IMG/VR virus record: IMGVR_UViG_3300028914_000059
Location: 1-64,000 of that record
Source of the DNA: a virus
Taxonomy: Duplodnaviria; Caudoviricetes
Strand: one strand, 5' to 3'
Length of the DNA: 64,000 bases
In this document: positions 1-64,000 of the stretch, piece by piece
Layout: every line of letters begins with the position of its first letter
How positions within the stretch are numbered: the first letter of the stretch is position 1
Program-made: the position numbers and the translations under genes
The notes under the pieces: generated by a model
The model's database searches: none
What the model was told of the DNA's origin: nothing
What the model saw: only the letters and a program-made list of their open reading frames with translations

Positions 1-477
1 AATACCTGTTGATCGTCCAGTCAGACCTGTGGATATTGTGTCTATCAGACCCCCACCTATTCTGGTGGCTGTATTAGCGGCAAACCCAAACAACTTACCA
101 CCACCCCAGCCCACAGCTTTACCGGTCATGTTAAAACCCTTGCTCCATAGGTCATTTACTAGTCCCATACCTGGTAAGTTTGGCAGGACTTCATAGCCTA
201 TATGCCACCCAGCGATCCCCGAAGCTAATTCACCAACACTTTCAAGCGGAGATAGCAGCATCTCATGTGCTGCCATAGCCCGTTCTTCGTTATATTGTCT
301 TCGAGTATATCCCGCAGGTAATACAGCGTTAGTATTAAGATAATGGCCTAAAATATCGCCATATCCCCAAGTAGCTTGATAGGCACTACTTCCGGCATTA
401 GCCATCATAAGCTGACTTACTTCACCAGCTCCTGGTGGCATCCATTCTGACTGTGGGTATTGAATAGGGGGTATCAT
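1..477 (-). CDS. N-terminal part of probable tape measure protein (runs off the window edge)
   Basis: Open frame from ATG at 477 to position 1 (MIPPIQYPQSEWMPPG...), Gly/Ala-rich; lies directly after a frameshifting tail chaperone pair, the usual tape measure position. Confidence 0.55.
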   Translation of the reverse strand, partial: MIPPIQYPQSEWMPPGAGEVSQLMMANAGSSAYQATWGYGDILGHYLNTNAVLPAGYTRRQYNEERAMAAHEMLLSPLESVGELASGIAGWHIGYEVLPNLPGMGLVNDLWSKGFNMTGKAVGWGGGKLFGFAANTATRIGGGLIDTISTGLTGRSTGI

Positions 478-487
478 AGATCTTTAG

Positions 488-868
488 TTAAATCCTTAGA
501 TTAGAATTCTTTAGTTGAGATTTGAGAATAAGTTTATCCTGAGGCAGTGTTAATGTAGAGGTATCTATTTCTACTACCCAGTTATCCATATCTCTCAGAG
601 CCCGTTCAAATTCTTCCTGTTTACTTTCTTCCTTGACAGTAGAACCTGGAGTTTCCATAGCTATAATACTCAGCATATTATCCAAAGCCTTTTTGGCAGC
701 CTCGAAATTCTGTTGCTGAATATGTAGAGTTACTAATAATTTATAATATTCTATCAGTTGAAAGTCCAGCTGGGCATTTATCATACCGCTAACTACAGCT
801 GGAGTTTTACCTGTAAGGTCTACACCTGAGGCCATAAGCCGGAGCTTACCTCTGACCGATGGCCTCAT
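488..868 (-). CDS. Tail assembly chaperone, post-frameshift (gpT-like) segment
   Basis: Lies in the -1 frame of the upstream ORF, directly after slippery heptamer A AAA AAC. Confidence 0.7.
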   Translation of the reverse strand: MRPSVRGKLRLMASGVDLTGKTPAVVSGMINAQLDFQLIEYYKLLVTLHIQQQNFEAAKKALDNMLSIIAMETPGSTVKEESKQEEFERALRDMDNWVVEIDTSTLTLPQDKLILKSQLKNSNLRI

Positions 869-870
869 CT

Positions 871-1461
871 TCAGTTTTTTACTTGTTCCGGGTTCTTCAG
901 AGCTTCTGTAGCAGCTCTTTCTAAAAGTGAATATTTATTAAAAATAAGCGGAACAACCATGCTGGGTAATTCACTCAGATATTCTCTGCGTTCGTCCAAT
1001 GACATCTTAGTAAGATCTTTTTTGCCATATTTTATTACAGCTCTGGAAAGAACTTCTAGCGCATATTTCATTTCAGCTTGAATAGCAGAAATATCTTCAT
1101 TACGTAATCCCCACATAAAGGACTGGGTTTCCTGCAGCTCTGAAGCTGACAATACTTTAATAGTAACTGAAGCTTTCTTTGATAACTGGAAGGCATAACT
1201 TATTTCGCCAGAGAAGAAAAACTCTTCCAGATCCAACTTGCCAGCAAGATCTGAGATTTGAGCTTTATACGCCTCATCTTCAGTAGGTTCTGGTTTTATT
1301 ATTGATTCTGGCTCTTTTTCTATGCCTGACTGTTCTGAAGCTTTAGCCTGAATAGTGGTTTTAACTTGCGTTTTTGATTCAGGTGTAAATGTAATAACTT
1401 CATCCTTTTTAATGTCTGCTTCTGTTGGTTTAACCATTCTAGCTGTGTGATTAACGGCCAT
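871..1461 (-). CDS. Tail assembly chaperone (gpG-like)
   Basis: GGAGG SD; ends GTA AAA AAC TGA; position upstream of probable tape measure gene. Confidence 0.7.
   Translation of the reverse strand: MAVNHTARMVKPTEADIKKDEVITFTPESKTQVKTTIQAKASEQSGIEKEPESIIKPEPTEDEAYKAQISDLAGKLDLEEFFFSGEISYAFQLSKKASVTIKVLSASELQETQSFMWGLRNEDISAIQAEMKYALEVLSRAVIKYGKKDLTKMSLDERREYLSELPSMVVPLIFNKYSLLERAATEALKNPEQVKN
874..880 (-). other. Programmed -1 ribosomal frameshift site AAAAAAC
   Basis: X XXY YYZ heptamer just before the stop; the -1 frame reads AAA CTG AAG ATG AGG into ORF 488..868. Confidence 0.75.
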
Positions 1462-1495
1462 GTTATTTCCTCCATAACTTCAAATGATACTTAAA

Positions 1496-1524
1496 AATTT
1501 AACACATACGCATAGTATTATCAA
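1496..1524 (-). promoter_or_regulatory. sigma70-like promoter TTGATA-N17-TAAATT
   Basis: Consensus-like hexamers with 17-bp spacer upstream of the tail chaperone gene. Confidence 0.55.
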
Positions 1525-1539
1525 GGTATAAGATAAGTG
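1525..1539 (+). promoter_or_regulatory. GGTATAAG motif (candidate phage-specific promoter)
   Basis: GGTATAAGATAAGTG at the head of a plus-strand block; the motif recurs at 10087, 14951 and 50621. Confidence 0.5.
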
Positions 1540-2295
1540 AATTTCAACAAAGGAGGGAAATTTCCCAGAATGACTAACAAAACATTATTAGATGAATTTT
1601 TAAGCCAGGTCAGTGACCCTAAAACCAGGGAAACTACCAGAGCTATACTAGAACAGAGGCCAGACGTAGATCCTGTATATAAACAGATCAATAATCTGTT
1701 TATCTCTTTTGTAAATGCAAGTATAATAGCGGATACTGAGGGCTCACATGTACACAAGTGGGCCACCCATAGCGACACTGCATATAATACGCTAATAAAA
1801 CTTCTATATACCCAGGCTGTCATATTTAACAGTGATATGTTGCCTGTAATATGCTTGATGTTTATATATCATTGTGGAAAAGAGCTGAAATTAAAGAGCA
1901 CAACAGTTAAGCCTAAGGATTGCCGATGGCCGGCGTTATACTCGGGAGATGCAGATACTGACAAAATAAATAACCTGTTCAGCAAATTTCTTTCAATTAT
2001 GGCTAATTTCAGGCGCAAACACCTCTGGACGTTTGAACCGAGAAAGAAAGGAAAGAAAGTTAGTTACAGCATTGGTGGAGACAGAGAAATAGTGAGGGCC
2101 GTCAATGCCGTAGCACTATTAACAGACAATCCCTGTAAAATCACGGTAATTAACCCAGATGACCGCCTGAATCAATATTATCAATTTACTTTGCCAGGTG
2201 GTAGGTCGAAGCATGAGATCCAGAAAAAAGACCCTACATGTTATATAAATTATAATGGTGTGCTATACCCTAAAGAAAAGGTGGTGAGCAAATGA
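1537..2295 (+). CDS. Hypothetical protein (start may be ATG 1570)
   Basis: Long ORF; AGGAGG upstream of 1570; ATGA overlap with next gene. Confidence 0.7.
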   Translation: MNFNKGGKFPRMTNKTLLDEFLSQVSDPKTRETTRAILEQRPDVDPVYKQINNLFISFVNASIIADTEGSHVHKWATHSDTAYNTLIKLLYTQAVIFNSDMLPVICLMFIYHCGKELKLKSTTVKPKDCRWPALYSGDADTDKINNLFSKFLSIMANFRRKHLWTFEPRKKGKKVSYSIGGDREIVRAVNAVALLTDNPCKITVINPDDRLNQYYQFTLPGGRSKHEIQKKDPTCYINYNGVLYPKEKVVSK

Positions 2296-2711
2296 ACCTT
2301 ATAATATCAATGTTAGAAAATACAGTGTTAGCTGTTAAGGCGATAACCTCAAAAAGTATATACAACACTGTAGAATTAGACAACGGTAAGGTAAAAATGT
2401 TTTGGACAAAGAGCGGAAGTATAATGACTAATACGAAGGAGTCTGACGTTGTGCTTCTAGGCTTTGACAAGGTATATTTTAAACTTTCCCAGAATCTGTG
2501 CAGCATAGGTCTTTATGTGTTGTCTCTTAACGGAGCTGCTCCGGACGGCTGGGAAAAGAGCGCGGTAAATCTATTCAACGCCATAACCGACCGTGCAGTT
2601 ATGGCAGAAATGGAAGTGCCGAAGTTAACCAGTTACAAGGTCGTGGCAGAGTATCAGCTGGAAGAGCTCAACCATAGCCTTGAGAAAGGAGAAAAATGGC
2701 TAACCTGCTAG
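2292..2711 (+). CDS. Hypothetical protein
   Basis: Translationally coupled ORF in operon. Confidence 0.7.
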   Translation: MNLIISMLENTVLAVKAITSKSIYNTVELDNGKVKMFWTKSGSIMTNTKESDVVLLGFDKVYFKLSQNLCSIGLYVLSLNGAAPDGWEKSAVNLFNAITDRAVMAEMEVPKLTSYKVVAEYQLEELNHSLEKGEKWLTC

Positions 2712-3724
2712 AGAGGTATGGGATCAAACCCGACCTCGACAAATCATTTTCCATAAGTTTCATAGATAACTTTGTAGATTGCAGCTACAGAGTATTCCTG
2801 ACTTATTTTATGGGCTTATGGAAAAAGACTGCGGATATACCTAAGGTCTTTGGATCCGGGTGTCACCGTGGTCTAGCTAAGGTCAACGAACTTATGCAAG
2901 CTCACAACGAAGTCTGCAGAAAGTGCACACGCGACTGCAAATTATATTCTGTTGACAAGGTCAAGGCGATGCTTGTCCCAATGGAAGAATGCAGAATAAA
3001 GCAGTTGATGATGGAGCAGTTTCTGTTAGAATTCAATGATGAGTTTGAAGAGCTGGCACTAGTCACAAACAAGAACAAAACGGCAGCAGAAGTAAAAGAA
3101 ATTCTTCTGGCACATCACAGATATGCCTACAACTGTATGTGCTCCGTAATGTTCCAGAGCCAGCCGGTAGGTGAAGTTCTGATGACAGAAAATAAATTAA
3201 CCGGAACTCTTGGCGAGCATAAGATACTGGGTGTGGTTGACCTGGTATTAGGTATTCAACAGGAGAATAAAATGCCAAAGACCCTGATTGTAGACTATAA
3301 GACTACAGGTATAATGCCTCCGGATATACTTCCTATGAGGCAGCTGTCCCTGTATGTCCATTTATTGGAGCAGAGAAATCTGGAAATAAATGGCGTGTCT
3401 GCAATATATATGGTCAAAAAGGATCCTCCTAAAGTAATACGTAAGAACTCAAAAGAGTTTCAACAATCCAAGACTACGTTCATTAGTCTTGATAGGGACC
3501 GTACAGAGTACGAGAAGGCTCTGGCCGGCATAAAAGAGGATATGGATCAGGTAAAAGATGCCATATCATGTGGAAACTTTATGAGAAATCGTAAGTCTGT
3601 CTTTTGTCAGAGCTGCGAACAGAAGGAATACTGTGAAAACGCGTACCTTCTTGACAAAGCTGTCGAAATGGGGCAGACTAAACAGACACATAATTCAGAA
3701 AAAGATAAAGAATTAGAAGAGTAA
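2696..3724 (+). CDS. PD-(D/E)XK nuclease, RecB/AddB/Cas4-like
   Basis: S-x-S...C N-terminal motif, FGSGCH, GVVDLV...IVDYKT, QLSLY, C-terminal CxxC-x5-C. Confidence 0.8.
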   Translation: MANLLERYGIKPDLDKSFSISFIDNFVDCSYRVFLTYFMGLWKKTADIPKVFGSGCHRGLAKVNELMQAHNEVCRKCTRDCKLYSVDKVKAMLVPMEECRIKQLMMEQFLLEFNDEFEELALVTNKNKTAAEVKEILLAHHRYAYNCMCSVMFQSQPVGEVLMTENKLTGTLGEHKILGVVDLVLGIQQENKMPKTLIVDYKTTGIMPPDILPMRQLSLYVHLLEQRNLEINGVSAIYMVKKDPPKVIRKNSKEFQQSKTTFISLDRDRTEYEKALAGIKEDMDQVKDAISCGNFMRNRKSVFCQSCEQKEYCENAYLLDKAVEMGQTKQTHNSEKDKELEE

Positions 3725-3755
3725 AACTTTCCCCCTGAAGGAGTAAAACAGAAAT

Positions 3756-4580
3756 ATGAGTAATAATAAAGAACTAGTAGCAAATCCAGGAAATGCCATG
3801 GAACTTTTAAAGGGTTTATGGGCAGGTCAGAAGAAAGAACAGCAGACTATGATATTCCAGGCTAACCCTGCTATCAAAGTCCAGCACAACACTTCCAAAC
3901 CCAAGTTTGAAATCCCCGGCAAGGATACAGCTCACCCTATAAAAGTAGGTATAGTTGATGTCGTAAAGATGCAGGAACTCAGATTCCCTGGGGATGACAG
4001 CCCAGCACCTGAGTGCCAGAGCGTTGGCGGTATCAATGGTACTAAATACGGCACTTGCAAAAACTGCAAATTCAATAAGTGGGTTACTGATGCAAGCGGC
4101 AAAAACAGTAAGGCATGCAAGGAATATAACAAGCTTGCTGTTGTATTGCTCGATGATGAAGAACCTAAAGTATATGAATTGAAAGTGTCAGCTGCCTCTA
4201 CAAAGAGCATGAAGGAATACATCCAGATGTTATCTACCCAGGAAGACAAGGCTCTCGGTGAAGTAATAACCAAGCTCAGCCTCTCTCCAGTAAAAGCTGG
4301 TAGTAAACAGTATTCTGTAATTAACTTTGAAAAAGACAGCGATATAGACAAAGCCCCGGCAGATTTCCTGGACAGACTCGTACTTGGTTACAAGACAGTC
4401 AAAAACAATTTCTTCAGACTCACTGAACCTCAGGAAGTAACACCTGAAGCTAAGAAGACTGCTGAATTAATGGCTGCTCCAACTACTGATGACGAAACCG
4501 CTGAAGAAGTGGAAGATGCAGAAGTAGTAAAACCAGGTAAAGTCGTTGCTATCTCAAGTCAGGAAACTATCCCGTTCTAA
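3756..4580 (+). CDS. Putative single-stranded DNA-binding or annealing protein
   Basis: Cys-containing core, acidic C-terminal tail ending IPF, adjacent to the exonuclease. Confidence 0.55.
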   Translation: MSNNKELVANPGNAMELLKGLWAGQKKEQQTMIFQANPAIKVQHNTSKPKFEIPGKDTAHPIKVGIVDVVKMQELRFPGDDSPAPECQSVGGINGTKYGTCKNCKFNKWVTDASGKNSKACKEYNKLAVVLLDDEEPKVYELKVSAASTKSMKEYIQMLSTQEDKALGEVITKLSLSPVKAGSKQYSVINFEKDSDIDKAPADFLDRLVLGYKTVKNNFFRLTEPQEVTPEAKKTAELMAAPTTDDETAEEVEDAEVVKPGKVVAISSQETIPF

Positions 4581-4598
4581 TATAGAGCATAATAAAAG

Positions 4599-4629
4599 TG
4601 GCCGACCCCAAAGGCCGGCCATCTTTTTT
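4599..4629 (+). terminator. Intrinsic terminator
   Basis: TGGCCGACC/GGCCGGCCA stem followed by TCTTTTTT. Confidence 0.7.
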
Positions 4630-4651
4630 ATCTTAAAAGGAGTGCAAAAGA

Positions 4652-5809
4652 ATGAAGAAATTAGCCACTGTAAGAACGATAGCCAGCTTCACAGATATGG
4701 AAGGTTATGACAATGTATATATGGCCCATGTAGATGGCTGGCAGGCTATTGTAAGAAAAGAAGATTTTAACACCCCTGGTGAAAAAGTAATCTTTATAGA
4801 ACCAGGTGCCCAGCTTCCTGAAACTGAAGAATATAAGTTTCTGGAAAAACGTAAATACAGAATAAAGACAATGAAAATGCGTGGTAATCTGTCTCAGGGC
4901 CTGGTACTCAAATATACCGGTACTGAACCTGAAGGAACAGATCTTACCGAAAAAATGGGCATTATAGATTTTACAGAACAAGATGATGCCAAAGGATTCA
5001 ATCCAAACAGTGTCAGAAAGCCTAAGGGAATAGTAGGGTGGCTTATGAAATACTCTGCTACCAGATGGCTGGGAAAACTGTTTCTTCCTAAGAAAGTATC
5101 CGGCAAGTTCCCTGAATGGATACAGAAGACTGATGAGGAAAGAATCCAGAATTGCCCAAAAGTTCTCGATATAGAATCTGCTGACTGGTATGGCACAGAG
5201 AAGGTTGATGGACAGAGTGGCACCTGGGCTGTAAGAAAAGAAAAGGGATGGTTCGGAAGAACAAAGTATGATGAGATAGTATGCAGTCGTAACTTCAGAC
5301 TGAACGCTACAGGTGACTCTGGGAAATCCCAGATAGAGCTGAACAAAAAGTTGAAGATAACTGAACAGCTCAAGCACTGGCTACAGGAACATCCTGAAGA
5401 AGACTGGATTGTTCTGCAGGGTGAATGCATAGGTCCTAAGATCCAGGGTAATCCATATAAAGTTAAAGACTTCGAGCTTTATCTGTTCAACATAATTACC
5501 TCACGTCTTGGCAAGCTTGCTCCAGGAGCAGCTAAACAACTAACCTATGAAATGACACTCAGCTGTAACTTCCAGGATTATACTCAGTATACTCTCAAAT
5601 GGGTTCCTGACGTATTTCACGTCTCTGGTAAACTTTCAGACAAGACAGCTACCTGTTTCACAGATGTCAACCAGGCTTTAGAGTATGCCTCAGGATTCTC
5701 TGACCTCAATCGTGACACCTTGCGTGAAGGCGTGGTAGTAAGAAGTTATGAAAAGGGAATCTCCTTCAAGATTGTAAGTCCTGAATATCTAATAAAGAAA
5801 GGCGAATAA
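4652..5809 (+). CDS. ATP-dependent RNA ligase, Rnl2/DRB0094-like
   Basis: N-terminal KLATVRTI...DGWQ domain; nucleotidyltransferase motifs TEKVDG, QGECIG, REGVV, FKIVS. Confidence 0.85.
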   Translation: MKKLATVRTIASFTDMEGYDNVYMAHVDGWQAIVRKEDFNTPGEKVIFIEPGAQLPETEEYKFLEKRKYRIKTMKMRGNLSQGLVLKYTGTEPEGTDLTEKMGIIDFTEQDDAKGFNPNSVRKPKGIVGWLMKYSATRWLGKLFLPKKVSGKFPEWIQKTDEERIQNCPKVLDIESADWYGTEKVDGQSGTWAVRKEKGWFGRTKYDEIVCSRNFRLNATGDSGKSQIELNKKLKITEQLKHWLQEHPEEDWIVLQGECIGPKIQGNPYKVKDFELYLFNIITSRLGKLAPGAAKQLTYEMTLSCNFQDYTQYTLKWVPDVFHVSGKLSDKTATCFTDVNQALEYASGFSDLNRDTLREGVVVRSYEKGISFKIVSPEYLIKKGE

Positions 5810-8800
5810 TGGATAAAAATCCCTCTCTATCATACACTGAAACAGATATCAATCTGTTCATTTCGCGCTTCAGCACGGGCCACTGGGGGAGGCAGTGTGA
5901 GCTCAACAGAGCTAAAGCTGCCACCAGATATCAGACTGGAGACAAGTGTCACCTGAACAGTACTCTTGTAATAAACCATCTGAGCAGGAAAGAAACCCTG
6001 GCTGTGTATGTAATAACGGACGGTAATGAATGTAAATTTGCCGTCCTTGATTTCGACGCTAACTCAGCTGTAGTAAAGAGTCATATCTCTGACCCTGCTT
6101 CTGAAGAAGGCAAGAAAGCTTATCAGGAAGCTATGACAGAGGTGAAGGAAACTGTAGCCAATGCCATATCCGGATTAAGTTCTAGCCTTAAGATAAAGAG
6201 GGAACAGCTATTGCTAGAGTATAGCGGATCCAAGGGCTATCACATATGGATGTTCTTTGAAAATCCTGTCCCCACAAGATCAGCTTACAGAATGACTCAG
6301 GTCATTGCCAGAGAACTTGATCTGGAAGGGGTAGAACTCTTTCCTGGACAGGAGTATGCAGACTCAGAACATCCTGGTGATATGATAAAACTGCCACTTA
6401 GTATCAACAGAAAGACTGGCCTCTTCTGCGGATTCGTGGATGATAACTTCGAATATCTTGAAGACCAGTGGAAAGCTCTTAGAGAAGTTCAACCAATATC
6501 TAACACAGAATTGGAAAACATTCTTAAACTTCAGGAAATTCAGGTAAAGGAACCAGAATTCCAGGAAGGGGAAGACCTGAGTCTGCGTGGTGGCTCTATA
6601 GAAAGCATGTTCACTAAATGTGAAGCATTGAGTAATATACAGGCCAAGTCAAGATCAGTAGATCCTGATGCTGGTATTATCAATCTCACAAACGATGAAC
6701 GTGTCTGTATATTAAGCCTCCTGAAGCAGTTCGGTATTCCCGGAGCTAACAAGATACATGATCTGTTGAGCGAGTGTCACAACTATAGTAAGGAAACAAC
6801 AGACTATGCAATTAATAATACAGATATCAAGCCTATGCGGTGTGCCACCATGTATGCTCGTGGCATATGCCCGTATGAAAATCAGTGCGATGTTATAAGA
6901 GCCTGTCGTGGGACAAGTCCTATAAAGCTTAGCGGTTACTCCAAGAAGCAGAGTGTAATGCACAACCTGAAATCTCTGAGCCAGATAGAAAATACCATTC
7001 TGTGTGGCAAGGATATAACAGTTGACTTTACAGTCTCTGCTATTGTGAATGAGCCATATTACAGTCACACAAGGGCTACCTTTGCACCATGTTCTGAATC
7101 ATGCCCTAAGTTCGGGTTATGTGAACGTGAAGATAAGGAAACGTTTAAGACCGTAAACATACCTAAATATGACAAGATGCACATACAGGTATATGGTGAA
7201 AAAGATGAGAAGGTTATTGACTACACTAAGAAACAGCTGATAGGCTGTCTGTCTCCCAGAAGTCTGAAACTCTCAAGAGAAACGGAAAAGGTCCTTATTC
7301 AGCCATTCATGTGTGGTAACAGAGTTGACCTGATATCATCAAGTGTAGCAACGGAATCAGATAAGCCCGATCAGAACGCAGAAAACCTCAGTGAAGCAAA
7401 GGAATACAAGGACTATCTTGCATTCTGTATGCAGAACTCACTGGAAAGCTCCAAGTCCTACCGGGGTAAAGGTGTGGTAATGGCTAATCCTCAGAACCAG
7501 AACATAACTATAATGTTCACAGAGGTAACACCATTGACAGACCAGATAGACAACTTCCAGCTGGATGACGCAACAAAGGAAAGGCTGAACATCTACAGCT
7601 CAATGAGTATAGCTGAAAAGATAAATGATCTCAGAGACAACGTCCTGCACATATATAGCAGAGACAGTGTCATAACTGCGGTTCTTCTCAGCTTCTGTTC
7701 TCCCCTGACTCTTAACTTCAACGGTAATCCTTCTATGCGTGGCCGCCTTGATGTTCTTCTTGTAGGTGACTCAGGGCAGGCAAAGAGCTTGCTGGTAACC
7801 AGGATGTGCAGCTACAGTGGGGTTGGAAGAATAGCATCCTCCAACAGTACTACTGCAGGTCTTATAGGTGGTATTGACAGGACCAGCAACGGGTCATTCA
7901 TGAGCTGGGGCCTGCTGCCTAAATCAGACAGAGGTCTTGTATTCCTGGATGAAGTTCAGAATATATCCCCTGAAACAATGTCTCAGCTTAGAACCATACG
8001 AACCAACGGTGAAGCAGACGTAACAAAGATAAAAGGCGGGAAACATCCTGCCAGAATAAGATTGATATGTGCTGCCAACCCTATCCCAAACAACAGAACT
8101 GTTTCCGAGTTCAAGTATGGTATTCAAGCACTGGCTACTGTAATGCAGGCACCAGATTTGAGACGTTTCGATCTGGGATGTGTTCTTAGTGGTGCTGATA
8201 TTGATTCGGAGAAAATAAACGTTGAAAACTCTGACAAACCGCCTATATTGAAACCTGAAGTGCTGGCTGCCGCTTTCTATAGAATATGGAGTCTTACTCC
8301 GGACGATATAGTAATAAGTAAGGAGCTTACTTCCAAGATTCTAAAGAAGGCTGGGGAAATCAGTGACAAGTTCGATAACAACGTAGTCCCGTTATGCAAT
8401 ACAGCAGACATGAGAGAAAAGCTGTGCCGAATAGTAGTAAGTGCAGCAGGACTCCGTGGAGCATTCACAGACAATTATTCTAAGCTGGTTCCCGAACAGC
8501 AGGATCTGGACTTTGCTGTAAATCTGCTCGACCAGATATATGCTAACAGCTCTGCAAATATGGATGGATTAGCAGAAGAACGACGTAATGAATCTGAGCT
8601 TAGTGACGACCAGAAAAAGGCATTGGATGCCTGCCTGGCTACAGAGGAATATAAAGATATGTGGAATGTTATCTGCAAAATTGCAAGCATCAACTCAACG
8701 TTCTATATGTCTGATATAGGCGCCAGTCTTGGGCTCAGTGGAGTAGATACAGCCAAGATCCAGCAGAAGCTTATGGAATTCCAGATGATTGGAATGGGTA

Positions 8801-8910
8801 AGCAGAGCAGGAGCCTGGAGCTCAAGAGTAAACTGACAAAATACTACAACTATCATAGACAACAGGAGAAACTTGAAAATGACAAAGGACCTCAACCCAT
8901 TGCCTTCTGA
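5809..8910 (+). CDS. Primase-helicase fusion: AEP primase, PriL-like Cys domain and MCM-family helicase
   Basis: LDFD, SGSKGYH, IKLP (AEP); C..C..C..C..SP cluster; GDSGQAKS Walker A, FLDE Walker B, RRFD arginine finger. Confidence 0.85.
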   Translation: MDKNPSLSYTETDINLFISRFSTGHWGRQCELNRAKAATRYQTGDKCHLNSTLVINHLSRKETLAVYVITDGNECKFAVLDFDANSAVVKSHISDPASEEGKKAYQEAMTEVKETVANAISGLSSSLKIKREQLLLEYSGSKGYHIWMFFENPVPTRSAYRMTQVIARELDLEGVELFPGQEYADSEHPGDMIKLPLSINRKTGLFCGFVDDNFEYLEDQWKALREVQPISNTELENILKLQEIQVKEPEFQEGEDLSLRGGSIESMFTKCEALSNIQAKSRSVDPDAGIINLTNDERVCILSLLKQFGIPGANKIHDLLSECHNYSKETTDYAINNTDIKPMRCATMYARGICPYENQCDVIRACRGTSPIKLSGYSKKQSVMHNLKSLSQIENTILCGKDITVDFTVSAIVNEPYYSHTRATFAPCSESCPKFGLCEREDKETFKTVNIPKYDKMHIQVYGEKDEKVIDYTKKQLIGCLSPRSLKLSRETEKVLIQPFMCGNRVDLISSSVATESDKPDQNAENLSEAKEYKDYLAFCMQNSLESSKSYRGKGVVMANPQNQNITIMFTEVTPLTDQIDNFQLDDATKERLNIYSSMSIAEKINDLRDNVLHIYSRDSVITAVLLSFCSPLTLNFNGNPSMRGRLDVLLVGDSGQAKSLLVTRMCSYSGVGRIASSNSTTAGLIGGIDRTSNGSFMSWGLLPKSDRGLVFLDEVQNISPETMSQLRTIRTNGEADVTKIKGGKHPARIRLICAANPIPNNRTVSEFKYGIQALATVMQAPDLRRFDLGCVLSGADIDSEKINVENSDKPPILKPEVLAAAFYRIWSLTPDDIVISKELTSKILKKAGEISDKFDNNVVPLCNTADMREKLCRIVVSAAGLRGAFTDNYSKLVPEQQDLDFAVNLLDQIYANSSANMDGLAEERRNESELSDDQKKALDACLATEEYKDMWNVICKIASINSTFYMSDIGASLGLSGVDTAKIQQKLMEFQMIGMGKQSRSLELKSKLTKYYNYHRQQEKLENDKGPQPIAF

Positions 8911-9739
8911 CCGTGAGCAGGGAAGGGAAAACATAACCTTCAGCTCTCTGGGATACAGATACAAAGACTACTTGGAAATGGGGAAACTCAACTTCAAGTT
9001 TCCTCAGGGAACGCTCTTGAAAGTGTTCGATCTGTCTGGTGAAGAACTTGCAGCTATAGCTCAAGAGTGTGGTGTAATACCAGCCAATGGTATAAATCCA
9101 AACACTTCTGAGGGATTTCAGCTGTTATTGCTATGGATGTATCTGTCAGGACGACTTACATCATATGGCCTGAACCATGCGGCTAAAGTCGAGTATGTTG
9201 CATTAAAAGGTTCAGAGGAATATAATCATCGGGCAACCGCAGCATCGTTTGATGGTGAGCCTGCAAATTGGGTTAAACGACTCATTTCTATAATGGCATG
9301 GCCTAAGGAATTTAACTGGACATTAAATTATCTTGCCAAGGCTATGCTCTATGGAGATCAGGATGCCCGCTATTCTATACTGCAGAACCTGCTATGGAAC
9401 TGCGGAAAAAGGATAGTAAGAGATGATTATAAATCTCTGGATAAGATACTCGATGTGAATAAAATACTGTATAGAAAAGTCCGTGTCTGCAGAAGCAGAG
9501 TTAATCTATACTGTATGTGGGACAGGCTCAGAATGTTCGCCTGTCATATCTATAAAGGTAATAAGAATGACTTTCTGGAAGCTATGTGTGGGGCAGAAAA
9601 AGCCCTCAAGAGATTACACTCCTCTGCAGATATAGCTCCAGAAGGTCAGTTCGAAGGATTCAAACTACCAGGATATACATATATTCAGGAAAGAGAATCT
9701 GTAAGAAGTATAATGCGCGTCTTAAAGCTTGGCCAATAG
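8873..9739 (+). CDS. Hypothetical protein
   Basis: 288-aa ORF overlapping the helicase end and followed by a hairpin. Confidence 0.7.
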   Translation: MKMTKDLNPLPSDREQGRENITFSSLGYRYKDYLEMGKLNFKFPQGTLLKVFDLSGEELAAIAQECGVIPANGINPNTSEGFQLLLLWMYLSGRLTSYGLNHAAKVEYVALKGSEEYNHRATAASFDGEPANWVKRLISIMAWPKEFNWTLNYLAKAMLYGDQDARYSILQNLLWNCGKRIVRDDYKSLDKILDVNKILYRKVRVCRSRVNLYCMWDRLRMFACHIYKGNKNDFLEAMCGAEKALKRLHSSADIAPEGQFEGFKLPGYTYIQERESVRSIMRVLKLGQ

Positions 9740-9762
9740 CTAAGTTCTGTATGTACTGTTTA

Positions 9763-9797
9763 GAGACTCCGGTATTAACCGGGGTCTCACATATTTT
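9763..9797 (+). terminator. Probable terminator hairpin
   Basis: GAGACTCCGGT/ACCGGGGTCTC stem; weak T tract. Confidence 0.55.
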
Positions 9798-10149
9798 GTG
9801 AATTTTGATTCTTGAAAATTTTGTACTCAGTCGGGATTAATTTTTACCTAGTATTATTTCTACAAAAGGTTCTAGCCCAAGCTCATTTTTCGTATGAGTC
9901 GAGGAAAAAGGAAAAAATGGCATTTGTAAAACTATATAAGGTATATTATATAAAAAAAAATTAAAAAATAAAATAAAAAAATCTCTAATATACTTATATG
10001 GTTGTAAAATAGGGTAAAATTCCTCGTGCATAGAACTCAACTAATCTATTCTTTATTTTTTATCTGTTTCTTACCCTTTCGTAGTGGGTATAAGAGTATT
10101 GTTAGGCAATCTCGACCGAGTACAAAATTTTCCAAAACGCAAATTCACA
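9797..10149. repeat. Nested inverted repeats around an A-rich core (candidate replication origin)
   Basis: 42-bp arms 9797-9838 and 10108-10149 (35/42 match); CGAGGAA/TTCCTCG at 9900/10020; ~18-bp inner arms near 9929-9947 and 9985-10002; A-run core. Confidence 0.7.
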
Positions 10150-10264
10150 TTTACCCCTCTATATATGATGAACAGGCCCTGAGAAGGAGTTCGCTGTTAA
10201 TGGGCTTCTCAGAAGTCGTTTGTAAAAGTGGGTATTTTTCGAGTGAGAATTTTTCACTAAAAAA

Positions 10265-10298
10265 CATGAAGATTTTAAAATCTTCATGAAGATCTTCA
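10265..10298. promoter_or_regulatory. Perfect 24-bp palindrome with overlapping TGAAGAT/ATCTTCA half-sites
   Basis: CATGAAGATTTTAAAATCTTCATG at 10265-10288, then TGAAGATCTTCA at 10287-10298. Confidence 0.6.
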
Positions 10299-10314
10299 AG
10301 TTGGAGGTAGAATT

Positions 10315-10476
10315 GTGTACATCTGTCCTAGTTGTAAATATGTTGTTCTCTGCTGCCAGACGCTTTGCCCAAGGTGTGGCACAGAGATGGTTAAATTAGT
10401 TGGGCATTCACCCGCTGTTCCATCTAAAAAAATATACCCAAGGAGGAAAACAAATGGGAACAAAACTGGACGTTAG
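10315..10476 (+). CDS. Small zinc-ribbon protein (53 aa, absent from ORF track)
   Basis: GGAGG SD at 10303, GTG start, MYICPSCKYVVLCCQTLCPRCGTEM... Confidence 0.7.
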   Translation: MYICPSCKYVVLCCQTLCPRCGTEMVKLVGHSPAVPSKKIYPRRKTNGNKTGR

Positions 10477-12322
10477 ACTGACACCTATAACATCTAGCGT
10501 TAAGAATCTGCTAACTATCACGGAGTCCACTACAAAGCAGTACAAGTCATTTCTGTCTGCTATGATAACTGTCCCCTCCATGATACTAACAAAGACGGAG
10601 CTTTATAAGAAACCCGCAGACTTCTTTGATATGGCGGCACTTTACTGCTTGTCCAAGAATTGTAAGGTTTCTAATATATGGATGCTTCCAGACGAGGAAC
10701 ATATGGAAGTTGATATATATTATATAATGGGGACAGTTCAGGCTGTTCTCAGAGTAGACGTGTGCTCTCTGGTTCCGGAAGAATTACAGAAGGATAAGCA
10801 CAGTCTGATGACCTGGTATATGTATACTATTACATGTCTTACATATTTCAGTCAGGGCAGAACCTTCTTTGTCCACATAGATGACGACGAAAAGCTGAAG
10901 GCTGCTCAGCAGAGATATGCTGAAGGCAAGTGCGTTCTTCCATGTAATGAATATACTTACCTGTTATGTCTGGGTGATATGCCTAAAGGTGATTTCAGCA
11001 TATCTGATAATCTGTTACAACCTGCTGGGGCCGGAGATGGCTTCCTGACAGTAAAGACTGCAAACAAGCCGATAACAGAATTACCTGCGGTTGATCTTAA
11101 TGGCCTGGAAGACAGATTGTATGATCTCTTCGTTTATCAGATGGAAACCCAGAAGCTGGTAGGGGCAGACACAGAAACTACCGGTCTGGATATCTTCACG
11201 GCAGATCTGGTCAGCCTGGGGCTCTGCTTTAATACCAGAATAGGCTTCTATGTAAGCGTGAAACATACACCTCCTCGTCAGAGGAAGCTGGTTGACTCGT
11301 CTACAGGATTTATTCCTGCTCTTGTATCTCTCCGCAGGAGATTTGAGTTGGCAGGTGGTCTTCAGTATGTAGGTAAACGCGGCGACTCCACTAAGAACAT
11401 ATCCCATGATATGCTAATGGTAATAACCAACAAGCTGAAGACTATGGATTCGATATGGCACAATGCCAAATTCGACTTTAACATAATGCTAAGCAATACC
11501 GGTATCAGACTGCCAATATGGCTGGATACAATGATAGCTCACTATGTTACCAGACCTGGAAATGGGATCAAGGGTGACATGCGTCGTAGTTTGAAGATAG
11601 TAGCCTGTAAAGAACTGGGCGTGCCAGGGTGGGCTATCGACATAGTAAAGTGCCAGGCCGAAGACAAAGATCTGGTGGCAGCATACAACGCCCGTGATAC
11701 TTGCTATATGCTTGGTCTCGCTTTTGTTATGGCTCCTGATATAGCTGAACATTATGACCTCATATTCAATATAGAAATGAAGTACTTACCTATATTGTGT
11801 ATGGCTGAACGCATAGGAATCAGGCTTGATGTAAAACAGCTCAAAGCTATTGAAACTGACCTGAGGGCAAAAGCCGATGCTATTAAAGCAGAATTCGAGG
11901 CTATGTTTGATCCTAAGGAAAAGTTCAACATCAACTCTAATGATATGCTGAAGGATTTGTTCTACAACAGATGGGGGATTATCCCGCCAAGGAAATGTAA
12001 GACATGTGGTGTTCGTCACCAGCAGCCTCATTTCAAGTGTGTAAATCCTCAGTGTTCTGAGTTTAATAAGGAGGATTCAGCCCCTATGGAATTCACAACA
12101 CCATCTGGTGAACCAAGCATGGATAAGTATGTTCTGGATGCATTGATGCAGGCTGGTGTAGAAAAGGCCAAAGATCTTAAGGAGTATAAACTTGCTAATA
12201 AGTTGATTACTTCTTACTGTACTCTTGATAAGATGATCAGTCCTTACGATAGGATGATACATCCACAATATAATCAAGCACAAACTGAGACGGGGAGGCT
12301 TAGTTCCTCCAAACCAAACTTT
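10454..12322 (+). CDS. polA: DNA polymerase family A, exon 1 (3'-5' exonuclease and thumb)
   Basis: AGGAGG SD; DTET, HNAKFD, YNARD exonuclease motifs; ends TGRLSSSKPNF. Confidence 0.9.
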
Positions 12323-12416
12323 CAATTATATGCCTAAATTGATGGAAGTTTTAAAATATGGTGAATTGCTGGAACCTCCTAAAGACTCTATACTACAGCA
12401 AAATTAGAAATGATAC

Positions 12417-12445
12417 TTGCGAAAGTTAGAAAAATAGAGTATACT
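12417..12445 (+). promoter_or_regulatory. Intron-internal sigma70-like promoter TTGCGA-N17-TATACT
   Basis: Upstream of the endonuclease SD (AGGAG at 12467). Confidence 0.55.
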
Positions 12446-12480
12446 ATAGGTAGTATTATGAATGTTAGGAGCCTATAGAA

Positions 12481-13161
12481 ATGGACAATCAGCAGCTACA
12501 ATCCTTAACTGAAAGAAAAATGTTATTATCCAAGAATGCTTATTTTGGTGATGGTACTTTATGGAAGCATCCTGAGTGTAAGAATTATAAAGTTATTTAT
12601 ACTTCTACAACACCAGAACTGTTGGAAGCAAAAAGAATTGTATGTCCAGAGATATTTAAAACTGGTGTTAAATTTCAGGATTTAACAAAGCATGCCAGTG
12701 GAAGGTATCCAAATGCCAAGCCTTTATATAGACTAGCATCCACTGTGGATTCTATAATAACAGATGTTAAAAATACTCCGCATTCTGTCCTTTTAGAATC
12801 TCTTACTTTGGACGACCTGGCTTTATGGTATCTGGATGACGGGTCTACTATCTTAAGGAAAGATTCGAATTACGGATATACGAGATCTTTCCTATTTATA
12901 GGTAATGCCTGCAACTCAGATGAGTATACTGAGATATTCAAATCTAGAATAAGCTCTATATTTAATACTGATATTATAGGCACTGTAAAAAGACATACTC
13001 CGTTCACCTCTGACAATAATAAAGTGTGGGTAATCCCTATAAACATAGCTAGAGTAATACTTAAAGAAGCTTCTAAGTATAATGTACTAAAACATAAATT
13101 TCCAGAATGGATTGAGTTCAGAGATCATTCCCACGGGGAAGTAGGGCTCAAGGGTAAATGA
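12481..13161 (+). CDS. Intron-encoded LAGLIDADG homing endonuclease
   Basis: AYFGDGTL and LALWYLDDG motifs; located inside the intron. Confidence 0.8.
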   Translation: MDNQQLQSLTERKMLLSKNAYFGDGTLWKHPECKNYKVIYTSTTPELLEAKRIVCPEIFKTGVKFQDLTKHASGRYPNAKPLYRLASTVDSIITDVKNTPHSVLLESLTLDDLALWYLDDGSTILRKDSNYGYTRSFLFIGNACNSDEYTEIFKSRISSIFNTDIIGTVKRHTPFTSDNNKVWVIPINIARVILKEASKYNVLKHKFPEWIEFRDHSHGEVGLKGK

Positions 13162-13268
13162 GTCCGAAGCGCCATAGCTGGTGGAGGAAACTCCACCTCC
13201 ATGATATGATCCGACCTTACTGGAAACAGTAAGAGAGTATTCAACCCTGAGTACTCGTAACACTAGTG

Positions 13269-14390
13269 CAACAATTACCAAAGAAGGCTGGTAAGTATAT
13301 GAGAAAATGCTTTACTGGTAAACCAGGTTATTGCATAATCTCTGCAGACTATGCCGGCCAGGAAATAAGAATACTTGCAGCTCATACAAGGGACGAAAAG
13401 CTTATCAGAGCTTATAATCCATGCTATCACTGCGAGCACAACCAAGGAGGTAAAGGCCTGTATAAAGTGCCAAACTGCCCATTCGAAGATCATAGTGAAG
13501 GTTCTCAGTGCAATACTGTTGATATTCATAGTTATATAACCAAGCAGGTCTATCACGACAAGATCAATGTCCCAATAGAACAGATCAAGAATGTTCCGGA
13601 GTTCAACAGAATGAGAAGTATCTGTAAATCTGTCACTTTTGGTCTGGCATATGGAAGTACTGCTGTAGGTCTGGCTAACTCTACCGGTATACCTCTGAAT
13701 GAAGCCAAGGAAGTCATGCACACATACTTCAGTACTTTCCCAACTATTAAGGATTACATTGAGAAATGTCAGTTGTATGTGGACAAGTATGGCGAGCTGG
13801 TGGATATGGTAGGCAGAAAGAGACTCTTTAAGTTTGCCGGTTGGAGCATACCAAGCAAGGCAAATACTTATTATTCTGGCACAGCTGAAAATGAACGCGG
13901 GTTCCATTATCCTGAAAGGATGTTTGCCAAGGAAGTAAGAAAGAATCTCAGGGAAGCTACCAACTTCCCTATCCAGGGATTGGCCGCCTCAATGACAAAG
14001 ATAGCTGCTATAAATATCGACAGGATGTTCCGTGAGGCGCAGCTGGATGCGTGGTTGATTGAGTTCGTCCATGATGAAGTTGTCGTTACCTGCCCTAAGG
14101 ACGAGGACACTATCAGACGAGTCATAGATATAATCACAGAGGGAATGGAGAAGAGTATCGACATTCCATCTCACTGTATAAAGAATCATCCATTAGGGTG
14201 GTCATGGCCTGATTATATTCCTATGAAGGTTGAAGTAGAAGTTGGCGATTCTTATGGTTCTATCATGGAGCCAGAAGAGTATTACAAGCAACTGAACGCT
14301 GAAGAAGCTGCTCTGGCAATTCCAGTCACACATGAAGTAGAATTGCTTGACGACGACGAAAGTGAACAGTTCGGTGTAGAGACTATATAA
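13269..14390 (+). CDS. polA: DNA polymerase family A, exon 2 (palm and fingers)
   Basis: Motif A ADYAGQEIR, motif B RSICKSVTFGLAYG, NFPIQG, motif C VHDE. Confidence 0.9.
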   Translation, partial: QQLPKKAGKYMRKCFTGKPGYCIISADYAGQEIRILAAHTRDEKLIRAYNPCYHCEHNQGGKGLYKVPNCPFEDHSEGSQCNTVDIHSYITKQVYHDKINVPIEQIKNVPEFNRMRSICKSVTFGLAYGSTAVGLANSTGIPLNEAKEVMHTYFSTFPTIKDYIEKCQLYVDKYGELVDMVGRKRLFKFAGWSIPSKANTYYSGTAENERGFHYPERMFAKEVRKNLREATNFPIQGLAASMTKIAAINIDRMFREAQLDAWLIEFVHDEVVVTCPKDEDTIRRVIDIITEGMEKSIDIPSHCIKNHPLGWSWPDYIPMKVEVEVGDSYGSIMEPEEYYKQLNAEEAALAIPVTHEVELLDDDESEQFGVETI

Positions 14391-14396
14391 TAAGCG

Positions 14397-14426
14397 AAAA
14401 CCCCCGGTGTAAAAATCGGGGGTTCT
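14397..14426. terminator. Terminator hairpin between convergent genes
   Basis: AACCCCCGGT/ATCGGGGGTT stem with flanking AAAA. Confidence 0.65.
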
Positions 14427-14466
14427 CAAGGAGTGAGTGAGAGTGAAGTTGAGGAAATTCGGAGGT

Positions 14467-14928
14467 TTAGAAGTTTCCTTTAGATTGGAAAGCTGCCCAG
14501 CCACCACCACCGACATTAGGCATAAAGGCGTTGAAGGCTTGAGTGCCTAGTCGTTTTATGTTATCCCAGGCCGACGGCTGTGATTGAACAGCAGGAGCCT
14601 GAGTTTGAGCATTTGCAGCTTGTGGTTGGGCTTTAGCTTGAGGAGCAGTTTGAGTAGCCTGAGCCTGTGGGGCTGGGGCACTCACTGTAGGGACGTTATT
14701 TGTCACCTGTGTTAAACCGTTTGCTACATTCTGATTCAATGCAGGCATTGCAACGGCCGGGGCTTGACCCGAACCGCTGATCTTAGGTAACTTACTGCCG
14801 GCAACTGATGGTGCTCCACCGGTTGGGTTTGGTATACCTCTTGCTGCAGCATATCTGGACATAGCCGCCAGTTTTATACAGGAGGCTTTATATATGTCAT
14901 GAGCTAAATTGTGCATTAAGTCGTTCAT
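14467..14928 (-). CDS. Ala/Gln/Pro-rich putative virion internal protein with KLA leader
   Basis: MNDLMHNLAHDIYKASCIKLAA leader similar to 43514 and 43956; has its own promoter. Confidence 0.6.
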   Translation of the reverse strand: MNDLMHNLAHDIYKASCIKLAAMSRYAAARGIPNPTGGAPSVAGSKLPKISGSGQAPAVAMPALNQNVANGLTQVTNNVPTVSAPAPQAQATQTAPQAKAQPQAANAQTQAPAVQSQPSAWDNIKRLGTQAFNAFMPNVGGGGWAAFQSKGNF

Positions 14929-14935
14929 ACATAAT

Positions 14936-14964
14936 ATAATACAACCTTTGGGTATAAGCGTCAA
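14936..14964 (-). promoter_or_regulatory. sigma70-like promoter TTGACG-N17-TATTAT, overlapping plus-strand GGTATAAG (14951-14958)
   Basis: Direct sequence match. Confidence 0.65.
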
Positions 14965-14988
14965 GTAAATAAACTAAGGAGGACTCAT

Positions 14989-16526
14989 ATGCTAAAAATA
15001 AAAGTTACGATAAGTAATTATATCACACTTCATGACGTGGGTCCGTTACACCCCGCCATGATTGAACTGCTTAGAGAGGTTGGTCAGTGGAAGAATCCAG
15101 ACTATTACAGAAACCGTTCTCTAAATCTGAGCAACTATAAAACACCATTGTGGATAAAGGCCAGAGTTTTGAAGATAAGACCTGACAATACCAGGGACCT
15201 TGTTTATGAACGAGGCTTGTGGAAAAATATTGTTACTGCAGTAAATGCTTTTAATATTATGGCTGAAGTTAAGGGTTGGGAGCAGGTGCAGTTGTGCCCC
15301 AAAATGCAGACCATAAGCTGCCCTGTTAAGTTCCCGCCATTCAAACTTACCATGGAAGATTATCAGCAGTCTTCTATAGATAAGGTCATGGATCCTAAGA
15401 CACCATTCCAGGGGATAATAAGTTACCCACCGGGTGGTGGAAAAACCATTGCTGCAGCTAAGATTTTATCACTGTTGAACCAGAGAACTTTAGTGCTTGT
15501 TCATACTGCTGCTCTGGCTACACAGTGGGTTGACGCTCTTACTAAGAAGTGTTTTGGTAAGGCTATCAGTGTATCTAAGGTAAACGGTACTAAGAAGGAC
15601 TTTTCAGGTAAGCACGTAGTTGTTGCTACAGTGCAGACTATGAAGAAACTGATGAGTGATACTGAAAAGTATTCAGACCAGGTACCAGAAGTATTAAAGG
15701 ATTTTGGATGCGTCATATTAGATGAGTGTCACCATTCCTCTGCACCCTCCTTTATGGAGGTTGTAGGTAAATCTCCAGCTTTACGAAGGTATGGTCTATC
15801 TGCATCGCTTAAACGCAGAGATGGCAAACAGTTCCTTATGGGAGCTGTTTTCGGTAAAGTGATTGTGAAGCTGGGGTATAAGGACATTGTTAACAGGCTC
15901 TCCCTCCCTTCTGTTATGAAGGTGGAAGTTCCGGAACCAGTTACGTGGACTCCTGAAAACTTTTACGTATATAGACGCGCGAAGAATGGCAGTATAGGCG
16001 ACCGTGAAATTTTCTTAGATTACACGTCACTGTTCAGGTGGATGTCTGAATGTCCGGAACGAAACAGACTCATTGAAAATATTATAGAAGAATGCATTGC
16101 AAGCCCCACAAACTATACATTGGTTCTGGTCAAGCAGAGGCAGCATGCAGAAATTCTATACAATACTTTCAAAGATAGAGTTCCTTCAGGTCTTCTTATG
16201 GTGGAGGCACCACCAGTTATCTCAGAGAAAAAGACGAGATATTGAAGAAGGCTAACAGGGGAGAGATAAGGCTTATATTCGGGACCAGCATAGCTGATGA
16301 AGGCTTGGACATAGCCAGACTCAACCGGTTAATACTAACTGCCCCTACCTCATTTGATGAGTTGCTTAGGCAACGGGTCGGCAGGATTGCCAGAGCTATC
16401 GAAGGCAAGACTCCACCATTAGTATACGACCTTGTGGATGATTATATACCAGAGCTTAGAACCAGCTGGCAGGCCCGAGAAAAATTTTACAATTCCCTCG
16501 AAATGGAAATATTCGGGGAAGATTAA
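14989..16526 (+). CDS. Superfamily 2 (DExH) helicase split by a one-base frame break (14989..16245 and 16242..16526)
   Basis: PPGGGKT, DECHH, SAS in the first ORF; DEGLD and QRVGRIAR (motifs V and VI) in the -1 frame. Confidence 0.85.
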
Positions 16527-16536
16527 GGAGGCTATA

Positions 16537-17265
16537 ATGCCAAAGAAACCAACAAAGAAAAAGTCCTCGGCTAAACCAGAAGCATCGAAGTTTCCAGTAA
16601 GATTTTTTGCTGGAATGAAAGAAGCAACCATTAATGGGTTTGCTAAAATTGGTCCGGCTAAGAAAACTATGGGTTACTTTAACGGTCCACGTCGAAAAGA
16701 AATAGTGGAACGTTTAGTAAACATAGTACTGTCAAAATCAGAGGGTGTAGATCAAACTGTAGTTTATGAAGAAACATTAAAGCAGATATGGGGTTTAGAA
16801 AAAACAAATAATCCTGATATATTTGCTACGTGTATGAAGAAATCTACAGAATTGACTAAAGTTGAACAGGCTTTAGTTAAGACATACTGTGCTGCCATAG
16901 AACTTCTTGCAAAAGATTTGACTAAGTCCTTGTGCGAATCAGTAAAACATTGCGTAAACAAGAGAATTAAACTTGGTCAGAACGAAGCAGTTGATAAAGT
17001 GGTTGGCATTAATGAACCTAACCCATCAAAGAAAGCATATTTGAGATGCTTCAAATATCTAGAAGAACTTGAACAGGAACATTGGTATGCTAACAGAGTT
17101 CGTATGGCTGAAGGCGCTTCTGCTCCTCTCGGAGAAATGTTTACTGCTTTGTCCGGTGATAAAGATAAATTCAAGAAAACTGCTAAAGCCCAGATGTGTC
17201 CTAACATGGTTAAGCTAGCCGCCTACCAGCGTATGATGCAGAAGGGGTCAGGTATAACTAAGTAA
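16537..17265 (+). CDS. Hypothetical basic protein
   Basis: AGGAGG SD before ATG 16537 (MPKKPTKK). Confidence 0.7.
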   Translation: MPKKPTKKKSSAKPEASKFPVRFFAGMKEATINGFAKIGPAKKTMGYFNGPRRKEIVERLVNIVLSKSEGVDQTVVYEETLKQIWGLEKTNNPDIFATCMKKSTELTKVEQALVKTYCAAIELLAKDLTKSLCESVKHCVNKRIKLGQNEAVDKVVGINEPNPSKKAYLRCFKYLEELEQEHWYANRVRMAEGASAPLGEMFTALSGDKDKFKKTAKAQMCPNMVKLAAYQRMMQKGSGITK

Positions 17266-17297
17266 ACTACTTTCTGAAATAGTATATTCATATTTGG

Positions 17298-17333
17298 GGA
17301 GGGTGAATAAATTTATTCGCCCTCTTTCTTTTT
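17298..17333 (+). terminator. Intrinsic terminator
   Basis: GAGGGTGAATAA/TTATTCGCCCTC stem plus TTTCTTTTT. Confidence 0.7.
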
Positions 17334-17359
17334 ACCTGTAAATATTGTATACTGTCCTT

Positions 17360-17992
17360 ATGATATTAGCCATAGACCAATCATACTCAGGAACAGGTGT
17401 AGCCTATATTTCAGCTGATGGGCAGGTTCAATCGGCTCTTATAAAAACCTCCCCGAATTTCAGTTGGGAAGAACGTATGGATTATATTATAGGTGTCCTG
17501 GATAGCTACTTTGATCTGAGTGCTTTGGATAGTATAGATAACCCGTCCCCAATAGAACATGTAGTTATAGAGAGCTATGCCTTTGCCAGTACCAATTCTC
17601 AAATATTCCAACTGGGTGAATTGGGTGGTGTGTTAAAATATCACTTCCACTCAAAGGGTGTAGATGTAGTTACAATGCTGATAGCTCACCCTAAGATGTT
17701 TATGGCTGGCAACGGACAGGCTACAAAGTCTCAGGTAATGAATGGTCTGTATGGCAGATTCGGAATAAGAGAACGGGATGATAATGTAGCAGATGCTATA
17801 AGTATAGGTCTTACCTATAGATATTATCTTATGTGGAAATCAGGAACCTGGAAAGCTAATGGCTATCTGGGCACATTAATGGTAAAGGTGGATAGTTACT
17901 TAAATGGAAAACAGCCAGAATCAAAGCCCAAAAGAAAATCAGTTGAGAGCTGTAAGCGAACTGCTCTACAAATTCGGCCAGAAAATTTTTGA
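17360..17992 (+). CDS. ruvC: RuvC-like Holliday junction resolvase
   Basis: ILAIDQS, VVIES, GNGQATK, DDNVADA. Confidence 0.85.
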   Translation: MILAIDQSYSGTGVAYISADGQVQSALIKTSPNFSWEERMDYIIGVLDSYFDLSALDSIDNPSPIEHVVIESYAFASTNSQIFQLGELGGVLKYHFHSKGVDVVTMLIAHPKMFMAGNGQATKSQVMNGLYGRFGIRERDDNVADAISIGLTYRYYLMWKSGTWKANGYLGTLMVKVDSYLNGKQPESKPKRKSVESCKRTALQIRPENF

Positions 17993-18200
17993 GGATGAGC
18001 ACCCTACTCTTATAAAGATTCGTGCTATGGCGGATAAAGAGGCGGAAGTACTCTGCAATATAATGAATGCCTATACTACTGCAACATTGATATCAATGCA
18101 CACAGCAACTAAAGAGGCTTTATTGAAATCTATGGTGAAGGTGTTGGAAGATAGCGGTAAAGCTGTCCTTCTTCAATTCAGAGAAAGTGTCAAAGCTTGA
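17904..18200 (+). CDS. Hypothetical protein
   Basis: ORF overlapping the ruvC end; AGGTGG upstream. Confidence 0.5.
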   Translation: MENSQNQSPKENQLRAVSELLYKFGQKIFEDEHPTLIKIRAMADKEAEVLCNIMNAYTTATLISMHTATKEALLKSMVKVLEDSGKAVLLQFRESVKA

Positions 18201-18574
18201 AATACTCTTGAGCATAATTCCTGAGTATCTATATGTTTTACTGATTTTCTAGACGACAGGACAAAGCTGGAGAACAAGTATTCTTTTTCATTACCTGACA
18301 GATTATATACGGTGTCTTCGACCGATAGTACAGACGGAAGAGTTTCAGCAACAATTCCCTCCAGTTTGTTACGGCCCGGTATTTTTTTATCTATTATTAT
18401 ATTCAGATGAATAATATTAAGATCTTCGTCTTTAACGCATTCCATTGAAACCGGATCTTCTATCATTACATAAGTAATAAGCCCGTGAACAGCCTTATTT
18501 TTTATAAGACTCCTCAACTCTTCTTCATTTTCTGATTTTTTACCTGAAATTGGTTCTATGTAATATTGTTCCAT
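18173..18574 (-). CDS. Hypothetical protein
   Basis: 133-aa ORF at the end of the tail operon. Confidence 0.6.
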   Translation of the reverse strand: MEQYYIEPISGKKSENEEELRSLIKNKAVHGLITYVMIEDPVSMECVKDEDLNIIHLNIIIDKKIPGRNKLEGIVAETLPSVLSVEDTVYNLSGNEKEYLFSSFVLSSRKSVKHIDTQELCSRVFQALTLSLN

Positions 18575-18582
18575 ATGTTATT

Positions 18583-18607
18583 AAAAAGGGCGGGATAAAC
18601 CCGCCCT
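18583..18607 (-). terminator. Intrinsic terminator after tail tube gene
   Basis: AGGGCGGG/CCCGCCCT stem with TTTTT on the minus strand. Confidence 0.75.
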
Positions 18608-18613
18608 GTCTTA

Positions 18614-19423
18614 TCAAGCCTGAGACCGTGTTCTATTTACTACGCTTTCAGTAGTAGAGGACTGATATGTCCCTACTCTGACGTTTACCTTAATAGGTAA
18701 TACTCTGTCGCATCTGATGGAGCATCCTTCAGCTACGATTACTGAGTTTGCACTGATATTCATCATATGGTTCTGAATATAGCATTCTTCAAGATATACA
18801 GCGGCGACATCTCTGTGGTCGTTGTCTTTCCAGAATATTACCAGACCCATTGGATGACTGAATACATCAGAAGCAAGATTCATCCAGAAGTTATTGTAAC
18901 CTGGAATTGTCTTGAACCCCTGGTTATACTGATCTGGATTACCCATCTGTATTGGCTGAGTACCATGAGCAGAGCCTTCAAGCTTTTCGTTGTCACGATA
19001 TTCGTTTTCAGTTCCCTGCCAAGAATCGTGATTGGTTGGGTAATAAGCATACAGAGTTCTTAAAAGGTTTGGACCTTTATACATAACTCTGTTAATGCTT
19101 AACTGAGTCATGGTTCTAGCACTCATGATGTAGCTTCTGGTAGAACCAATTTCGAATATCTGTGCCAGCTGACGATCCTGCTGAACACCGGCGCTGTCTA
19201 TTACACCTATAGGAATAGCATAGGCGGCGGAGCCGGTAGTGCTACCGTCTCCCTGGTCGTAGCCGTAGTCTTTGAATCCGCCGGCAAGATCACTTGCTCT
19301 TGGTGCTGTAGCACATATTATGGTACTGTGGGAACCAATGAAGTCCCCACCTTGAAGGTTATTCTGAACATGCTTGGACGCGAAATCCCATGTAGCTAGA
19401 TTAGTTGTGGCTTCTACTGACAT
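18614..19423 (-). CDS. Tail tube protein
   Basis: PIGVID..GVQQDR....IFEIGS pattern; directly follows the sheath gene. Confidence 0.7.
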   Translation of the reverse strand: MSVEATTNLATWDFASKHVQNNLQGGDFIGSHSTIICATAPRASDLAGGFKDYGYDQGDGSTTGSAAYAIPIGVIDSAGVQQDRQLAQIFEIGSTRSYIMSARTMTQLSINRVMYKGPNLLRTLYAYYPTNHDSWQGTENEYRDNEKLEGSAHGTQPIQMGNPDQYNQGFKTIPGYNNFWMNLASDVFSHPMGLVIFWKDNDHRDVAAVYLEECYIQNHMMNISANSVIVAEGCSIRCDRVLPIKVNVRVGTYQSSTTESVVNRTRSQA

Positions 19424-19437
19424 AGTTTATCTCCTTA

Positions 19438-22128
19438 TTAGATTACAAATATTAATCTGATGTAGTTGAGTGGGAGAGGAACCTTGATGTTGAAGCAGGC
19501 GTAAACTCTGTCGTTCTGATCAGGATCTACTGCGAACTTATCAACTACTGTGCCGGTAAGAGCTGTGCCGTCTGTAAGCCACTTGGAGATTAAGGAACCA
19601 CCAAGCTTATAGAGCATTTCCAGAGTAGCATCGTTGATTACATACTTACCAATGTATGGTCTGAATGTATTTCTAGCCATTTTTGCCATATAGTCTACAT
19701 CTTTAGTTACAGAATATTCTCTGGTTTCTACACTGGTCATATCAGTAGTAAGCTGATGTCTTACAGTAAGAGCAGATGTTACGTTAGGCTGAATAACTAT
19801 CATAGTACCACCGCTGGCTATGATGTCCATCTGGCTTTCTGAGAAAGTATCATTAGTGCCGGATACTTTTACGAAACCAGCAAAGCTCATATTTGTGAAA
19901 CCTCTCTGTGGAGGATATGCCTGAGTTGCACCAGCAACAGCACACGCAAAGTAATAGCCAGGTACCATTGTAGTGGTATAACCATCATCTGAAACACCAA
20001 CAGATGGAGCAAATACATGGGCTATTCTTCTAGTGCCGAAGCTTGCGCTCATATCAGCATAAGCCTGAGCAAGTTCACGTTTATTATTGATTACTGGAGT
20101 TTCTACTCTGTAATATAATGGTTCTTCATTCTTGGCTTCAAAGATACTGTCAACAAACTGGTCTTCAGCTTCGTCGTATACTTTGGATACTTTAAGAGTA
20201 TCTTCTTCAACAACTTCGCTGATGAGATATCTGGTTTCACCATAACCACTGTAGGTATATGGATCTATTACATTCTTGTTGATAATAACAAGCTGGTCTT
20301 CACCAGGAGTTACTTTGTCAGTAAGGAATGATGCATATTCATCGCTGAATGAGTCAAGCTTGTAGGAACCACCATTAGACATAATCATGATGTCTACAAT
20401 AGTTTCCGGAGCAGTAGCAGTGCCTTCACCTGAAGCATTGGCTACAGTTATGCTGCTGATGTTCTTTTCAAATACGAAAGTACCTGAAGCAGAAATCTGC
20501 TGAGCTACACTGTCACCTTCAAGGCTTACTGTGAATACTACTGGAAGGGTAACACCATTGATAGATCTGCCTTGGCGCTGAACAGTGCCTTTGTTGAAAG
20601 CTCTGATCTTGATGCATTTCTTATTGTTTGGAACAGTTATGCTGGCATTGCTGAGAACACTGCCGGAAGTAGCTGTAATACCATAAGCATATGCAGAGTT
20701 AGCCATTGGTTTAGTAGTTTTGAACAAGTGAACATATACATCCTTGGCTGAGCTGTTATTTGCTACAGGAGAGAACTTGATGCTGGCAATAGTCTTATTG
20801 CCTTCCTGAGCTATTACAGCATAACCGTCAGCATTTACGGCTGCACTCTTATAGACTGCTGGATTATCACTGGTGCTGTATTGAACAGCGTCGCCTTCAG
20901 CGTAGCCTTTAACAATTATAACACCACGTTCCATAGCATTAGTTACTGTATAGGTAACAGGAGTGTCGTTTTCAATGTTCTTGAATTCGGCATATTCACT
21001 GTCTACTGTGTCAAGTAATTCCTTACCGCTATTAGTAATGTTACCTTGAGCAAAATCATAAACTCCTTTAGAGTTCTTTCTTCCAAGAAAGCCTGATTTA
21101 ACCTGACGGGTAATCTTAGCACTATTGATAAGGCCAATGCGTTCTCTCTTTTCCAGAACATCGCTCATGGCAATGACGTGTTCTTTAAGCATCTGATGAA
21201 CTATTGGGTTATTGGTAAGAGGAACTATACAGTATACTTCCTGGCTTTCCAGAAATTCAAAAGCTTTCTGATAACCGATTACGTCATCACTTTCTACCAT
21301 AAGACCTGCAACTATTTCAGCACTGCCTAAGTATGGAAGTACTTTAGACATACCATAAGCTAACGGGTTATCCAGAGTTACTTCGCCAGCACCAAAGATG
21401 CTTTCCAGATCATCTACTGAACCTACAGAAATCAGCCTGTCGCAGTAGTCTGTTCTGAGAGCTTCGCCAGAGATATATACGCTGCCATTGTGAGATAATC
21501 TGGTGGAAATAATAATATTATTATTTTCATCCAGAGACCAGCCAAAGTTACCACAATTATATTCAATGCCCTCTGCAGTTGTTGTGACAACGCTGTCTGG
21601 ATTGTCCAGCTTAAGGGTATGAGCATCTACAACTTCCTGCACTTCAAGATAGCAGTATTCTGAGTTGTGGATGAAGCTCACGCAGTCAGCATCATTATCA
21701 GCTTCTATTACTGGAGCTCCGAGTTCATCTACTGGGTATGAAACACCAGCTTCATTGAAATCTACGTTGTTGTCTACAAAAAGAATGTAGTCATCACCGA
21801 TTTCTGTGATAGCACCAGAATTACCGGAAACTTTGGCAATAGCTTTAGGTATTTCATGTTCACCGGAATAGTTTTTAATACTGATACTGAGGCTGTCATA
21901 ATCTATCTTTGAACCAGCTGGTAGTTCTGGAAACTTAGCTTCAAAGCGTTCGCCTCTTGTGTAGGTGCCTACTTTATAACTGGTAGAGTCAGCGTCGTTA
22001 AACTCTTTCAGTTTTTTATAGGACGGACCTACGACTACGGTTTGTAGGGTAGCCAGATTTACTAGTGGAGTAATGTTCTGGAAATCCTGTAACACTTCAA
22101 CATCTGGTTTTGTGTAATTAATAGCCAT
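19438..22128 (-). CDS. Contractile tail sheath protein
   Basis: 896 aa; N-terminal YTKPDV; C-terminal VRHQLTT...REYSV...PLNYI pattern. Confidence 0.8.
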   Translation of the reverse strand: MAINYTKPDVEVLQDFQNITPLVNLATLQTVVVGPSYKKLKEFNDADSTSYKVGTYTRGERFEAKFPELPAGSKIDYDSLSISIKNYSGEHEIPKAIAKVSGNSGAITEIGDDYILFVDNNVDFNEAGVSYPVDELGAPVIEADNDADCVSFIHNSEYCYLEVQEVVDAHTLKLDNPDSVVTTTAEGIEYNCGNFGWSLDENNNIIISTRLSHNGSVYISGEALRTDYCDRLISVGSVDDLESIFGAGEVTLDNPLAYGMSKVLPYLGSAEIVAGLMVESDDVIGYQKAFEFLESQEVYCIVPLTNNPIVHQMLKEHVIAMSDVLEKRERIGLINSAKITRQVKSGFLGRKNSKGVYDFAQGNITNSGKELLDTVDSEYAEFKNIENDTPVTYTVTNAMERGVIIVKGYAEGDAVQYSTSDNPAVYKSAAVNADGYAVIAQEGNKTIASIKFSPVANNSSAKDVYVHLFKTTKPMANSAYAYGITATSGSVLSNASITVPNNKKCIKIRAFNKGTVQRQGRSINGVTLPVVFTVSLEGDSVAQQISASGTFVFEKNISSITVANASGEGTATAPETIVDIMIMSNGGSYKLDSFSDEYASFLTDKVTPGEDQLVIINKNVIDPYTYSGYGETRYLISEVVEEDTLKVSKVYDEAEDQFVDSIFEAKNEEPLYYRVETPVINNKRELAQAYADMSASFGTRRIAHVFAPSVGVSDDGYTTTMVPGYYFACAVAGATQAYPPQRGFTNMSFAGFVKVSGTNDTFSESQMDIIASGGTMIVIQPNVTSALTVRHQLTTDMTSVETREYSVTKDVDYMAKMARNTFRPYIGKYVINDATLEMLYKLGGSLISKWLTDGTALTGTVVDKFAVDPDQNDRVYACFNIKVPLPLNYIRLIFVI

Positions 22129-22143
22129 TTATTGAATCATCTC

Positions 22144-22929
22144 CTATTTAGAATTAGGACGTGCACACTCGGGCACTCCCGAATTGTCAGAATCATCGCT
22201 GTCGTCAACGATGGGTTCAGGGCTATCTTCAGTCATCGGTATACATATGCTGCTGCTAGCCTTGTCTGTATATACACCGGTAATTCCGGCGTTACAGCCT
22301 TCCCCTACCTTACCGGTAAGCTGTTTACCTGATACATCTGTAGATCTGGCGATCACTATCTCATTAAGTATAGCATCGCTGGACTTTTTAATATTTTCAG
22401 ATATCCAGCTTGATTGGAACATAATCTGAACTGAAACTGGAACTTCCACTATACGAATAGTAGATTTGGCATCCAAGGGTTGAGCTTCGCCTAAGGTTTT
22501 AGCATCTACCTTGAACAAGCCAGTCATCCTGCATATTTCATCTTTAAACGCATTTGTTGTAAAGAATACTATGCTGGCCAGTCTCTGTGCTTCCAGCTCG
22601 ACACTGGATAAACAGACAATGTCCACCAGGCCACCTATCAGGTCTGAATATGCTTTAGCTCCAGTCATAATGTTGCCACCAGCATACTGGTCTATAGATG
22701 TATTCATGAAGCTGAATGGGTGCCTACGAATATATATAGTTGGTTTAAATTCTGGTGTCAAGTCATTTGAGCTGAACTGGTCACAGATATTAAGTCTGGT
22801 GACTTGTGGATCTGGACTGTATTTAAACTCAGTGCTATTCTGGAAAAACAGGTTTTGATAGAATCCTATAAAAGCATCCTTTATGTAGTCGTCCAATAGG
22901 TACCTATCAATGTTTTCAAGATCAATCAT
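22144..22929 (-). CDS. Putative tail terminator or completion protein
   Basis: Position between neck genes and sheath; size. Confidence 0.45.
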   Translation of the reverse strand: MIDLENIDRYLLDDYIKDAFIGFYQNLFFQNSTEFKYSPDPQVTRLNICDQFSSNDLTPEFKPTIYIRRHPFSFMNTSIDQYAGGNIMTGAKAYSDLIGGLVDIVCLSSVELEAQRLASIVFFTTNAFKDEICRMTGLFKVDAKTLGEAQPLDAKSTIRIVEVPVSVQIMFQSSWISENIKKSSDAILNEIVIARSTDVSGKQLTGKVGEGCNAGITGVYTDKASSSICIPMTEDSPEPIVDDSDDSDNSGVPECARPNSK

Positions 22930-23230
22930 CCGAAAATTCTCCAGTTGGATCTTCTAGAATTGATATAGCCTCGGTTTCCAGATTGAGGTTGTTTGTGAAT
23001 GGGGTTATATAGGGTCCGAAGCAGCTGGTATATTGATTAGCCATTTCACTGAGCTTAAGTAGGTCAGTAGATCCGGACTTCTTCCATGCCTTTATAATTC
23101 CTGTAGCAGTGGGCTCTGGCTCAGAATTTATGGTTAAGTCTAACTTTTGGATACCACTAACTTCTTCGCCATTGATAGCAACTTTTATTCTATCTTTAGT
23201 AATATCTATAACTAGCTTTTTTATATTCAT
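22922..23230 (-). CDS. Hypothetical protein
   Basis: Coupled ORF in the structural operon. Confidence 0.6.
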   Translation of the reverse strand: MNIKKLVIDITKDRIKVAINGEEVSGIQKLDLTINSEPEPTATGIIKAWKKSGSTDLLKLSEMANQYTSCFGPYITPFTNNLNLETEAISILEDPTGEFSDD

Positions 23231-23460
23231 AGCATTTCCTCTATAATTTCAGGATTATCTTTCAATAGAGCTTCCATGTCTTCCTGTGAATCTCCATTAC
23301 CATCCATAGCTAAAATAGAAGCAATAGCAGACACTACTTCCGGATCAATTCCAGGAGCAACACGTTCCATATCACCCTGCCCGGCAATTTCTTTAATCAT
23401 AGCAGCATTAGCTTCCATTTGTCCATGTTTCAAGGAGCTTATCTTTGCTGAGTTTCTCAT
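23227..23460 (-). CDS. Hypothetical protein
   Basis: Coupled ORF (ATGA overlaps). Confidence 0.6.
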   Translation of the reverse strand: MRNSAKISSLKHGQMEANAAMIKEIAGQGDMERVAPGIDPEVVSAIASILAMDGNGDSQEDMEALLKDNPEIIEEML

Positions 23461-24275
23461 CTTAACTTAATTTTCTCCCTTTCAGTATCTAATTGTTCTG
23501 TTAATTGTGGATATTTATTCAGAAGTTTATATATTATACTACTTCTGTCTAGTACAGAGGCAGCTGCTAATTGATGAAGTAAATAGCCCCTCCTGGAAGA
23601 TGTTTCTACTTGATTTATCTGATAAAACAGCATGTCGTTAGGTGCAAAAAATATATCTTTAGGATTAACTACAGGCTCATTACTTAAAAAGATTCTGATT
23701 TCATTAGGTTCCATCTCACCCCACTGTGGTATCTGAACCATTTTTTGCGGGGGTGTAAGGTTGGCCCATGTAATGATAGGATCATAGTACCCACCTTCTA
23801 TACCTGTTTTAAAACATTCGTCACAGGTAGAAGATCTTACCTTCTGTTTATTGTAGTCCCAGCATACAGGACATTTTGGTCCCACTGTCTTCTGTTTAAA
23901 TACAGCTATGGGTGTCCCAGTTCCATATCTACGATTGCGTAGCATTATGTTATTTCTACGCACTATCTCTAAAGCTTCTAAATCAGGAGCTACAGACATC
24001 CTGTAGGCTTTAGTGTAATTTACTGTTCCGGATGGTGTATGCACTATTCTAAAACGATAGTACAGATTTCTCCAGATTTTCTTGAACCAGACACTGTCAG
24101 TATATTCTATGTCATGGTTGAATTCAAATACAGGGACGTAGCCAGAAGCAGGGTCTTCCGATCTCTCTAAAATAAAGATATACTCCTGGAAATTTTCTAG
24201 CGTCTGCTTAAATTTCCAGGAGATGTATATCCTGTTTTCGGCTACAGGGATAATTTTTACATTATCAATATCCAC
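23457..24275 (-). CDS. Putative head-closure or neck protein with zinc finger
   Basis: CPVCWD...CDECFKTGIEGGY; position in the head-tail joining region. Confidence 0.5.
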   Translation of the reverse strand: MDIDNVKIIPVAENRIYISWKFKQTLENFQEYIFILERSEDPASGYVPVFEFNHDIEYTDSVWFKKIWRNLYYRFRIVHTPSGTVNYTKAYRMSVAPDLEALEIVRRNNIMLRNRRYGTGTPIAVFKQKTVGPKCPVCWDYNKQKVRSSTCDECFKTGIEGGYYDPIITWANLTPPQKMVQIPQWGEMEPNEIRIFLSNEPVVNPKDIFFAPNDMLFYQINQVETSSRRGYLLHQLAAASVLDRSSIIYKLLNKYPQLTEQLDTEREKIKLR

Positions 24276-25569
24276 TAGTTCTGAACCTTCTTAAAAGGTT
24301 TTCTATAGGGTCACCTTTGTATGACCCCTGCTTCTGACCTAAACCATTATTTGCCGGGCCAGCTGGAGGAGGGGGAGGAGGTGGCATCATACCAGGTCCG
24401 CCTTGTGGAGCACCACCCATCATACTTGGATCGCCACCCATCATAGAAGGATCCATTGGAGGCTGTCCACCCATCATACTTGGATCGCCACCCATCATAG
24501 AAGGATCCATTGGCATACCGCCAGCCATAGCCTGCTGCTGAGCCATAAGGCCATTTACAGCATCTACTAACTGACCTACAGTTTCGTTAGTTTGCATGAT
24601 AGCTTGATTTTGAGCCATATCTGACTGCATATTAGCATTCAGGTTTGAATTTACATTATTTATCATGGCCATATCAGCTACGTTCTGGTAGTCATTCTGG
24701 GAGTTAATAGCATTACTGCCTATTCCGCCCAGAGCTCCACCCAGTAAGGCGCCTCCAATAGTACCTAATGCACCATGTCCAAGACCACGGCCAGCCATAG
24801 CTCCAAGCCCGGCGCCACCTAGAGCCATCAATGGAGTATTAACTGTCCCATTATTACCGAGTAAGCCGTTCATTATTTCGGACAGTCCAGCAGTTTTAGC
24901 ATACGCTTTACCGAGAACATCGTAGTGAAATGCACTTTGTTTTTCTAGCTCAGCAGCTTCTTCTGGTGAAATTTCTTCATCAGCTTCCATAGCCGATAAA
25001 TCATCGTCATCTTCCATAGCTGATAAGTCGTCATCCTCGCCAGCAGCATCTGCTTCCATGGCAGCCAGATCTTCTGCATCTTCATTATCTGCAATAAGTT
25101 GTGCAAGTGCCTCTTCGTCTACATTTTCTTCTTGTAAAAGATTTGCTAATTCCTCACCTGACATATCTTCCAGGTCTTCTTCAGTAATGTCATCATCGTT
25201 TATTAATGCAGCCAGTTCTTCTTCGTTCAAGGCGTCAAGGACAGATGGATCTATATTATCCAGATCTATATCCTCAGCTCCTTCAGAATCTTCCCCCTGA
25301 GGTTCATCGCCAAGATTAGCATTGGCTTCTTCGGCTAGAGCGTTTATTTCGTCTCCGTCCAAAGCACCAGCATTATCAAGAGCTTCTAACATTTCAGCAT
25401 CTTCTGCCAGTTTTTCAAAATAATTCATATTATCTCCTAAATAAGAACCTATTTTAATGTCCGGGTCTTCATCACTGTTTAACAGTTCCTCTAACTCGGC
25501 CTGGTTATCATATTCTTCACCATAAGATCCGGTTGGATCTCCAGGGTCAGCATAATTATACTCGTCCAT
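24265..25569 (-). CDS. Acidic putative virion internal protein with glycine-zipper segment
   Basis: Very acidic N-half, KTAG site, GxxxG helices, MMGGDPS repeats. Confidence 0.6.
   Translation of the reverse strand: MDEYNYADPGDPTGSYGEEYDNQAELEELLNSDEDPDIKIGSYLGDNMNYFEKLAEDAEMLEALDNAGALDGDEINALAEEANANLGDEPQGEDSEGAEDIDLDNIDPSVLDALNEEELAALINDDDITEEDLEDMSGEELANLLQEENVDEEALAQLIADNEDAEDLAAMEADAAGEDDDLSAMEDDDDLSAMEADEEISPEEAAELEKQSAFHYDVLGKAYAKTAGLSEIMNGLLGNNGTVNTPLMALGGAGLGAMAGRGLGHGALGTIGGALLGGALGGIGSNAINSQNDYQNVADMAMINNVNSNLNANMQSDMAQNQAIMQTNETVGQLVDAVNGLMAQQQAMAGGMPMDPSMMGGDPSMMGGQPPMDPSMMGGDPSMMGGAPQGGPGMMPPPPPPPAGPANNGLGQKQGSYKGDPIENLLRRFRTSGY
24413..24513. repeat. 47-bp direct duplication (period 54) encoding PMDPSMMGGDPSMMGG
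   Basis: Identical copies at 24413 and 24467. Confidence 0.85.
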
Positions 25570-25622
25570 ATGTGACCTCCTTTACAAATAACCATACACT
25601 ATTCTGTTAAAATAGTCTATAG

Positions 25623-26165
25623 TTAAGATACAATACTTCGTAAATTTCTTCTTCCGGCAGTATATAGGTTAAGATATTCAGAAGAGAATCCGCCGTAGCA
25701 CTGTTCCATGTTGATGTTTTCCTTAAGCATTCTGGCTGCCTGGGTAAATTCTGTCATCATACGCTGGAGAGTTCTTTCGTATTCCCCTGCTTTTTCTTCA
25801 ACAGCTACCTGAACACCACTGTCATTATACTGGAATGAGTTACGTATGAATTTAAAGATGGCCGACTTAAGTGCAAATATAGCGGCCCCCTCTAGCCATA
25901 GTACAAGAGATGGAAAGTGCATAATATCACTTTTGATGGAGATAGGGGTTACCATATTGTTATAGTAATCTAAAGCCATCAATAGAAAGTTATGCAGCTG
26001 CTTATCAGTAAATTCCTCATTTTCCAGCAGGTGGTTGGTTTCTGTATTGTCCTGCATGTACTCCCGTAAAAGGAGGACAAGCTTTTCTAGCCTGTCCAAC
26101 TTTTCAAGAAGTTTAGGATCTGGTTTCCTTGCCGCAAGAATATTCTTGTCGGTTACTGGATCCAT
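25623..26165 (-). CDS. Putative head-tail adaptor
   Basis: Helical 180-aa protein downstream of the capsid genes. Confidence 0.45.
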   Translation of the reverse strand: MDPVTDKNILAARKPDPKLLEKLDRLEKLVLLLREYMQDNTETNHLLENEEFTDKQLHNFLLMALDYYNNMVTPISIKSDIMHFPSLVLWLEGAAIFALKSAIFKFIRNSFQYNDSGVQVAVEEKAGEYERTLQRMMTEFTQAARMLKENINMEQCYGGFSSEYLNLYTAGRRNLRSIVS

Positions 26166-26635
26166 TATTTTTTACCTTTCTTCTTCTTGCTGGTAGTAAC
26201 TGGAATTTCTTCCTGTTCTTCAGCGCCGCCGATTACTTCATCCTGTATTTCCAGAATAGTCTTCTGTTCTTCTACAGGTTCTTCAGCTTTAGCTGGTTCT
26301 TCAGCTTTAGCTGGTTCTTCAACTTTAGCTGGTTCTTCAACCTTAGCTGGTTCTTCAACCTTAGCTGGTTCTTCAGCTTTTACAACTTTAGGTTTAGCTG
26401 GAGCTTTAGTAATAGCCTTAGCCGCTCTGGTTACCAGTGATTCTTTTACAAGACCTTTTTCAACAAGATCTTTAAGGCCGGCCTTAATTGCGAATGTATA
26501 TTCGTCATCAGAGAGAAGGAGCTGTGAATTAACACGGCAGAACCTTTTGAGGTCGATTATACTTCTTGGCAATGATATAGTAAGACCGAATTTATGCTTA
26601 TTTCCCTTAGGGGTTAATTTAATTGAATGAGGCAT
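26165..26635 (-). CDS. Hypothetical protein with PAKVEE repeats
   Basis: AGGAG SD; tandem repeats. Confidence 0.7.
   Translation of the reverse strand: MPHSIKLTPKGNKHKFGLTISLPRSIIDLKRFCRVNSQLLLSDDEYTFAIKAGLKDLVEKGLVKESLVTRAAKAITKAPAKPKVVKAEEPAKVEEPAKVEEPAKVEEPAKAEEPAKAEEPVEEQKTILEIQDEVIGGAEEQEEIPVTTSKKKKGKK
26277..26380. repeat. 18-bp tandem repeat (~6 copies) encoding PAK[VA]EE
   Basis: Unit GGTTCTTCARCYTTAGCT. Confidence 0.9.
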
Positions 26636-26645
26636 ATACTACTCC

Positions 26646-27287
26646 TTATTTAATGTCACCAATCACAGTTTCGAAAGTTTTCGAAGCTACACAGTTCTTA
26701 AGAGGGTAGTCAGGATCAAAATCAGACATATCTATAGTAACAGTTATGTGAGCATGTACTGGAGCCTCGTAAGTACCACCTACGGTCACATCACCACTCT
26801 CATTCATTGTGAGAGTTGCGCCACCTTCAGCTTCAAAACTCCATCTTAAAGGTATTTTGCCTATAGCTGCGGTATATGTAAGATTTAAAGAAAAGGAAGC
26901 ATCGTCGGTTAAATCACCATGAGAAATAAGACCTTCTACTTCTGTTAAAGTGCCATTGTCATCTTCAGTATGTGACCATACGACATTGTTACCTGCATCG
27001 TGTACTAAAGCGTTATACAGATCTTCCTCAGAAGTATTTTCTAAGAAATCTCTAGGATCAAACAAATCCACGGCGTTGAAGTCGGCACCTTCTATTTTAT
27101 CTAATTCACTTTCTGGTAAGGAAGCATATTCTTCGTCAGATAGTATTACCCCTTTAAGTTTTTTATCTGCTGGGGTGCCAAGATCTATAATAGAACATGA
27201 AGTTACAGCTGGTCTTACAACTGCTGGAACACATACAGTATAATGCTGATGATCATCAGGATTAGATGCTAATTGAATATATTTCAT
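26646..27287 (-). CDS. Hypothetical acidic structural protein
   Basis: AAGGAG SD before ATG 27287 (MKYIQ). Confidence 0.65.
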   Translation of the reverse strand: MKYIQLASNPDDHQHYTVCVPAVVRPAVTSCSIIDLGTPADKKLKGVILSDEEYASLPESELDKIEGADFNAVDLFDPRDFLENTSEEDLYNALVHDAGNNVVWSHTEDDNGTLTEVEGLISHGDLTDDASFSLNLTYTAAIGKIPLRWSFEAEGGATLTMNESGDVTVGGTYEAPVHAHITVTIDMSDFDPDYPLKNCVASKTFETVIGDIK

Positions 27288-27371
27288 TATAAACTCCTTT
27301 AAATATAAAAATAGGATGAGGGATGTAAATGTCCCCCATCCCATTTATAGGATACTTGCTCTAGCTTAAGA

Positions 27372-28274
27372 TTAGCTGATAGTAATCATAGCCATGCCAC
27401 GGATGTTACCGAAACCACAGCCGATGAATTCCCAGCCCTTGAAGAAGATTTCGTCAGCTCTGCTGTCTACCCAGAACTTAGCATCGTCAAGAGTGAACAT
27501 ATAACCTAAGTATTCTGGAGAACAGAAGGCCCAGATTTCATTGTTAGGAATCAAGTCTTCTTTGAGAGTTACGAAACATTTTCTACCAAGAATTTCTTCT
27601 TCTTTGTAGCCATGTCTTACAACGTCCCAGGCACCGATATCGAATACTTCATTGCCTTGAGCAGCCCATTCATTCCAAGTGGTCTTGGACATTAAGAAGC
27701 AGGCGGTTTCAAGTTCATCACCATCAATCATGTTGGTGAGTGCAGTGAGTGATTCACGGGTAATCTTGTGTGTTGGAGTAGTTACATTGAGGCTCTTACC
27801 GCTTCTGGAGACTACGTCTCTACACTGAGCCATGAAGTTACTGTCTTCTTCTTTCTGCATCATCTTGACGATGTCTTCTTCGATTAGGGCAGTAATTGGC
27901 ATTTCATAAGCTAAAAGTTCAGCTTCTGACTTAGTATACATTGGGCTGCTGATCTTGTATAAACCGATCTCAAAGCGTTTGCCCTGAATGTATTTGTGGT
28001 TAGGTCTACCACGGAAAGTCATAGAAACTGCTTCGGCTTCTGGAGCAATATCTTTGATGATTGTCAGAGTATCGTGTTCAGTAGATCTCTGGCAGTCTTC
28101 TTTTGTTATAGGGATAGGTGGCAATATCTTGCGGCAGAAAGGAGCTTCACGCATTCTTTCTCTGATGTAGAGTTCGCCAGCCTGTGCACATTTTACTCTA
28201 TCGCCGGCATGAACAGCATCAACGAAGAGTTGGTTCAAGTATTTGGTATTTTCGTCATAAACTAACTTGGACAT
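27372..28274 (-). CDS. Major capsid protein (HK97-fold)
   Basis: 300 aa; follows protease, scaffold and decoration genes; strong SD and downstream hairpin; C-terminal F..WEFIGCGFGN pattern. Confidence 0.75.
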   Translation of the reverse strand: MSKLVYDENTKYLNQLFVDAVHAGDRVKCAQAGELYIRERMREAPFCRKILPPIPITKEDCQRSTEHDTLTIIKDIAPEAEAVSMTFRGRPNHKYIQGKRFEIGLYKISSPMYTKSEAELLAYEMPITALIEEDIVKMMQKEEDSNFMAQCRDVVSRSGKSLNVTTPTHKITRESLTALTNMIDGDELETACFLMSKTTWNEWAAQGNEVFDIGAWDVVRHGYKEEEILGRKCFVTLKEDLIPNNEIWAFCSPEYLGYMFTLDDAKFWVDSRADEIFFKGWEFIGCGFGNIRGMAMITIS

Positions 28275-28299
28275 TCTATAGATTCTCCTTTAGTTGATA

Positions 28300-28770
28300 T
28301 TAGTACTTCAGTTCAAAGTGAAGCAAACCTTCTGGGTCGTTAGTAGGACTAACAATACAGATAGCTTTAACAATGTCACCGGAAGAAGCTGGAGCAAAAC
28401 CAACTTTACCAGCATTTTCAGTACCATCGTTAATAACAGCTATAGTGAGTTCGTCGCCTTCGTCATAGCTTGCGCTTGAATCGAAAACTTCGGTCTTACC
28501 TTTAACACCATCACCAGAAATAACGCTTACTTTACCGACAGCCCTAGCATCAGTTCTACCTTTTTCCATCCATACCATTCTGGCAAGTCTGGTTGATTTA
28601 TCTGAGCTGCTTACGAAGTTACTTCTCTGCCAAGTTGAATCCATGCCATTGAATTCTGCAGGAACTAAGAATTCGCCGCTGTCTACTACGTTGTAATCGC
28701 CTCTGTTTTTAAGGGTTACATCTTCGATATCCATCTTATCAATGAAACGATACAAATCAAATTTTACCAT
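28300..28770 (-). CDS. Putative capsid decoration or cement protein
   Basis: Small beta-rich protein immediately upstream of the capsid gene. Confidence 0.5.
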   Translation of the reverse strand: MVKFDLYRFIDKMDIEDVTLKNRGDYNVVDSGEFLVPAEFNGMDSTWQRSNFVSSSDKSTRLARMVWMEKGRTDARAVGKVSVISGDGVKGKTEVFDSSASYDEGDELTIAVINDGTENAGKVGFAPASSGDIVKAICIVSPTNDPEGLLHFELKY

Positions 28771-28807
28771 TTTCTATATTCTCCTAGTTTAATATAAGGT
28801 TACTTAA

Positions 28808-29173
28808 TCAGCTCTTGCTGTTAAATACAGACATGAAGGCTTTTACAGGATCTGAGACAGACACACGGGTATCACTGTCATACAAGTCGCCCAGAGAGGC
28901 TGTCTTTTTGGTCAGGTCAAGTTCTAAAGCTTTCTTAACTACTGTGAGGTCTTCATTTTTCAAAGTAGCGAACTTGTCAAAAACTTCCTTTTTGGCAACT
29001 TCATCCAGTACCATATCCATAGCTATCTTCAAAGCTTCGGCTTCTTTATTAAGCTGAGCTATAGCACTGTCTGCCTTAGCGACCTTTTCCTTCAGTTCCT
29101 TGCTTTCGGCTTCATACTTCTTTAAACAGGAAGAGGCTTCCTTAAGGTTATTAATGATTTCAGCTCTATCCAT
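28808..29173 (-). CDS. Putative scaffold protein (coiled coil)
   Basis: Coiled-coil composition, KTAS motif, position. Confidence 0.5.
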   Translation of the reverse strand: MDRAEIINNLKEASSCLKKYEAESKELKEKVAKADSAIAQLNKEAEALKIAMDMVLDEVAKKEVFDKFATLKNEDLTVVKKALELDLTKKTASLGDLYDSDTRVSVSDPVKAFMSVFNSKS

Positions 29174-29199
29174 AAGGTTCCTCCCTCCTTGTTAGTATA

Positions 29200-29991
29200 T
29201 TAGAGTAATCCGCGTTTTGCTAAAGTTCTATATGCAGCAAATAATGCAGGGTCATTCTGTTTGAGAGCAGCAAGCTTAGCATTTACATCTGCATCGTTAT
29301 TGGCGGCAGTGTTCATCATAGCACTAGCTATTTTTACAGGAGCCTGAGCAGCCTGAATAGCTAACTGAGATTCAGCAATCTTTTCATTAACAATCTGATC
29401 TGAATAAGTATCAACTACGAAGTCATAGCCAACACTAGCAAATTTGTTGAGTACAGCAGCTTCTTTATCAGTCATGAGAATGAGGCGGCCTTCTTTAAGA
29501 GCTTTGGCCATATCTTTTTCATTAACTGGCTCATCTTCAATCAAATCACTTGAAGTAGAAGTGTTGTGACGTTCTGGGTTAGAGTCAGCAGCGGATTCAA
29601 CAGAGGAGCCGTCGATAATCTGATCTTGTTCTCTGGCAGCATTAGTAGCAGCACCGTCTACTGATTTAGGACCAACCTGAACAGTAGAACCCTGAGTGTG
29701 TTCATTGTCCAATACAGCTATCTTAATAGCACGGGCGATTTTCATTACGTCGGAATTCCTCATGGAACCCTCCTTTTCATTTTCCTTTTCGGTTTTTTTC
29801 TTATTCTGACATTCTTCACATTCACAGTTTTCGCCATGAGCTTCAGCGCGTTTGATAAGATTATCAATAAAAGCAGATGCACTGGCAGCACTAGAAGGTG
29901 TAGCTGAGTTACCTTTCGCTAAGCTAGCCTTCTTTTCTATAGCGTTTTCCATGGTGATGATATCATTCATTAAAGAACCAAGCGTAGGCAT
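29200..29991 (-). CDS. Putative scaffold or core protein, KxA-rich
   Basis: AAGGAG SD before ATG 29991 (MPTLG); many KxA motifs. Confidence 0.55.
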   Translation of the reverse strand: MPTLGSLMNDIITMENAIEKKASLAKGNSATPSSAASASAFIDNLIKRAEAHGENCECEECQNKKKTEKENEKEGSMRNSDVMKIARAIKIAVLDNEHTQGSTVQVGPKSVDGAATNAAREQDQIIDGSSVESAADSNPERHNTSTSSDLIEDEPVNEKDMAKALKEGRLILMTDKEAAVLNKFASVGYDFVVDTYSDQIVNEKIAESQLAIQAAQAPVKIASAMMNTAANNDADVNAKLAALKQNDPALFAAYRTLAKRGLL

Positions 29992-30025
29992 GTTCGTACT
30001 CCTTTCAATCTGTACGTTACGATAA

Positions 30026-30054
30026 GATATACCAGCAAATATAAAGTCTGTCAA
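30026..30054 (-). promoter_or_regulatory. sigma70-like promoter TTGACA-N17-TATATC
   Basis: Perfect -35 box upstream of the scaffold-capsid operon. Confidence 0.5.
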
Positions 30055-30061
30055 CTATATA

Positions 30062-32002
30062 TTAGTTGGTTAGTAAAATATTTTCAAGTCTTTTTTCCAT
30101 ATTGGTCATAGGAATACAAGACTTATTAGCACTCTTAACAAATTCAGCAGCGGCTTTTTGGGCTCCTGCGAATTTTAAAATAGTTGCATAACTAATAGGT
30201 AAAGATGTTGTTAATTTAGTACTAACTACATCAGAGTAACTGGCTAATTTAGCTGCTCCGTAAAGAACTGGAAGAGCCAATACAGCTTTAGGGGTCCAAT
30301 GGCGATGGTCTGTGTTAAGGGAGCTGAGTTTAACTCTATTTTGAGCTTTGATTAGGGCATCAGCTAAAGCAGCTTCTACAGCTCTAGGGCTGTTAGGATT
30401 CATAAACATCATTTCCTGGACAGGCATATTGACGGAGCGCAGCGCTCTACTAAACCCTTCTTCCGGCAGCACAGCGTCAGCTACGGCACCTGTTAATTGA
30501 CGGGATGCCCTGATGGCTGATGGACCTACAGCAATAGCTGCAGCATTCAAAGGTAGTAAGGCTGATGTTGGTACATTCCTGCTTAGTAAGGTGTTCATGG
30601 CTGCAATAAGACTGCCTAATATGCCATAAGTAACTATTTCATCTGTTGCCGGTGATGTTTGCTGAAAGTCATAAGCTTCGGAATTTGGGGTTCTTCCTAA
30701 CAAGTATTTAAAGTCATCTGACATTTCCACAGGAATTGCTCGAACTCCTGAGGTCTTTTCGCAACAGTCATCTGGATTCAGGACTATACGAATAGTTACC
30801 TTTTTAATATTATCTGGTGTCAAGCTTCTAGCTTCCAAGATATCAGCTGGCAAATCGGCAGGTAAAATTTTAGGGGCGCAAAAGCTATCCATAAATTCTG
30901 AAAGCCCTCGGTCTGGATCGGACATACATACTATATGTTTGTTATCCAGCTCGTCTGCCAGGTCTTTCCTGCCCTTACTCACTAATATTATTCTCTGAGT
31001 TTCATGTGGTCGTAGAAAGATCTTTCTAGATATAAAGCTATGTAGCAAATCCAGTGGATTAGGAAAATGCCCAGCAATATCATCCAGAATGTCGGTTGGT
31101 ATATCCGGCCCCATAAACCTATCAAAAGTGTCGATAAGCTTATCCATGCAGTCAGATATCTTCTCATCTTCTACAGATAAAGCTTCTGGTTCAGATTCTT
31201 TTATTACTACTGTTGGAGACATATCCAGGGGTTTAATCTCCCCACTAGCTGTCTTTTCAAATCCCGCAGTCTTTTGTTCACCAAATTCTTCTTTTGCTCT
31301 ATCTACAGAAGAGGTTATTGTATCTCCTCCAGCTATCTTGGCCATAACTCTGGCAGTCGGATCCGCTGGAATAGTTACTATAGATATATCAAAAAAGTGG
31401 GGGTCTCTGTTAATGGCAAATGCTTTTCTCCCATCCGGTAACATCTTGGTTAATCCGGGATTAGATGTAAGGTGTTCACAATATTCTGCCGGGGTTTTAG
31501 CTTTATGACCGCATATACTACAATAGTCAGCGTCTACTCTGCACCCCATTGAAACATTGACCATTTCACCGTTATTTATCTTATCTACGAACTTCTTATC
31601 TAATTTGTCGGTGTCATACTCCACGATGAGCTCTACTCTATGCATCTTATCATTATAGGCTGAGAAGATGACCCTACCATAAGATTTGTTAGGATCTTTA
31701 TTTTTATGATGCATAAAAGCATGGCCGTCCTCTACAAATGTATGATGATATTTTTTTAGAGCATCTTCATAGAAAGCGTCACCATTCCTGTTACAGGAAA
31801 AGTATTCTGTAGCCCCCATAGCGTTTATGAGGGCATACAGTTTTCCAACAACAGGTTTGAGGCTTTGGATGAATTCTCTTATTTCGGGAGCATAAGCGTC
31901 GGAGCTAGCCAGCTTGACATTATCGGCTTGCTGGCCAAGCACTTTGACTGTTGGTTCTCCGAACTTATCTATTGGATCAAAATCCAGAATCTTATCCATC
32001 AT
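30062..32002 (-). CDS. Prohead maturation protease with long KxA-rich C-terminal region
   Basis: NRNGDAF, FMHH, VSMGC...CSICG, FFDISIVTIPAD. Confidence 0.75.
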   Translation of the reverse strand: MMDKILDFDPIDKFGEPTVKVLGQQADNVKLASSDAYAPEIREFIQSLKPVVGKLYALINAMGATEYFSCNRNGDAFYEDALKKYHHTFVEDGHAFMHHKNKDPNKSYGRVIFSAYNDKMHRVELIVEYDTDKLDKKFVDKINNGEMVNVSMGCRVDADYCSICGHKAKTPAEYCEHLTSNPGLTKMLPDGRKAFAINRDPHFFDISIVTIPADPTARVMAKIAGGDTITSSVDRAKEEFGEQKTAGFEKTASGEIKPLDMSPTVVIKESEPEALSVEDEKISDCMDKLIDTFDRFMGPDIPTDILDDIAGHFPNPLDLLHSFISRKIFLRPHETQRIILVSKGRKDLADELDNKHIVCMSDPDRGLSEFMDSFCAPKILPADLPADILEARSLTPDNIKKVTIRIVLNPDDCCEKTSGVRAIPVEMSDDFKYLLGRTPNSEAYDFQQTSPATDEIVTYGILGSLIAAMNTLLSRNVPTSALLPLNAAAIAVGPSAIRASRQLTGAVADAVLPEEGFSRALRSVNMPVQEMMFMNPNSPRAVEAALADALIKAQNRVKLSSLNTDHRHWTPKAVLALPVLYGAAKLASYSDVVSTKLTTSLPISYATILKFAGAQKAAAEFVKSANKSCIPMTNMEKRLENILLTN

Positions 32003-32008
32003 ATCACC

Positions 32009-32959
32009 TTAGTAACCAGCGGGATCCACCATTTGAGAACCTAAAGCTTCTTCAAAGGCTTTATTAGTAATATTCTTAATAAGAGCCTGTTCCATACCGG
32101 CACGACTAGAAGTAAGGTCGCCTTGAATCTTAGCTAACTGACCAACTACATTATGGTCTACACCGCGCATACCATAAGAAGACATATTGGTTATGAACTG
32201 ACCAGCAACTAATGGGTTAGTTGTAAGTTTAGGGGCAAAGTCATTAAGAACATTCCAGTACTTATCAACCTGTGTTCTTGGCATATCGCTTAATTCTGGA
32301 AATTCATCAAACATCTGTTTGTAAGAAAGTTGTTTTTTTACGGAATCTTTAATATGATCAGCAGCCCCACTTGCGGCAGCAAGGCCAATTCCACCAAGAG
32401 CAGTAAGCCCAGCTACAGGCATAATAGCTTTAGCTGCTGGAGATTCCAATAGTTCAAGCAAGCGGCCTTTAGCAGGTGCTGGATTCAATTTTTTATCCAT
32501 TACATGTTCCAAAAATTTAGATATACCGTTACCTATTGGCTTTGCCAGGAGATTATCAAAAGCACTAACACCTACATCAGTCCAATCTTTACCAGCTTGT
32601 TTAGTCATATAAATATGATCTACTAAGTCATTAACTACTTTAACATCATAGGATGATATCTTTTCCATACTATCAGACCTTTCACCCCGGATGTTTCTGA
32701 CCGAGGAAATTTTATATAAAGAATTTATATTCTCATTCAACTTATTATAATCTACAGTTGTAGCAGAAGCAATACCCGGAGCTTTTGGAGCTCTGGCTTG
32801 AGGTATTTGTGGCATATTGAATTTAGGTAATCCATTAAACATCAAATGGTTAGCTGCAGATGCTTTTAAACTACCTGGCCCGAATACCTTATTGAATACC
32901 CCAGTCATTAAAAGAGGCATTCCAAGATCCATAGCTAAATTGCCATACTTGAAAGACAT
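32009..32959 (-). CDS. Putative virion internal protein
   Basis: KISS and KQAG motifs; hydrophobic Gly/Ala segment. Confidence 0.55.
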   Translation of the reverse strand: MSFKYGNLAMDLGMPLLMTGVFNKVFGPGSLKASAANHLMFNGLPKFNMPQIPQARAPKAPGIASATTVDYNKLNENINSLYKISSVRNIRGERSDSMEKISSYDVKVVNDLVDHIYMTKQAGKDWTDVGVSAFDNLLAKPIGNGISKFLEHVMDKKLNPAPAKGRLLELLESPAAKAIMPVAGLTALGGIGLAAASGAADHIKDSVKKQLSYKQMFDEFPELSDMPRTQVDKYWNVLNDFAPKLTTNPLVAGQFITNMSSYGMRGVDHNVVGQLAKIQGDLTSSRAGMEQALIKNITNKAFEEALGSQMVDPAGY

Positions 32960-32962
32960 AAT

Positions 32963-33856
32963 TTACTCCTTGTTCATATCATGTCTGCGAATGCCTTTTT
33001 TAATAGAATCTATCTTAGAAACTATATAGTCTCTTGCATGACAGGACTCGCAAATACAGTCATGATTATCAACAATAGTGTTTAAACTCTTTATTACAGG
33101 GTTAGCTTTATTAACTACACTGTCGTTTCTCACGCCTTTAGCGGTTTCAGAAATAACCTTTGCTTCGGCTTGCTTATGAGAACCGGAAAAACTGATATTA
33201 TATTTCTTCAGATTTTCAGCCACCTTCATAAAAGTGTGATTTATTAACTCAGTGTGGTTTGGAAAAGCTATACGTCCAGCAGCATAAGCCATGGAGATGT
33301 CTTCCCCACGAAGAGCTGCTTCTTTTAAGCACTGTGTTAATTTATTTTCAGCACCTACCATATAACGCTTAGCATTGATAGTCTGAAAGTCAAGTTCATC
33401 TTTCAACTGAGCAAGCTTAGCTATTATTCTGTTAGCTTTGGTTTCAGAAATATTTACCTGATTTTCGTAATCAGTAATAGCAGCAGCTACTTTTTCAAGA
33501 CCAGCAGTATTTTTAGCAGAAGCTATCTTAGTATCTGACGGAAGGAGATCACGAATAGAATCTACAGGAACGGTAGTTTCATCATAAGATGCTTCTTTGC
33601 CCATAGCATTCATAGCTTCAGCTATTTTTTCCTGGTCTGCCATATCGAATACAAACTCAGCGTTTTTATGCATACCCCATAGAGTGTCATAAGTATTTAT
33701 GTTAGCAGCTTCACAGACTCTGGCAACCTGATGTGGGTTGAGTGAGGCTGTCTTAGTAAGCTGTAGTATAGTGTCATTCATAGGTACCTGCTCATCCAGG
33801 TATTTTGATGAGGCGAATTTCCCCATCGCCTTCAATTCGAGTTCGGTTCTATTCAT
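32963..33856 (-). CDS. Putative head core protein, KxA-rich
   Basis: About nine KxA motifs; AGGAGG/GAGG SD. Confidence 0.55.
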   Translation of the reverse strand: MNRTELELKAMGKFASSKYLDEQVPMNDTILQLTKTASLNPHQVARVCEAANINTYDTLWGMHKNAEFVFDMADQEKIAEAMNAMGKEASYDETTVPVDSIRDLLPSDTKIASAKNTAGLEKVAAAITDYENQVNISETKANRIIAKLAQLKDELDFQTINAKRYMVGAENKLTQCLKEAALRGEDISMAYAAGRIAFPNHTELINHTFMKVAENLKKYNISFSGSHKQAEAKVISETAKGVRNDSVVNKANPVIKSLNTIVDNHDCICESCHARDYIVSKIDSIKKGIRRHDMNKE

Positions 33857-33912
33857 TACCTCGTCCTCCTATATATTTAATAGGTACTAAACTTTAAAAG
33901 ATTTGTCAAGCA

Positions 33913-35469
33913 TTATAGTGTGCGGAGTAGATGATCTGCTGTCATCTTGCATATCATATAGGAATGGAAGGCATCATCAGGAAGTACATGATCATAATAC
34001 ATCTGTCCACCACTGGACCTGAATTCTACACAGATGGTAAGAAAATCTTGTGCAAAATCTTTAAATCCTTCCCAGGCAAAAAATTCCACTTTTTTATTTT
34101 TTATTTCTACAAATCTGTCTGTCATGCATTCGGTTCTGTTAAATACCATTCGGCCAGCTTCAGGTATCCATTTAGCATTAACTCTTAGACTGTCACTAGC
34201 CTGCCATTCAATAACTCTGTCGGGATCAAGCATCTGTTTGAGCTGGGCATTGTGCATAAATCCTGCACCCCAGTCTACCCCGACTGCCATCACACCTAAC
34301 TGTGTAGCCAGTTTTTTAATATATTCAACTTGATAAATTGGGTCAGATTCATTTCCTGTAAACTTATGCATTCCAAGGAGCTTGAACTTACCATCCCAGT
34401 CATAACATCCCAGACTACATACGGTATAGCCTGTAGCATGTCCGTTTTTCTGAGCACTTACACTGATGTCACCGTGTCCCCAGTCCACCCCAAGGAATAA
34501 ATGTAAAGGTTGAGTATGTGGTGTTCTCTTTAAAGCTAGTGGTCTCCTATCGTCACATACCGCCCGCAGTTCTGACTCAGAAATAGGGTTAGCACTACTA
34601 TCACAGGGCAGTGCCATTACTTCGTTCATAAACTTAGCATTGGGGTAAGTGTTTAACTTCTCAATTATTTTAGACCATTTGGCCGTTGGGGATATTATTT
34701 GTGGGACCCTAAATCCTGATAGATAAACATCCTTGTCTCCGATATTACGCTTAGCTACCCATTGTCCTTCAGAATCTCTAGGGAGTTCTTTGCCACACTT
34801 CTTACATATCATATATTCCAGACCTATATTTTCCATGCCTAGAATATTCCACTTGTTACAATGCGGGCATTTCATTATCCATTCATTCTGAGTAGATCTT
34901 GCCCATAATCTGGCTAAAGTATTATTTACAGTTTTAGGGGTGCCTGCATAGGTTCTCCACTGATATCTGGAACCGGACAAACATTCTTCTATAATGGGGA
35001 CATTATCCATGATAATATCCTGGATCTCATCTATGGTAACCTTATCTGCTGATACACCACGGATAGCATCCGCTGTTAAAAAAGCATATTTCAAAGTTAT
35101 GCTTGAACCATTGGAGAATGTACGTTTACTAACGTTCTGAACAGTAGGTCCATTCAGCATATAAGATCTGAATGTGGGGGAAAATCTTATAAAGGGGAGC
35201 AGTTTACTGTTTGAAAATTCTGAGGTTTGTTCCTTGCGCGGAGATACGTAAAGAGTATTAAAAAAAGGCATTACAAAAGAATCAATGAGGCTGTCAGACG
35301 CGATAAATGTAGATTTACCGTACTGACGCCCCATCATTAAAAGCACATCGTTTTCCTGCAAGTTATACAGGGTTAACATAGGTGCTCTGTCTTTTAAACT
35401 ATAAGGTTCATTATTAAGACAGAGCATTGTCTGTACCAAGTCTGACTTGGAGCAGTTTATCTGTGACAT
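33913..35469 (-). CDS. terL: Terminase large subunit
   Basis: GRQYGKST Walker A, IDEIQD Walker B, GTP, GVDWG and DDAFHS nuclease motifs. Confidence 0.9.
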   Translation of the reverse strand: MSQINCSKSDLVQTMLCLNNEPYSLKDRAPMLTLYNLQENDVLLMMGRQYGKSTFIASDSLIDSFVMPFFNTLYVSPRKEQTSEFSNSKLLPFIRFSPTFRSYMLNGPTVQNVSKRTFSNGSSITLKYAFLTADAIRGVSADKVTIDEIQDIIMDNVPIIEECLSGSRYQWRTYAGTPKTVNNTLARLWARSTQNEWIMKCPHCNKWNILGMENIGLEYMICKKCGKELPRDSEGQWVAKRNIGDKDVYLSGFRVPQIISPTAKWSKIIEKLNTYPNAKFMNEVMALPCDSSANPISESELRAVCDDRRPLALKRTPHTQPLHLFLGVDWGHGDISVSAQKNGHATGYTVCSLGCYDWDGKFKLLGMHKFTGNESDPIYQVEYIKKLATQLGVMAVGVDWGAGFMHNAQLKQMLDPDRVIEWQASDSLRVNAKWIPEAGRMVFNRTECMTDRFVEIKNKKVEFFAWEGFKDFAQDFLTICVEFRSSGGQMYYDHVLPDDAFHSYMICKMTADHLLRTL

Positions 35470-35486
35470 TTATTTATATTATATAA

Positions 35487-36065
35487 TCAATTCCAAACTC
35501 TGCGCGGAGTTTGTTGTATGCCGCCGCCAGTTACTTTACCCCACTTAAAATCACCGGAATTTAAGGCATCAAATGCCGCATTATTTCCTGCTGGTACAGC
35601 AGTTGCTGGAGTACCGCCAAACATGCCTTTAAGTGTTTGCATATCTTTATTTCCTAGCATAGCATCAGCTATAATAGAGCCCCCCGCACCACCGGCATAT
35701 CCACCGCCGAAGCCTTTAGCTAAACCAGTAGCCTGACCTTTTAAGCTGCCACCCATAGTACCTTTTATTTTATTCCAAGCTCCAGGATCAGCATTCTTGT
35801 AGCCTTGGACAGCACCAGTTGCACCACCTCTAAGACTACCCAGTATTCCAGATAGAGCGCCGGAGTGCAAACCTCGTTGGTTAGCTCGACGTAATATATT
35901 CCCCATTTCTGGACTTGTTATGGCATTTTTCGCCTGAGCGGCTAAGGCCCCTATATCTAAAGCTGTTTTTTCGTGTCCGGTTAAACTATTGTCTAATGCA
36001 GCAAGCTTGACTTGTACCGCCGTAGCAACATCATTAATTAAGTTTTCAGTTAGAGTATCAGCCAT
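35487..36065 (-). CDS. Gly-rich putative internal protein with KLA leader
   Basis: LINDVATAVQVKLAA leader; glycine-zipper body. Confidence 0.6.
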   Translation of the reverse strand: MADTLTENLINDVATAVQVKLAALDNSLTGHEKTALDIGALAAQAKNAITSPEMGNILRRANQRGLHSGALSGILGSLRGGATGAVQGYKNADPGAWNKIKGTMGGSLKGQATGLAKGFGGGYAGGAGGSIIADAMLGNKDMQTLKGMFGGTPATAVPAGNNAAFDALNSGDFKWGKVTGGGIQQTPRRVWN

Positions 36066-36076
36066 TTTACGACTCC

Positions 36077-36925
36077 TTATATAATATCTTCCTTCAGTTT
36101 AGACATCTCTGGAATATCCGTCTGCTTAATTTTAGCCAGTCTTAATTCCAAGTCTGCCGCAACTGCAGGAGTAGCCTTACCTGTGATATCTTCCAACTTT
36201 TCAGCGGCCCGCATAGCCATATTAGCCCACTGTAAAGTTTTGTTCATACTTTCAGTATCCTCACCAGCTACTGAAGTTTTGAATTTTTCAAAAGACTCAT
36301 TCATTACTGTAGTTAAAATATCTTCTAAAGTCAATGTATTCTGACCGGACAGTTTCCAGGAGGTTTCTTTCTCCCTCTTTCTATAGCTGCTCAAAAGCAG
36401 TGACCTATGCCTACGGTGTGTGCACGAGCCAATATAGTTGTATATTTCTAATTGAGACATGCCTTCCAGGTCCCAGAAATATTTGTAGAATAACTGTAAA
36501 CCCTCTAAAGAAACCCTGGCTCTGTATCTGTCTTTTACAGCTTTAAGGATCTCTTTATCTTCTTTGCCATAAACATACATACATTCAACAAGTATTCTGG
36601 CATCCATGTCGGTCATTATTAAGAGGGCTTCATTCCAGTGTGGAATTTTATTCCCTCTCATAACGTCTATCATCTCGTCAATGTCTAAAGATTTCAAAGA
36701 ATCCCCAGCCAGCTGTAAAAATTTTTCAAAATCATACTTTACCCCTGGACGAGCATATTCAAGCGATTCCTCAGGAAGATTAACAAGCAAGCTGTCTCTA
36801 AGCTTATCCATCTCTGCTTCAGTTGGTGGAGTAAGCTTAAAGGCTCTAAGTCTGTCACTTATTGTAGTAACAGAGTATCCTTTTAAAAGAAGCGCTTTCA
36901 TATACCTGTCATAGGGGTATCGCAT
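36077..36925 (-). CDS. Hypothetical protein
   Basis: 282-aa ORF in operon. Confidence 0.7.
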   Translation of the reverse strand: MRYPYDRYMKALLLKGYSVTTISDRLRAFKLTPPTEAEMDKLRDSLLVNLPEESLEYARPGVKYDFEKFLQLAGDSLKSLDIDEMIDVMRGNKIPHWNEALLIMTDMDARILVECMYVYGKEDKEILKAVKDRYRARVSLEGLQLFYKYFWDLEGMSQLEIYNYIGSCTHRRHRSLLLSSYRKREKETSWKLSGQNTLTLEDILTTVMNESFEKFKTSVAGEDTESMNKTLQWANMAMRAAEKLEDITGKATPAVAADLELRLAKIKQTDIPEMSKLKEDII

Positions 36926-36931
36926 ATATTA

Positions 36932-38950
36932 TTACATCCTTGATTTAAGAGTCTTAATCACGTCATGTAAACAATCTAATACTTTTCGTATATCTTGTTC
37001 TTCTGCTATGTTATTACCTAATCTGATAGAAATCAAGAGCTTTGCTAAACCTTTCTCAGTATTTTCCATATCAGGTAGCATCATTTTAAATTCTTCAATA
37101 TTTTCAGGTGTTACATAATTCAGAGAAAGAACAGTATCTATAGATTCGTCATCATCCATAGCCGCTGCTACCTTTAAAGTAGCTAGCATGGATTCTTTGT
37201 CCATAGCTGGAACATCTTTCTGTTCTTTACTAGTATAACGCCCTTTTTCATCATGTTTTCTATCGTTGACTTTAAGATTCTTTCGTCTGCTGGACATTTC
37301 TTTAGCTCTGCTTATAGTGCCCTTTAAATAGTCAAAAGTCTTGATACTTCCAGAAGCCAGCTTAGTAACTTCTTCAAGCACATTGCTTTCGCCCGCTTGT
37401 TTCAGAATTACACATGCAGTTGCAGCATCTACCATCTGAGGATATGCAGAACCAAGTTTAACCGCATAACTGTTGGTTCCTGTTTTCCACATCTTTCCAC
37501 TCACTGTTGGTATCATTCCGCTGACAAGATATTTACCGGCCATATAGTCTTCCGCAGTTTTTACCAGTGGAGTATGCCCCGCCAATTTGATATATTTTAC
37601 AGAACTTGGGATATACCACACTTCTGGGCAGCCGCTAGTAAAGTGTTCTTTTGGGATAGCGGACAAAGATGACAGTTTAACTGCCTGGGTCCATGGAACA
37701 TTAGTCTTATTATCCAATCTGACTACAGCAACCTTACCGTTATTGCACCAGCCGGTAATTGTTGTTCCAGAACCAGCTGATTCAGAGGAAAAGTTTACAA
37801 CACTGGCAACCTTTATTGGAGTCATATACTCCTGCTGTGGGTTTAACCAAAAGGTAACTGTATCATTAACTTTAACGTTATCAGTAGTTTTTAGTGCTGC
37901 AGTTTTTATAGCCTCAGACGGCATACCCACCAGGTTGCTCTGTAAGCTGTAGCTGCCATTTTCACTGATAGCTAAAAATTCAGGTTGAGCAGAGGCTACT
38001 TTTAGTACTGTAACATTTACAGGAGTAAGATCAGTACTGGTGTAGCAAGTATAGGATCCGGCCTTTTCAACTGGAGCTATCTGATTATTGGAAGCACTGG
38101 CTTTGTCTTCCCAGGTAAATGCCATGCCACTGTTCTGTAAATCATTGAGGATTCTTCTGGCACCTTTGAGACCAGCATGTTTCATCCAGTCTGTCAGTTG
38201 GTATACATCGCAGGGGGTTTCTGTAATTTCCATAGTCCCATCGGATTTCAATTCAGCTGATTTGATAACTAAGTTACCACGTCCACGGTTTACTATTACT
38301 TTGTTACCAGATACAGCAGCCGGGCCATTGATACCAGCAGTCTTACTATTAGCCTGCAGCATAGCATCTACTACAAAACTGGCCGCTGGATTCTGTGCGA
38401 CTTTAGCCAGGACAGTCGGGTGTTGCTTTAATACCTCATGTAAATCAGAGGCTACTTTAGCATAATTAAATGAACCGGTCTTATTGGCATAACTATTTAC
38501 ATAGCCGCTACCGTAGGCACCTGGCGGTGTAACCTTATTTGAAAAACCAGTATAGGCTGCTGCTGGAATATCTTCATCAGCCATCAGCTCATCACCCAGA
38601 GCTGGAGACATTAATACTTCTTCCAGTGCTTCCGGGTCAAGGTATCTGAATTCATCGTTATACAAGAACACATCCATTGGGAGCAGTTTACCATTCTGAA
38701 CAAGGACAGGAATTACTACGTTAGTTTTACCTTCTGGATCGACTGGTATTGTATAACTACCTTTAGCATAAAGTTTATCCTGATCCACAGCGTCAAAGTT
38801 TAACTGCCCGGGAATTTGGTTCAGTACAGGTAGTTGAGTCATTAAAATATTCTGAATCTCTTCAGGCCATTTTTCTATATTCTCATTCAGCTCTACTTCT
38901 GATTGTCCTGCTTCGGTAGGGGTATCGGTTAAAAATAAATCTTCTAACAT
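36932..38950 (-). CDS. Putative head core protein, very KxA-rich
   Basis: About 17 K-x-[ASG] motifs in 672 aa, counted by eye. Confidence 0.6.
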   Translation of the reverse strand: MLEDLFLTDTPTEAGQSEVELNENIEKWPEEIQNILMTQLPVLNQIPGQLNFDAVDQDKLYAKGSYTIPVDPEGKTNVVIPVLVQNGKLLPMDVFLYNDEFRYLDPEALEEVLMSPALGDELMADEDIPAAAYTGFSNKVTPPGAYGSGYVNSYANKTGSFNYAKVASDLHEVLKQHPTVLAKVAQNPAASFVVDAMLQANSKTAGINGPAAVSGNKVIVNRGRGNLVIKSAELKSDGTMEITETPCDVYQLTDWMKHAGLKGARRILNDLQNSGMAFTWEDKASASNNQIAPVEKAGSYTCYTSTDLTPVNVTVLKVASAQPEFLAISENGSYSLQSNLVGMPSEAIKTAALKTTDNVKVNDTVTFWLNPQQEYMTPIKVASVVNFSSESAGSGTTITGWCNNGKVAVVRLDNKTNVPWTQAVKLSSLSAIPKEHFTSGCPEVWYIPSSVKYIKLAGHTPLVKTAEDYMAGKYLVSGMIPTVSGKMWKTGTNSYAVKLGSAYPQMVDAATACVILKQAGESNVLEEVTKLASGSIKTFDYLKGTISRAKEMSSRRKNLKVNDRKHDEKGRYTSKEQKDVPAMDKESMLATLKVAAAMDDDESIDTVLSLNYVTPENIEEFKMMLPDMENTEKGLAKLLISIRLGNNIAEEQDIRKVLDCLHDVIKTLKSRM

Positions 38951-38965
38951 AATATTCTATCTCCA

Positions 38966-39241
38966 TTATCCACAATATGTATTAGCGGCTCGTGTCAGTA
39001 TTCTAGCTCCACATCCGCAGTGATCATAGGTAAGCGTAAAACGTCGGCTGCCAGCTACGGCAAAGCCCGATGAAAAGACTCTGGTCACACCGTGATGTTT
39101 ACGAGGACAGCAATGCAGGTCCCCATACACAGAACAAGGTCGATTGCCTCCGCCATAACCAACAGTGACATTATGACTGGAGCACCTGAATAATCTACCG
39201 CCATGACTGCTCATAGCGGGAAGAGGTACTAAACTTCTCAT
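38966..39241 (-). CDS. PAAR-like spike tip protein
   Basis: SSHGG...GDLHCCP..HHG...DHCGCGA; follows the spike gene. Confidence 0.75.
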   Translation of the reverse strand: MRSLVPLPAMSSHGGRLFRCSSHNVTVGYGGGNRPCSVYGDLHCCPRKHHGVTRVFSSGFAVAGSRRFTLTYDHCGCGARILTRAANTYCG

Positions 39242-39250
39242 AGTATAAAC

Positions 39251-41071
39251 CTACTTTCTTGTTATCTTCATATTAACACCTCCAGGGGAGGACTGCAACA
39301 CTGCTAATAAATTTTTTCTACAATCAGCCAGCTGATCAGTAGAACCCAAAATACCTATAGTGCCACGAGTGCCTTTAGAGTTTCCACTCTTCGGATGAAT
39401 AGATATACCCGTTCTTACGTTTCCAGTCAATTCTTCATCATAGATGTCACTGACAATGAACTTCCAGCTTTGAATTGAATCACCATTTTTTGCAGACATG
39501 GCTACAAGGTCTGTAACATCTGGCTCTGCTTCACATATTAACTGGCATTCTGTCTGTGGAAGACATGGCATGTAATTAAGTCCGCCATTGACATAATTAT
39601 ATGATCCTAGGACTGTGCCCGAACTATCCTTTATTGTCATTACGCCTTCAGCATATGGAACACCATTAATTTTACTTCTACTGAGTTCCTGGCAGATAAT
39701 CTGAGCATTAGGATCAGTTGGTAAAGTAAGATTTTCTGGCAACACGGAATTTATGGCTTCGCCAACGTCACCCATCATAAGGCTTATTGCCGATACTGGA
39801 TTGGTAGCCAAAGTGTTAAAGTTAGCAGCGGATAACTGGTCAGATAAAGCATTTAATTGAGCCGCTGGGGGTATGTCAGCAGCAGCCACACTATTAGCTA
39901 GATTGTTTAAACTGGCTCCTTCAGCCGTAGGTGTGGTACTTACAGAAGTAACTTCCACAGAGGCTGAGGGTGCTGTTGGAGCAGTAGCTCCCGGAGGTTC
40001 TTTTCTATCTGAGGTTAAAGCTTCTTTGTCTTCATTTTCAAATTTAACTTTAGTATATTGCACTGATGGCGTAGTTCCACTTCCTCTGGTATGCATTATA
40101 GTTCCACCGGCGTCCTTAATACTACCTCCGGCCTCACGTATAATACTACCGCCAGAGGTTTCTTTTATAGAAGCACCTTCAAGCTGAACATTACCACCAG
40201 CTTTTAGAATAAGATTTCCTGTAGTTTCCAGATCTATTTTAGGAGATGCCAATTTAACGCCATCGTTAGAGTTTACCTTAGTAGATCCTATGGTATTTAT
40301 AGTAAGCTCAGTGCATGTAAGTTCTACTTTACCGTCTGTCTTGACAGTCAGGCCCACTTTGTTGCTTATATTAAGTGAGAAGATACTTTCCTTATCTTCT
40401 AAAGTACCCATAGTGGCTTTGATGAAATTTTCCTTGTCATCCCTGTTTTTATAAAGAGTTACTGTTGTTGTAGAATTACCAGACTCGTCGTTATGGTTCA
40501 TATCTACACGACCAGCAGCATTTTCTATCAACATTCTAATACTATGCAGTCTTATCAGGTTTTCTATGTCTTCTAGAAGTACCTTGCAGTATTCGGCATT
40601 TTGAATAGCTATTCTATGAGAGTCCTTCTGCACCCCAATAAGATTACCCGCATCAGTGCTGAGCTGCATATCACCTTCACCCAGCTCTGGTTTCTTATTT
40701 TTAAATACAGAACCACTTTCATCTAAACCACTCTTGTCTAGCTGAGGTATAGTTCCTATTATAACCCATTTTCCAGTAGGTAATTTAGATACAACAACTG
40801 TAGAGTGTACTTCTGGTCTGTGAGAAAATCCAGCCCCTGTAGTACAGTTAAACCATGGAGAAGACCACAGGACTTCAGTAAGCTGACCTACTTTAGTAGA
40901 GGGTAATACAGTGCATGTATAATTATCCGGATCTACGTCTTCGACGGTTCCTGTAATAGTAGTTATATTTCTTAAATTATCAGTGTCAAGAGCATTAAGA
41001 TTATTCATAGGGCCCCAGACAGAGTTTTCCCTGGTATAACCAGTTAAAGAAAAAAAGGGATGACTAGTCAT
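39251..41071 (-). CDS. Baseplate central spike (gp5/gpV-like) with C-terminal L,D-transpeptidase-like domain
   Basis: N-terminal OB-fold pattern (GTVEDVDP...PEVHSTVVV), beta-repeat region, C-terminal IH...GTRGTIG. Confidence 0.7.
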   Translation of the reverse strand: MTSHPFFSLTGYTRENSVWGPMNNLNALDTDNLRNITTITGTVEDVDPDNYTCTVLPSTKVGQLTEVLWSSPWFNCTTGAGFSHRPEVHSTVVVSKLPTGKWVIIGTIPQLDKSGLDESGSVFKNKKPELGEGDMQLSTDAGNLIGVQKDSHRIAIQNAEYCKVLLEDIENLIRLHSIRMLIENAAGRVDMNHNDESGNSTTTVTLYKNRDDKENFIKATMGTLEDKESIFSLNISNKVGLTVKTDGKVELTCTELTINTIGSTKVNSNDGVKLASPKIDLETTGNLILKAGGNVQLEGASIKETSGGSIIREAGGSIKDAGGTIMHTRGSGTTPSVQYTKVKFENEDKEALTSDRKEPPGATAPTAPSASVEVTSVSTTPTAEGASLNNLANSVAAADIPPAAQLNALSDQLSAANFNTLATNPVSAISLMMGDVGEAINSVLPENLTLPTDPNAQIICQELSRSKINGVPYAEGVMTIKDSSGTVLGSYNYVNGGLNYMPCLPQTECQLICEAEPDVTDLVAMSAKNGDSIQSWKFIVSDIYDEELTGNVRTGISIHPKSGNSKGTRGTIGILGSTDQLADCRKNLLAVLQSSPGGVNMKITRK

Positions 41072-41825
41072 CTACATACTCCTCTCCGGGTTCTCCACCA
41101 TATTCATCCAGGTATGCTTCTTTAAATTTAGCTAGCCCGGAATTTTTTATCTGTCTGACACGTTCTTTAGTAACACCTAAAATATTGCCTATCCAATTTA
41201 GTGTTTTTGGGGCCGGCACCAGGAGTCCTAAAATATGGTCCAAAACAAAAAATTCTTCAGGCGTTACTGATTTTCTTAATAAGTCCAGATTCTGGTTGGA
41301 TGTGTCTGTACAGCTTTCGCTTAAGTCTGGAATACTATTATCGGAAGTGGTTTCCAGAGATTCTATCTGACAGCTTTGCTTTAAACCGGCCATAACATTT
41401 ACTATTCTATGTAATCTGGATTCGGTAACCCCCAGCTTTTCAGCTATAGCTCGCATTTTATTTTTCATTTTGCTATATTTAGGTGTATTAACTAAACGCA
41501 GATATTTAGTATAAACAAAATGATATTCTTCTGGGATTTTTACAACATGAGCGTGCTTAAATGCCAACCCATACATATAGGTTTTTATCCAATACTGAGC
41601 GTACGTATAGAAAGAGGCGAGCTTAGGATCAAATTTTTCCTGAGCACGTATAATACCTAAAAAGCCCTCCTGACAGAGGTCTTCATAGGGTATTTTAGAT
41701 ACTGATGTTAAGTATACGGCAAGCTTATTAATGTACCATTTCAGCTTGTCGTAATATTCTTCCATCTCTCTTGTCTTTGCAGACTGTCTCAAACCTAATT
41801 CTCTCCTTCTCAATATCCAGAACAT
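41064..41825 (-). CDS. sigma70-family RNA polymerase sigma factor (start may be 41765)
   Basis: Region 2 EDLCQEGFLG...KFDP...FYTYAQYWIK; region 4 TLNWIGNILGVTKERVRQI. Confidence 0.9.
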   Translation of the reverse strand: MFWILRRRELGLRQSAKTREMEEYYDKLKWYINKLAVYLTSVSKIPYEDLCQEGFLGIIRAQEKFDPKLASFYTYAQYWIKTYMYGLAFKHAHVVKIPEEYHFVYTKYLRLVNTPKYSKMKNKMRAIAEKLGVTESRLHRIVNVMAGLKQSCQIESLETTSDNSIPDLSESCTDTSNQNLDLLRKSVTPEEFFVLDHILGLLVPAPKTLNWIGNILGVTKERVRQIKNSGLAKFKEAYLDEYGGEPGEEYVDD

Positions 41826-41985
41826 TAAGTATAAACAGCATAAAATCTGCCAAGGATTCTTTAGTGTCCACCGGCTCGTCTGAGGCGGCTATTATTCGCA
41901 TAATATGCTTGGTAATATCCTCCATGCTACTTACCAGTTTCTTTTTATCAGTATCGGTTGCAAGTCTCTGAGTTAACTGTATCAT
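41728..41985 (-). CDS. Hypothetical protein
   Basis: Coupled ORF. Confidence 0.55.
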   Translation of the reverse strand: MIQLTQRLATDTDKKKLVSSMEDITKHIMRIIAASDEPVDTKESLADFMLFILNVLDIEKERIRFETVCKDKRDGRILRQAEMVH

Positions 41986-43181
41986 ACTTCACTCCCGTTG
42001 TCACTATCAGAGTTTAAAAATTTAGAAGCTAACGCAACGCTTAATAATGGTGCCGCAGCACCAATCAAAGGTAGAGAGTTTCTACCTATAAAGCCAAGAG
42101 ATTTTGTTAAAGGATTAACTTTACCCTGTAATTGAGCGAGTGATTTTATACCACCCTTATTTACTTTATCCCAGAAATTATAAGTGAGCTTTGTGCCTGG
42201 AATCATGGTGTAAGCTTCATGCAATAATGCTGGGGCACTAGCAGCAGCCATTACAGCGACAGGATGATCCGCTATAAAATCCATTACATTATCTGTAGCT
42301 TCTGTTGGTATTGCTGCTCTGACAGTATTTCTAGTAGTTGGAGTCATTGTCAGTAATGCACCTGCGGTAACTAAAGGAGGAGCAGAAAATAACACATTAC
42401 GTAATAAATTTTTTATATTAGGACTTATCTTTAAATTATCAAATTTTGCACTTAAAGTTTTTAACCCTGGAGTTTTTCTCATGAATGTGTCAGTACTTCC
42501 GCCAAGAAGATCCCATAAATCTGCAGCTTTCTGTTTTGCTTTATTTAATACGCCTGAAGATGCTGGGGCATGTAAAAGATCTTCTCCATAAATATGTCCT
42601 ACCTCGTGTGCCAGGGTAGATAAATTGTTTCTTGGGGAAACAATCATATGGGTGTTGTTTTCTAGATCACGAGCTAAATTTTCAACAGAACTTAATGCTA
42701 ATAATGGGTTTTTATTTAATTTATCAGCGGGTATCTTTCCAGTCAATTCCTTAGTAAGTACATATTTCAACTGCTCTGCCGGATACCTTGCACCATTTTT
42801 GCCTATACGTTCAAGCACTCCTTCAGGCGTACGTTTCATAGACTGAACAAAGGCTGGAGGAGGTACTATAAAATCAATCAGTTTATTACCTCCAGAAAGT
42901 TCGCTTGCAGTTCTTGGAGTAGATTGCAGATATAATATATCTGGTTTAGATTTTAATTTTTTTGCCTGTTCTATAGCAAAGTCTGCAAAAGCTTCTCCCG
43001 TTGGTACGGTTTGCTGTTCCGCAGCATTAAGCAAGTGAGAAATACCATTAGCTGTGGTACCTATTAAATTATTAAGTCCTGCAGCACCTCCCAAAGCCAA
43101 AATATTAGTCAAAGGAGAACGTTCATCTTTCTCCATATAATCAGATGCAAGCTTTATAGCATAATTATTAATATCCATCAT
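41982..43181 (-). CDS. Putative virion zinc metallopeptidase with hydrophobic segments
   Basis: LAHEVGH motif, downstream LLHEA, N-terminal IKLAS. Confidence 0.55.
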   Translation of the reverse strand: MMDINNYAIKLASDYMEKDERSPLTNILALGGAAGLNNLIGTTANGISHLLNAAEQQTVPTGEAFADFAIEQAKKLKSKPDILYLQSTPRTASELSGGNKLIDFIVPPPAFVQSMKRTPEGVLERIGKNGARYPAEQLKYVLTKELTGKIPADKLNKNPLLALSSVENLARDLENNTHMIVSPRNNLSTLAHEVGHIYGEDLLHAPASSGVLNKAKQKAADLWDLLGGSTDTFMRKTPGLKTLSAKFDNLKISPNIKNLLRNVLFSAPPLVTAGALLTMTPTTRNTVRAAIPTEATDNVMDFIADHPVAVMAAASAPALLHEAYTMIPGTKLTYNFWDKVNKGGIKSLAQLQGKVNPLTKSLGFIGRNSLPLIGAAAPLLSVALASKFLNSDSDNGSEV

Positions 43182-43444
43182 TCTATTTTAAAACCTATGG
43201 CGGGAGACAATTCTTCCGAATTTTCTGTACTGGATTTATCGCTGGTATCGGCTATGGCGTAAGTATCCATCTGTTGTTCTATAAAGTCCAGGCCAATATC
43301 CATAAGGTACAGTAGCTGCTGAGATACGGTCCTTCGTTCAGTTTTTGCCATCTTAGCTATCTTACGATATAGCCTGTCTGAAAGCATTACCATTAACTTT
43401 TTTGGGGGTTTTACCGTAGGTACTTTCATTTTCTTTTTTGGCAT
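43178..43444 (-). CDS. Ribbon-helix-helix (Arc-like) DNA-binding protein
   Basis: KLMVMLSDRLYRKIAKMAKTERRTVSQQLLYLM. Confidence 0.7.
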   Translation of the reverse strand: MPKKKMKVPTVKPPKKLMVMLSDRLYRKIAKMAKTERRTVSQQLLYLMDIGLDFIEQQMDTYAIADTSDKSSTENSEELSPAIGFKIE

Positions 43445-43447
43445 AAC

Positions 43448-43508
43448 AAAACCCCCTTGAAGTAATAGTATATATTATATTACTACTTCAAGAGGGCTTA
43501 TTTGTCAA
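43448..43508 (-). promoter_or_regulatory. Long inverted repeat overlapping a TTGACA promoter and the SD of the RHH gene
   Basis: 17-bp arms 43456-43472 and 43476-43492 (15/17 match), extendable to ~25 bp as RNA; TTGACA at 43503-43508. Confidence 0.65.
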
Positions 43509-43513
43509 TAGTA

Positions 43514-43903
43514 TTAGAAGAATCTACTATTTCTAAAGCGTCTAGCTATATCCATTGACAATCCTGCCTGGCCACCTAACATACCGCCAAGCATGAGTCC
43601 ACCGAGAGCGCCACCTATGGCCCCCATAGTTTTTCCATGCGGATTCCTATACCACGGGACCGGCTCTTGACCTTCATATGCTGGAGTAGGCTTCAGGTCT
43701 AATCCGCTAGCTGTCAGCCCATTATCGTACATATCTTCTGGAGAACCTAATTTATGCCCCAGCCACCCTAATCCGGCTGCACCTAGGCCGGCGCCCAGCA
43801 AACCTAACGTTGGGGCAGCTCTAAAAGCAGCCAGTTTATAATTAACCGCATTATTTATATCACTAGCTAATTGTTGAGTTACTTGTTCTGCAAATTTTTC
43901 CAT
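43514..43903 (-). CDS. Glycine-zipper putative internal protein with MEKFAEQ leader
   Basis: Leader nearly identical to that of 43956..44345. Confidence 0.7.
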   Translation of the reverse strand: MEKFAEQVTQQLASDINNAVNYKLAAFRAAPTLGLLGAGLGAAGLGWLGHKLGSPEDMYDNGLTASGLDLKPTPAYEGQEPVPWYRNPHGKTMGAIGGALGGLMLGGMLGGQAGLSMDIARRFRNSRFF

Positions 43904-43955
43904 ATGTATATATTATTTCCTCCGATTATAAAAATTAAAAATCGTACTAAAATAT

Positions 43956-44345
43956 TTAACTGAAGCTTTTACGCACATTGTCAGCCACAGAGTCAATATA
44001 GTCTTGAGTTTTTGCAAAATTATATCCATTGATGCCTTCATGTATACCGCCAGATATACTGCCAATACCAGCTCCTATTCCAGCCCCTGTTTTAGCTCCT
44101 TTTAGTATAGCCTTACGATAAGTATCCCAGGTCTGCTGACTGTTGGCTAAATTTCGTACAGCTCCTATGCCACCACCAATTAGACCACCTCTAATTAAAC
44201 CATCCACACCGCCACCAATAGCTCCACCAATACCACTGAGTAGTCCATTAAGTGCTGGATTTAATGCTCCAGCTAATTTATAGTTGGCTGCTTCTGCGAT
44301 GTCATTAGCTAGTTGCTGAGTTACCTGTTCTGCAAATTTTTCCAT
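43956..44345 (-). CDS. Glycine-zipper putative internal protein with MEKFAEQ leader
   Basis: Leader nearly identical to that of 43514..43903. Confidence 0.7.
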   Translation of the reverse strand: MEKFAEQVTQQLANDIAEAANYKLAGALNPALNGLLSGIGGAIGGGVDGLIRGGLIGGGIGAVRNLANSQQTWDTYRKAILKGAKTGAGIGAGIGSISGGIHEGINGYNFAKTQDYIDSVADNVRKSFS

Positions 44346-44346
44346 A

Positions 44347-47300
44347 TTAATATTTCCCTTTCTCGCTCTTATTAAATTCCGGACCCATTACATAAGATGT
44401 TACCGGGTGGTAAGAATGTAATGGTGCTGCTGCTCCGGTCTGTACTCCGGAAGTAATGCCTTGTTCTATATAGTTGGTGCTCATGTTGGCAACCCAGTCA
44501 CGACCCATTCTAGCCAGCAGGTTCATACCTACCAGAGAAGGTGTATGTTTGATCGGGGTGCTTTCTACAGTGACGGTATTGATTCTAAGGTTTCTTAATA
44601 CCTTGATCATTTCCCTATCAACTGTTGCACCAGCCTTATAGGGACCTGCACCCACAGCGAGCTTGGCTCCAAGAGCCATGTCGAGATCCAGTTCGTTCTG
44701 ACGATGCAAGTTCCAGCTCCTTACTTCGGACAGAGGCACCTGCTCACCTGCCACATAGTAAGGATGATTTCCAGGATCCTTGATAGTAGTAAGGTTAGTA
44801 GTACTTCTTACTACTGTTTCGAGGAGTTTCCTGTTCATTTCCTTGCCCATACCCTTAAGAGTATCCTGCATAGAATCTACCAGATATTTCTGAGTAGCTT
44901 CCATACCTTTCAGCTCTAAGAGTTCCTGGGGTTTGACAGGGCCGTCAGTAAGAGCGTCGCCCTTATGAACTGTATCTCCTACTTTATATTTAATAATATT
45001 TCTAGGTCCTGTCAAATGTCGCTCACCTGCTATAAAAATATTCTTACCACCAGCGGGGTTGTCTTCTATTCTTTCTATTTTGCCGTCTTCCTTAGCTAAT
45101 GTTGCCTTATCCTTTAAATAGTCTGGGACAAGGGTCAACTGCTGCATACGTTTAAGACCGCCGGAAACAGAGGCACCTGCACCAAGAACGGCACCGCTGT
45201 GGAAAGCTTTCATGGATCCCTGTGTCATTGGTTCGGATAAGAAAGTTCCAGCAAGGGCCCCAACATTATCACCTATTTGGGCAGCTTTGCCATTTTCTCT
45301 TAATCCAAAACATTTAGAGCAGGTTCCTTCTTTACAGTTACACATCAACGGAGATCTGAGCTTGATTGTCTTGGCTCCAGACTTTAATCTTCTGGTGTAT
45401 TCAGCCTCATCTATAAGAATATTAGTGCCAGCTTCATATCTGCCAACAATATCATTCTTCTTTTCTAATTCTATCACAACGCCTTCCTTAGTACCACAAT
45501 CTTCTTCAGAAATAACATTATTAATAGTAGCAGAAAGCACTTGCTTAGCAAAGTAACCAGGTTCTGCTGTTTCAAGTCTTTTCTGGATCATACCTGTTCT
45601 AGCACCGTAGGAAGTTGCCCAGTACTCTGAAACTGGGAGACCTTCAGCATAGGATTTGGTTGTAATAACTGGGAAAGCCTTTCCACTAACATCAGATACA
45701 GCAAACGGAGTACTTATTAACTGTTTATATTGGTCAAATGATGGTTTACCATTAGCATTCATGAGCTGCGATAAAGATGTTTCCGGATGCTTAGCTATAT
45801 AGTCTTTAACAGTGGCATCGAATCTGGGCAGTTGGGCCGCTATAATTCTACGCTTGTCATCGTCAGTTTTAGCTTTCTGCATCATTTTCTGGGTTTCAGC
45901 CACCAGCTTATCACGATGGTCATAGTCTGGTTCAAGATCATCCAAACCCAGAGAAATAGATGAATATATATCATATTTAGCTGACAGTTTACTTAACTGG
46001 TCCATGGTTTTATTAAACTGTTCCGGGCCAGTCTTACTAAGATTTTTAAGGAAACCACCCATCGTTTTCTTACTTAGTCCCGCCTCTGGAATTTTAACAG
46101 ATTCCGGAAGAACCTGGCCAACCAGTTCTTTACCGATAGTAGTTTTTTTGCCAGCAATAGTAATAGTATCATACATTTCAATTTCTTTGGTTTTATATTT
46201 CTTCAGAGCATCTTCCACACTACCGAAGCTATACTTCTGGCTCAAGTCCTTACCGCTTCTGGTCATATAGAACATACCAGTCATAATATCGTGGCTTGGT
46301 TTTAACATAATACTGCCATCAGCGGCATGTTCCAGACACTTAGATGGGGTGAATTGTTTAGCTTCTTCAACCGCTTTGTGGCTGACTGGAACGTAGATAC
46401 CCATTGTGTCGCCGTCGAAGTCTGCATTAAATCCGCCGCAGACGGTGGGATGAACCCCGATGCTCTTCCCATTATAAAGTCTTGGCTGGAATGCCATAAT
46501 ACCAAATTTGTGTAATGTCGGAGCTCGGTTCAACCATACAGGTCTTTCCTTACTTACCTTTTCCAGAGCCATGCCAGCAATAGGATCTTTCTTCTCAACC
46601 ATTACCTTAGCATCCAAAGGTTTGTAACCCATACTGACAAGTTCTTTGATTGCAAATGGCTGATAAAGGTTCCAGGCCATATCCCTAGGAAGAAGTATTT
46701 CATCCGGACTCATATCAGTAGAAGGTGTAATAGTAGAAGAACCGGAAAGGTCCTGATTCTTACTGAATACTACTGATTGGAAGAAACCGGTCTTTGGCTG
46801 ATCACCTTTAATAAGGTCTATAGCACCTATGATCTTCTTTTCTCCACGCTGAACAAGTGGGTCACCCAAGCCCTGAATAGCCTTAACTGACTGATACAGG
46901 TCTTTGCGCAAATCACTCTTGCTGGAGTCGTCTAAAAAACTCAAGTCTTTAAGCTGCTTATTAACCATTATCATATCACGATAAAGGAAGTTAATAGGTG
47001 CTGTATTCAATGAACCATTTGGCATTGGATACATGGGTCTGAACTGTGGAGGCAGAATAGGAACATTATGTATCATATAAGCATCTGCGGGTTTAAGGTC
47101 ATTCTGATTCAAAGCACGAAGAAATCTCATTTTCTTATTTGCCTTATCGAGTCCCTGACCTTTAAGGTGTTTTGCAGATTCCTTTAAGCTGTTCAATTCT
47201 TTCTGAACATCAATATTAGATAACATGGTTTCCAAGGCTTTACCTGCGGTAAGTCCTGTATCAGTTTTAGTCAACTGTTTGGACTTATTATCCCAGTAGA

Positions 47301-50300
47301 GTTTCCCGGCATTTATATCATTCAGCTGAGACTGTGTAAGGTCTAATACAGACAGTGCTGCATTTTCCATTACAGGATTAAGCAACGGTTCTGCCAGATG
47401 AACGTGTGTCCACTTAGTCCCACGCAGGCCACCAGTTTTATTATCATCGAACAAACCGTCTCTTACAGGTCTCATATTTTTAGATACAACTACACGAGCA
47501 TCATCTATTTCACCATTGGAACGAGCCAATACTTCATTATCTGTAAATGGGAGGAGTCTTAATTTGTTACCTTCCTTTTTCACATTGACACCACCAGCAG
47601 CCATATAGCCCATAAGTTTATCAAAAACAAACGGGGTCTTAGGTGCTGGAAGTGGGAGACCCATTTCTACGTTACGCCAGAGTTCTGGATTCTTCTCAGC
47701 TTTGTAGTTAGTCATTTCATACAGGTTCTCTCTGGCACCGTGAGCAACCAAATTCTGGAAAGTGAGTCTGTCCAAGGCACGGGCAGAAGTATGACCACCC
47801 TTAGTTGGTTGTAAATCTATGTCATAGCCTTCATTAATGCCTCTAGCGTTGATTTTCTTGTCAACCTGGTGCATCAATTTCATATAATAGCTATCACCAA
47901 CCATTACTTTCCCAAGACTCTGGCCATTTGTCGGGTCTATAAGCTCTTCCTTGTCTGTGAGCCCCTGTTCTTTTAAGAGACTTTTCAATTCTTTAACTGT
48001 ATTGTGTTCACCGAAATTTTCAATCTTCATTGGCTTGCCACGTTTAAGAGCAAGCTTACCAGCAGCAGCTTCGAATATTTGCGAAGGATTAATACGACCA
48101 GGAATGGCTGATGGCGATACAGCTACATCTATACGTTCTCCGGCTTTGTTTACCGGCATTTCGTTATCTGGGATAACTGCTGAGATAATACCCTTGGCAC
48201 CATGGCGGTTTACTATCTTGTCACCTATCTGTGCTGGCTCTTCTGTCCTTACAAAAACCTTGATACCTTTGTCATCTTTGTAAACGTCTGTTACTGTTCC
48301 GACAACATTTTTATCCCATATCTGAGCATCATTTCTAAAGCCCTTTACAAGCTTCTTGCTGAGTTTACCAAGTTTGGCATCTTCTTCAGAAGCTTCTACT
48401 TTCTGTAGATGAGCAATTAATACATCACCTGGCTCTACTTTCTGCCCTACTCTGATTACACCACTCTCATCAAGCTTGTCCAGGGACTTTGCGTTAGCTG
48501 CTGTTGGGTAATGAGCTATAAAGGATTTCTTATCCATCAAGTCATCCTGACTTATCTGGACAGCAGTTTCTCTAAGATGTTCAGAAGTAAGTTTCTTAGC
48601 AGCACTTTCACTTATAGTGTAGCCGTCTTCAAAAGTAGTATCTCTAAAAGGTAAATAACCTATTCTGAGATTTGTTCCTATAGCAAGTGTGCCGTCTTTA
48701 GTAAATGAAGTGTCAGCAAGTGTCTGCCCGACAGTTACCTTGTCGCCTTTTTTAACTAAAGCGTTAGAGTCGACAAAGCTTTTATTATTGAGAGGAAAGT
48801 TATTATAAAGATTATAGGTTTTCTTCTGACCGTTATCACCCTTAATAGTAATATGATCTCTGTCCACACTCTCTACAGTACCATCAAGGTCAGATACAGT
48901 AGCAAACATACCACCTACAAAATGTTCAAAGGTATTACCTGTTGGCATCTTAGTCTGAACCAAAGGCTGTTCCCTATACTTTAAAGGAATAGCCTGTGCA
49001 AACATTTTGTTAGCCATAAATGCACGGTTACCCTGTATGTTGGCAGCAAAAGGAACCATATTAGAGATGTAGCCGAACATCTGTTTTGGAGAGTTCATGA
49101 CGACATCTACTTCATTGGGTTTAACTTCTGTAATTTTACCAGAACGCATTACCATTACTCTGTCTTTATGAATAGGCTTGCCGTCCTTGTCGTACTGGTC
49201 TGGGAAAGCCATTGTCTTATCAAAAATATCAGATATCTTCTGATAGGAAGTTTTACCTGTTTTAAGATCTTTAACAACTGTTTCCAGTTCTTTACCATCT
49301 AAGCCTGCGCCTAAAGCCAAGTGTAAGTTAAGACCTATTCTTTCACTTTCGGGGGTAGCTACAGGGTCAAGAACACCGGCATGGCTGGCGTTAACATCAC
49401 GCATACTTTCTGTAACGGCATTCATATCACCAATAGCACCTTCACCGAGGCTGGTTACCTTTGTTGCTTCAGCAAGTATAGTAGTTGGATTTTCCTGTTC
49501 AGCAGCGTGCGCTACAGTTCCTTGAACAAAGAACTGACGGACAGGTTTATTCAACATATCCTTACTGACTATCTCAGTAACCTTGTCTCGCTTATCCATA
49601 ACACGCTTGATGTCGTTGATTACTTTACGCTGTGAGGACTCTATACGGGCCTGAACAAGGTCTGGGGTATCATAGACATTCTTGAACACAAGACTGTCTC
49701 TATCATCAGCCTCAGCAGTACCTCTACTGACATCTAGAAGTCTCTTACTGGTAAGCAAAAGAGTTTCAGGTTCTACTTTATCGAATCCCTTACCTAAAGT
49801 TCTTTTAGTAGTTTCAGCAGATAGAATAGTTTTATCAAAAAAATCCTTTATCTCTACCTGTGCCTGGGCGTTACTCGGGGCTTCCTTCTGGAAAATGGAT
49901 TTATAGATTTTACCTATATCAGAATCAGCATTTTTACCACCCTTACTCTGATTAATAAGAAACAGCTTGTCTCCCCACATCTTCTTCATGTCGGAGTCAT
50001 TAACACCCAATGTTTTTAATAGTGGATACAGTGGTGGGTTGGCAGTTCCTATCTTAAGTTTGAATACACCATCCTCAGGATTCATCCAGAGCTTAAATCC
50101 GCGGCCACCGCCTCTGGCCAGGTTGAACTGGGATTCTAATTCCCCGTTCTCTTTTTCACGAGTATATATCCCTGGCTTCATACGAAGCTGCTTATCTACA
50201 GTATATTCGTTACCACCTAAAATATATGAATATCTATCTGTCATGACAGGTACGTCCATGATACGAAAGTTTTTCTTTACATCTATTACATCACCTGTCT

Positions 50301-57509: not shown

Positions 57510-60044
57510 TTACATTCTCTTTCTAGTAGTACCTTTAAACATTGTATCCTGGTCTGGAGATTTCGGAGGCATAATAGCTGTCGGGATCTGCTGCATTTCG
57601 CTCATTCTTCTACGGACAAGATTTTCCAGTGTTGGCATATCGGCTCTCATCTGAGCAAGAATCTGATGCTGCCCTGCAGGATCTAACGCCATTAAGTCCT
57701 TGGTTAAGGATGTAACCAGAGACTTTACTCCAGGAGGAACTACACCTGTAGTAAGGCTTTCTTTAGCACGTTGTTCCTGTTCCTGGCGTTTGGAAGTCTG
57801 GAATTCTCCTTCTTCCATTTTAAAAGCTGCGGATTTTAAAGAACCACCCTTACTCATAGGTTGAGCCTGAAGAGAGGTTCCTTGGCCCGCCGATTGTCTT
57901 GGATCCAAAGAAGTATTCTGCTGACGAGCTCTATACTCTTCCTCTGAGATCTGCTGACCGCTTTGTAAATCATAGAAGGCATGATTTGGAACATCAATAG
58001 CCACACCAGCAGCAGTATCTATGAGGTAACCAGTTGTGGGGTCATAAGGCATTCCGGAATTTGGGTCTATAGGTAAGCCTGTCTGCGGATCCATCTGCTG
58101 ACCACCCTGAGCCTGACCTGGGTCTTGTGTCTGACCCTGCTGAGCAGGATCATTTGGATTAGGCACCGGCTGACCAGTCTGTGGATCTATCCACTGATTA
58201 CTTTGCGGATCTAATAGATATCCAGTATTGGCATCCATCGGCATACCTGTATTAGGATCTATCGGGTACCCAGTATTAGGGTCTACTTGTGGGCCTTGGG
58301 CATTAGGATCACCGCCCTGAGCGTTAGGATCACCTTCCTGAGGCTGCTGTTCGCCGCCCTGAGCATTGGGATCTCCGCCCTGAGCATTAGGATCACCTGC
58401 TGGAGGCATCAATCCCATTTCTGCCAATTCCTGCTGAGCCTTAGCCTGGGCAACAGTCTGGGCTACCATCATATCACCCTGAGCTTCCATCTGCTTAAGC
58501 TGAGCCTGCATCTGGAAGTCATTACTGATAAGACTTGCTTCACCCTGAGCTTTAGCCTGATTGACAGCGTCACGGATAAAGTCTCCAAGTCTGCCTGCAG
58601 CTTCTTCCTGCTTGAGTCTCTTTTCTTCTACATAGTCATAACCGAATTCAGACAGCATTCTAGAGCTACTGATCTTACCAGTAGCTTCGAGGTTCATAGC
58701 TATCTGCTGGCGTTGAACGTCATCAGCCATACGCAATTCAGACATATAAATATCTACTGGAGCATAATGCAGGAATTTAGAAAATACACTTACAAGGAAT
58801 TTGATAAAACGCTGCATACCGTCTCTGATTCCTTCAAAGGTATTTTCCAACATTCTTAAAGTAATAGATGAGCCAGTCCAGGTCATACCACCAAATACAA
58901 ATTCCTGTGGAACACTCATAGAAGCAATAACCTGCTGAACTTCCTGCTGAATTTCAGGACCAAGTAACAAAGCTCTACCTTCGCCACCGATACTTTCAAA
59001 ACCTATAGGAATATTAAAGACTGGAATATAGTTGGGATCTTGTCTCCATTTCTTTAATTCACTTTCAACATTACTCTTCCATCTCCCGAGGCCGATATTT
59101 GCTGCAGGAGGAAGGCTAGACCCATTACCGGTCTGAGGGAACAAAACCCACAAAGGAACAATATGTTGAACAGCAACCGCTTCCTGGGCTCTCTTTAAGG
59201 TCTGTAAATAATACAAACTCTTAAGAGCATGCATTATCAGAGGATAACCCCAAGAGCTGCATTGACCGGCTAAGCTTGGTCTGCGTAAATGATAGAATAA
59301 ATCTTTACGAAGAACAACACGTTTATCTTCCTTGACAGCTTCAAGCACTATCATAGGGGCGTGCTCAATAAGGTTCATATCTTTACCTTCAAGTAAAGCT
59401 TCCTTATAAGTAACTGGTAGATCCCAGACATACTGCTTTTCACCAGAAACAGGATCTGCTATTATTTCCATAGCCATAGGGTCATATCTTATAATAGACA
59501 CACCTTTGGATGTTCTTATATAGCGATCTTTTATCTTGAAAATAACTTTCTTATTGCAACTCAGACAAGTACCGGATATTTCCATCTTTCTTATCTTAGC
59601 CTTAAGGTTTTTATAGAGCCCCATAGGATGTATAGAACCACACTTAGGACACTTGAGATATCTCTTAAAAGGCAAATAGATACCTAAGAAGGAATTGCCA
59701 TAAACACCCATATCAATGCCTATTTCGTAGAGTGTCTGCGGCAAATTCAACTGATCTTCAAACAAGAATCTCCACTTCTTCTGTACTTCCTTATCTTCTA
59801 CAGCCGTATAAACAAAACTGGTGACCGGGTAGGCTGCCATTTTGTTTACTATAGCAGGGACTATGCAGTTCGTATTATAAAAATAGACACAGTATTGGAA
59901 CAACTCTTTGATAGAGTTGGGGAAATAGGTCTGAGCAAGGTCGAAAAACGGTGATGGATATGGAAGAATTGGTCTTCCGCTATCCTGCTTGGCACCATGA
60001 TTCAACGATAATTCATCATCTGGTGATATAGGTGTTATAGGCAT
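57510..60044 (-). CDS. Portal protein with zinc-ribbon insert and Gln/Pro/Gly-rich C-terminal extension
   Basis: YGNSF, YHLRRP...WGYP, SMSVPQEFVFG portal patterns; DPxTG repeats. Confidence 0.75.
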   Translation of the reverse strand: MPITPISPDDELSLNHGAKQDSGRPILPYPSPFFDLAQTYFPNSIKELFQYCVYFYNTNCIVPAIVNKMAAYPVTSFVYTAVEDKEVQKKWRFLFEDQLNLPQTLYEIGIDMGVYGNSFLGIYLPFKRYLKCPKCGSIHPMGLYKNLKAKIRKMEISGTCLSCNKKVIFKIKDRYIRTSKGVSIIRYDPMAMEIIADPVSGEKQYVWDLPVTYKEALLEGKDMNLIEHAPMIVLEAVKEDKRVVLRKDLFYHLRRPSLAGQCSSWGYPLIMHALKSLYYLQTLKRAQEAVAVQHIVPLWVLFPQTGNGSSLPPAANIGLGRWKSNVESELKKWRQDPNYIPVFNIPIGFESIGGEGRALLLGPEIQQEVQQVIASMSVPQEFVFGGMTWTGSSITLRMLENTFEGIRDGMQRFIKFLVSVFSKFLHYAPVDIYMSELRMADDVQRQQIAMNLEATGKISSSRMLSEFGYDYVEEKRLKQEEAAGRLGDFIRDAVNQAKAQGEASLISNDFQMQAQLKQMEAQGDMMVAQTVAQAKAQQELAEMGLMPPAGDPNAQGGDPNAQGGEQQPQEGDPNAQGGDPNAQGPQVDPNTGYPIDPNTGMPMDANTGYLLDPQSNQWIDPQTGQPVPNPNDPAQQGQTQDPGQAQGGQQMDPQTGLPIDPNSGMPYDPTTGYLIDTAAGVAIDVPNHAFYDLQSGQQISEEEYRARQQNTSLDPRQSAGQGTSLQAQPMSKGGSLKSAAFKMEEGEFQTSKRQEQEQRAKESLTTGVVPPGVKSLVTSLTKDLMALDPAGQHQILAQMRADMPTLENLVRRRMSEMQQIPTAIMPPKSPDQDTMFKGTTRKRM

Positions 60045-60059
60045 AATATATAATCCTTA

Positions 60060-61274
60060 TCAACCCATGAACGGGTTATAGTCATCTTCTTCTTCTTCAA
60101 TAGCCATTACATCAGGAGCATCTGAAAGTTCAGTATCAGCGACTTCCTGCATAATTTCTACAGCACTTCCTTCATGAGGTTCTGTAGATTCCAGTTCGAA
60201 ATGCTCACTCTTTTCTTCGGGGAAGATTCCACCAACAGATACTCCAGTCATTATTGGAGAACCTGGAATCGAGGCAACTTTAGCAGTATGAGCTACAAAG
60301 CTTACCGGCTGGAAAATTCCCATAGCTGCTTCCATTTCATCAAACATATTGTTCATCATGAATCCAGCTACTTTTTCCTGGACTGTAAGCATAGCTTCCT
60401 TAACCCCTTCGGTAAAAGCGAGGGGGCCGTAATCTTCATCCGGCATTTCTATATCCATAGCATCAGATACAGGTGCCAGCATACCGGCGTTGATATCTTC
60501 CTTAGTTACAGCTTCGGAAGATTCGCCAGACTGAGTAAAATGAATGAGGCCTTCCTTGACATTGCTGAACATATCGAGGGCTTCTTTTTCTTTAGTTATC
60601 AGGTCGTGGCTGTTAATCATAGAAACAAACAGACGTTTGCACATCTGGTCTTCTACGCTGTTATCCTTGAAATCTATCTTAGCCAGTTCCTGCCCGCTGT
60701 ATTCAGCAAACTTAGCCTTGACACGTTCACGTATATCATTGATATGGTTCATATCCAGACCAAGAACTGTCTTCATTCTTTCGAGGGCTTTCATAAGATA
60801 GTCATCGACTTCTTCGGAGGGATGCCAGAAGAGTTCGTCATTAATGGCTTCACAGCCGATGTAATGTTGCACTTCTTCAGAATACTCCACCTTAGTAAGC
60901 TTTTCCATGATTCTCATAGCATGGACTACATTTTCTATAGGGAGATTCTGCTTTTCATAAAAAAGAACGGGGATGCCGGTAAGAGCAGCACATGTCTTTT
61001 CAAACAAGTGCCACTCTTGGTCTACGAAAGACTTGCCGCCTCTGATTGCTGATAAACACTGAATTTCACCTAGTATGTTATTATTAGGTTTAGCCAGGCC
61101 TAAACGTTCCAGCTCTTCCAGTATTGTTTCATACTCAAACTCCCACCAGTTTTCACTGGAGAATATAAAATCCATTATGGCAGAGATAGCCAGTGCTGGA
61201 TAGTATATTTTCTGCGTAAGAGCATAGTTAATATAATTGCGTAAATCTTGTGACAAAGTCTTTTCATCGACCAT
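60060..61274 (-). CDS. Hypothetical virion protein
   Basis: GGGAGG SD; KVAG and KVAS motifs; acidic tail. Confidence 0.65.
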   Translation of the reverse strand: MVDEKTLSQDLRNYINYALTQKIYYPALAISAIMDFIFSSENWWEFEYETILEELERLGLAKPNNNILGEIQCLSAIRGGKSFVDQEWHLFEKTCAALTGIPVLFYEKQNLPIENVVHAMRIMEKLTKVEYSEEVQHYIGCEAINDELFWHPSEEVDDYLMKALERMKTVLGLDMNHINDIRERVKAKFAEYSGQELAKIDFKDNSVEDQMCKRLFVSMINSHDLITKEKEALDMFSNVKEGLIHFTQSGESSEAVTKEDINAGMLAPVSDAMDIEMPDEDYGPLAFTEGVKEAMLTVQEKVAGFMMNNMFDEMEAAMGIFQPVSFVAHTAKVASIPGSPIMTGVSVGGIFPEEKSEHFELESTEPHEGSAVEIMQEVADTELSDAPDVMAIEEEEDDYNPFMG

Positions 61275-61289
61275 AGCCGCCTCCCGAAT

Positions 61290-62624
61290 TTATTTTCCTT
61301 TAGAACCTATAGCTTCCACTATAACAGATTTGTAAGGGATAGGCAAGGAATTAAATACAGCAATCGGATCGGCTACCATTTCATCAAGAGTGCCCTGGTC
61401 AATAAGTCCGCCAAGGTCTCCAGCATTAAGATTCATGAGATCGTTGGCCTTTACAGGTTTACCCATAAAAGTAGTGGCCATAGCATCAAGAGTATTTGCT
61501 ACTTTTTCAAGTTTTGGATTACTTAAAGTAAGTATTGGTTTATAGGTACTGCCATAGGGGTCACGGATGAATTTACCATAACCCTTATCAAAACCTGCAA
61601 CCTTATCTAACATATGCAGAGTTTCAGCATATTTGTCTATATCGGTTCTTCCAATAAGTCCAGACAGTTTAACATAACCTACAAGAGCCTGGGCACGTTC
61701 ATCATCACATTTAGTAACTACTTCATGTTCTGCGGTCTTTTCGTTATATTTTACTTCATACTGTTTGAGCTGGTCTATACGGGTCTTAATACATTCATAA
61801 GCTGTTGGAGACCATTCATGAGAGGCGTATTTAGATACGGTGGTTGCTGGAATTTCAACATAATATTCAGCAGCCTTGTCACGAAGCTTCTTAGCGAAAG
61901 TGTGACGTTGTTCCAAAGAGAACTGTTTGTGGTTCTTATCAAAGTAAGAAGCCATCTTTTCAACATCTTCTGCACTTGTTATAGGGAATAGTCTTCTCTT
62001 CTGACCGTCTTTTTCGGAAACAAATACAAAACTGTCATCGCTGAGCTTAGCTCTGGATTCCTTGATGTTTCTGGTTTCTTCGTCAAAATGGTCGCGGAGT
62101 TTTTCAGCTTCTGGCTCTGATGGCTCACGATAGGTGTTGCCGGCAAGCTCGCTAGAATACACGCTGTATTTAACACCAGCAATTTCTCTTAATACATCAG
62201 AGAAAGCCCAGCACATGCGCCTGCCTATAGAGCCTGGGACTTCATCAGCTGAGTCTATCCTGTTATAAAGATTTTTGGCGGCTATAGCAGCTGCCTTGGC
62301 TGGGAGTTCCTTATAAACCTTGGACAGGTATATAGCACTTACTAAAGCGTTATTAATATCAGGGCAAGGGAAACGTCTGGTAACTTTACCATCCTTAGCT
62401 ACGTGGATAAGAGCGAAGTCACTGTCTGGAAGCAGTCCCAGATCTTCCGGACCGAGAACATCCAGCTTTTCTACTTCAGATTTGAACTCAGCAACGGCTT
62501 TCATGGCACGGGAAACTTCCTTGTCATCTCCAATTCTGCCGACTTCTTCTACAATAGCGGCCATCTTCCTGTATCCAGGATCAGAAGCTATATCCAGAAC
62601 TAAATCTGCAAATTTATTGAACAT
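61290..62624 (-). CDS. Putative head protein, KxA-rich, with an internally repeated domain
   Basis: About 11 KxA/S motifs; LPDSDFAL..DGKVTRRFP and LSDDSFVF..DGQKRRLFP. Confidence 0.65.
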   Translation of the reverse strand: MFNKFADLVLDIASDPGYRKMAAIVEEVGRIGDDKEVSRAMKAVAEFKSEVEKLDVLGPEDLGLLPDSDFALIHVAKDGKVTRRFPCPDINNALVSAIYLSKVYKELPAKAAAIAAKNLYNRIDSADEVPGSIGRRMCWAFSDVLREIAGVKYSVYSSELAGNTYREPSEPEAEKLRDHFDEETRNIKESRAKLSDDSFVFVSEKDGQKRRLFPITSAEDVEKMASYFDKNHKQFSLEQRHTFAKKLRDKAAEYYVEIPATTVSKYASHEWSPTAYECIKTRIDQLKQYEVKYNEKTAEHEVVTKCDDERAQALVGYVKLSGLIGRTDIDKYAETLHMLDKVAGFDKGYGKFIRDPYGSTYKPILTLSNPKLEKVANTLDAMATTFMGKPVKANDLMNLNAGDLGGLIDQGTLDEMVADPIAVFNSLPIPYKSVIVEAIGSKGK

Positions 62625-63984
62625 ATTTTCCTCCAGGTAAATTCTGTGGGAGTTTTAACAGTTCTTCGATGTCTATATATTCCTGGTCAGGAATTACCAA
62701 AGACTGGTTAAATCCAACATCATCTATAATTAAATTAATAATACATTTTCTAGGAACAAAGAATTCAAAATAACCACGCTCATCAGTATAGAGCAGATTA
62801 GTGCCTTTTCTGATAAAGGTGTTATTTATTCTGGTAGGTTCCTTAATTCTATATACTAAAGGTATACTTTCAGAAGGCTCTGCTCCGATACTTGCGATAG
62901 TGCCCTGAACAAGGCAAAGGTCTGAGAATATATCCGGTGCGTGTCTCTTTGGGGAAACCTGACCCTCAACACCATCCGCTGTCATAGCAGATATTGTATA
63001 AAGAGTCTTGGGAGTGCCTTTCCTGTCGAGGAACCACTGGAGCTTTGCACGGCTGTAAGTATCATTCGGAACAATAATTGTCCTGAAACGCTGAGGTTCT
63101 TCGGGTTCTTCTTCAACAGGTTCTTCCGGAGTTTCAGGCTCTTCTGGGGGTTCTTCCTGATTTTCATCAGGTTCACCTTCTTCGGAAGGCTCCTCTTCAG
63201 CTTTAGCTGCCAGATTAGCCTTTAACAGCTCAATAATTTCATTAAGACTGGGCTGTATATCGTCAGAACATCTAACGCACTGACATTTAGCTGGCTCCTC
63301 TGGAAGAGGTATTTCCGGATCTTCAGCACGTATTACATAATAAGCGGCATCCAACTGCTTTTCCCATGTAAGTCTGACTCCGTAGAAAGGATATTCCTCA
63401 TTTTCAGTTACAATGGTAATATCCAGGCAATCCTTCACGGGATCTAATTCCGGAGTAGCATCATTAGTGCTTTCAAATTCCATAATAAACTGATTACCAG
63501 CCCTACATTGAGACATCATCAATATTGTAGTATAGCTTTCTTCATCTTCTGCTTCACCGGCAGTCAGATGCACACCAGCTTTAAGCTCTTCAGCGCCGAG
63601 CAGATAATCGGGAGCTTCAGTGAGCTGAACTATACCAGAACCGGAAGTAGCTCTGAAAATTACTGGGTATGGAACATACTCAACCCACTCTTCTGGAAGC
63701 CCTGGAACAGGTAGAACTTCCCACGTAAATGGAGTAGGTTCAGCCGACTCTTCTGGTTCAATAGGTTCCTCGGGGTCACCTGGTTCAGTCCCTGGTTCAG
63801 TCCCTGGTTCAGTCCCTGGTTCAGTCCCTGGTTCAGTCCCTGGTTCAGTCCCTGGTTCAGTCCCTGGTTCAGTTCCTGGCTCAGTTCCTGGCTCAGTTCC
63901 TGGCTCAGTTCCTGGCTCAGTTCCTGGCTCAGTTCCTGGATCATCATTCTGGTCACCAGTGGGATTATCATTGTCATTATTCAA
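62614..63984 (-). CDS. Acidic structural protein with PGTE repeats (true start may lie beyond the window)
   Basis: ORF track start is TTG; frame remains open to the window edge. Confidence 0.65.
   Translation of the reverse strand: MNNDNDNPTGDQNDDPGTEPGTEPGTEPGTEPGTEPGTEPGTEPGTEPGTEPGTEPGTEPGTEPGTEPGDPEEPIEPEESAEPTPFTWEVLPVPGLPEEWVEYVPYPVIFRATSGSGIVQLTEAPDYLLGAEELKAGVHLTAGEAEDEESYTTILMMSQCRAGNQFIMEFESTNDATPELDPVKDCLDITIVTENEEYPFYGVRLTWEKQLDAAYYVIRAEDPEIPLPEEPAKCQCVRCSDDIQPSLNEIIELLKANLAAKAEEEPSEEGEPDENQEEPPEEPETPEEPVEEEPEEPQRFRTIIVPNDTYSRAKLQWFLDRKGTPKTLYTISAMTADGVEGQVSPKRHAPDIFSDLCLVQGTIASIGAEPSESIPLVYRIKEPTRINNTFIRKGTNLLYTDERGYFEFFVPRKCIINLIIDDVGFNQSLVIPDQEYIDIEELLKLPQNLPGGKYVQ
63781..63936. 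repeat. 12-bp tandem repeat, 13 copies, encoding PGTE
   Basis: 7x TGGTTCAGTCCC, one hybrid unit, 5x TGGCTCAGTTCC. Confidence 0.95.
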
Positions 63985-64000
63985 TAATTCGTCATCGTCC

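Follow-up and report, generated by a model that had tools for sequence, protein, structure and literature searches.

The stretch of DNA analysed here (the window) comprises bases 1–64,000 of a virus record of 180,070 bp in IMG/VR. This linear record has no end repeats and is estimated to be 93% complete; it comes from an uncultured 180-kb rumen phage, and near-identical sequence occurs in runs from cattle gut, goat gut and bioreactor metagenomes. Strong Shine-Dalgarno sites in the phage suggest a Firmicute host, itself uncultured. Our interest lies in an element (element A, 9797–10149) that sits within a block of replication genes on the + strand. This block encodes, in order, a PD-(D/E)XK nuclease, an RNA ligase, an AEP primase-MCM fusion and a 288-aa ORF, followed by a non-coding gap; beyond the gap lie a 53-aa Zn-ribbon ORF, a split family A polymerase, a helicase and a RuvC-like protein. 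The gap (9740–10314, 575 nt) had been picked out in an earlier, sequence-only reading of this DNA as the largest non-coding gap of the window, between the primase-MCM block and the polymerase, and so it is, the runner-up measuring 291 nt. Short ORFs inside it start with TTG or GTG and would yield low-complexity products, and we do not credit them as genes. The primase-MCM gene ends 0.9 kb upstream of element A, with a single gene, the 288-aa ORF, between them. The three genes closest to the element are:

5809..8910, + strand: AEP primase-MCM helicase fusion, 1033 aa (PF22548, 5.7e-30; PF00493, the MCM P-loop, 7.9e-16)
8873..9739, + strand: 288-aa ORF, no assigned function (profile and homology searches)
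10315..10476, + strand: 53-aa Zn-ribbon ORF, the first gene past element A (ORF; comparison with the distant relative L057)

Element A spans 353 bp and is built of nested inverted repeats about a 41-bp tract of pure A/T. Its components, read from left to right, are as follows (arms and core carry no strand):

9794..9806, + strand: left end box TTTTGTGAATTTT, a variant of the 13-mer AAATGTGAATTTG (half-element comparison)
9797..9838: left outer arm, 42 nt, 83% complementary (35/42) to the right outer arm
9900..9906: left middle arm, CGAGGAA, 7/7 complementary to the right middle arm
9924..9948: left inner arm or box, TTGTAAAACTATATAAGGTATATTA (inverted-repeat search)
9942..9982: A/T core, candidate DNA-unwinding element, 41 bp, 100% A/T, A-rich on the + strand
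9976..10009, - strand: right inner box, a 34-nt block 94% identical to 111399–111432 of a second copy (paralog B), in the opposite orientation
10020..10026: right middle arm, TTCCTCG, 7/7 complementary to the left middle arm
10108..10149: right outer arm, 42 nt, pairing with the left outer arm 269 nt away
10140..10152, - strand: right end box AAATGTGAATTTG (half-element comparison; 10-mer search)

The sequence-only reading had described three pairs of arms of this kind, centred near 9963–9973 on an A-run, and all three held up on re-examination: the outer arms match at 35 of 42 positions, the middle arms are perfectly complementary, and the inner arms (~9924–9948 and 9985–10009) are 82% complementary over 17 nt. 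The centres of the outer, middle and inner pairs (9973, 9963 and 9966, respectively) all fall on the A/T tract. Across all 180 kb of the genome, a search for ungapped 42-nt inverted repeats (34 or more matches, arms within 600 nt of each other) returned only two loci, the pair in element A and a retron-like hairpin array at 65655–65836. The fold energies of element A likewise lie well outside those of shuffled sequences (as RNA, z = -4.8 for one strand and -5.1 for the other; as DNA, -3.5 sd). The inverted-repeat symmetry of element A is far beyond chance.

Transcription signals surround the element and, at one position, enter it:

9763..9795, + strand: intrinsic terminator, an 11-pair stem followed by a T-run (terminator scan)
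10087..10094, + strand: GGTATAAG box of a promoter class (PWM score 12.2, under the training range of 15.2–29.5)
10265..10288, - strand: perfect 12/12 palindrome followed by a T-run, either terminator-like on the - strand or an operator

The first of these closes the operon of the primase-MCM and 288-aa genes 2 nt ahead of the left outer arm. Together with the palindrome at 10265–10288, which overlaps a weak sigma70-like match and where strains show indel polymorphism (10264–10272), it forms a pair of terminator-like hairpins that bracket element A and face inward. The octamer GGTATAAG is promoter-like in its distribution, with all 29 copies in the genome on the + strand and 23 of the 29 intergenic, the intergenic copies mostly sitting directly upstream of + strand genes. 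The copy at 10087 probably restarts transcription towards the Zn-ribbon and PolA genes. No sigma70-type promoter was detected within element A at the scan threshold, and the inner boxes were rejected as promoters of the GGTATAAG class because they score ~0 against the PWM. A reading of element A as a bidirectional terminator was likewise set aside, given the 36-nt loop between the inner arms.

Element A might instead be a structured non-coding RNA of ~350 nt, which could include a reverse transcriptase (RT) template supplied in trans, an alternative that the sequence-only reading had itself put forward. Its folds are far more stable than those of shuffled sequences, those of paralog B are too, and the middle arms differ in sequence between A and B while each pair is complementary within its own copy. 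That last pattern comes from two paralogs only, and a palindrome acting at the DNA level predicts the same. Against an RNA, the two strands of element A fold equally well, and on neither strand are the arm mismatches enriched in G-T relative to A-C; equal folding together with the lack of a wobble bias places the symmetry at the level of DNA. An Rfam search of the element gave no match, even to E 1. The terminator lies directly upstream and the only promoter-class box is found inside the right half, so a transcript that began at about 10100 would include the right outer arm alone and none of the left arms. A single metatranscriptome run yielded two 151-nt contigs, both inside gene 8873–9739, a weak point against an RNA; the element's own lack of cover is uninformative. 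We regard the RNA alternative as highly improbable, and the symmetry of element A is best read as a property of the DNA.

Searching the genome with element A identified one diverged paralog, B, at 111274–111633, outside the window. Paralog B spans 360 bp and, like element A, begins with TGTGAATTT and finishes with AAATTCACA; it carries an A/T core between inverted inner boxes of the form CTATATAAGTATATTA. The middle arms of B (GTAGGGATT and GAATCCCTAC) do not share the sequence of those of A, yet they too pair with each other. The sequence places A in inverse orientation to B: the 34-nt block to the right of the core in A corresponds to the block to the left of the core in B (blastn, 94.1% over 34 nt, E 1.4e-8), and the right end of A matches the left end of B at 95% over 20 nt. 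The four half-elements of A and B align at 46–62% and all have the 13-mer AAATGTGAATTTG in common, with variants. They look like four copies of one ~175-bp unit, arranged head to head in two pairs. The boxes are restricted to these two places in the genome. In the whole 180 kb there are four occurrences of the 10-mer AAATGTGAAT: one at the right end of A, one at each end of B and one that precedes B by 165 bp. An additional TGTGAAT word lies near B at 110967.

The surroundings of paralog B are distinctive. A non-coding stretch of ~950 bp contains it, at the point where the genome makes its main switch of gene strand and virion genes on the - strand give way to genes on the + strand. Another copy of GGTATAAG is found at 111677, 44 nt past the right end of B. 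Of the ten exact DnaA boxes (TTATCCACA) in the genome, six flank it in two groups:

110823–110853: three perfect DnaA boxes at 11-bp spacing (exact TTATCCACA matches)
111773–111804: three perfect DnaA boxes within the start of the next gene (exact TTATCCACA matches)

Paralog B thus has the arrangement typical of a bacterial oriC, in which a cluster of DnaA boxes adjoins an unwinding element. Element A has no such cluster and no exact DnaA box within 5 kb; the boxes closest to it carry one mismatch each and lie within coding sequence, at 9436 and 9454. Triplets of DnaA boxes at this spacing gave at least 120 matches in IMG/VR viral contigs, and an oriC-like prediction has been published for phage G (PMC12484599), so the DnaA-box feature of B is of a known kind. 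The new link is the kinship of this DnaA-box locus with element A. Searches of Atlas, PHROG and Pfam with the proteins encoded on either side of B, including that of a 323-aa ORF, gave no match.

The cores of A and B are also the most easily separated DNA in the genome. They are the only two 40-bp windows of 100% A/T in 180 kb, and they take the first two ranks by A/T content at window sizes of 40, 60 and 100 bp. In nearest-neighbour calculations of duplex stability over 60-bp windows, the core of A stands at -55.7 kcal/mol and that of B at -52.5 kcal/mol, against a genome-wide mean of -78.0 kcal/mol (sd 4.9). These values lie 4.5 and 5.2 sd from the mean, placing A second and B first, and the third-least-stable tract genome-wide adjoins the DnaA-box triplet of B. 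The check by GC skew that the sequence-only reading had proposed gave a different picture, with no extremum of the cumulative skew or change at element A in the whole-genome profile. The global minimum lies at ~112 kb, at B. Skew tracks gene strand throughout this genome, however, and the minimum at B is consequently confounded as an origin signal. Skew at third codon positions (GC3) rises across A from -0.005 to +0.143, which is within the scatter between blocks. Being confounded by gene strand, GC and GC3 skew were dropped as tests for an origin.

We were interested in how far element A is conserved. It is kept in ~97% identical strains from several ruminant and bioreactor studies, and contigs from three DNA runs of different studies all contain it, with no joint that skips it. 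Two purely non-coding pieces, 9923–10239 and 9878–10318, diverge among strains by 1.6% and 4.3%, and coding pieces by 3–5.8%. In gene 8873–9739, 28 of the 30 listed variants (the list covers 40 of 149) fall at third codon positions. By this estimate, which is rough since metagenome contigs can mix strains, element A changes several-fold more slowly than synonymous sites, a rate that argues for constraint.

In a scan of metagenomes, only one distant relative, L057, had DNA downstream of its primase-MCM gene. Its gene order is unchanged, running from primase-MCM (41% identity) through a homolog of the 288-aa protein (29%, E 4e-24) and the Zn-ribbon ORF to PolA (45%). There is no element at the matching junction in L057, the 288-aa homolog and the Zn-ribbon gene being only ~10 nt apart. 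This short junction indicates that the 575-bp block of terminator, palindrome and promoter is lineage-specific, and the tight coupling of the genes in L057 makes an insertion the more likely origin of the block; on this comparison element A would be either not ancestral at this position or lost in L057. The check by conservation that the sequence-only reading had proposed thus comes out in favour among close strains, where the element is kept and appears constrained, and against at the one distant junction available. Searches of IMG/VR proteins with the 288-aa ORF, with the primase-MCM protein (singly and as an alignment) and with the 323-aa ORF by B identified no close relative, and a scan of GTDB genomes gave partial matches only, the best at 37% identity. 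Further relatives at 40–65% identity are P0002 and P0004–P0008.

The block lends itself to a reading in terms of transcription. The region 9740–10314 could be a boundary or regulatory cassette, composed of a terminator, an operator-like palindrome bound by a phage regulator and a promoter that times the PolA operon, with the A/T core serving as an UP-element or as bendable DNA that loops the distant end boxes; B would do likewise for gene 111740. The terminator, the GGTATAAG boxes at 10087 in A and at 111677 by B, and the perfect palindrome over the weak sigma70-like match are all consistent with such a cassette, and because the operon is unbroken in L057, the block brings a new transcription boundary with it. 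Yet the 27 other GGTATAAG sites manage without such a palindrome, and the genome-wide search turned up no further inverted repeat of long range except that in the retron-like array. The promoter box is placed differently in A and B and reads rightward in both, despite the inversion of one element relative to the other, and the inner boxes do not resemble promoters. A cassette also leaves unexplained the two lowest-stability tracts and the clusters of DnaA boxes. We judge it unlikely as an account of element A.

The lineage-specific junction also raises the possibility of a selfish or relic insertion of no use to the phage, either a MITE-like palindrome or an ancient inverted duplication. The ends of A resemble terminal inverted repeats, there are two copies only, the half-elements look like copies of a single unit, and the same junction in L057 is without the element. 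(The absence of the element from so distant a relative neither proves nor excludes mobility.) However, no direct duplication of a target site flanks A or B, no transposase gene is nearby, and none of the strain contigs from the three runs skips element A. A MITE would be recognized by multiple near-identical copies and by empty sites among strains, rather than by two copies at 46–62%. That overall likeness is low but the matching blocks stand at 94–95%, a pattern that points to selection on the boxes and away from recent transposition, and strain divergence lies well under the synonymous rate. Three DNA pattern scans of IMG/VR found no look-alike of element A. The 18-nt inner block gave 14 matches there, two of which, in L019 and L010, had an end-box-like word and were rechecked: the former is coding AT-rich DNA and the latter matches nothing of element A except the 18-mer. 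A pair of end boxes at the correct spacing gave three matches, all by chance and without an A/T core. A functionless insertion thus seems to us distinctly unlikely.

The sequence-only reading had proposed an archaeal-style origin with the product of 8873..9739 as initiator, and neither proposal fared well. The 288-aa protein has no Pfam, PHROG or PDB match, its AlphaFold model is unusable (pLDDT 45.8), and it has a homolog in L057, which is free of the element. No Orc1/Cdc6 winged-helix domain was found in the genome: PF09079 (Cdc6_C) had no match in the 180 kb, and matched in the controls from four archaea. Nor were Bac_DnaA, Phage_rep_org_N or DnaB_2 domains found in the 180-kb genome. The absence of these four initiator families leaves the primase-MCM fusion as a candidate self-loading initiator helicase, and as the only recognizable one. 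Two features of archaeal-type origins are nevertheless present. The phage encodes a helicase of the MCM family (PF00493, E 7.9e-16), and inverted boxes flank an A/T element, a likeness of architecture only.

Palindromic DNA of this size may also serve functions other than replication. Element A could be a stop or anchor site for DNA injection, or A and B could be paired sites for partition or recombination. A precedent is the region of phage T5 proposed to act as an injection stop (iss). This large stretch of untranslated DNA combines nested inverted repeats and palindromes with DnaA boxes and an inverted module present in duplicate, and an origin function has been argued against (bioRxiv 10.1101/866236). 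A and B are, moreover, oppositely oriented, 101.5 kb apart and roughly opposite each other on a circular map. The T5 region lies in a terminal repeat and has eight paired DnaA boxes inside its repeats (bioRxiv 10.1101/866236), whereas in the rumen phage the DnaA boxes lie outside the palindrome and at copy B only, which is found at a mid-genome switch of gene strand. Element A itself is without a DnaA box. The physical ends of the genome are not fixed by a record that is linear, free of end repeats and an estimated 93% complete, and no recombinase or partition gene is linked to A or B. Sites of the protelomerase or Xer type are palindromic at the core, whereas that of A is not, and we rejected a protelomerase, Xer or att-type site given this asymmetry and the lack of a linked recombinase. 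Such a role outside replication strikes us as very unlikely.

Taking these observations together, we read element A as a cis-acting DNA element, neither gene nor RNA, and the best explanation that we can offer is a secondary replication-origin module free of DnaA boxes. We hold this view tentatively, with somewhat less than even confidence, as L057 lacks the element, AT-richness combined with palindromes is a weak predictor of origins (with a positive predictive value of 17–25% in herpesviruses; PMC1904460) and the comparable region of T5 may serve injection. Of the bidirectional origin that the sequence-only reading had suggested, several parts survive, namely a symmetric DNA element, a core of the unwinding type, a related locus that resembles oriC and a primase-MCM gene 0.9 kb upstream; the archaeal type and the initiator at 8873..9739 do not, and GC skew gave no signal at the element.

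In the origin model that we favour, element A would present protein-binding boxes in mirror image, namely the end boxes AAATGTGAATTTG and inner boxes patterned as ACAaCtATATAAGtATATTA, to either side of the DNA that melts most readily in this genome. A sequence-specific factor, which may be the primase-MCM protein itself or an unrecognized small protein, would bind the inverted boxes on both sides, and the 41-bp A/T tract would then melt. Two MCM-type hexamers could thereby load head to head, and the fused AEP primase would prime both leading strands. Paralog B, with its DnaA boxes, would be the better candidate for a primary origin assisted by host DnaA, with element A as a secondary origin or auxiliary site that lacks DnaA boxes and lies near the primase-MCM gene. 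The element would have been gained in this lineage as part of a terminator-palindrome-promoter block. It is conceivable that A and B form a two-origin system derived from one palindromic module, in which B is gated by DnaA and A is independent of it, both arranged for head-to-head loading of the MCM-primase; this more specific proposal we consider doubtful.

AEP-MCM primase-helicases are common in phages and prophages, and we found no description of the sites at which they start replication. If this two-origin proposal is correct, A and B would be the first cis elements defined for these widespread replicases and a parallel in a bacterial virus to the loading of MCM double hexamers at symmetric origins. 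The two loci make a matched pair of candidates, with short boxes and a sharply defined melting tract in each, and with host DnaA boxes at B only. Origin activity at these sites would provide a simple system in which to study the loading of an MCM-type helicase in a bacterial cell, and would allow tests of whether the phage switches between host-dependent and self-sufficient initiation and of the means by which large phage genomes come to duplicate and relocate their origins. Should element A prove to be no more than a boundary of transcription, or a selfish palindrome, there would be nothing unusual about it.

Comparison with known systems places element A among several types of origin without a full match to any one of them. 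In archaeal oriC, inverted ORB elements surround a DUE, and Orc1/Cdc6 and MCM are the proteins involved. Element A similarly has inverted boxes flanking an A/T unwinding element, in a genome that encodes an MCM-type helicase. Archaeal origins use Orc1/Cdc6, of which this phage has none; the likeness is one of architecture, and paralog B has bacterial DnaA boxes instead.

Phage SPP1 offers a precedent for origins in duplicate. Its oriL and oriR each have initiator boxes beside an AT-rich region. In the same way, the rumen phage has locus-specific boxes by an A/T-rich region in two related copies, A and B, far apart in one phage genome; the two SPP1 origins are separated by 32.1 kb (PMC3561973). 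The systems differ in that SPP1 has the origin-binding protein G38P, whereas the four initiator families searched for here were not found, and in that SPP1 replication is independent of DnaA, whereas paralog B is flanked by DnaA boxes.

Origins that lie directly downstream of an initiator-helicase gene are known from SaPI and SCCmec elements, and SaPI Rep, SCCmec Cch2, the SV40 large T antigen and papillomavirus E1 are all helicases with an origin just downstream of their gene (PMC7581432). In these self-loading systems the helicase binds the repeats in the form of two hexamers, with a primase alongside or fused (PMC7581432), an arrangement that the primase-MCM fusion and the nearby element A may echo. 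These origins are compact arrays of iterons next to the gene; here, by contrast, another gene comes between, 340 bp separate the boxes and L057 lacks the element.

The origins of HSV-1 offer a further parallel in form. OriS has inverted boxes around an AT-rich spacer, and the virus has three origins (PMC12543377); like A and B, OriS and OriL are related copies in which boxes flank the spacer (PMC12543377). Both the HSV-1 origins and element A have further inverted boxes and the potential to form nested hairpins, and the HSV-1 spacer is destabilised when the origin-binding helicase UL9 binds (PMC12543377). At 353 bp, element A is far longer than the HSV origins, for which the OriS oligonucleotide in the cryo-EM work measured ~80 nt (PMC12543377). 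The boxes are unrelated in sequence, and the HSV initiator is an SF2 helicase, whereas the candidate here is an AEP-MCM fusion. From these comparisons, element A resembles the symmetric origins of viruses and archaea in its putative function, and we propose it as a candidate, still unverified, phage replication origin with a palindromic core.

Element A, the non-coding nested inverted-repeat block that is a candidate origin module, lies at ~10 kb of the phage record, and its diverged paralog B at ~111.4 kb, 101.5 kb away within the 180-kb record. The two are mutually inverted, and would occupy near-opposite positions if the map were drawn as a circle. A whole-genome scan for long inverted repeats, with a threshold of at least 34 matches over 42 nt, returned only one besides element A, at 65655-65836 of the whole record (G000; 37/42 matches, 98-nt loop). 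The features discussed here are as follows, L005 being the stretch of G000 that carries B and L057 a relative of the phage.

Window 1525, 10087, 14951, 15875 and 50621, + strand: copies of the octamer GGTATAAG
Window 10265-10288: perfect palindrome (12/12; arms CATGAAGATTTT and AAAATCTTCATG), directly upstream of the start of the Zn-ribbon and PolA genes
Window 10315-10476; L057 about 6599-6745: small Cys-rich Zn-ribbon ORF (CPxC...CPRC)
G000 111274-111633 (7275-7634 in L005; not in the window): paralog B, the second copy of element A
G000 about 115.1-119.0 kb (L005 11124-14981): cluster of seven tRNA genes, predicted by ARAGORN

Paralog B sits in ~950 bp of non-coding DNA, at a locus that coincides with a gene-strand switch and with the GC-skew minimum. 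It is flanked by two groups of three DnaA boxes, at 110823-110853 and 111773-111804, and two additional TGTGAAT boxes lie upstream of it, at 110967 and 111109. Moving rightward from B, the tRNA genes (Met, Tyr, Ser, Lys, His, Cys and Leu) are reached after ~3.5 kb.

The octamer occurs 29 times in the whole genome, invariably on the + strand (29/29); 23 of these copies are intergenic, most of them directly 5' of + strand genes, and many are followed by a TG ~5-6 nt to the 3' side. In two further relatives, L056 and L059, it lies on the strand that encodes their primase. The octamer is a putative phage-specific promoter class.

To the right of element A, strains are distinguished at the palindrome by 1-nt indels at 10264-10272. 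The Zn-ribbon ORF is conserved directly 5' of PolA in this phage and in L057 (41% identity in primase-MCM). The family A DNA polymerase itself (10400-14390) is encoded in two pieces, 10400-12337 and 13266-14390, broken exactly at Pfam profile position 128/129, and the N-terminal part of the L057 polymerase stops at the same point. Between the pieces lies a 226-aa ORF (12481-13161) that matched no family. The split and its intervening ORF are consistent with insertion of an intron or a homing endonuclease.

Phased DnaA-box triplets look like a common feature of viruses or prophages, because at least 120 IMG/VR viral contigs carry three consensus boxes at a spacing of exactly 11 bp.
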